Shown here piece by piece: positions 1 through 64,000 of a stretch of 64,000 nt of DNA. Numbering within the stretch: the stretch's first letter is position 1; each line of letters opens with the position of its first letter. The translations under genes were made by a program, and so were the position numbers. Source of the DNA: Phyllobates terribilis (lineage: Eukaryota); NCBI RefSeq assembly GCF_046119375.1, contig NW_027362765.1, positions 378,696,001 to 378,760,000 on the forward strand. Direction: 5' to 3'. The notes beneath the pieces are model-generated. The model searched no databases. It saw nothing but the letters and a program-made list of their open reading frames with translations, and was not told where the DNA came from.

Positions 1-514
1 AATTGTAACAAAACCTCAGCTGTGCAAACAGTGCTAAATCAAGAGAGGAATCCATCCCTTGAATGGAAACGTGAATGTCTGCATTTGGTGACAACAAGCA
101 GAGATCTTTATCACAGTGAAGAAACTATATTAGAAAGTCCCATAACTATTCCTTACATCTTCATTTAACCAGATTGCAAAGGGCAGTTCCGCCTGTTTCC
201 CGGCCCTCGTCCGTCTCCTGCAGTCCCGTAGGCAATAAGTTTTAACTAAATGCCGGTATCAATCATTGACAGCGAGAGTCAAAACACGCCAGCCTGGAGA
301 ACATCACAAATCTCGCCCAAAATGTGATGGTGGGGCGCCGATGGCTCGTCATGACAGCCGGAGGTCTGCAGAAGACCCCTGTGCCTGTCATTGTGAATCT
401 CCGATGAGCCCTCATAAGAGATTGTGATTTTCTCTACACATATTTGGTATTGCTGCGTTCAGAATCGCCCGATCTATCAAAATATAAAGTAAATTAATCT
501 GATCGGTAAACGGC

Positions 515-1080
515 GTAACGAGAAAAAAAAATCAAAATGCCAGAATTACGTTTTTTGGTCGCCGCAACATTGCGATAAAATGCAATAACGGGTGATCAAA
601 AGATCGTATCAACCGCAAAATGGTAACAATAAAAACATCAGCTCAGGGCGCAAAAAACAAGCCCTCACCCGGCCCCAGATCCCGAAAAATTAAAATGTTA
701 CGGGTCTCAGAAAATGGTGACATAAGCGAAATTTTTTTCTTCTTACAAATGTCAGCATTTTTTTTTCACCAATTAAATGAACCTATACATGTTTGGTATC
801 AGCAAACTCATAATGACCTGGAGAATCATAACGGAAGGTCAGTTTTACCATATAGTGAACATTGTAAATAAAAAGCAAAAAAAAAAACACAATTGTGGAA
901 TTGCCCTTTCACAGCGCTTCATTTTTTTTCCCATTTTCCAGTATAATATATGGTAAAACGAATGGTTTCATTCAAAAGTACAACTCGTCCCGCAAAATAC
1001 AAGTCCTCACACGGCTATATTGACGGTAAAATAAAAAAGTTATGGCTCTTGGAAGAAGGGGAGGAAAAAAAACGAAAACG
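515..1080. repeat. Fragment of a non-autonomous DNA-transposon-like interspersed repeat
   Basis: A/T-tract-rich sequence resembling segments near 10.3, 22.3, 25.3 and 38.2 kb; family not verified. Confidence 0.35.
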
Positions 1081-1207
1081 GAAACTGGCAAGGTCATGGT
1101 GGAGTTAAATGAGGGGATTAGTCTGGTGGGATTTCTAATTTTTTGGGGTAATTTTTCATGTGTAATTGGGTTGGCTGTGGCTCTGCCACCTAGAGCGCAG
1201 ACACTAA

Positions 1208-1509
1208 GGGCCCGATTCATCAAAAAATGTCAAGACAGAATTCTGGAGTAAAAGTTTTGAGAAGTTGCAAAATTTAGGTGCAACTTGGCACTTTCACGCG
1301 TTTCTCCATTTTGGCGGCACTGGGACAATATGGGGGGCACGACGCCACAGCTGGTCTAATTCATGATGAGCTGCAGCGATCCCCCCGACTGGTCTGATTC
1401 CTGGCGCGGTGCTCGCCACTCGACAGAAGCTCCAGATTCATGAAGAGACGTCCGACTCCACCGCGGCCCTCAGTATGAACAATGCCGGTGGTCTTGATGA
1501 ATCGGACCC
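1208..1509. mobile_element. Harbinger-like MITE
   Basis: TIRs gggcccgattcatcaa / ttgatgaatcggaccc; TSD unclear. Confidence 0.6.
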
Positions 1510-1544
1510 GTAGGTATTTATTTCTTTGCCATCTGAAGTCTCAC

Positions 1545-4500
1545 CTTCTGCTCCTCGCCCTCTTTCTCAGCCCCCGGCTTGGAGTATTCACCAGATGACA
1601 GACCGTTGCCGAGCTTCGCTCTGTGGAAACATCACCGAGAATATTCATTTGATATCTTCTGAGACTGATAGCGCCCCCCGCCCTCTAGTCCCGGCATGGT
1701 CTCTCCGCACTACTTACACTTGGGTGTTGAAATCCTGCGTGGGATCAGCGGGCGCCTTATGGAATATTTGCTCCATTCGTTCCACGTATCTGTAAACGAT
1801 CAATGCGGAGAGTTACGCTGCATGTTAACCCCTGTGATGAGCAGATACATTTGCGTATACGGTATGTAACACGGCAAGTGACCGCCATGTCTTGCTGGGT
1901 CTGCCATGCTAGGGAGGCATACACTCCTATTCACTACGGGCGCTAAGACTGCGATAAAGGAGAAGACAGAAGTGGGATATAATCTTTCATCATCTCCTCA
2001 GGGAGGATCGCAGCCGATCTGCTCCAGATTGCAAGGCTTTACATGCTGTACATAGACGATGGTGGCGGGGACCATGTGTCGCAGACACTTACTTGCGCTG
2101 GAAGGCAGGAATACTGAACACGACCTGCATGGTGGAGTTGAGATAGCAGCTGTTGCCCAGATTGCGGATCCCGGTGTACCCGGGTCCATACAGGGGTTGC
2201 AGCTGGACCCCCGATTCCTGGATCAGCTCCCATTCTCCGATCCTCTGGTTCATATCAATTTCCAGCTCGGTCATCGTCTTGTCCGTCTAGGATCGGGAAG
2301 AGACGTTACGTGTGTACGGGAGGGACCGTGGGCCGGCGGGGGTATCCTCATGCGGCCACACTCACCTTCTGCATTTTCATCATGTCGATACCAAAGTGCG
2401 ATAGATGTTCGGCCAGGTTGGGGTCCAGGACCATGTCATCTTCATCATAGGAGTAGACATCTGATCGGGAACAATGAGGAGCAAAAAAGTGTCAATTTTT
2501 ACAACATCCGAGGGGATAAATACTTTCAGATTTTTTTTTCCTTTTATTAGCTCCAATGTATAGAAAGGAAAAGAAAACTTTGCAAATAGTCGGCATTAAA
2601 TATCACGGCATTTAGGTTGGGGTCAGAATTGTATTATTTTTGTGCTGGTTTAGCCTGATCTGATCAAAACTAAAGGGGGTGGAATCCATATTAATGAAGA
2701 AACTTTGCACATAGGCTTCATAAAATATCTTCTATCGTTTTGTGTACGCAGGTTCTATGCAACTCAATGTATCAGATAGAAGTACAGTAGCCGAGCAGCG
2801 ATACATGACTGCAGGATCGGACCAATAAACAATGAGAAGCGGGTCTTCATAAGAGCTGTATACACAAAACGGGAGAAGATATCTAATGAAACCTATGTGC
2901 AAAGTTTTTTCAGTTTGTCAATATGGTTGTCTAAGTCTTAAAGGGGTTGTCCGTTCCAAACCGATAAGTCTGCAGTCACTCTGAGTGACTGCAGACTTAT
3001 GAATCCCCCCAGCAGGCGCTCTGTATACTGCAGTGATTCGCTGGTTTCTGAGTAGGGACGGGAGGGTATGTATGACTTATATATACTCCCGGTCAGTGGG
3101 CGCGGCCTTGCTCCATACAATTGTACAGAGCGAGACCGCGACCCCTCTAGTGACGTGGACGGCCAGTGGGCGTGGCCGACTAGACGGAGCGGCCTCGCTC
3201 TATACAACTGTATGGAGTGAGGCCACTGGCCAAGAGTATGTATAAGTCACTCATACCCTCCGGTCCTGACTCAGGAACCAGTGAATTCTCGCTGCGGGGA
3301 TTCATAAGTAGTCACTCAGAGTGACTGCAGACTTATCGGTATTGGACCGGACAATCCCTTTAATATTCTGAGCCCGGCCTAAATCCTGCAAAGTGACTGA
3401 TTGAGCTTGTGTAAAATGGAATAAAAAAACCTCACCTCCTCCATCTGGAGTGATGGTGCCCAGTTTGACAGCCAGCGGGTACCCGGTCTCTCTGTAATGC
3501 TGCACCGCGTGGTTATTCCCTCCGCTGCCGTCAAAGTATCGTCTGCCGCAGAGGATCGCTCCGTCTGTCATATTGAGCCACAGGTTCTCCCGCAGGTCGC
3601 ACACGCTGCACTTCCAACCACTGGTGGAAACAGTCAACAGGCAGGGAAGTGAATGAAGGCAAATCTTAAATAGCAGGATGGAGAACATTCAAAAGGTTTT
3701 GTAAGAGAAAAGGCAGAATAATGAAGTCTCTGATCTCATCTTCATATGATACAGTTCCCATTCAGAGCTGTTGCTCTCGGAGGTCCTGAGACCACCAACA
3801 ATTTAACATTCAGCTTATTAATGAGTGGTGTATGCAGGCTCAATAGAAAAATCTATGGATCTGTACTCGCGCTCAAGGATAATCTGAGCGACGAGCGGGT
3901 GGTCTTAGTACGCAGATTATCACAGATGAACCCATTACCTATTCAGTGCAGAGGACACGGATGTTTCTAGCTGGAATACCCCTTTAATTCCCTCCCTAAT
4001 GGGAATACATCACTGCCAAGGTGTAAGGTGTCATTAGGGGCGAGACGTCCGCAACGTCCATGCGTCATATGGTTATAGTCATGTGCCACCGCAGAAAAAG
4101 GTGGATGCTGAGGAGACCACCAGCAAGGGGATAAAAGAAGGGGCAAGTTTTAAACCTGCAGTAAAGTTAGATAGAAACTTTTTAATAAACAACCGGTCTG
4201 GATTCTGCAAAGTTTGTAGAGGAGCAAATGTAAGATTGCAAATCCTGGACAACTTGTCATATGTGGGAGTCAGGTGAATGAGGAGCCGTCCTGGGCGTCA
4301 TCACCCGCATCTCCACTGCTAGGTGCAAATAAAAAAGAAGCCTCCATTCCTGACTGTTGCATATCAGTCAGAATGATGAAAGTATCGGCCCCTTCAGACT
4401 AAAGGTACAATGGTAAGATCTTATCAGGAGTAAATCACTTACCAAGGAGGGATGCGGGGAGCCCCCTCAAGCTGCTGGAGGCTGAAGGCGTGCTTAGAGA

Positions 4501-7500
4501 CCTGTCTCACCTCCCCATCCCACGCCTGAATCTCCTGCTTACGGGATGCAGAGTCAGCGGCTAAGATGGCATCGATGGCAGACGATACCTGAGAGATGCA
4601 GGAAAATGGAGTGAGGTGAAGAAGACGACAACGATGGGCAACAGGAAAGGTGCAAGACAACAAAACCATCCCAAAAGGTTCACATGTCTGTCCCCACCAC
4701 CCCACACACACACCTCAGATTACCCACCCGGTCCTTGACCATCTCTGGGAGTCCCAATAGTCCTTCCCGCTGAATCTCCAGGAACTCGGGCAGAATGACC
4801 AACTTCACCTCTTCATCATACTCACATTGCTCGTCAGACATGTCAAATCCGCCCTCCATCCCTAAAGAAAAGGCGAGACGCAGGGGGTAAGAGAGCGATG
4901 GAGGATATCGGGATACGGAGCGCGGATCAGCTTGTTTTTATGGCTCCTTCACTAACGTGCATTTTCCTAATGCAGGCAGGTGGTACTTTCAAGGGTTTGT
5001 CCAGGACTTCTGGTATTATCAGATCGGTGGGGGTCCAACACCCGGCCGCCGTTTGCAGCTCCTGTTACAGCTGGATGGACACAGAAGTGGAACAGCACAG
5101 CGCCGTACACTGGATTGTGACCATTCTTGGGTATTGCAACTCAGCTCCCATTGAAGTGAATGTGTCTGAGCTGCAGTACCCGAGACGGCCACCACATGGT
5201 GAATGGAGCTGAGCTGTCCTAGGTCTGCACACAGTTTACATCAGGCCCTAGTGGGAGCTCTGTATAGATCATTGATATATATATGTCCTGGACAACACAT
5301 TTAAAAGGGATTTTCCAGATTGGAAAAACCCTGTCACCCACGCTAAACAAAAACAGAGCTGTGCTCACTCTCCCCAGGTCCTACCAATGCTGTCCTCACT
5401 CTCCAGGTCCTGCACTGAGTCTATACCGCTGCTCCCAGTATCTGTTATTCATGTTGATACCACTGTAGTTACTCAGCGAGCTTGGCATCTCCGTACGAGC
5501 CACTGCACTTACTGATTGGCTGCAGCGCTTTTGATGTGAATAACAAACCCCGGGAGCTGCAGTGTATTCATTTCCAGCTATGGATTCTTTTCATTTCATT
5601 TTTTAGTAATCTGCAGCCGGGAGAGAGGAGCGCTCCGAAACCGGAAAACCCTCTTTAATGCTTTTAGCAAAATATTACTACACGGCGTCTTTGCTTTTTT
5701 TAGTGGTTTATTTAAGGGTCAGTGATGTTTTATTTATTTTTTTAATGCAGCTCTGGTTGTGGGGTTTTTCTCATTGCCTTTTCCATAGGACTGTGCAAAA
5801 CAATACTACAAAATTTTTGCCACCAAAAAGAATTTTGGGTAAAAAAAAAAAAACCATTAACAGAAAGAAAAAATCCGCAAGGTTTTATTTTGATTGAAAC
5901 CAACAAAGTATGTAAAAGTATAAGGTGCAGATCAGGAGCAGCCGTTATGAGGGGGAGAGGGTGGCATTACTTCCAGGCAGGTTAATGATTTAGAAGATCA
6001 TACCTATGGCGAGACGGGTGGGCTTCTTACGAGGGGGGTCTCCTGTATTGGAACTGGAGTCTTCGGATTTCTGTGGGAAAAAAGAACAAAACAAGATTGG
6101 CCATCAGGGGAGGATCGTGTGGTTCAGCTCTGGTCCCTGCCCATATCCACTGGGTTAGTATAAAGGGAGTATGTCAGTGCACAATGACTGTTCAAACCAA
6201 GCACCCATGACGTGGCCAGTAAGTGCACAGCACTTTCCTCCAAGTTGTTTTCCCCTCTATGTCCAATATCCTCTGACTTCATAGCGGTCAATCAAGGAAG
6301 ACGGAGATAGATGGAAAACATGTAGGTGGGAAGGTGCATCGAGTGCCTGTGAGAGGTCTGAACAGTCATTTTGTGCGAGGTCTGAACAGTCATTCTGAGC
6401 AGACAGACTCCCTTTAATACATCACACAGATGATCTAATGTAAAGATGTTTCCCCTTTAAATGTAAGCACGCACTTCCATTACCGGTTTGGGGGTCCTCT
6501 TCAGGTGCAGGAATGCTCTCTGGCCGGTCTTCTCAAAGTGTTTTTCTACGTACTGTCTGCCAAACCCCAGGAAGGTATACATGCAGATATATAGTCCGCC
6601 ATCGGTCTCCTGCAACACAAGATGTCATCATTGAGGGGAGGATTACATTCACCGGGGAGGGGTTCCTGTGTTGTTACACAAAATCTCCTGAGCGCTTATT
6701 ACAAGATAGAAAGACTGGGAGGAAGTTATAACAAGTACATAAAAAAAAGTTAAAAAAAGTTTCTTCATGGCCAGATCTATTTTCTGGAAGTTATGGGCCC
6801 TGCTGAGATATTCTGATGGTCCGGGTCAGATTCTTGTCAGTGCCGTCATGAAGATCCAAACGACCATTGGCATCAATGTCCACACATCACAGCCAATAAT
6901 AACCCAGGGAACACGAGGGGCTGATTAAGGTATATAGAGTCATAGAAAAGTGGAGTTGGAAGGGACCTCCAGGGTCATCGTGTCCAACCCCCTGCTCACT
7001 GCAGGATTCACTAAACTATCTCAGACAGATGTCTGTCTGAGAATCTACTGTTCTCTTATGTCAGCACTTAATAGATTTTCACACTTTACAACAAGCCAAT
7101 AATGGGTGCGTCCTGTTATAGTGACAGGCGGCTCCATCACAGACCCTAAGGCCCGTGTATAAGAATGTTAATTAATCTCTTAGGAGGGTGTGCACAACCC
7201 AGATTTGCAATGAAAAATCACAAAATAAATCTGCACAGATAATTTTGCAAATTTCCCTGTAGAAAGTAAAAAAAAATTAAAAAAAAAAGTTTTAAAAAAC
7301 ACCATAATCACCTCTCATTTTTTCTATTTTTCTGATGTTTCCTCACACGACTGTTGTATTCTCAGCAGATTGCAGTGATAGTGCCCGTGTGTGGACGATA
7401 CCAGTTTCTATAAGTCTGCGTTCAGACATCCGTGTAAGCGGACACGCGTCTCCCGACCCGAGGGTGACACTTTCATAGAACCTCGGTCATCAACGATTTT

Positions 7501-9008
7501 CATGGATGTCTGAAGGAGTCCTAAGGCTGAGGACGCAACTAATGCAGCCAAAGATAGCTTTACATCACAGCAAATGCAAGTGAATGGGGTTGCATCGCAA
7601 TCAGCAATGCACTGCGCACCAACTGGTTCAAGTGTTTGCGACTTATTTGCTGCATTTTACCTTACCTCATTCATTTGCAGCAATGCCTCATTGATGTAGC
7701 AGCAGCTGACAGCGATCTCTGGACGTGTCAAGGCCAAAGTCGCTGTGACGCTCCAGCCTAAACCGCATGCATTGTGTATTTAGTAACATGGGCCAGCGGT
7801 GCTCAGCGCCATTAGATTAAATGACGGTTACCCTTTAAATGTATAATCCCGTCTACACAGGTGAATATTGTCGGATACAGATCGCAAATACAAACTATTT
7901 TGTTATTTACTATTTATTAAAATTTGCAGCCGTTCTTGCAATATTACCACTTTGGTTTACTACACGTTGCCTTGGAGACCGACCACCGCTGCTAGACAGA
8001 ACCTTCGCAGCGTTTACCGGCTCTTTTCTACTGAGCTTGAAAACAACTGTTTTGAAGTCGGTCCTATGGGACTTTCGGACCCCTGTGATCACAAGAATAG
8101 GGGTCCGAATTGCTGCGCATGTGCGACCATCGCTCTTACAGACCCCTATGGGACTTTCGGACCCCTGTGATCACAAGGACAGGGGTCCGGATTGCTGCGC
8201 ATGTGCGACCATCGCTCTTACAGACCCCTATGGGACTTTCGGACCCCGGCGATCACAAGAATAGGGGTCCGGATTGCTACGCATGTGTGACCATCGCTCT
8301 TACAGACCCCTATGATCACAAGGACAGTGGTCCGGATTGCTGCGCATATGAGACCATCGCTCTTACAGACCCCTATGGGACTTTCGGACCCCTGTGATCA
8401 CAAGAATAGGGGTCTGGATTGCTACGCATGTGTGACCATCACTCTTACAGACCCCTTTGATCACAAGGACAGTGGTCCGGATTATTGCGCATATGCGACC
8501 ATCACTCTTACAGACCCCTATGGGACTTTTGGACCCCTGTGATTACCAGGACAGGGGGTCCAGATTGTGAATGGAGCGGTTGTGCACATGCTTGATCCCC
8601 TCTGGGTCTGTAGGGCTGGTGTTCACGCATGCGCACGACCACTCCACTCCCTTTCCGTTCTTACGGGGGGTTCCCAACAGTCGGAGCCCAAGGGACTTTA
8701 CATACCACATGTCCCAAGCCCCTTCAACCAATAAAAGGGGGCAATAAAGCTCCATCACACAGTGCAGCAGACATGATGGGTCACACAGCCCCCCACTGTG
8801 CCCCCTCAGGTCTGTGCGGCCCCATATTCATACAGGGGACGACGACACATCTACTGATGGTGACAAAGCACAGGCACAAAGGACTGAGGACCACATATAC
8901 CGGTGTATGGAAGGAGAAGGCACACTCATCCTTGTGTACTCGGTCCCCAGCCCTGGGCAACCGGATAGTCGGCAGGATAGACAGCAGCGTATCTTTCACA
9001 TCCACCAT
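1545..9008 (-). CDS. USP5: Ubiquitin carboxyl-terminal hydrolase 5 (isopeptidase T), 5' part; 3' exons lie beyond the left edge
   Basis: Exons (-): 8901-9008, 6484-6609, 6004-6070, 4728-4861, 4443-4588, 3436-3620, 2366-2460, 2093-2286, 1718-1789, 1545-1620. All GT-AG and in phase. Translation includes [11 protein letters not shown], the ZnF-UBP ([39 protein letters not shown]) and the catalytic Cys box [16 protein letters not shown]5 is preferred over USP13 by sequence and CDCA3/GNB3 synteny. Confidence 0.97.
2942..3359. mobile_element. T2/Kolobok-type palindromic MITE
   Basis: TTAA on both sides (2938-2941, 3360-3363), AGGG termini, and arms complementary over most of the length. Confidence 0.85.
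8063..8542. repeat. 82/63-bp minisatellite in USP5 intron 1
   Basis: Unit starts at 8063, 8145, 8227, 8309, 8372, 8454 and 8517. Confidence 0.95.
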
Positions 9009-9039
9009 GACTCCGGTTCCTGGAGGAGGACAGTGACAA

Positions 9040-9215
9040 GGCTCCGTTTCCGCTTCCGGCGACAATCTGTCCTCTGGCCTCACAGTCTCACTGGTGAACG
9101 GGGCGCGAGAGGGCAAAAGGCGCATGCGCGGGAAACAATGACAGCGCAGAGCCTTCCAATGGGTTACTGCGCAGGCGCCGTCATGCAGCAGACAGTCACT
9201 TGTCGGCCATGATTG
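9040..9215 (-). promoter_or_regulatory. USP5 housekeeping-type promoter/5'UTR
   Basis: CpG-rich patch just upstream of the ATG, with an ETS site (cttccgg, 9053-9059) and a perfect NRF1 palindrome (gcgcatgcgc, 9120-9129). Confidence 0.7.
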
Positions 9216-10474
9216 AAGAGGGCAAAAAAAAAAGGGGTTTCACCTCCACAAAATGGGAAATATGAAATAACCATTGATAGAGATAAGAGTTTATGTGAAA
9301 TAGCAGAACAGAGAGCCTTATTTATGAAATCTGAAAGAAATTACAAAAAAAAAATCTTGTTGCCCATAGCAACCGATCAACAATCGACTTTCTTTCTTAA
9401 AGTACAGTGTAGGAAGCGATGTGATTGGTTGCTAGGATTATTTTAATTTTTTGTTTTAGACAGCTTTATAAATCACCCAAATTTATACAGGTGCAGTAAT
9501 AACGAAGGAGTAAATTTATCAAGGCGCGTTAAGGTAGGATGTAAACAAATGTATTTAATATATATGGCGCATAGGAGGGCCGTCCATGTGCCACAGAAAC
9601 CGATGCGATGTGGTGGAGATTCACGCCATAGTTTACAACAATTGCTGGAGTAAATGATGGCGGATCAGACGATGTGGCCTACCACGCCCATCTCATAAAA
9701 CAAAATGGACAACAATAAATTCCCTCCATAACTGGGAAAACTTTCCGTATTATGAGCTCCAATAAGACGGAGTTCACACTTGCTTTTCTGAGGAGTTTTT
9801 TTTTGAGCCGATCCTCCTCACAAGCGGCTTCAAAAACGCCTGGAAAACTGTTCCTATATATTTCTTTGCCACTTTACTGTTGATATGAGGAGTTTATTGA
9901 ACTTTTTTTTTTTCATTCCTGAAGAGGTTTTGTAGAATGCCTGATAGAAAAAAAGAAAGTGTCACGTCTGTGAAGAGGATCCTGATGGCATCTGCTCCAA
10001 ATTAGGAACTGTCCAATCCAAAGGCTGCAAAGAATGATGCAGGTCAAAAAAATCCTCCCAGAACTCTTCAGGAAGAGAAAAAAATCATCCAAAAACTGCA
10101 AAATTGTCTACGGCCTGTATGGAGGGGACTCAGCCTCCTTCACACGCTGTCAGTGGTGTAACTAGAGTCCGATGGGGCCCGATGCAAGATTTTATTTCCG
10201 CAGTGAAAATACGCGGCATCAAAAACTCATTGAGGGAACTTAACCTAACGCAGCCGGCCTCTGAATTGCAACGGCTGTTTTTATTGATAACATTTTGGGG
10301 TACATAAATTTTGATGGCTTTTTATTGTGGAGGTGTGGCAACCAAAAAACAGCAATGGTGGCATTCCAAATTTGTTTACCGCATGGGTTTAATAATTTTA
10401 GATTTTGATAGATGGGATTTAGGGAACTGTACCCTGCGACAATCTGATTGCTTTCTCTTTATTATGCAATACTG

Positions 10475-10561
10475 CTAGGATTGTGTTAGGATTAGGGTTA
10501 AGGTTAGGATTAGGGTTGTGTTAGGGTTAGGATTAGGGTTATGGTTAGGGTTGGGCTAGGG
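10475..10561 (+). repeat. Degenerate telomere-like (TTAGGG) tract
   Basis: Five exact TTAGGG plus variants. Confidence 0.75.
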
Positions 10562-10904
10562 ATTTTTTTCAAAAGTAAAACATAAAAATGCTGACGACAT
10601 GGCGACTAGTGTTGAGCGCAAGTGCTCGCTACTAGAGTTTGCATTGGGTGCTCGAGTATGCACCAACTAAGAATGGGCCGCTCCTGGGCCAGTGTTGCGT
10701 GTTTGCCCCCCCAGTCCAAAATTTGCCAGCCAGCCCCTGCTGCAGTATTGTAATATATATGTTTAACGTATGGAGAAAAATTACGGCCTCCTATGAAGCC
10801 CCTGCTGCCATAGCAATTCATCAGCTACTTACTATTGCATCAAAATGGGGGACTGAAGGGTGCATTGAAGAGCTTGCTACCCAGACCACTATAGTGACAT
10901 TTAA

Positions 10905-10968
10905 GGGGTTGTCCCCATTCAGAAAAACTGTTCCAGGCACCAGGAGTTTCTGAAGAGGGACAACCTCT
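10905..10968. mobile_element. Ultra-short T2-like element, TIRs only
   Basis: TTAA-ggggttgtccc...gggacaacctct-TTAA. Confidence 0.55.
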
Positions 10969-11196
10969 TTAAGGGTTTAACAGCAGTAATTGGAGCACAG
11001 CCAGTTACACAGCCGGTATCTGCCGGATACAGTTTGGGCTCTGCTCTGTGTATACCAACTCCTGACTTGTGCCGTATAAGTACTGTGGATGTCAGGAAGG
11101 GGTTAGAAATCTCCATTCTTGACAGAGGAGAGGATTTTTACTAAGTAAGTTGGAAAGTTGCTAGTTTTTACATGCACTTTGCAATTTTAACTATTA

Positions 11197-11410
11197 GGCC
11201 ACGGCCCCACTATCAGTATTCGGTCAGTATTCGATCAGTATTTTTTCTCAGGAGTGGGAGCCAAAACCAGGTGAGGAACAATCAGAGAAAAGGTAGAATA
11301 GAAACAAGTCACCAAGTCTGCATTTATCACTCACTCCTGGTTTTGTCTCCCACTCCTGAGAAAATATACTGACCGAATACTGATCAAATACTGATAGTGG
11401 GGCTGTGGCC
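11197..11410. mobile_element. Harbinger-type MITE
   Basis: About 75-bp TIRs (ggccacggccccactatcagtatt...) with a TTA target-site duplication on both sides. Confidence 0.85.
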
Positions 11411-11996
11411 TTAATGACCACCAGACAAGCCGTTTAAGGGCAATGGGTCTGGTTTGGTTCACGTGTGAATTGATTGCACCTGATCTGTATGTAAATTCTT
11501 CTGTGTTTTCACTGATTCTCATATGAAAAGGTGGAAAGATGCTAAATAGGAGAAATAACAATACGGGAGGGATCCATCTCATGTCGCCACTTGGCTGCTA
11601 CATCACAGACTATCAGGTCTCTGAGCGGAGTTCATGTTTAAAAAGAAATCCTTTCACTGCCAGCAAGCAGAGCTCTTGACAAAGTGGAGAATCACAGGAA
11701 GGGTGATTATGGATCCACATACATTATACCTGCAGCAATCAGAAGACTTTTCCATGATCATTACAACCTATGAAAATGAATAAAGAGGCCACCTGCTGTG
11801 CAGAGCATTCTGTGCCCCAAATACTGCAGGGTAATTGCTCAGTCTGTTGCCCACCATTGCCCATAGTAATTGACAAATCACAGCTGTTTATTAATCTCCA
11901 TCATGTGACACGATCCACGTGACCACACATATGTCTGCACTGTAGCAGCCATTTTGTTGACTATCACCTTACATACTATTAATTATTGTCTCTGCC

Positions 11997-12225
11997 AAAA
12001 TGGCCGCCGTCGCCTGAGGGGAAGTTAGCGCGCTCTACTTTCTGTGAGACAATGGAATTCAACCAATCATTTTTCAAAGCTGTTACCATGACATTTAAAT
12101 TAGCCAATCAGTTAGCTAAGTGAATCAAGTTGATTAGTGGAAATAAGGGGCGGGATGTTTTCCCCTCCGACCAATTAGCGATGGTGATACTTGTGATTGG
12201 CTGAGGCGATCAGTTTGAATGTTGC
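11997..12225 (+). promoter_or_regulatory. CDCA3 G2/M promoter (NF-Y CCAAT boxes, GC box, CDE/CHR)
   Basis: CCAAT at 12063, 12104 and 12171, ATTGG at 12196; GC box at 12147-12154; CHR TTTGAA at 12214-12219 with a CDE-like aggcga exactly 4 nt upstream; YY1-like aaaatggccgcc at 11997. Confidence 0.8.
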
Positions 12226-12234
12226 GGTTAGAAC

Positions 12235-12300
12235 GTTGTTGGCTCAGTAGATGCCGGATGGTGCTGGAGACCGGGAGTGCGGTCAGTGCGGAGCTGGGAC
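12235..12300 (+). other. CDCA3: CDCA3 non-coding exon 1 (start approximate)
   Basis: Follows the CHR promoter and ends at donor GTGAGT (12301). Exon 2 acceptor ctcag| is at 14627, 30 nt before the ATG. Confidence 0.7.
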
Positions 12301-14656
12301 GTGAGTGTAAGTATGGCGGCCGGGAGCTCAGGTTATTGTGGGGTGAGGAGGAGGCTGCTGCCTGAGAGTTTTGGAGGGGACTGTAACCCTTTCAGGACCG
12401 GGCTGTTTTTTTTTTCTCCCTTTTTTTTCCAGGATCCAAATCTTTTTTTTATGTTCAGCCTTTGTTTTTTTTTTTTTGGGGGGGGGGGGGGAGTGGTTTG
12501 ATTACTTACCGGAGAAGGGGCTGCAGTTCACTGTATGGGGTGAGTGACTTTATACATCGGCCGTTTAGCGACACCAACTTTTTTTTTTTTTTTATTTATT
12601 AATTTTTCTTTATTTTTGAAGGTTGCTGCAGATTCAAACTTTAAATATTTTTTTAAAACTTTTTTAAATAAATGTTTAAAAAAAAAAAAAAAAAAAATCA
12701 GACTCTTGGGGCGCTTCAGACGTCTGCTCGCTGTCCCTGCACATTGCTGGATCTTAGTATTAGCATAAGGGCTCGCTCTCACCTGCAATCAAATCAGATG
12801 AATGCAATCCAATAAAAAAAAATCGGGTTGCATTCGGACCAATTTCATCCTATGAGTGTGTGTTCTGTGGTTTTTTTTTTTTTTATCCCAGCATGCTGCG
12901 ATTGCACGCTGGATTTGGATCGCACGCACCCATATGAGCCTATGGGTCAGTGTGAAACGTCGCACTGCACTCGGATATCACCCGAGTGCAGTGCGATTCC
13001 CGCCGATGCCAGCGACAGAGGACATGGAGAAATTTATTTCTCCGTCCCCTCCGCAGCTGTGCTGCAATCCTCTCTGTGCGAGAGATAGGAGCACTGATAC
13101 TCGGTTCCCGCTCGCAGCAGAGCAGGAGCCGAATGTCATTAGCATCTCGCATCGGATGCCATACGATAGTGGGACCCCGGCCTAATAGCGAAGTTTGATG
13201 GAGCCCGGCCACAGGCTTAGCTTCAGGCCAAGATGGCGGCAACATGGGTGGGGGAAGGGAGAGGGTGCAATGAGCACAGTGCATGCACCCAATGTCATTA
13301 GGCAGGGCTGGGCACCTGCCCTCTGCATTAGGTTTGGCTCCGTACACTCACACCTTGATGGTGGCGTGAAGAGTTAAGCCTCATAAGTGTAGTTTAAAGG
13401 GAATCTGTCCTTTTTAAAAAGAACCTGCCATTTATCTTTATTGCACCGCTAGAATTGTGCTTTAAATGTAAGTCCTTTGCCCCCCCGTCTCATACTCCCC
13501 TTCATCTGTTTCCAGCGTCGTCGCTCCCGTCGGCCTCCTGTGACCCGCTCACAGCTCTAGTGTTTAATGGAGCTGCACAGAGGCTACTTTTCAATACTCA
13601 TTCTGGCTCTCATATACTTGTATTGAGCTTGTGACGTAGCTTCTGACTTCCGGCTGGCAGAAGCTGCGCTCAGAAGATGGCGCTGTGGGACCGGAGCAGT
13701 GCTGAGAACCAGGGAAGTTCGTTGGAGGGCAGGGGGCTTATAGTTAAAGTGCCACTCCTGCGCTGAAAAAAAAAAGTGGAGTGGTGCTTTAAACTTTCTA
13801 TAGTTTCATTGCACACTATTATGGTCTTTACAAGGGGCTGTGGTTCACAGGGTAATGATGCATAGCAGCCTAGAGACCCGCCCCAGAGGATCCTATGAGC
13901 ACTGCATACAAAGGCCCTTATCTCTAAAACAGTTTTTCTGTATCTAATGGAATATCCAGGATAGCAGTGGGCATTAAACAAAGGCGAAACCCGGCCTTGG
14001 ATCTAGTGACCGGCCCCTTTTTAAAGGTTTGCAGACATATATATTAATTTTTATCGGCAAAGGAAATTTGGGTTGAATTGATGCTGACACTTGCGTGGGG
14101 TCACCAGGTGCTGACACCGGCCCTGCGGCTCCAACTCCTGCAGCAGGTGATGTGGTGTAAGGGCTGGGAGCTAGTAACGATTCCCAGGGTCTTTGTGCCC
14201 CATAGGCCTAATTAGCAGATGCATATGAGAGGCCTATGTCAGACCTGGTCACTTATTGCCCTCTGTGATTTATAGGGAGAGGACGATGTCTGGCAGAGCA
14301 TACCCCCCTCCCTCTGCCAGACAGCTGCAGCCACATCTTGGCAACTCAAAGACTGAGATCAGAGGAGCCGCACAAGGGGGTACGGCAGGTTGAGGGGCAG
14401 TGGAGCAGTACAAGGGGGTACGGTGGGGGAGCTGCACAGATGGTACGGTGGAGGAGCAGGGGTGCTGCACAGGGGGTATGGTGGGGCGAGGGCGCTGCAC
14501 AGATATGGGGACAGTGGAAGTAAAGAGTTGTTTCAGAGACCGGGTCTTATAGACGACGTGTATTTCTGTATTGCTGCAGTGTTATTTCGGGAGTTGTAAT
14601 CCTAATAATAATCTCTCCCCCCTCAGGTCAGTGATTCTGGTTTGTGGTTTTCAAAG

Positions 14657-17122
14657 ATGGGGACAGCAGATTCCAGAGAGCAGCAGGTGACTCCATCTCG
14701 TCCACTACGAAATCTCCACCTGTTGCGTGTGATTGACCCCCGTTCCCCTTCGGCATGGATCCCAAGGACCCCCATTGAGGTAGGTACACGTGATGCCCGG
14801 TTATGTCTATTGTCTTTCATCCTGAGATGTCTTACCTGTCCGTCCGCTCTGTGCAGGTTGTGGAGTCTCCACAGAGTTCCCACCATGTAATGGCACCAGA
14901 GGAAGAAACAGCCGAGCCCTCCAGGATTAGTGACCCGCGCTCCCCCACACAGGGCATTGCACGCACCCCCCTGCGCCCTTCTTTACATGGTGAGTACGTT
15001 GTTTCTGTGCTGGACTCCCCAGCTCATGGCACCTACCTATACCGATGCAATGCAGCAGACTAAGGACTAGGAAGCGATGTTTCACTGCTGGCAAGCAGAG
15101 AGCATTTTATAAAGTCACAGAGGACTTATCCAGGCACCTCCTTGTGTGTGTATAGAGACCGTTATGACGGCTTCACATTGGGCAGACTGTCAGTCAGTTG
15201 ATATCCAGCTTGCTGCCGCCTTAGGTAGTGATCACACCAGATACTGTATGTCATTCAGGGCTCTAGGAAAGCTGGGCCGTGACAGCAGCCATATTGCTTG
15301 TTGCCCATCTTTCTTGGCACGATAACTAGGACATTGAGTGGCGGAGGACGACTTGAGGACTTCTATTTTCAGGCATCTGTATAGGTTAAGCTGCTATTAA
15401 CCCTCTAATTGTCTTTTCTTTTCCAGCTTCCTTGGACCTTCTGGCTAAGCAGCTCAGCGAGGTGTTTGTCTCCGAGGATTCTGGGATTGAGGGCAGCCCG
15501 GAAGCCAATAAAGAAGCTCCAGCCGAGTCCCCAGACGACCAACCAGCGAGTGACGCGCTCCCTCCACCTGTCGAGGAAGAGAAGGACCTGGAGCCCGCAG
15601 AGGAACCTGTGACGTCTCCCGAGCCGCCTCCGCCCGCCGTGCTGCAACAGAAACCAAGGGGCAAATCTCCACGTGCCACAGGTGATGCCACAGAACAAAG
15701 CTTTATCTATAGCCTCGTGCAGACATTGTGGCTTTCTGTGCAGTTTCTGCTGCACTCGTGTAACTGCGTCGTCTCCTTTTTGTAGGTACGAAGAATGTTC
15801 GCCAGCGACCCAGGAAAGCGTTAGTCTCCCCTGCCCATGGCCGGTCGCCACTGAAAATCCTGCAGGAAGACTGTTCGCCCGGCATGGCCGCGCAAAACCG
15901 ACAGGTAAGGCTGGGAGTGCACAAAGTACTGAAAAATACAAACCTGACCAAATCCACCTGCACTGATGGGGGTTTGCATGATCCGGACACTTACTGTTAT
16001 GTCTGAGCCCTATGATGGCATGACGGGACTTGGGGACCACCAGGGTGGTGTCAGAGCTAGGATCTAAATTATCAAGAGACCCCCCATGCTAAGAGCATGT
16101 GCCTAGCAGGCTACACCTACAGTGATGGTCGCAGAATCAAAGCTATTGGTGTCGTGATCACTTATCACACAGGTGCTCTGGTTTGATCCTGGGAAAACTT
16201 TTAAAGGGACATTCACAAGATTTGTAAGTATTTCCTATCTATAGGATATAGGGTTGGAATTCTGACCACTGGGACCCAAAACTATCCCAAAAGTTGGTGC
16301 AGAGCCCCGCTCTCAGGATCCCGGGGGATTAGAGGTCAGCCCCTCGGTGATAAGTAAGTTATCTTCTATTCTAAGGATGGGGGATAACTTTCAGTCTTGG
16401 GGAAATTTTAATTTAACTCCATGCTCTGTGTGCAAGCGATTAATGGAGCCGCTCTCTGCCAGCATGACCTGATATCCATCGCTTGTGTGGCTTTTTCGAT
16501 GTGTACATGATGGGGGGACAACGATTCAGGGTGGGAGCGCAGCAAGCAAAAATGATATGTAGAGAAGATGGAATAAGGAGAGGCCATGTGCCCACGTAGC
16601 GTAAACGCTGCTAGTAACAATTCTGACTTCATTACACCCCGTTCTCACTGTGTTTCTCAATAAAGTTTTTTTTTTGTGAGGAGCCAGAAAAAAATACATG
16701 TAAAAAGAATCCCAGTGATTTTGCATGAAAGACAAAACGCACTATAAAAACAACCGCAATAATCAGGTCACAGCGCTACTATGTGTATTGGTGCTGGTAC
16801 CTGCAGAAAAACCTAGCTGGGAGGGGGGGGGGGGCAGAGTTTTCTGCATATAGGAACATGGGCTGAATGTTTGGGGTCTGATTTGGTCGCTCTATGAAAG
16901 ATCACATTAAACCAAGATTTTTCAAGTGAGTTCAGGTCTCCCAAGTTTCTCTCATTCAGTATTTGAGACGATCCGCTGACGTTTCTTTCCTGTTTGTAGG
17001 TGAAAATCAACGCCTTCCAGTCTGAACAGCCCCCATCTCTCAGGACCACGAAGATCTCGCACAGCAGCTGGGAAATGTCTCACAATAAGGAGAACACTCA
17101 TTACACGCAGAGCGAAAGCTGA
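14657..17122 (+). CDS. CDCA3: Cell division cycle-associated 3 (Tome-1), 250 aa
   Basis: Exons (+): 14657-14779, 14857-14989, 15427-15681, 15786-15904, 17000-17122, total 753 nt. Features: MG start, two DPRSP..RTP repeats, LAKQLSEVF, GRSPLKILQED and a C-terminal KEN box (17087-17095). Lies between USP5 and GNB3 as in other vertebrates. Confidence 0.95.
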
Positions 17123-17263
17123 GCCCCCCTCCCATTATCGAAGATGTTTGTATATATGTGTACTCTGCATACCGTGTCCCCGCACCGCCGCTGCTGCTGC
17201 TATACTTGTACACTACTCCTGTAAATATGTCTGATTTTGTCTGTACCATTGTATGTAGGACCA

Positions 17264-17269
17264 AATAAA
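17264..17269 (+). terminator. CDCA3 polyadenylation signal AATAAA
   Basis: First AATAAA, about 140 nt after the stop codon. Confidence 0.7.
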
Positions 17270-17480
17270 TGTGATTTTAATATTGGATAACGATAGAAGT
17301 AATATCATACTTTGTCCACTGGGACCAAAGATCCATAGAAAGACCAACTGGATCTATTAAAGGGTTATTCCTCCCTGAGAACGAGTCTCTGCAGCCCCTT
17401 CCTGAATGGAGCAGAGGTGAACGTGTGGCCTTGTGCTCTGGGTTTTAAAGCCCCAAACTTTGGAGCTCCCAGCAGTTCTG

Positions 17481-19596
17481 TACTGCCCCCTATGTACAAG
17501 AATATAACTACTATAATACTGCCCCTATGTACAAGAATATAACTACTATAATACTGCTCCTATGTACAAGAATATAACTACTATAATACTGCCCACTATG
17601 TACAAGAATAGAACTACTATAATACTGCCACTATGTACAAGAATAGAACTACTATAATACTGCTCCCTGTGTACAAGAATAGAACTACTATAATACTGCT
17701 CCCTGTGTACAAGAATATAACTACTATAATACTGCTCCTATGTACAAGAATATAACTACTATAATACTGCCCCTATGTACAAGAATATAACTACTATAAT
17801 ACTGCTCCTATGTACAAGAATATAACTACTATAATACTGCTCCTATGTACAAGAATATAACTACTATAATACTGCTCCTATGTACAAGAATATAACTACT
17901 ATAATACTGCCCCTATGTACAAGAATATAACTACTATAATACTGCCCCTATGTACAAGAATATAACTACTATAATACTGCTCCTATGTACAAGAATATAA
18001 CTACTATAATACTGCTCCCTATGTACAAGAATATAACTACTATAATACTGCCCCTATATACAAGAATATAACCATTATAATACTGCCCCTATGTGCAAGA
18101 ATATAACTACTATAATACTGTCCCTATGTACAAGAATATAACTACTATAATACTGCCCCCTATGTACAAGAATATAACTACTATAATACTGCCCCTATGT
18201 ACAAGAATATAACTACTATAATACTGCTCCCTATGTACAAGAATATAACTACTATAATACTGCCACTATGTACAAGAATATAACTACTATAATACTGCCC
18301 CTATGTACAAGAATATAACTACTATAATACTGCCCCTATGTACAAGAATATAACTACTATAATACTGCCCCTATGTACAAGAATATAACTACTATAATAC
18401 TGCTCCTATATACAAGAATATAACTACTATAATACTGCTCCCTGTGTACAAGAATATAACTACTATAATACTGCCTCCTATGTACAAGAATATAACTACT
18501 ATAATACTGCTCCTATGTACAAGAATATAACTACTATAATACTGCCCACTATGTACAAGAATATAACTACTATAATACTGCCCACTATGTACAAGAATAT
18601 AACTACTATAATACTGCCCCTATGTACAAGAATATAACTACTATAATACTGCCCCTATGTACAAGAATATAACTACTATAATACTGCTCCCTGTGTACAA
18701 GAATATAACTACTATAATACTGCTCCTATATACAAGAATATAACTACTATAATACTGCTCCCTGTGTACAAGAATATAACTACTATAATACTGCCCCTAT
18801 GTACAAGAATATAACTACTATAATACTGCTCCTATGTACAAGAATATAACTACTATAATACTGCCCACTATGTACAAGAATAGAACTACTATAATACTGC
18901 TCCTATGTACAAGAATATAACTACTATAATACTGCTCCTATGTACAAGAATATAACTACTATAATACTGCCCCTATGTACAAGAATATAACTACTATAAT
19001 ACTGCCCCTATGTACAAGAATATAACTACTATAATACTGCTCCTATGTACAAGAATATAACTACTATAATACTGCTCCCTATGTACAAGAATATAACTAC
19101 TATAATACTGCCCCTATATACAAGAATATAACCATTATAATACTGCCCCATTGTGCAAGAATATAACTACTATAATACTGTCCCTATGTACAAGAATATA
19201 ACTACTATAATACTGCTCCTATGTACAAGAATATAACTACTATAATACTGCTCCCTGTGTACAAGAATATAACTACTATAATACTGCTCCCTATGTGCAA
19301 GAATATAACTACTATAATACTGCCCCTATATACAAGAATATAACCATTATAATACTGCTCCCTATGTACAAGAATATAACTACTATAATACTGCCCCTAT
19401 GTACAAGAATATAACTACTATAATACTGCCCCTATGTACAAGAATATAACTACTATAATACTGCCCCTATGTACAAGAATATAACTACTATAATACTGCT
19501 CCTATGTACAAGAATATAACTACTATAATACTGCCCCAATGTACAAGAATATAACTACTATAATACTGCCCCCTATGTATAAAACTACTATAATAC
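17481..19596. repeat. 35-36-bp minisatellite, about 60 copies
   Basis: Unit tatgtacaagaatataactactataatactgc(c/t)cc; fills the gap between the CDCA3 and GNB3 3' ends. Confidence 0.98.
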
Positions 19597-19748
19597 GTTA
19601 TCCGCACACATCTTATGTGCTGTAGTGACATATATGGAGACATCTAGAAAGACAGAGTCCAACGTGGCTGCAAACCTGAGATTTAATAAAACCAGTAACA
19701 TGTGTGAAAGATGCCAAAAATCTTCGGCTTCTATGACCTAAAATAGAT

Positions 19749-19754
19749 TTTATT
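19749..19754 (-). terminator. Probable GNB3 polyadenylation signal
   Basis: AATAAA on the - strand about 470 nt after the stop; an ATTAAA alternative lies at 19682-19687. Confidence 0.5.
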
Positions 19755-20222
19755 TTCCTCTTTCTATAAAACACAAACCTGTTCGAACAAAAAAAAAAAG
19801 TGACAGAAAAGGGGGGGGAGGCTTCAGTATAATAAATTAAGTAGATACACACAGATGTCATTGTCTGCAGCAGGAGTAGAGAACAAAAGTGGGGAGGTGC
19901 GGGAGTTTGATCAGAAAGGAGTGATTTGGGGAAGGGGGGAGTTCTAGGCTCTGGATCCAATTAGCAGCAGACATCTGAGTACAGTGCATACAGCAGCCAC
20001 TAGGTGGCAGTGTTTGTATTTTGCTTATAAATGGGGATTTTGCAGCTATGAAGTGTCACACAGCAAATCCAAGAAGGTGCCTGGTATGGAGGGGGGGATG
20101 CTGGTGCAGCCCTGCACTGGTGGGCTAAGATGCTAACTGGGGCCATTGATAAATGGACTGTGAGGGGGGAAGGGGAGTTTAGGTGCCCCTGCCTCTGCTG
20201 CATGAAGTATCTTGCAAAAAAC

Positions 20223-32446
<12,224 letters not shown>

Positions 32447-33017
32447 CTTGACAACTCTGCTGACACAAACAGGGAAGGAGACTGAGAATATTCGGAGATC
32501 AGGGAGAGGGGTGAAAGCCGCCGGCCACCGCCAGAAAGTCAATCTGTCCGCTACACACCGACACGGTGATATCTTGACATTTACAAACAGCTCAGATAAG
32601 ACAGAATAAGTTTTGTTAAATGTATTTCCTGATTTCGTGAGTAACAGCTATTTTTTCAAGTTTGGCTCAGAAATATTCGGAGTGCTGCTCCACCGATACC
32701 AGAGAATAACATTTTGGGGCGTCCAGGAGGAAGTCAGTATACTATGGCCTCCGGTGCATCCAAACAAAGCAAAAAAAGATATTCAGCCGTGTGGATGTAA
32801 CCTCACAAATTATATTACCACAACTAAGGACAGTTAGGGGTGTACAAATCCATGCTGTATGGGCCCAGGATTATTTTTGCTCCCGTCTCTGATATTCTGT
32901 GGTTAGTGCCCTTGTTACCCCAAGGTCCATAGGTTTTGTGCCCTAGTATCTGGGGTGCAGTGTTTTTTTTAAGTCAGTGGTTTAGTGTCCTAGCCCTTGG
33001 TATCCAGCGGTTTAATG

Positions 33018-35340
33018 CAACCCCAATTCCAAAAAAAAGTTAGGACTCAGTGATAAATATAAAGGAAACAAGAGTGCAATGATCTGGAAATCCCTTTTGC
33101 CATATTTTATTCACAGAACACAGAACAGATCAGAAGTTGAATGGTGGACATTTCCCCATTTCATTTGTGTAGCCTTTCCTCTCATCCGGTAAGTATAGAG
33201 ACAGTTTCTGGAGAGGAACGTTGTCCCCTTCTTGTCTGATGTCAGGTTCACGCTGCTCCTCAGTTCGGGGTCTTTGTCAGATTTTTTGTTTTATAATGCC
33301 TCAAATGTTATCTATTGAAAGGTCCGGACTGCAGGAGGCCGGATCATCCCCCAAACTCTTCTTCTGTGGTGGTGGCAGTCTGTGGTTTACCATTGTCTTT
33401 CTGAAATATTCAAGTCCTTCCCTGAAATAGACATTGTCTGGATGGAGCTGATGTTGTTCTAGCACCTCTATATAACGCTCAGCATTGATGGCGCCTTGCA
33501 TGCGTGCGCTTCCCCCGCCATTGGCACTAATGCCCCCCATACAACAGAGATGCAGAGCTGTGCGCTGATAACAAACGGGATGGTCCCTCTCCTCGATAGC
33601 AAGCTGGATGGTCCCTCTCCTCCTGAGTCCACAGGACAGCACTTCATGTTTCTATGAAGAATTTCACATTTTGATCCATCCAACCACAGGACAGTTTTCC
33701 ATTTTGTCTCAGTCCAGTATAAATGCTCTTTTCCTGAATTGTGCTGACATATGCTTCTTCTAGAAATTTTCCTGAGCCCAAGCAGTGACTTGTGCGACCA
33801 AATCATGCCTGTGTTCAATTCAGTGAGACCTGAGGGCCTGCAGATCACGAGCATCCGATATTGACCGTCGGCCTTGTCCATTGTGCACATGGATTTCTCC
33901 AGAATTACTGACTCTTTTGATGTCATTTTATCCTGTAGATGGAGAATATTCACAGTCTTTGTAATTTTATTGCTGAGAAACATTTGTCTGGAATTGTTCC
34001 ACAATTTTTAAACACAGTCATTCACAGATTGGTGGCCTCCGACCATCTTTGCTTCTGAGAGACTCTGCCTCTCTCACATGCTTTTTTTATACAGTCATGT
34101 GACTTAGTTGAAAATTGACCCTACACCTATTTTCCATTGCACTTACTTTTCCAGCCTTTTGTTAACCCTGTCCCAACTTTTCTGAGATGTGTCGCTGCCA
34201 TCAATTTCTAAATGAGTTATTTTTATTTAAATGAAATGGAAAAATGTCCAAAGTTCAACTTCTGATCTGTTCTATTGTAACGGGTCTGGGAGGTGGAACC
34301 TCTGAGCAACTATACAAGGGGGCAGTCCTTGTAAGGAAGCGGGTGGCTCCCAGGGAAGGCGGGCAGGTAGTCACGGCTAGTGATGGGGACAGTCTCTGGG
34401 TAGAAGGGCAGGAGGACACGGCAGGTGACAGGGACAGTCTCTTGACAGGCGGGTGGTCACGCCAAGTGACGGCAGAGCCTCCAGGTAGGCTAGCAGGCAG
34501 GTAGCAGGTGGACGCTCCCAGGTGAGCGGGCACGAGTCTCTGGACTGGCCGGTGGTCACAGCAAGTGACGGCTCCAGGTAGGCTAGCAGACAGGTAGCAG
34601 AGAGGCGCTCCCAGGTGAGCAGGCAAGAGTCTCTGAACAGGCAGGAGGTCACGGCACGAGACGGTAGAGCCTCCAGGTAGGCTAGCAGGCAGGTAGCAGG
34701 TGAGCACTCCCAGGTGAGCGGGCAAGAGTCTCTGGACAGGTAGGTGGTCACAGCACGTGACGGCGGAGCCTCCAGGTAGGTTAGCAGACAGGTAGTAGGT
34801 GAGCGCTCCCAGGTGAGCGGGCAGACTGATCCATAGACAGACAGGCAGGGCTGGTAGGCAGACTGTCGGACCGCAGATAGGTAAGTAACAGGCAGGAATC
34901 TGGCAGGTGACTGGCAGGTAACTGGTAACGGGACCTGAGGGCTGAAGCAGAGTTGAAAGGCTTTGCAACAACATTGCTCGGGCACCTCCATTTTGGAGGA
35001 GGAGCCTTATATATGGGAGGTCCTCCGGCAATTGGCCGGGGACTCCTTAGGACGGCGCGCGCGGTCCCTTTAAGAGAGGGGGAGCGCGCGCGCACCCTAA
35101 GCACACTGTCGGGGAAGGAGCGCGTGCCGGAAGCAGCGGGGAGAGAAGCGCTGGAGGACGCCGCGCCAGGAGCGGGGAGGTAAGAGGGACGGCGTCTCTG
35201 CCTAGTACGGGGCAGAGACGCCGATGCTACATCTATTTTCTGTAGTGAATAAAATATGGCAATAAGAGATTTCCATATCAGTGCATTCTTGTTTTCTTTA
35301 CATTTTACATAGCCGCCCAACTTTTTTGCATTTGGGGTTG
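33018..35340 (-). mobile_element. Decayed Tc1-family element with an LTR in its 5' TIR
   Basis: TIRs caaccccaa(t/a)t(c/g)caaaaaaagtt; about 150-bp TIR homology spanning the LTR; transposase remnants WTETKWKTVLW and CSPDLS on the - strand. Confidence 0.8.
34276..35231 (-). mobile_element. Solo LTR, 956 bp
   Basis: TGTA...TACA termini; 5-bp TSD TCTAT (34271-34275 and 35232-35236); CCAAT (35031-35035) and TATATAA (35007-35013) on the - strand; internal 4 x ~99-bp repeat. Confidence 0.85.
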
Positions 35341-35342
35341 TA

Positions 35343-36030
35343 CATTGTGCCCTGATACTGGTGTCTATTAGTTTAATGACCTAGTCCCTGGTTTCTAGTG
35401 GTTTATTACACTAATGTCCTGTTCCTGGTATCTGTTTGTTTAGTACACTGGTCTCGGGTGTGTTGTGAACTAGTGCTTTAATCCATGGTGTCCAGTTGCC
35501 TGTTACCCCTTTTGTTTAGTGCCCCAATTCCTGGTGTCTAGTGGTTTAGTGCTTTAGTCCAGGGTGTCCAGTGGTCTGTTACCCTCTTGGTTTAGTGCCA
35601 TAGTTCCTGGTACCATGTGCTTTAGTACCTTAGTCCTTAGTGTACAGTGGTTTGCTAGCCCATTGGTTTAATACTGCCTTAGTCCATAGTTTCTAGCTTT
35701 ACACTCTGGTGCCCAGTGGTTTAGTTCCTGAGTCCCTGGTGTCCGGTGGTTCACTACCACATTTGTTTAATGACCTAGTTTCTGAAGTATAGTGATTTAG
35801 TGCCTTAATCCCTGTTGTCCATTGGTATGATTTAATTCCTTAGTCCCTGATATCCAGTAGTTTAGTGCCTCAGTCCCTGATGTCCATTGGCTTGCCCGTC
35901 CATTGGTTTAGTGCCCTAGTCCTCGATGTCCTGTTATTTAGAGCCTTAATCTCTGTTGTCTGGTGCTTTATTGCTCCATTGATTTAATGCCTTACTCCTT
36001 GGTGTCCTTGTGGTTTGTGCCCTAGTCTGG
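35343..36030. repeat. Degenerate short-period repeat (gtggtttagtgccctagtcc-like)
   Basis: The same motif occurs at 32880-33017, so the Tc1 split one tract. Confidence 0.65.
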
Positions 36031-37172
36031 GGTGTGCAATGTTTTAATTTTTTTACTCCACTCAAGGTGAAAAAAATTGGGCTGCTGGAGAACTATTCCA
36101 TGGGTAAGTCCAGCATTTGACTAGTAAGGTATTTGTGGTCGCCTAATCCAGAGGACACCGTACATTACGTTATCCATGAAAGGGCAAGAAACTTGGCTCC
36201 AGCAGATCGAGAGCTTGACTCAACAAGAACAAGACTCACCAAGTGATAGACAGCCATTATAAGGGGATTTCTAATATTGGGTGCCCACTGTTTGGTGGAC
36301 ATTACTGTTTAAATAGAACATGGTCTACGTAAACTTTCAGCGGATCCTGTATTTTCATAGATCATGGATCCTCTGAGATCATCATCTATGGCTTCGTAGA
36401 TCTATGAGGGTATACATGTTGATGATCTATCCTAGGCCACCAGTGTGTAATCATTGGAGGTTCAGACCATCTTTGTGTCTACGGCAGCTTCACTTATGGA
36501 CTCACAGCCCCAGTTCATCTTTCTCAGTCAAAGTGAGTAAAATAAGCAGGAGAGGACTGCACGCAACGACAGGTCGCTCCATTAATACTGTGCCTTACTC
36601 CTTGGTGTCCTGTTGTTTCTGCCCTAGTCTGGGGTGTGCAATGTTATTTTTTTACTCCACCCAAGGTGAAAAAAATTGGGCTGCTAGAAAACCATCCCAT
36701 GGGTAAATCAAGCATTTGTGGTCGCCTAATCCTGAGGACCCCGTATATTAGGTTATCCATGAAAGAACAAGGAACTTGGCTCCAGCAGATCGAGACCTTT
36801 ACTCAACAAGAACAAGACTCACCAAGTGACAGACAGACATTATCAGGGGATTTTTAATATTGGGCGCACACAATTTGGTGGACGTTACTGTTTGAATAGA
36901 ACATGGTCTACGTAAACATTCGATGGATCCTCTATTTTCAGAGGTCAGGGATCGTCTGAGATCATCATCTATGGCTTCGTAGATCTATGAGGGTATACAC
37001 ATTGATGATCTATCCTAGGCCACCAGTGTGTGATCAGTGGAGGTTCAGACATCTTTGTGTCTACGGCAGCTTCACTTATGGACTCACTGGCCCGGTTCAT
37101 CCTTCTCAGTCAAAGCGAGTAAAATAAGCAGGAGAGGACTGCACGCAACGACAGGTCGCGCCATTAATACTA
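35987..37172. repeat. Diverged tandem duplication, about 600 bp x 2
   Basis: Copies at about 35987-36592 and 36593-37172 align end to end with scattered substitutions and indels. Confidence 0.9.
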
Positions 37173-38091
37173 TGCAAATCGTGCACTTTAAGTCCTCCCG
37201 GATTTGCCTAGTTTATCCATAGAATTTGAGCTCCGGGCACAAGAGACACTTTCTGTTCCCACAGAGACCAATCATGCAAGGACCGTTCTAGTCCATTTGG
37301 CGGCCAGGACATATGTACCCATGATCCATGGGGCCCCTGGTGAGAGGTTAGCCTAGCTGGGCACGGTCCACTTCTGCATGGGTGGCATGAAACTGTGTAT
37401 TTCTAATAGAGAGTGAAGTACTGGTCAAGGGTCAAATCACCCTTTAGTCCCATAAGGTCGAAGAGGAGCAACCATTGAGCCTCTTTCTCCTTATATATTT
37501 CCTAATCTTTACACTAGGATATGTGGAGATCCAGAGAAAGAAGGGCCTGGCATCCCTTCGGCATATCCCTTTGGCTTCCGACCATCCTTATTCGTAATAA
37601 GGAAGGCCCCCGAACGTTTTACCCTAATTGACTGAGAAGTGATGGACCATCCTAATGTTTTGCCATCACTTTCTACCCTATAAAGGGAGTGAATACTTTT
37701 GCAATCCTTTATTATTGCTCCAGATTATCTGGAATCTCGGTTTTGTGTCTGCAGCTCCCATGCAGATTTATGAATCATTACAGACTGACAAACATACCCT
37801 ATGTCTGATCTGGCACCGATGTGATGTGCAATAGTCAGCCTCTCTCTACCCTAAAAAGCTGATAGCAGAGGACAATAGACTGCATTCAACTGCACCACAA
37901 ATAGCACACAGCACATAATGGAATAGGGAGGGGTCCATCTGGAATAAAAGCCATGATCGGGGCCGGCTCCATTGGCCCTCCGGCCACCTCACCCTCAACT
38001 TCACAAGCATAATAGTAATTTTCTCCTTTACACTAGTCTAGATGTATATATTAAATGCATCCCTAAAAGAATGATGTACAGCGAAACCTAA

Positions 38092-38780
38092 CCCCTTAGC
38101 GTCAGTGCAATTTTTCATTTTTGAGCGTCTCTTTTTTGTGTTCTTCTCCTTTCCTTATTTTTCTGCCAAAATAGTCGGATGAGGGATTCTTTTTTTTTTT
38201 TTCTTTGCAGGACTAGTTGTAGTTTTCAATTACATCATTTATTTTACCATTGAAAAATGGGGAAAAAAAAAATAAAAAGCAGTAAAATAAAAAAAAATTA
38301 AAAAAACATGATTCCGCCATTGTTTTTTTTTTTTTTTAAATTTTACAGCCTTCATTTTGTGGCATAAGTGACTTGCAACATGATTCTCTGTGTCAGTACG
38401 GTGACGCTGATCTCACACTTGTATACACTTAAGTGGTGCATAAAAATGTAGAATTTTGTAAAAAAAAGTTTGGTTTGTGATTCCATTGCCTGAAACCAGT
38501 AATTTTTCTTTTTACATATTTTTCAGATTATAGTGTTTATTATTTGTATCAAATTAAATTTTGATAGATCAGACTTTTACGGACGTGGCGATACCAAGAA
38601 TGTCTATTTTTTCTTTATAATTAATGGGGGAAAAGGTGTCTTTGTGTCGGAGGGGTGATTCGGATTGTTATTTTCTCATTTTTTTTTAAACCTTTTTATT
38701 TTTTTGCTTTATATTTTAGTCCTCTTAGAGGACTTGAACCTGCGATCGTCTGATCGCTTATAACAGCTGAAGTTCAGCCA
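38092..38780. mobile_element. Non-autonomous, possibly piggyBac-like repeat fragment
   Basis: Begins ctaa-ccccttag; A/T-tract internal sequence shared with other fragments in the window. Confidence 0.35.
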
Positions 38781-39475
38781 CAAGTTGGATATCACTGGGA
38801 GTACAAAGATGACAGTCGTGGTGACGTACCAGTATGTGTCATAGCAGGAAGGTGTTAAGGGCGTTTTCTTCTATTAAAATGTAATGTGTCTGCCATACCA
38901 ATCAGTCCCGTAAAGTGCAGCTACCCTCATTCATCACAAGCTTAAATGGCTATTTATGAACATACCAGGCTAATATGTATGGGAACTGTCCTGATTCTTA
39001 TGCTCAGTAGCTTGGCACCCACTCTTTTTGAATGGGTAGTTCCTTTTCATAAGTATTCTGCCAGCACTATGGGTGCTGGAACGTCCTTTCCCTTCACTTC
39101 ACAGCATTCACTGCATAAGAGCATGAGCAGAGAGAAAGAAAAACCCGCCCTCATTTCCTGTAGAGAGATAAAGACCCCGACTCATTTCCTGTATTCCTTC
39201 TTGGTGTCTTCGCTGTTGTAGTTGGATTACACTTCGCAACAGGCAGCGGGCAGCAAGCTACACAGAAGAGAGACATCTAGTGGATGATTTTCAGGGGTAA
39301 GAAAACATAACTTTTAAATAAAGTGACTAGTTCGTTGACATCAAAATCGCAGTTCAGGAAGAGGAGATATAGGGCGCTGTTTGCTAAATTGACTTCCTAA
39401 CTTTTTTTGTACACTGCTAGGAATGCTGAGTTATGAAGCAAGCTCTGAAGAGAGACTGTGAGCCAATAGAGAGCG

Positions 39476-40115
39476 CCAGCAGAATAGTGAGTGCAGCTCT
39501 GGAGTATAATACAGGATATAACTCTGGATCAGCAATGTAATGTATGTACACAGTTACTCCACCAGCAGAATAGTGAGTGCAGCTCTGGAGTATAATACAG
39601 GATGTAACTCAGGATCAGTACAGGATCAGTAATGTAATGTATGTACACAGTGACTCCACCAGCAGAATAGTGAGTGCAGCTCTGGAGTATAATACAGGAT
39701 GTAACTTAGGATCATTACAGGATCAGTAATGTAATGCATGTACACGGTGACTCCACCAGCAGAATAGTGAGTGCAGCTCTGGATTATAATACAGGATGTA
39801 ACTCAGGATCAGTACAGGATCAGTAATGTAATGTATGTACACAGTGACTGCACCAGCAGAATAGTGAGTGCAGCTCTCGAGTATAATACAGGATGTAACT
39901 CAGGATCAGTACAGGATCAGTAATGTAATGTATGTACACAGTGACTGCACCAGCAGAATAGTGAGTGCAGCTCTGGAGTATAATACAGGATGTAACTCAA
40001 GATCAGTAATGTAATGTATGTACACAGTTACTGCACCAGCAGAATAGTGAGTGCAGCTCTGTAGTATAATACAGGATATAACTCAGGACCAGTACAGGAT
40101 CAGTAATGTAATGTA
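39476..40115. repeat. 97/86-bp satellite, left part
   Basis: Unit cagcagaatagtgagtgcagctctggagtataatacaggatgtaactcaggatcagt(acaggatcagt)aatgtaatgtatgtacacagtgact. Confidence 0.95.
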
Positions 40116-41744
40116 CAGTACAGACCAAAAGTTTGGACACACCTTCTCATTCAAAGATTTTTTTGTATTTTCATGACTATGAAAATTGTACATTCACACT
40201 GAAGGCATCAAAACTATGAATTAACACATGTGGAATTAAATACTTAACAAAAAGGTGTGAAACAACTGAAAATATGTCTTATATTCTAGGTTCTTCACAG
40301 TAGCCACCTTTTGCTTTGATGACTGCTTTGCACATTCTTGGCATTCTCTTGATGAGCTTCAAGAGGTAGTCACCGGAAATGGTCTTCCAACAATCTTGAA
40401 GGAGTTCCCAGAGATGCTTAGCACTTGTTGGCCCTTTTGCCTTCACTCTGCGGTCCAGCTCACCCCAAACCATCTCGATTGGGTTCAGGTCTGGTGACTG
40501 TGGAGGCCAGGTCATCTGGCGTAGCACCCCATCACTCTCCTTCTTGGTCAAATAGCCCTTACACAGCCTGGAGGGGTGTTTGGGGTCATTGTCCTGTTGA
40601 AAAATAAATGATGGTCCAACTAAACGCAAACCGGATGGAATAGCATGCCGCTGCCAGATGCTGTGGTAGCCATGCTGGTTCAGTATGCCTTCAATTTTGA
40701 ATAAATCCCCAACAGTGTCTCCAGCAGAGCACCCCCACACCATCACACCTCCTCCTCCATGCTTCACGGTGGGAACCAGGCATGTAGAGTCCATCCGTTC
40801 ACCTTTTCTGCGTCGCACAAAGACACGGTGGTTGGAACCAAAGATCTCAAATTTGGACTCATCAGACCAAAGCACAGATTTCCACTGGTCTAATGTCCAT
40901 TCCTTGTGTTCTTTAGCCCAAACAAGTCTCTTCTGCTTGTTGCCTGTCCTTAGCAGTGGTTTCCTAGCAGCTATTTTACCATGAAGGCCTGCTGCACAAA
41001 GTCTCCTCTTAACAGTTGTTGTAGAGATGTGTCTGCTGCTAGAACTCTGTGTGGCATTGACCTGGTCTCTAATCTGAGCTGCTGTTAACCTGCGATTTCT
41101 GAGGCTGGTGACTCAGATAAACTTATCCTCAGAAGCAGAGGTGACTCTTGGTCTTCCTTTCCTGGGGCGGTCCTCATGTGAGCCAGTTTCTTTGTAGCGC
41201 TTGATGGTTTTTGCAACTGCACTTGGGGACACTTTCAAAGTTTTCCCAATTTTTCGGACTGACTGACCTTCATTTCTTAAAGTAACGATGGCCACTCGTT
41301 TTTCTTTACTTAGCTGCTTTTTTCTTGCCATAATACAAATTCTAACAGTCTATTCAGTAGGACTATCAGCTGTGTATCCACCAGACTTCTGCACAACACA
41401 ACTGATGGTCCCAACCCCATTTATAAGGCAAGAAATCCCACTTATTAAACCTGACAGGGCTCACCTGTGAAGTGAAAACCATTTCCGGTGACTACCTCTT
41501 GAAGCTCATCAAGAGAATGCCAAGAGTGTGCAAAGCAGTCATCAAAGCAAAAGGTGGCTACTTTGAAGAACCTAGAATATAAGACATATTTTCAGTTGTT
41601 TCACACTTTTTTTTAAGTATATAATTCCACATGTGTTAATTCATAGTTTTGATGCCTTCAGTGTGAATGTACAATTTTCAAAGTCATGAAAATACAGAGA
41701 AATCTTTAAATGAGAAGGTGTGTCCAAACTTTTGGTCTGTACTG
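40116..41744 (-). mobile_element. DD38E (Intruder-type) Tc1/mariner element, copy A
   Basis: About 268-bp TIRs and a TA TSD; ORF 40279-41331 (1053 nt) with a single TGA at 41113-41115; 38 residues between QQD and PIE. Confidence 0.95.
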
Positions 41745-41746
41745 TA

Positions 41747-42146
41747 TGTACACAGTGACTCCACCAGCAGAATAGTGAGTGCTGCTCTGGAGTATAATAC
41801 AGGATGTAACTCAGGATCAGTAATGTAATGTATGTACACAGTGACTCCACCAGCAGAATAGTGAGTGCAGCTCTGGAGTATAATACAGGATGTAACTCAG
41901 GATCAGTAATGTAATGTATGTACACAGTGACTCCACCAGCAGAATAGTGAGTGCAGCTCTGGAGTATAATACAGGATGTAACTCAGGATCAGTAATGTAA
42001 TGTATGTACACAGTGACTGCACCAGCAGAATAGTGAGTGCAGCTCTGGAGTATAATACAGGATGTAACTCAGGATCAGTAATGTAATGTATGTACACAGT
42101 GACACCACCAGCAGAATAGTGAGTGCCGCTCTGGAGTATAATACAA
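41747..42146. repeat. 97/86-bp satellite, right part (86-bp units)
   Basis: Resumes in register after the TA TSD. Confidence 0.95.
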
Positions 42147-43104
42147 GCTGTCACCCAGGAACTGCATAAAAGCAGGTGTAAGGGCTCTAGTCAGTGTAGA
42201 GATAGAAATTGACACAAACTGTATGTAACTCTTGACACAGGACAGCAGCATAAAATAATCTGAAGATGTAAAGTTGCAGTGTAAACAATCCAAGCACCAA
42301 AGTGATGTAAAATATGAACAAGGGCAGTAACACCACGACCGCCATCCTTTCTACCAGGACAGGCATCGCTGCAGGTGCATATGGGACTTCAATCTCTCTT
42401 CTCCATTACAATGCAGAGGCAACACAGGAGATAATTTTGCAAATAGTTTACATGCAGATGCTTTCCTACCGTTTTGTGTATGCAGCTCCTGTGCAGACTT
42501 GTGTGTTTTCATGGTTGAAGACTACAAATAATCTGTTTTCTCTTATCTTTTTAACTTTTCTATTATCTTTAGGTATTCAAGAAGAGCGCAAGGGAGGAAG
42601 TGGAGAGCCCACAACTGAGGATCAGACTACAAACATGGTTTGTTTGTAGTCTGTTACCATGGCAATGCATAGGTTGGTACAGTAACTGTATACAAAATGG
42701 TAATTTAAAAATAAAAATAAGACTAATTATTTTTTTTTACAATTGTTGTATATTATTTTAGGTACTTTGAAGCAATTAACTCTCCCTCCACACACTACCG
42801 TGCTATCCCTAAAATGGTCACTAGAGGAAAATATGGCAGGCACTCAACGGTAGATGTTTGGTGCTCCGTGGTAGTGGAGATACAGGTGATGATAAATGCC
42901 ACAGCACTCATATAAATCCAAATATACGTATTTATTAATATAGCATGCGTCTGTACAGAAGAGCGCCAACATTTCGGTCAACAGACCTTTTTCATGAGAA
43001 ACATAAGAATATAAAATGCAAAATTGCATGAGAAAAAAATCATACAGAAAAAAATCATACAGAAAATTCTGTATGATTTTTTTCACATGCAGTTTTGTAT
43101 TATA

Positions 43105-44657
43105 CAGTGGGGAGTTTTCCCAATTACAAAGAATACTTCACCTGTGAGAGACAGAATCTAAGAAAAACAGAAAATCACATTGTATGATTTTTACATAATT
43201 AATTTGCATTTTATTGCATTAAATAAGTATTTGATACAATAGAACAACAGAACTTAATATTTGGTACAGAAACCTTTGTTTGCAATTACAGAGGTCAGAC
43301 GTTTCCTGTCGTTCTTGACCCAGTTTGCACACACTGCAGCAGGGATTTTGGCCCACTCCTCCATACAGATCTTCTCCAGATCTTTCAGGTTTTGGAGCTG
43401 TCACTGGGCAACATTGAGTTTCAGCTCCCTTCAAAGATTTTCTCTTGGGTTCAGGTCTGGAGACTGGCTAGGCCACTCTAGGACCTTAAAATGCTTCGTA
43501 CGGATACACTCCTTAGTTGCCCTGGCTGTGTGTTTCAGGTCACTGTGATGCTGGAAGACTCAATCATGACCCATCTTCAATGATCTTACTGAGGGAAGGA
43601 GGTTGTTGGCCAAAATCTTGAGATACATGACCCCATCCATCCTCCGTTCAATACTGTGCAGTCGTCTTGTCCCCTTTGCAGAAAATCATCCACAAAGTAT
43701 GATGTTTCCCCCACCATGCTTCACAGTTGGGACAGTGTTCTTGGGGTTGTACTCATCCTTCTTCTTCCTCCAAATATGGCGAGTGGAGTTAATAGCAAAA
43801 ACTTCTATTTTGGTCACATTTGACCACATGACCTTCTCCCATGCCTCCTCTGGATCATCCAGATGGTCAATGGCGAGCTTCAAAGGGGCCTGGACATGTG
43901 CTGGCGTCAGCAGGGGGACCTTGCGTGCCCTGCAGGATTTTAATCCATGACGACGTAGTGTGTTACTAACGGTAATGTTTGACACTGTGGTCCCAGCTCT
44001 CTTCAGGTCATTGACCAGGTACTCCCATGTAGGTCTGGGCAGATTCCTGACCTTTCTCAGAATCACGAAGTGAGATCTTGCATGGACTCCCGACTGAGGA
44101 AGATTGACAGTCATCTTGTGTTTCTTCCATTTTTTTAATAAGTGTGCCCATTTTCTAATAATTGTGCCAACAGTGCCTTCTCACCAAGCTGCTTGCCTAT
44201 TGTCCTGTAGCCCATCCCAGCCTTGTGCAGGTTTACAATTTTGTCCCTGGTGTCCTTAGACAGCTCTTTGGTCTTGGCCATGGTGGAGAGGTTGGAGTGT
44301 GACTGAGTGTATGCACAGGTGTCTTTTATACAGGTAACGTGTTCAAACAGGTGCAATTAATACAGGTAATGAGTGCAGGGAGCTTCTTAAATGAGTAGGA
44401 GAGCTTCTTAAAGAAAAACTAACAGGTCTGTGAGAGACAGAATTCTTTCTGGTTGGTCGGTGATCAAACAGTTATTTCATGCAATAAAATGCTAATTAAT
44501 TATGAAAAATCATACAATGTGATTTTCTGTTTCTTATTTTTAGATTCTGTCTCTCACAGGTGAAGTATACCTACGATAAAAATTACAGCCCTCTCCATTC
44601 TTTGCAGGTGGGAAAACTGGCAAAATTGGCAGTGTATCATACTTATATTCCTCACTG
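43105..44657 (-). mobile_element. Decayed Tc1 element
   Basis: TA-cagtgggg...cctcactg-TA; transposase remnants [16 protein letters not shown] and [10 protein letters not shown] at 43254-44281 with frameshifts. Confidence 0.85.
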
Positions 44658-44676
44658 TATATTCTTATGTTTCTCA

Positions 44677-44736
<60 letters not shown>

Positions 44737-44744
44737 TATATATA

Positions 44745-45120
44745 CAGCTCTGGCAAAAATTAAGAGACCACTGAACAGTTTTCTATTGGAAAGTATGGGA
44801 AGACTGGTGGAAAGCAGCCAAGATGCATGAAAGCTGTGATTAAAAATCATGGTTAGTCCATCAAATATTGATTTCTGAACTGTTCCTGAGTTAAAACATG
44901 AGTAATTTGAGGTCCGAAAGCACTGGTTCTTTTTTAGTATTTTGACTCTTTATCATTTGCTGCAAATAAATACAAAATTTTTAGCTTTGAATTTCGGAGA
45001 CATGTTGTCAATAGTTTATAGAATAAAACAACAATGTACATCTTACTCAAAAATATATCTATAAAGAGAAAAATCAGAGAAAATGAAAATTTTGCAGTGG
45101 TCTCTTAATTTTTGCCAGAG

Positions 45121-45123
<3 letters not shown>
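44745..45123 (+). mobile_element. Tc1 deletion derivative (MITE-like) within (TA)n
   Basis: Perfect 29-bp TIRs (cagctctggcaaaaattaagagaccactg); remnant of the transposase C-terminus; (TA)n at 44689-44744 and 45124-45192. Confidence 0.9.
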
Positions 45124-45196
<73 letters not shown>

Positions 45197-46619
45197 TGCA
45201 GGCCTCTTCTGTACAGACGCATGCTGTATTAATAACTACATATATCATTTAGATCTCTATGAGTGATGTGACATTTATCATCACCTAAAATGGTCCCTAG
45301 ACCTGCCCCATGCTTTCCCCTCTAGTAAACACGACCCCTTTAATCTTTTGTTTTTGAGCCTCTTAATTTCTCTTCTTAATTTTTCCTGGAAGTGGCCGTT
45401 CGGATGGCATCAGTTGCTCCCGGATAACTGCGTAAATCCTCCATTAATTACCAAATCCCTCTCCTGTCAATCACTCGTGATTTTCATCTAACGATTTTGC
45501 TACCGCTGCCGTTTTCCTCCCATGTCGCCGCCTCTGCTCCTTATTTGGAGGCAGCTTATTTAAAAAAAAAAAAATCTGAGGTTTCTGCAATGTCGCCGGC
45601 TCTATAAACTTTCTCTGTGACGCTCACAAGACCCGACAGATGGTGGCCTCTCTGCCTCTTTAAGCAGATAAATGAATTTCGCAATTTCCTAAAGCTGCAA
45701 ATGTAGGGACTGGTGTGATATGAAGACGTGTATCCGATGCCAGACGTCACATAACAGTGAGACAAAGACTAATCTGCAGCGGAGGAATAGGGGGGACCGG
45801 AGGGAGGATCAGGGGCAGATAGCGATGTAGCAGAGCTCAATTTGTCACTTAATTCTCCGAGTCTGTGTGACGTAAAGATTTAACAGCAGTCCTATGTAAA
45901 ATCGTAACAATCGCAATACAAAGTAAGCGCTGCGCGTCTGACAATCTCAACTCAGGTACATCTGTAACGACACTGCATGCAGGGGCGCTAGTTCTAGACG
46001 ACAAAGTTGTGCCAAGTTTATGGAGAAAAATGGAGGATAACCGCAGTCGTCAGCCATAGGACGTGGGTAGAAAGACTGGGCAACCCGCTTCAAAATGCAA
46101 ACCATCAGGCAAAATAATAAATTACATAGTGGCCATTTATACTTATGGACGTCTATGTAAGCTGCTTGTATAGCTCGGCTCTATGTCCCAAGTGAGGGAC
46201 TCTGCTCTATGATGTCCATATACCCCTATAGAGCGTATGGCCAGGGGTTGTCTTTATGACTTAACCGCTTTAACCAACTTCTATTCATATCCATCCTGGA
46301 AGCTGAGATATAGGGAGCTGTTTGCAGATTCCTCTTCAGAGGTGATATAAACATTATAGCGAATAGTGTGAGGTCCTTGCACGCAACACCCAGTGTCTTT
46401 CCTTCCTCATCGTCAGTGTAATATGATGGATTTTGACAAATAGCGGCTCCTCTGGATCACTAGATTTTTCTTGTGTTTCACAATTTCATCAGGGATAGCT
46501 AATACGGTCTGTCAGGACAAGAATGGCGCAAAAAGCAGCCTAGATCTCAGCTTGTTGTGAGCATATTCAGACAACTCAAAAACACGATCCGAGTATGGAC
46601 CGTAATTTATTTACATGTA

Positions 46620-47118
46620 CACTACCGTTCAAAAGTTTGGGGTAATTTAGAAATTTCATTATTTTTTAAAGAAAAGCACATTTTTTTTCAATGAAGCTAA
46701 CATTAAATGAATCAGAAATACACTCTATACATTGTTAATGTGGTAAATGACTATTCTAGCTGCAAACGTCTTGTTTTTATTGCAATAACTACATAGGTGT
46801 ATAGAGGCCCATTTCCAACAACCACCACTCCAGTGTTTTAATGGTACATTGTGTTTGATAACTGTGTAAGAAGCTAATGGATGTTTAGAAAACCCTAGAA
46901 AACCCTTGCACAAGTATGTTAGCCCAGCTGAAAATGGTTTGGCTGATTTGAGAAGCTATAAAATTGACCTTCCTTTGAGCTAGTTTAGAATCTGGAGCAT
47001 TACATTTGTTTGTTCTATGAAACTCTCAAAATGGCCAGAAAAAGAGAACTTTCATGTGAAACTCAACAGTCTATTCTTGTTCTTAGAAATGAAGGCTATT
47101 CCATGCGAGAAACTGGCA
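46620..47118 (+). mobile_element. 5' fragment of a Tc1-family element
   Basis: TA-cactaccgttcaaaagtttgggg; N-terminus MARKRELSCETQQSILVLRNEGYSMRE, truncated at a (TA)n tract. Confidence 0.75.
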
Positions 47119-47175
<57 letters not shown>

Positions 47176-47178
<3 letters not shown>

Positions 47179-48805
47179 TACAGACCAAAAGTTTGGACAC
47201 ACCTTCTCATTTAAAGATTTTTCTGTATTTTCATGACTTTGAAAATTTTACATTCACACTGAAGGCATCAAAACTATGAATTACCACATGTGGAATTATA
47301 TACTTAACAAAAAAGTGTGAAACAACTGAAAATATGTCTTATATTCTAGGTTCTTCAAAGTAGCCACCTTTTGCTTTGATGACTGCTTTGCACACTCTTG
47401 GCATTCTCTTGATGAGCTTCAAGAGGTAGTCACTGGAAATGGTCTTCCAACAATCTTGAAGGAGTTCCCAGAGATACTTAGCACTTGTTGGCCCTTTTGC
47501 CTTCACTCTGCGGTCCAGCTCACCCCAAACCATCTCGATTGGGTTCAGGCCTGGTGACTATGGAGGCCAGGTCATCTGGCGTAGCACCCCATCACTCTCC
47601 TTCTTGGTCAAATAGCCCTTACACAGCCTGGAGGTGTGTTTGGGGTCATTGTCCTGTTGAAAAATAAATGATGGTCCAACTAAACGCAAACTGGATGGAA
47701 TAGCATGCCGCTGCAAGATGCTGTGGTAGCCGTGCTGGTTCAGTATGCCTTCAATTTTGAATAAATCCCCAACAGTGTCACCAGCAAAGCACCCCCACAC
47801 CATCACACCTCCTCCTCCATGCTTCACGGTGGGAACCAGGCATGTAGAGTCCATCCTTTCACCTTTTCTGCGTCGCACAAAGACACGGTGGTTGGAACCA
47901 AAGATCTCAAATTTGGACTCATCAGACCAAAGCACAGATTTCCACTGGTCTAATGTCCATTCCTTGTGTTCTTTAGCCCAAACAAGTCTCTTCTGCTTGT
48001 TGCCTGTCCTTAGCAGTGGTTTCCTAGCAGCTATTTTACCATGAAGGCCTGCTGCACAAAGTCTCCTCTTAACAGTTGTTGTAGAGATGTGTCTGCTGCT
48101 AGAACTCTGTGTGGCATTGATCTGGTCTCTAATCTGAGCTGCTGTTAACCTGCGATTTCTGAGGCTGGTGACTCGGATAAACTTATCCTCAGAAGCAGAG
48201 GTGACTCTTGGTCTTCCTTTCCTGGGGCGGTTCTCATGTGAGCCAGTTTCTTTGTAGCTCTTGATGGTTTTTGCAACTGCACTTGGGGACACTTTCAAAG
48301 TTTTCTCAATTTTTCGCACTGACTGACCTTCATTTCTTAAAGTAATGATGGCCACTCGTTTTTCTTTACTTAGCTGCTTTTTTCTTGCCATAATACAAAT
48401 TCTAACAGTCTATTCAGTAGGACTATCAGCTGTGTATCCACCTGACTTCTGCACAACACAACTGATGGTCCCAACCCCATTTATAAGGCAAGAAATCCCA
48501 CTTATTAAACCTGACAGGGCACACCTGTGAAGTAAAAACCATTTCCGGTGACTACCTCTTGAAGCTCATCAAGAGAATGCCAAGAGTGTGCAAAGCAGTC
48601 ATCAAAGCAAAAGGTGGCTACTTTGAAGAACCTAGAATATAAGACATATTTTCAGTTGTTTCACACTTTTTTGTTAAGTATATAATTCCACATGTGTTAA
48701 TTCATAGTTTTGATGCCTTCAGTGTGAATGTACAATTTTCATAGTCATGAAAATACAGAAAAATCTTTAAATGAGAAGGTGTGTCCAAACTTTTGGTCTG
48801 TACTG
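47176..48805 (-). mobile_element. DD38E (Intruder-type) Tc1/mariner element, copy B
   Basis: Nearly identical to copy A; ORF 47339-48391 with a single TAG at 47558-47560; TA TSD in a TA-rich tract. Confidence 0.95.
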
Positions 48806-50329
48806 TATATACAGACCACATTTATATTTATATATATATATTTATATATATTATACACATTTATATTTATTTATATATATATACATTGGTATGTGTCTGT
48901 ATCTGTATACCAGTCTGTAGCAATGGGGTATAAATGTCTGCATCACTATATATGAAGGTAAGGCAAACTTGGAAATGCACATGGCTGAAGTTGCCCATGG
49001 CAACCAATCACAGTGCAGCTTTCATCTTTTAAACAGCTCTGGTAAAAAGAAAGCTGTGCTGTGATTGGTTACTATGGGTAACCATTCATGAATGTGCTAT
49101 CCAGAGGGTGACATCCAAAATGGCTTCCATTTGCCTCACTTTGAGCAATACAGAATGGGGCTGTGTACACCGATCACCGATTTGCTGTAGTGACAGTCTT
49201 TATGGGACAGTAATGGTGGCTGGGCCCTATTGGTTGTCAATTAGACTTTTCCAAAACCTTAATAATTTGACAAAAGGGTGGTACCGCAAGGAAGCACATG
49301 GCATATGCAAATGCATTTCTCTAAGCTAATTGGCTAGTAATGATCACCTGATTGGAGATGGGCATTAAGTGCTACTGTTACGCCCTAAGATCTCTAATTG
49401 TTAGACGTGTCATTTATATCTTGTACTGACCCTGAATTATACATTATTTTCTCCTCTATTCAGGTGTAAAACTAAATTCAGGATTTTTCTCTTTAATTTC
49501 TAGGAAGCAGTGCATTGTGGGAGCTCAGGCGGCAGTTACATAGTTAGAACTCAGTTGTTAGGTCAGATGACTGACAGGGGGCGGAGCTAGAATAGTGTCC
49601 GCTTTCAATGGCTGCCATCAGCTCCGTATACAAGTGAATAAAAAGACTTGAAATAACACAAAATCTGTGCAAAAACAGTCCAGTGATGTAATTACAAAGT
49701 GTCTTGGCACAATGTATAGATTACAACAGTGAAATATCGGTAAAAATGGAATTCACCTTAAAGTGTGTGAAAAAAATGTATATACAGTATATAGCAAGAA
49801 AATCCACGCGGCTGTTAGAGGAGAGCGCCGCCACTTTAGATGATGTAGCTATTTTCCATTAGACTGTAAGCTCCGGAGGGCAGGGATCTCCAGCAAATAT
49901 TTGCGGTTTTAGCTTGTGTTTGCCTATGGAGCTCTATCAACACGAGCGGCGGCAATATTTACGCATATTGTATATCGCTGACATCACCAGTATGGAGGAA
50001 CGAGTCCGACCATTGTACTGTATGTCTTCTACACTGACGTCTTGGTGGCGCTAATAATACGAGAAGTAGAAAATATACAAATACGTCGCAACAGGAGGCT
50101 GGTAAATAATGCCGCCATAACACAGCGCACATGCAAAGCAGAGGCACGGGGTGCGGGGATAATCCCCATGACCAACGCATAGGAAAATAACAGAGGCAAG
50201 AGCGTATCCATCATTATAGCCATTATCATATGGCGCCAACATACTCCATAGCGTAGTAAACAAATCATATACTGGACCGAATATATGTGTATACAAAGCT
50301 CATTGTGAACAAAAATATCAGGACTGTTT

Positions 50330-51790
50330 CAGTGGAGCACTACTATAATGATGACGTCCATGCAGTCAGCTCATGATGGGAGTTGTAGTCTTCTATGTTT
50401 AGAGTTCAACAGAATTGTATTATGCCCACATCCAGCAATAGGTCATGATGAGAGTTGTAGATTTCTATGTATAGGGAATAATAAAACTACCGTATACTAT
50501 GGTTGTGCTAATATCTCAGGTCATGTTGGGGGTTGTAGTATTCTAAGTAAAGCATAGTAGAATTGTTATTTGGACATATCCTGCAGGCGATTCACATTGG
50601 GGGTCTTAGTTTTCAATGTGTAGCGTATAAAGGTATTTTATTATATTCATGACGAATGGACGGGTCATGTTGGGAGTTGTAGTGCTCTATTCATAGGGCA
50701 TAATAGAATAGTAGAGTTGTGTCCAGTGGTCGTATCATGCTGGGGGTTGTAGTCTTATATGTATAGACTATAAAAGAATTATATTATAATCATGTCTTGT
50801 GGTTGGATCATGCTGGGGGTTGTAGTCTCTTATGTATAGAGTATGACAGAGCAATACTATAATCATGTCCAGCTTTTGGGTCTAAATGAGGGTTATAGTC
50901 CTTTATGTACAGAGTATAATAAAATATCATTATAATCATGTGCAGTGGTCTGGTAATGTTGGGGGTTGTAGTGCTCTACGTATAGAGAATAATAGAATAT
51001 CATTATAATCATGTGCAGTGGTCTGGTAATGTTGGGGGTTGTAGTGCTCTACGTATAGAGAATAATAGAATATCATTATAATCATGTGCAGTGGTCTGGT
51101 AATGTTGGGGGTTGTAGTGCTCTACGTATAGAGAATAGAATATCATTATAATCATGTCCAGTGGTCGGGTCATGTTGGGGGTTGTAGTGCTCTACGTATA
51201 AAGAATAATAGAATATCATTATAATCATGTCCAGTGGTCGGGTCATGTTGGGGGTTGTAGTGCTCTATGTATAAAGAATAATAGAATATCATTATAATCA
51301 TGTCCAGTGATCGGGTCATGTTGGGGGTTGTAGTGCTCTACGTATAAAGAATTATAGAATATCATTATAATCGTGTCCAGTGGTCGAGTAATGTTGGGGG
51401 TTGTAGTGCTCTACGTATAAAGAATTATAGAATATCATTATAATCGTGTCCAGTGGTCGGGTCATGTTGGGGGTTGTGGTATTTGATATATTAAGTACAA
51501 TGGAATTATATAATGGTCTTGTGCGGTATTTTTTTCACATTGGGAGTAGTAGTGCTTTTTGTATAGACTATAATAGAAATATTATTTTAATTACGCCCAG
51601 GGGGTCATGTTGGGAGGTGTAGTACTGTGTGTGTAGAGATAAAATAGGTCAATAATGTAATTGTATTATGATCGGGACCAGAATTATGATCATGGTGGGG
51701 GTTGTAGTCTTCTTTGTATTGAGTATAATAGAATTGTACTTTTTGGTCCGATCATGTTGGGAGGTGTAGTGATGATCTTATTCGGGGTTG
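50330..51790. repeat. 73-bp minisatellite with homogeneous core and diverged flanks
   Basis: tgcagtgg at 50941, 51014 and 51087; core about 50930-51480. Confidence 0.9.
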
Positions 51791-51889
51791 TAATACACAT
51801 CTCCTATTCCATTAGTAGATATCCTCTATATCTATCCCCTATTCCATATATAAGACGTCTTATTATCGGACGTCTTCAGGTCATCTTAC

Positions 51890-52260
51890 CTGTGAGTGTA
51901 GGATCCCTCTTCTCTCTGTGGCTCTGACTCTGCTCTTCTTCTACTGCTCTATCATGAAACTTTTGGAGTGGTCCTCCTCGCAGGTGGTCCTTCTCCTCCT
52001 AAGTCTCCGCTCCTTTCTTCCCAGTTGTCTTCTGTGTCGTCGTGTATTTTCTGTTCTTTGTTACTCCTTTTTAATGCCTCAATTCTTTCTTCTCTGTTCC
52101 TTTCTCCACTTTTGTCCTACGGGTCAGACCCTTACACCTTAGTAGAGGGGGTCGCTCCCTTTACTCCAAAGTAGTGGGATCGCTCCCCTCCACTTGCTTC
52201 CCTTTCCTTTCTCCTAGTAATCTAGTTCTCCCACCTGCCCTGTGGACTGCGGAGGTATGA
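51890..52260 (-). other. Candidate GNB3 non-coding first exon
   Basis: Unique, purine-rich (- strand) segment closed in all three frames and ending in a strong donor CAG|GTAAGA at 51890/51889. The GNB3 ATG exon is preceded by an acceptor, so an upstream exon must exist. Confidence 0.45.
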
Positions 52261-52466
52261 GAGAGCACTCCAGGGGAGGGGGAAACAGACGGGAGGGGGC
52301 TGGTGTTGGAGGAGGAGAAGGAATGAGGCTAAAAGCCGATTTGGAGTTAAATGCTTAAATGCAAAGCAGTTTGCAAATGGGAGAACAGGAGCCAGGAAAT
52401 CAAAGGCTGCGTGTGTGAGTGTGTATGTAGGTGATTAGTGTATGTATGTATGTGTGTGTGTATGTA

Positions 52467-53790
52467 CAGTGGATATAGAAAGTTTACACACCCCTATGAA
52501 AATGCCATTTTTTTGTCATGTAAAAAAAATCATATTAAGAAGAATCATTTCAGAACATTTTCCACCTTTTATGTTGCCCATAATCTGTACAAATCCATTG
52601 AGAAACAAACTGAAATCATTTTGAAGGGGGGGAATAAAAAGAACAAAACTAAAATAAGTGTGAACACCCTATTATTATAGGGGATGTGGTTGTGTTCAGA
52701 ATCAGCCAATCACATTTACACTCATGGTACATTGTAGTCAGTACACAGCTGCAGTCATTTACAGGGATTCTGATTAACTCCAGAGAAAGTTTTGCTCTTC
52801 TAGAAGGATTTTTCTGACATTTTCTCATTTGCATTTTACAGCACAAGCCGTAAACAGCTGACAACACAGCAAAGGAATCTCACTGCTGAAAGTTACCAGT
52901 CAGGAGAAGGGTACAAAAAAATTCCAAGGCATTAGATCTACCATGGACACTGTGAAGACATCACAAGAAATGGCCTAAATTTGGCATAATAGTGATGTTA
53001 CCTAGAAGTGGATGTCCCTCAAAAACTGATGAACAGAGAAGAGGAAAATTGGTATGGGAGGCTGCGAAGAGGCTTATAGCAACATTAAAGGAGCTGCAGG
53101 AATTTCTGGCCATTTCTGGTTGTGTACTGCATGTGACGAAAAACTCCCATATTCTTCATATGTCTGGCCTGTGGGATAGGGGAGCAAAATAGAAACCTTT
53201 TCTTACATAGGAAAACATCCAAGGCCGGCTATGTTTTGTCAAAAGCATGTGGGAAAATGTTTTATGGTCTGATGGTGGAACTTTTTGGATATAATTCCAA
53301 AAGGTATGCTTGACACTAAGTCAAGGATGCGTATCACCAAAAGAACACCATACCCACAGTGAAGCATTGTGGAGTTCAGCATTATGCTTTGGGGCTGTTT
53401 TTCGGCAGCTGGAACTGGGGCTTCAAGGTGGAGGGAACAATGAACAATTCCAAATATGAGTCAATTTTGGATTAGACCCTTCAGGCCTCTGCTAAAGATC
53501 TGAAGATGAATTTCACCTTCCAGCATGACAACGACCCTAATCACCAAAATAACAGCTTCACCAAAATAAGATCAAAGTTTTGGAATGGCCGACACAGAGC
53601 CCAGACATGAATCCAATAGAACATCTGTGGGTGACCTGAAGAGGGCACTGTACACAGGAGATACTATAGCAAGGAAGAGGGGGCAAAGATTGCCAATTCT
53701 AGATGTGCCGTGCTGATAGACTCCGACCCAAAAAGACTGAATGCTGTCAGGAATTCAAAGGGTTCTTCAACAAAATATTATTAATTTGTC
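52467..53790 (+). mobile_element. Decayed Tc1 element, 3' end lost
   Basis: TA-cagtggatatagaaagtttacacaccc; transposase remnants LPRSGCPSK, QHDNDP and SPDMNPIE. Confidence 0.8.
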
Positions 53791-53799
53791 ATATAAAAG

Positions 53800-54400
53800 T
53801 CTCTTCTTCTTGTCTGCCGTCCTCAGTAGTGGCTTCTTTGCAATAATTTGACCATAAAGGCCTGATTTTTTGCAGTCTCCTCTGGAGAGTTGCTGCTGAG
53901 ATGTGTCGGCTACTTAATGTCTGTGCATCATTTATGAAGGCTGTTATCTGAGCTGCTGTCAATTTGTGGTTTCTGAGACTGAGAACTCTGATGAACTTAT
54001 CCTCTGCAGCAGAGGTAATTCTTGGTCTTTCTTTCCTGGGACGGTCCTCATGAGAACCAGTTTCACCATAGTGATTGATGGTTTTTATGATTGCACTTGA
54101 GAGTATCTTCATGGTTCTAGAAATTTTCCAGACTGACTGACCTTCATGCCTTAAAGTAATGATGGACTGCTTTTTCTCTTTACTAAGTTGAGTGGTTCTT
54201 ACCATGTTCTGGCTTAGATTAATTGTTGAATAGGGCTCAGCAATGTATGGAGCTGTGTGCCATCGCTGAGTCTGCAAAGTCCTCCTGATAGTCTCAAACA
54301 CCTTCTGAAAGTCGGTGATTCCACAAATGATCTCTTGATGAGGCCACCTGTTCATTGGAAGCCATTCCAGGTGACTATATGATGACGCTGCTTGAAAAAA
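53800..54400 (-). pseudogene. Older 5' fragment related to the DD38E copies
   Basis: QLSKEKKQSIITLRHEGQSV...GSHEDRPRKERPRITSAAEDKFIRV aligns with the N-terminus of copies A/B. Confidence 0.8.
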
Positions 54401-55159
54401 ACAATGGGGTGTAAAGCTGTCATCAGACGGATCTATCCCTGGACCCAATGCAAAATCTCTTATAGGACCCCCCATATAATTTGCTCATCCCACAATTTAT
54501 AATACTGGTGTCTTCTTATATGGGGTCTTGGGGCCCTCAGTGATCAGTTCCGGGGTGTTGCACCCCTATAGCTATAGTCTCATGTTACAGATCTATGCAG
54601 ACCTCCATTGTTAGTTCCCCCCCTCCGGAAGCGAAGCCCATGGCTTTGTATGACGCTACGTTATGTAGGTTTGTGGGTTTTCACTAATCTGATGACCCCG
54701 TAGTAAACACACAATGAAATGCTCCATTAATAGTAAATTAATGTTCCGGATTATACTCCGTGCCCCCAGGCGCCTGCCTGTGATATCAGTGATAATGGAG
54801 GAGATCCTCCTGTCCCTGCACCACGATCGGGATGGATCAGCACTGATCATTAGGTGATACGGGGGAGATTGTGGGTCTGGAGGGTCTGGACCAGAATGTG
54901 ACAGAAGATACGGCTATTACTGGGCTGCTCCGGAGAACAGGTCTGCGTCGCTGTGATTTCTGTTTTCTGATTTTAGCTTCTGGTAAATCCTCTTGAGCTG
55001 CATCTGTTGAACCTGCTGTTATCCTGAGCAAAGCAGATAATACTCCATAACCCCAGGATTGCCTGCCCTGTCCTACCTCTCCTCTACAAGCGCTTCCTGG
55101 CGCTGCGTCCAATAATAGCACTGATTGTCCTACATCTCTGCTCTACCAACACTGTCCTG

Positions 55160-55930
55160 TCACCTCTCCTCTGCAAACTCTTCCTGGGAGCATGGCTTCC
55201 CTAATAGCACCCCCCACATCACCACTCCCCTATTATCAGTGCCCTATTCTGCCTCTCTCTGCAAGCTCTTCCTGGCACCACAGCTTCCTTAATAGCACCC
55301 CCCCACACACATCATCACTCCCCAATTATCAGTGCCCTATTCTGCCTCTCCTCTGTAAACTCTTCCTGGCATCAAGGCTTCCCTAAAAGCACCCCCCCCA
55401 CACACACACACATCATCACTCCCCTATTATCAGTGCCCTATTCTGCCTCTCCTCTGCAAACTCTTCCCGGGAGCATGGGTTCCCTAATAGCACCCCCCAC
55501 ATCACCACTCCCCTATTATCAGTGCCCTATTCTGCCTCTCTCTGCAAGCTCTTCCTGGCACCACAGCTTCCTTAATAGCACCCCCCCACACACACACACA
55601 CATCATCACTCCCCTATTATCAGTGCCCTATTCTGCATTTCCTCTGCAAACTCTTCCTGGCACCACAGCTTCCTTAATAGCACCCCCACATAATCACTCC
55701 CCTATTATCAGTGCCCTATTCTGCCTCTCCTCTGCAAACTCTTCCTGGCACCACAGCTTCCTTAATAGCACCCCCCCATCATCACTCCCCTATTATCAGT
55801 GCCCTATTCGGCCTCTCCTCTGCAAACTCTTCCCATCACTAAATGCAATAATAGCACAGACCTGTCCTGTATCTCTACCAACTCTGTGCTGTCACTTCTC
55901 TGCTGCAAACTCTTCCTGGCATCTCAGATT
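55160..55930. repeat. About 90-110-bp tandem repeat
   Basis: Recurring ctgcaaactcttcctggcaccacagcttccttaatagcaccccc...catcactcccctattatcagtgccctattctgcctctc, about 7 copies. Confidence 0.9.
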
Positions 55931-56714
55931 CCCTATTAGCAAACCTCCCTATCATCACCCGCTGGCGGACACAGACAGAAGAGGGCGGTGCTCGGACCCC
56001 AGTGATCAGTCTTTTATCCCTTACCCTATTGATAATGGATAAATTACTATTTTGGAAAATAAAACCTTTAAACGGGACTAAGCCTGCAATACCAAACCGA
56101 GCCTATGGACAAGAGTGGCGCTGTTTTTATGTTCTACCCTCTCTTCAGTTATTACCCAGTTCTGCCTCTTTTGCCACCTTGACACGCAGTACAATGTGTT
56201 CCTGTAGGTGCTCTATAGGGGTTTTCAGCACCCTAATACAGATCTCTTACACAGGACGCAGCATTAGAAAATTCCTCAAAATCTGTTTTCTTTGAGGTTG
56301 CAGCAGGACAGAAATAACAGGTTCTTCAGACCGAGTAAGACCTGTCATAAAAGAAGGAAAACCTGTTTAATCAATGGATCCTTTTCTTTCTCGCGCCGGG
56401 ATGTAGATTCTTCAAACCGAAATATAATGAAAGTAAAGGTTAAGGGCATTGCCTAAATATTCACACCCCAACATAATGGTGTTATTAGTGTCAATAATGA
56501 CGATGCCCTGCAGAGATGTGCGCAAAACCCTAATCACCTCTAGCGTCTAACAGAACTGTCAGCAGAACATAGAATGAATTACAGTCTGTATTGTACTCCG
56601 GAGCTGCATTCACAATTGTGCAAGTTACAGAGCTGAAATCACCCAGCATTCCCTACTCGTCAGTGTAAGCTGAAAGCATGGTGATTTGTATTCTCAGGAC
56701 TGTTATGTTTACAC

Positions 56715-58710
56715 GACTCTTGTCTGGACTACTGCAACTCTCTTCTGACGCGCCTCCAGGGCCGTGGGGTACTCGGCAGCCGGGCCTCTGGTTGCCGGGG
56801 GATATCACGGTGGCTGGCCCGGTCCGTGGCCCAGGGCGGTCACTCAAAAGGGGAATAGTTATAGGGGATTTAAGTGTTCGTGACACCACCTGTGGAATGC
56901 GGCTATGTGGAGCCGCCGCTGCGGAGCAGTCCTCTGGAGCTGGTGTTACGGCAGCAGGGGTGGTGTGGCTCTCCACGGGTAGAGCTAGCTCCAGGGCAGT
57001 GTAGGTGAATGGTGGTTGCGCTGGGCGTTGTAGTGCAGGGAGGGAATGATGGCGCAGACTAAATCATTTGACAGAGGCGGTGCAGTGCAGTCATCTGTGT
57101 CTTTACTCACAGTTCTTTAGTTCCACAGGGTGCACTGTCAGCTTACAGCCTCCCACGTCGCGCTGCGTTCACCAGGCAGGGGTTCAGCTCTTCCTCAGGG
57201 GATTTAGGAATGCCTGACAGAACCCCACTTTCTCGTGTTCCTCTCTAGACCAACTTCACTCTGGGTCTTTCTCCCTCCTGTCCTGCGCTGCCCACTCTCA
57301 ATCCTGCTCGGGTGCTCTGAAGTCCTTCCTGTACGTCGGATCCCGGACCAACTTGACCCTCCTGGGGAGTAGAATGCGGCTTACGATCCCTCTGTCTTCT
57401 GACAGATTCGGGGCGTACGGGTGCCGTCCTGCACTCGCCGTACCCCCTAGGATCGCTTTTGACAGAACGGAGCCTTCTCCCTGCTCCACTCCTGGGCCTC
57501 CAGACTTGGCCCTACTTGTGGAGCAGAGCTCCTAATGAGACTCTACCCCCGGACTGTTCTTCTGAACTGCTCTTCACTGAACCTAACTCTGATCTAACTG
57601 TTCTGAACTCTCACCCTAAGATGGCTTCCCTATTTTATACTCCTACCAAAGTGCTCCCCCTAACTACTTCCTCCCACACCCACTACTGGTTCCCCCTACC
57701 TTTGGGTTCCCCCCACTCCAGCCAGGGTCAGGGCTCAGCAGAAAACATACATTGCATCTTGCCCCTCCAGCTGGCCTGGAGCAGTGTAGTGTTGGATGCA
57801 GGTGTTGGGGGTACCTAAGAGAAGGAGACACCACACCTCTGGGTGAGGTGCAGTACCTCTGTGGCGACTGAACCCTCAGGGGCGCCACACTTATGATCGG
57901 TCTCCCTCTTACCAACCTTTCTCCTCTCCAATCTGTCCTGAATGCGGCAGCCAGGGTCGCATTTCTGTCCAGCCGCTGTGCCAGTCATTACACTGGTTGC
58001 CCATTCACTACAGGGTACAATATAAACTCATCGCTCTCGCCCACAAAGCTCTCCACAGTTCTGCACCGCCTTATATCTCCTCTCTCATCTCTGCCTATCG
58101 CCCTACACGTGACCTCCGTTCTACAAATGACCTAAGACTAACATCCCCCATAATCCGAACCTCGCACCTCCGTCTCCAAGCCTTCTCTCGTGCTGCGCCA
58201 GTTCTCTGGAATGCTCTACCCCAGACGATCCGACTGATGCCTAGCCCCCATGTCTTCAAGCGCGCTTTAAAAACCCATCTCTTTAAACAAGCCTACCACC
58301 TCAACTAGTCAGTAAACTAACTTTCCCCTGTTCCCTCCTTCTAAATATTATTCAGAATCTGCCCCTTACCATTCATCTGTCTCCACACCCTCCATGCACA
58401 AGATAACTGCTCTCGATACTTGATTATTGCACTTAAGCATACAGGCTGATGACCGGATCATACAGCTTTATATGAAAATCTCTATTTATTATAATTGCCA
58501 GACCTGAAATAACAAGCGCTTTTCACCTATTGTGTCCCCCCATTTCCTTGTAGAATGTAAGCAGCGAGCAGCCGGACCCTCACTCCTAATGTAACTGTTT
58601 AAACTGTCTCACCTTGTATTGAATTTATTGTCTGTACATGTCCCCGCTTAATTGTAAAGTGCTGCAGAATATGTTGGCACTATATAAATAAAAATTATTA
58701 TTATTATTAT
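56715..58710 (+). mobile_element. 5'-truncated L2-like LINE 3' end, split by an LTR
   Basis: LDYCNSL | IGLPLTNLSPLQSVLNAAAR...APVLWNALP...FKRALKTHLFKQAY* (stop 58308); 3' tail aataaaa(att)n. Confidence 0.85.
56746..57889 (-). mobile_element. Solo-LTR-like element
   Basis: Right end reads TGTGGCGCC on the - strand; TATAAAA at 57633-57639 (-); imperfect TSD cttc(t)/ctta(t); interrupts the L2 reading frame. Confidence 0.7.
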
Positions 58711-58716
58711 TATATA

Positions 58717-60355
<1,639 letters not shown>

Positions 60356-60437
60356 TAGTTTTCTAATGTAGGAAAAATTAACTGTCCCCCTCCACCATTA
60401 GTTTGCTGACTGGTTCTGATGAATAAGATTAGTAATA

Positions 60438-62832
60438 CAGGTGCATCTCACTAAATTAGAATATAGTCAAAAAGTTAATTTATTTCAGTTCTTCAATACA
60501 AAAAGTGAAACTCATATATTATATAGAGTCATTACACGCAGAGGGATCTATTATATAGAGTCATTACACGCAGAGGGATCTATTATATAGAGTCATTACA
60601 CGCAGAGGGATCTATTATATAGAGTCATTACACGCAGAGGGATCTATTATATAGAGTCATTACACGCAGAGGGATCTATTATATAGAGTCATTACACGCA
60701 GAGGGATCTATTATATAGAGTCATTACACACAGAGCGATCTATTATATAGAGTCATTACACACAGAGCGATCTATTATATAGAGTCATTACACGCAGAGG
60801 GATCTATTATATAGAGTCATTACACGCAGAGGGATCTATTATATAGAGTCATTACACACAGAGCGATCTATTATATAGAGTCATTACACACAGAGCGATC
60901 TATTATATAGAGTCATTACACACAGAGCGATCTATTATATAGAGTCATTACACACAGAGGGATCTATTATATAGAGTCATTACACGCAGAGTGATCTATT
61001 ATATAGAGTCATTACACGCAGAGGGATCTATTATATAGAGTCATTACACACAGAGGGATCTATTATATAGAGTCATTACACACAGAGGGATCTATTATAT
61101 AGAGTCATTACACACAGAGGGATCTATTATATAGAGTCATTACACACAGAGGGATCTATTATATAGAGTCATTACACACAGAGGGATCTATTATATAGAG
61201 TCATTACACACAGAGCGATCTATTATATAGAGTCATTACACGCAGAGCGATCTATTATATAGAGTCATTACACGCAGAGCGATCTATTATATAGAGTCAT
61301 TACACGCAGAGGGATCTATTATATAGAGTCATTACACGCAGAGTGATCTATTATATAGAGTCATTACACGCAGAGGGATCTATTATATAGAGTCATTACA
61401 CACAGAGGGATCTATTATATAGAGTCATTACACACAGAGGGATCTATTATATAGAGTCATTACACACAGAGGGATCTATTATATAGAGTCATTACACACA
61501 GAGGGATCTATTATATAGAGTCATTACACACAGAGGGATCTATTATATAGAGTCATTACACACAGAGGGATCTATTATATAGAGTCATTACACACAGAGG
61601 GATCTATTATATAGAGTCATTACACACAGAGGGATCTATTATATAGAGTCATTACACACAGAGGGATCTATTATATAGAGTCATTACACACAGAGGGATC
61701 TATTATATAGAGTCATTACACACAGAGAGATCTATTATATAGAGTCATTACAGACAGAGTGATCTATTTCACGTGTTTATTTCTGTTAATGTTGATGATT
61801 ATGGCTTACAGCCAATGAAAACACAAAAGTCATTATCTCAGTAAATTAGAATACTTTATAACAACAGCTTGAAAAATGTTTTTAAAATCTGAAATGTTTG
61901 TTCAGTAAATGCCTCAATACTTGGTCGGGCTCCTTCTGCATCAATTACTGCATCAATGCGGCAATGTGGCATGGAGGGATCAGCCTGTGGCATGGAGGGA
62001 TCAGCCTGTGGCTGCTGAGGTGTTATGGAAGCCCAGGTGGCTTTGATAGCAGCCTTCAGCTCGTCTGCATTGTTGGGTCTGGTGTCTCTCATCTTCCTCT
62101 TGACAATACCCCATAGATTCTCTATAATAGATTCTCTATGGGGTTAAGGTCAGGCGAGTTTGCTGCCAATCAAGCACAGTGATACTGTTGTGTGTAAACC
62201 AGGTATTGGTACTTTTGGCCGTGTGGACAGGGGCCAAGTCCTGCTGGAGAATGACATTTCCATCTCCATAAAGCTTGTCGGCAGAGGGAAGCATGAAGTG
62301 CTGTAACATGTCCTGGTAGACGGCTGCACTGACTTTGGTCTTGATAAAACACAGTGGACCTCCACCAGCAGATGACATGGCCCCCAAACCATCACTGATT
62401 GTGGAGACTTCACACTAGACCTCCAGCAGCTTGGATTGTGGCCTCTCCACTCTTCCTCCAGACTCTGGGACCTTGTGGAGTGTGTCAATGACTGCCTTCT
62501 GGACATCTGTTACGTCAGCAGTCTTCCCAATGATTGTGGAGCCTACTGAAACAGACTAAGGGACCTTTCTAAACGCTTAGGAAGCCTTTGCATGTGTTTT
62601 TTGTTAATTATAACGAGATAATGGCTTTTGTGTTTTCATTGGCTGTAAGCCATAATCATCAACATTAACAGAAATAAACACTTGAAATAGATCACTCTGT
62701 CTGTAATGACTCTATATAATAGATCACTCTGTCTGTAATGACTCTATATAATATATGAGTTTCACTTTTTGTATTGAAGAACTGAAATAGAATATCATCA
62801 AAAAGTTAATTCTAGTTTGTGAGATGCACCTG
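60438..62832 (-). mobile_element. Internally deleted Tc1 with an expanded left TIR
   Basis: TA-caggtgcatctcac...gtgagatgcacctg-TA; transposase remnants with QQDLAP on the - strand at 61856-62580. Confidence 0.9.
60517..61764. repeat. 39 x 32-bp array inside the Tc1 TIR
   Basis: Unit tattatatagagtcattacac(a/g)cagag(g/c/t)gatc; 1248 bp = 39 units. Confidence 0.97.
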
Positions 62833-62834
62833 TA

Positions 62835-64000
62835 TATGTGCAAAGTGATTCCACCAGCAGAATAGTGAGTGCAGCTCTGCAGTATAATACAGGATGTAAC
62901 TCAGGATCAGTAATGTAATGTATGTACACAGTGACTGCACCAGCAGAATAGTGAGTGCAGCTCTGGAGTATAATACAGGATGTAACTCAGGATCAGTAAT
63001 GTAATGTATGTACACAGTGACTGCACCAGCAGAATAGTGAGTGCAGCTCTGGAGTATAATACAGGATGTAACTCAGGATCAGTACAGGATCAGTAATGTA
63101 ATGTATGTACACAGTGACTGCAGCAGCAGAATAGTGAGTGCAGCTCTGGAGTATAATACAGGATGTAACTCAGGATCAGTACAGGATCAGTAATGTAATG
63201 TATGTACACAGTGACTGCACCAGCAGAATAGTGAGTGCAGCTCTGGAGTATAATACAGGACGTAACTCCGGATCAGTACAGGATTAGTAATGTAATGTAT
63301 GTACACAGTGACTGCACCAGCAGAATAGTGAGTGCAGCTCTGGAGTATAATACAGGATGTACCTCAGGATCAGTAATGTAATGTATGTACAAAGTGACTG
63401 CACCAGCAGAATAGTGAGTGCAGCTCTGGAGTATAATACAGGACGTAACTCCGGATCAGTACAGGATTAGTAATGTAATGTATGTACAAAGTGACTGAAC
63501 CAGCAGAATAGTGAGTGCAGCTCTGGAGTATAATACAGGATGTACCTCAGGATCAGTACAGGATCAGTAAAGTAATGTATGTACACAGCTACTGCACCAG
63601 CAGAATAGTGAGTGCAGCTCTGGAGTATAATACAGGATGTAACTCAGGATCAGTACAGGATCAGTAATGTAATGTATGTACACAGTGACTGCACCAGCAG
63701 AATAGTGAGTGCAGCTCTGGAGTATAATACAGGATGTAACTCAGGATCAGTACAGGATCAGTAATGTAATGTATGTACACAGTGACTGCACCAGCAGAAT
63801 AGTGAGTGCAGCTCTGGAGTATAATACAGGACGTAACTCCGGATCAGTAATGTAATGTATGTACACAGTGACTGCACCAGCAGAATAGGAAGTGCAGCTC
63901 TGGAGTATAATACAGGATGTAACTCAGGATCAGTACAGGATCAGTAATGTAATGTATGTACACAGTGACTGCACCAGCAGAATAGTGAGTGCGGCTCTGG
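62835..64000. repeat. 97/86-bp satellite, runs off the right edge
   Basis: Same monomer as 39476-42146. Confidence 0.97.

What the first reader, a model, noticed from the sequence alone, without database searches (positions are those of the whole stretch)
60438..62832. Minisatellite born inside one TIR of a Tc1: 39 copies on the left, 2 on the right
Seen: a 32-bp TIR segment bounded by TATT at both ends occurs as exactly 39 tandem copies in the left TIR and 2 copies in the right TIR (about 62686-62752). The last left copy (cagacagagtga) matches the right-TIR type, while the others carry variants in blocks. The array lies between the outer and inner aaattagaata motifs and widens their spacing by about 1.2 kb. 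Inference: microhomology seeded a duplication, then one end amplified, which probably immobilised that end. Seed and product are preserved in one element.
Basis: partly seen in the sequence, partly recalled or inferred. Interest (0 to 1): 0.72.

Follow-up and report, generated by a model that had tools for sequence, protein, structure and literature searches.

The report
Tc1 end swollen by 32-base repeat
A dead Tc1 "jumping gene" in a frog genome has one 32-base piece of its left end repeated 39 times, but this repeat is swollen across the whole genome, so it is a tidy example of a known process and not the birth of a new repeat.

Summary
There are 39 in-register 32-bp units at 60517-61764 in the left TIR and 2 units at 62690-62753 in the right TIR. 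The element is an internally deleted Tc1 of the IR/DR type with a TA on each side. The array widens the spacing between the outer and inner binding motifs to 1390 bp.

The "birth captured in one element" reading is only partly right. Four distant relatives have one unit and a conserved spacing of 171-174 bp, with TATT already present at both ends of the unit. So a microhomology-bounded duplication is plausible.

In public frog runs, however, words spanning the unit-to-unit junction are deep in three species, so the two-unit seed looks like a family trait. All 38 expanded units carry a C at unit position 21 that the right-TIR units lack. This derived unit type is roughly 10-20 times deeper than the neighbouring TIR sequence in the window's own species, and nearly absent in a second species. 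Its internal variant is at 26% genome-wide.

Local growth is real and recent: variant types sit in blocks, a 7-unit block occurs twice, and 29 of 32 positions carry no substitution at all.

This scan had already noted three other Tc1 copies in this genome with arrays of a 32-base TIR piece. Verdict: an ordinary new member of a known kind.

The parts
60436..60437 (.). TA target-site duplication, left copy (right copy at 62833-62834)
   Evidence: Read directly from the sequence
60438..60516 (+). Left TIR, outer part, with the outer binding-site motif aaattagaata at 60453-60463
   Evidence: It aligns to relatives L001-L004.
60517..61764 (+). Array of 39 units of 32 bp. Units 1-38 are the derived type (C at position 21). 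Unit 39 is the family ground-state type (G21, T28).
61765..61855 (+). Left TIR, inner part, with the inner motif aaattagaata at 61843-61853
61856..62560 (-). Broken, internally deleted Tc1 transposase remnant, with stops and frameshifts. The 92-aa DDE piece is at 62139-62414.
   Evidence: The 92-aa piece hits Tc1-like DDE_3 proteins at E down to 8.5e-35. The Pfam DDE_3 match is weak and below cutoff.
62615..62689 (-). Right TIR, inner part. The inner binding motif is lost through small deletions and substitutions.
   Evidence: Loose ends at 62611 show the family form.
62690..62753 (-). Two identical ground-state units of 32 bp in the right TIR
62754..62832 (-). Right TIR, outer part. A private 23-bp inversion at 62790-62812 flips the outer binding motif.
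   Evidence: Loose ends at 62789 in all four runs give the uninverted family form.

Best explanation
This is a dead, internally deleted copy of a very abundant poison-frog Tc1 family of the IR/DR (Sleeping Beauty-like) type. The 32-bp unit is native spacer sequence between the outer and inner transposase-binding repeats. In the wider lineage it is single-copy and bounded by a 4-bp TATT direct repeat. A slippage or microhomology-mediated duplication made two units, and that state became the family norm in these frogs (inferred). A derived unit type (C at position 21, mostly G at 28) then arose and became a genome-wide minisatellite tied to Tc1 ends in the window's species. The left TIR of this copy carries that derived type. 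It either came with the element or was acquired by exchange with another array. It was then enlarged and homogenised in place by unequal sister-chromatid exchange or replication slippage of multi-unit blocks. The array has no evident function. Shown: the anatomy, the single-unit relatives, the genome-wide excess, and the block structure. Inferred: the order of events and the mechanism of spread.
For: Anatomy. Relatives L001-L004 have one unit, a motif spacing of 171-174 bp, and TATT...TATT 32 bp apart in L001 and L003. The family is very high copy, with 33,000-57,000 contigs laid per run.

Summed word depth on derived units (61650-61733) is 4.6-7.3 million in X1 and 15-24 million in X3. Neighbouring TIR bins hold about 0.3-1.3 and 1.0-2.4 million. 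The same bins hold 1,900-3,000 in species B and 1.0-1.8 million in species C.

The G22 variant makes up 26% of depth in both runs of species A, from two separate studies, and is seen in more than 120 contigs. It is 15 of 39 units in this array. The bin over the right-TIR unit-to-unit junction is as deep as its neighbours in A and C, and about a quarter as deep in B. No well-supported 32-bp skip is listed.

Local growth: types are clustered. A 7-unit block recurs at units 15-21 and 26-32, and a 4-unit block at 5-8 and 9-12. There are no substitutions at 29 of 32 positions across 39 units. By contrast, the element differs from the family majority at about 19 of about 740 internal positions.

Earlier scan notes describe three more Tc1 copies in this genome with arrays of a 32-base TIR piece: 528 copies, 17 and 145 copies, and both arms at kilobase scale.
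Against: No second genomic copy of the family could be read directly. Unit counts in other copies therefore rest on k-mer contigs, which cannot resolve arrays. They also rest on summed depths, which the tool warns are not copy numbers. It was not shown that the 32-base pieces in the earlier notes are the same unit. How the derived units reached this TIR is unknown. C at position 21 is also the state in the distant relatives, so the polarity at that site is uncertain.
Confidence: 0.7

Rival explanations
1. One reading: this element inserted with a two-unit (or one-unit) TIR on both sides. The whole array, including its variants, then arose in place at this one locus, so seed and product are uniquely preserved here.
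For: The last left unit equals both right-TIR units. Blocks of variants and zero private substitutions point to recent local growth.
Against: All 38 other units share C21, which the supposed seed lacks. The same derived unit and its G22 variant are present at millions of summed depth in two independent studies of the species, and at lower excess in a second species. One 39-unit array cannot produce that. Other loci with arrays of a 32-base TIR piece are noted in this genome.
Confidence: 0.08
2. Mobile satellite: a master Tc1 lineage carried a short array of derived units in one TIR and kept transposing. It seeded arrays at many sites, and each then grew locally. This copy inherited its array at insertion.
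For: The derived units share substitutions genome-wide, which argues for a common origin. The array here sits in exact TIR context, with a ground-state unit at its inner edge. The two-unit form (206 bp spacing) evidently spread even though relatives conserve 171-174 bp.
Against: The closely conserved spacing in relatives suggests constraint. In Sleeping Beauty all four binding sites are needed for transposition (PMC7827188). Fewer than 10% of contigs bridging the outer flank into the first unit show the derived type. No direct evidence was obtained.
Confidence: 0.17
3. Assembly artefact: the real locus has few units and the assembler inflated the array.
For: Tandem arrays are prone to length errors, and no raw reads were available.
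Against: The array has a non-periodic, ordered pattern of seven unit types, which is not the uniform run expected from a looped graph. The same unit variants exist in independent runs.
Confidence: 0.05

Closest known systems
miDNA4 of Xenopus tropicalis, a Tc1/mariner MITE with an internal tandem repeat (Scalvenzi and Pollet, as summarised in PMC12628747 and PMC12054243)
   Same: A frog Tc1/mariner-derived non-autonomous element. The repeat occurs as one monomer or as arrays of variable length. The monomer is flanked by short AT-rich direct repeats, and microhomology is proposed to drive the copy-number change.
   Different: In miDNA4 the repeat was proposed to be a captured, pre-existing tandem repeat in the MITE body. 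Here the unit is native spacer sequence of the IR/DR-type TIR and is single-copy in relatives. The carrier here still has transposase remnants.
Tetris / TIR-220 satellite of Drosophila virilis (PMC4079207)
   Same: Tandem repeats inside the terminal inverted repeats of a DNA transposon, which expand and feed a satellite.
   Different: Tetris is a foldback-type element in an insect, with a unit of about 220 bp. It is a different superfamily. Free satellite arrays are documented there and were not tested here.
Xstir satellite from the Xmix MITE of Xenopus (Hikosaka and Kawahara, as summarised in PMC12628747 and PMC9659126)
   Same: A lineage-specific tandem repeat derived from MITE or TIR sequence in frogs, found as MITE, composite and array forms.
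   Different: A different element family. The mechanism proposed there (stem-loop excision between adjacent elements) is not indicated here.
Sleeping Beauty-type IR/DR terminal repeats (PMC7827188)
   Same: Two transposase-binding direct repeats per TIR, a TA target, and a conserved distance between the repeats. Here that distance is 171-174 bp in single-unit relatives.
   Different: The left TIR of this copy has 1390 bp between the two repeats. The right TIR has lost both.

Membership tests
Tc1/mariner superfamily, Tc1-like IR/DR element | TA target-site duplication | tested here: met
   TA lies directly outside both ends, at 60436-60437 and 62833-62834.
Tc1/mariner superfamily, Tc1-like IR/DR element | Long terminal inverted repeats with matching termini | tested here: met
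   Both ends begin CAGGTGCATCTCAC. The inverted arms are 142 nt at 96% and 109 nt at 93%.
Tc1/mariner superfamily, Tc1-like IR/DR element | Two direct repeats (outer and inner binding sites) in each TIR | tested here: inconclusive
   Met on the left, with the motif at 60453 and 61843. Not met on the right, where both are damaged. Relatives L001-L004 have both sites 171-174 bp apart. Transposase binding itself was not tested.
Tc1/mariner superfamily, Tc1-like IR/DR element | DDE (DD34E) transposase of the Tc1 type | tested here: inconclusive
   Only broken pieces remain. The 92-aa piece matches Tc1-like DDE_3 proteins at E 8.5e-35. The Pfam DDE_3 score of 17.8 bits is below the cutoff of 28.6. 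A D-to-E spacing of 34 can be read only across a frameshift, so it is inference.
Transposon-derived minisatellite / satellite DNA | Monomer homologous to part of the transposon | tested here: met
   The unit aligns to a single-copy spacer segment in the TIRs of four relatives.
Transposon-derived minisatellite / satellite DNA | Copy number varies among copies of the element, with an excess of monomers over the rest of the element | tested here: met
   39 units against 2 within one element. Depth on derived units is about 10-20 times that on the flanking TIR in species A, with the caveat that summed contig depth is not a copy number.
Transposon-derived minisatellite / satellite DNA | Free arrays without transposon flanks (a true satellite stage) | not testable with these tools
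   No frog genome assembly could be searched, and k-mer contigs cannot show array flanks.

The most novel reading that the evidence does not exclude
Tc1 copies whose IR/DR spacer already carried derived 32-bp units may have stayed mobile and spread the minisatellite through the genome. If so, this would be a transposon-borne satellite that differs about a thousand-fold between related frog species. It would also imply that IR/DR transposition tolerates large changes in the spacing of its binding sites.
Probability: 0.15. Interest if true: 0.55.

Novelty: new member of a known kind. Interest (0 to 1): 0.3.

Why it matters
It adds a clean, readable vertebrate example of a minisatellite arising from native spacer sequence of a Tc1 IR/DR terminal repeat. 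The ancestral one-unit state is visible in relatives, a two-unit family state is inferred, and the kilobase arrays are lineage-specific. It bears modestly on how transposon ends feed tandem-repeat growth in the very large, repeat-rich genomes of poison frogs. It does not open a new mechanism.

Tried and rejected
1. Looked for other copies in the window with blastn of the element minus the array. There were no hits outside 60400-62840.

2. Tried to fetch other genomic copies through protein relatives.

3. Scanned collections for the unit and for the unit-to-unit junction. Nothing was found in viral, metagenome or prokaryote genome contigs. The terminal motif was absent from viral and genome contigs and found four distant relatives in metagenomes.

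4. Tested whether the unit is a half binding site, like the Sleeping Beauty half-DR, which would make the array a transposase sponge. The best local match to the inner repeat is 8 bp, and about 9% of shuffles reach that score. Rejected as unsupported.

5. Searched our findings by sequence. The result was blank.

6. The poison-frog genome papers do not mention satellites or tandem repeats.

7. Read laying was given only 61650-62900, to avoid sending the long repeat.

Full report
**The observation**

Tandem Repeats Finder reports 39.1 copies of a 32-bp unit at 60517-61768 (98% matches, no indels) and 2.1 copies at 62686-62753. Cut in register, there are 39 complete units followed by TATT. A search allowing three mismatches finds 41 matches in the 64-kb window. 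Thirty-nine are on the + strand and two on the - strand, none lie elsewhere, and none appear in shuffles. The last left unit is identical to both right-hand units.

**The carrier element**

- The carrier spans 60438-62832. It has TA on both sides and identical termini, CAGGTGCATCTCAC.
- Its inverted arms are 142 nt at 96% and 109 nt at 93%.
- Broken transposase pieces lie on the minus strand.
- The 92-aa DDE piece matches Tc1-like DDE_3 proteins at E down to 8.5e-35. Alone it stays below Pfam's cutoff.
- Without the array the element is about 1.1 kb, so it is internally deleted and non-autonomous.

The aaattagaata motif occurs at 60453 and 61843, 1390 bp apart. On the right TIR both motifs are gone. 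The outer one is flipped by a private 23-bp inversion at 62790-62812, and the inner one is damaged. In all four public runs, contigs that run off the window sequence at 62789 carry the uninverted form. At 62611, contigs of species B and C carry the undamaged inner motif. The element was therefore immobile regardless of the array.

**The ancestral state**

The terminal motif retrieved four metagenome contigs, L001-L004. These are Tc1 relatives with 70-86% identity in the comparable TIR part. L002 and L003 continue into coding-like sequence that resembles the window's N-terminal transposase remnant; this was judged by eye and not aligned.

- All four have exactly one unit at the homologous place.
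- Their outer-to-inner motif spacing is 174, 173, 172 and 171 bp.
- The window's 1390 bp equals 174 + 38 x 32.
- In L001 and L003 the single unit is already bounded by TATT, 32 bp apart.

So a duplication mediated by microhomology or slippage is a reasonable origin for the second unit.

**Where the seed and the array arose**

One lay of Logan contigs on 61650-62900 used two runs of the window's species from different studies (X1, X3) and one run each of two other species (X9, X13). The family is very abundant, with 33,000-57,000 contigs laid per run.

The bin covering the right-TIR unit-to-unit junction is as deep as its neighbours in species A and C, and about a quarter as deep in B. No well-supported 32-bp skip is listed. 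Two or more units therefore looks like a family trait older than this insertion.

| Run (species) | Summed depth on derived units, 61650-61733 | Neighbouring TIR bins (61734-61859) |
|---|---|---|
| X1 (A) | 4.6-7.3 million | about 0.3-1.3 million |
| X3 (A) | 15-24 million | about 1.0-2.4 million |
| X9 (B) | 1,900-3,000 | about 0.1-1.1 million |
| X13 (C) | 1.0-1.8 million | about 0.5-1.1 million |

The G variant at unit position 22 makes up 26% of depth in both runs of species A and is seen in more than 120 contigs. In this array it is 15 of 39 units. A single 39-unit array cannot account for such depths.

All 38 expanded units share C at position 21, whereas the last left unit and both right units have G. 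No alternative letter reaches 10% at those ground-state units in any run. The expanded units therefore belong to a derived unit type that is spread through the species' genome. They are not a private product of this element.

Caveats apply. These are k-mer contigs, summed depth is not a copy number, and arrays cannot be resolved from them.

**Earlier notes of this scan**

The earlier notes fit this picture. Three other loci in the same genome are described as dead Tc1 copies with a 32-base TIR piece amplified:

- 528 copies (s1-237611);
- 17 and 145 copies (s1-224878);
- both arms at kilobase scale (s1-218010).

I could not check that their unit is the same one. My depth result supports the general claim that there are many more. 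Earlier notes also call the genome poison-frog-like, or golden poison frog. I did not test that.

**Local growth**

Local growth is nonetheless real.

- Only positions 21, 22 and 28 vary.
- Unit types are clustered: 23 adjacent identical pairs against 9.8 expected, with none of 10,000 shuffles reaching 23.
- A 7-unit block recurs at units 15-21 and 26-32, and a 4-unit block at 5-8 and 9-12.
- The other 29 positions show no substitution in 39 units (about 1,130 bases).
- Meanwhile the element's internal part differs from the family majority at about 19 of about 740 positions, 8 of them at 90% or more.

The present array is therefore much younger than the insertion, or is continually homogenised. 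That is the expected signature of unequal exchange or slippage of multi-unit blocks.

**Mechanism**

Most likely (confidence 0.7), events ran in this order:

1. A single native spacer unit bounded by TATT was duplicated.
2. The two-unit state became the family norm in these frogs.
3. A derived unit type arose and became a genome-wide, Tc1-end-associated minisatellite in this species.
4. This copy's left TIR holds that type and enlarged it in place.

How the derived units reached this TIR is open. They may have been inherited from an array-bearing master or acquired by exchange with another array.

**Rivals**

- Purely local birth: 0.08.
- Spread by transposition of array-bearing elements: 0.17. 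This is a special case that is compatible with the main reading.
- Assembly artefact: 0.05.

**Comparison with known systems**

Tandem repeats arising from transposon ends or internal segments are well documented:

- miDNA4, a Tc1/mariner MITE of Xenopus with one to many monomers flanked by AT-rich microhomologies;
- Xstir from the Xmix MITE;
- Tetris/TIR-220 in Drosophila virilis.

For Sleeping Beauty, all four binding sites are needed for transposition. The poison-frog genome papers report abundant Tc1 but do not mention this repeat. This is a new member of a known kind.

**Limits**

Noticed in passing
window 62790-62812: A private 23-bp inversion in the outer part of the right TIR flips the outer binding motif. 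Contigs of all four runs carry the uninverted form.
   Followed up: yes
window 61965-62012 and 62113-62139: Two more small tandem duplications lie inside the transposase remnant of the same element: 21 bp x 2.3 and 14 bp x 1.9, both 100% matches. This hints at a local tendency to slippage duplications.
   Followed up: no
window 62835-64000, 39526-40115, 41738-42160: A satellite of 86-97 bp abuts the right end of the element, so the Tc1 sits at its edge. It recurs twice elsewhere in the window. Its summed depth in the runs (3-20 million) is as high as that of the 32-bp unit.
   Followed up: partly
window 58715-60357: A different Tc1-like element lies 80 bp upstream. Its terminal 30-mers are inverted, with one mismatch.
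   Followed up: partly
window 17481-19579, 23677-24951, 50640-51477: The window is rich in other minisatellite arrays: 35 bp x 59, 71 bp x 18 and 73 bp x 11.6. This genome region is generally prone to arrays.
   Followed up: no
L001-L004: Four metagenome contigs carry vertebrate-type Tc1 ends of the same lineage, presumably host DNA in metagenome samples. Their binding-motif spacing is held at 171-174 bp despite 70-86% identity.
   Followed up: partly
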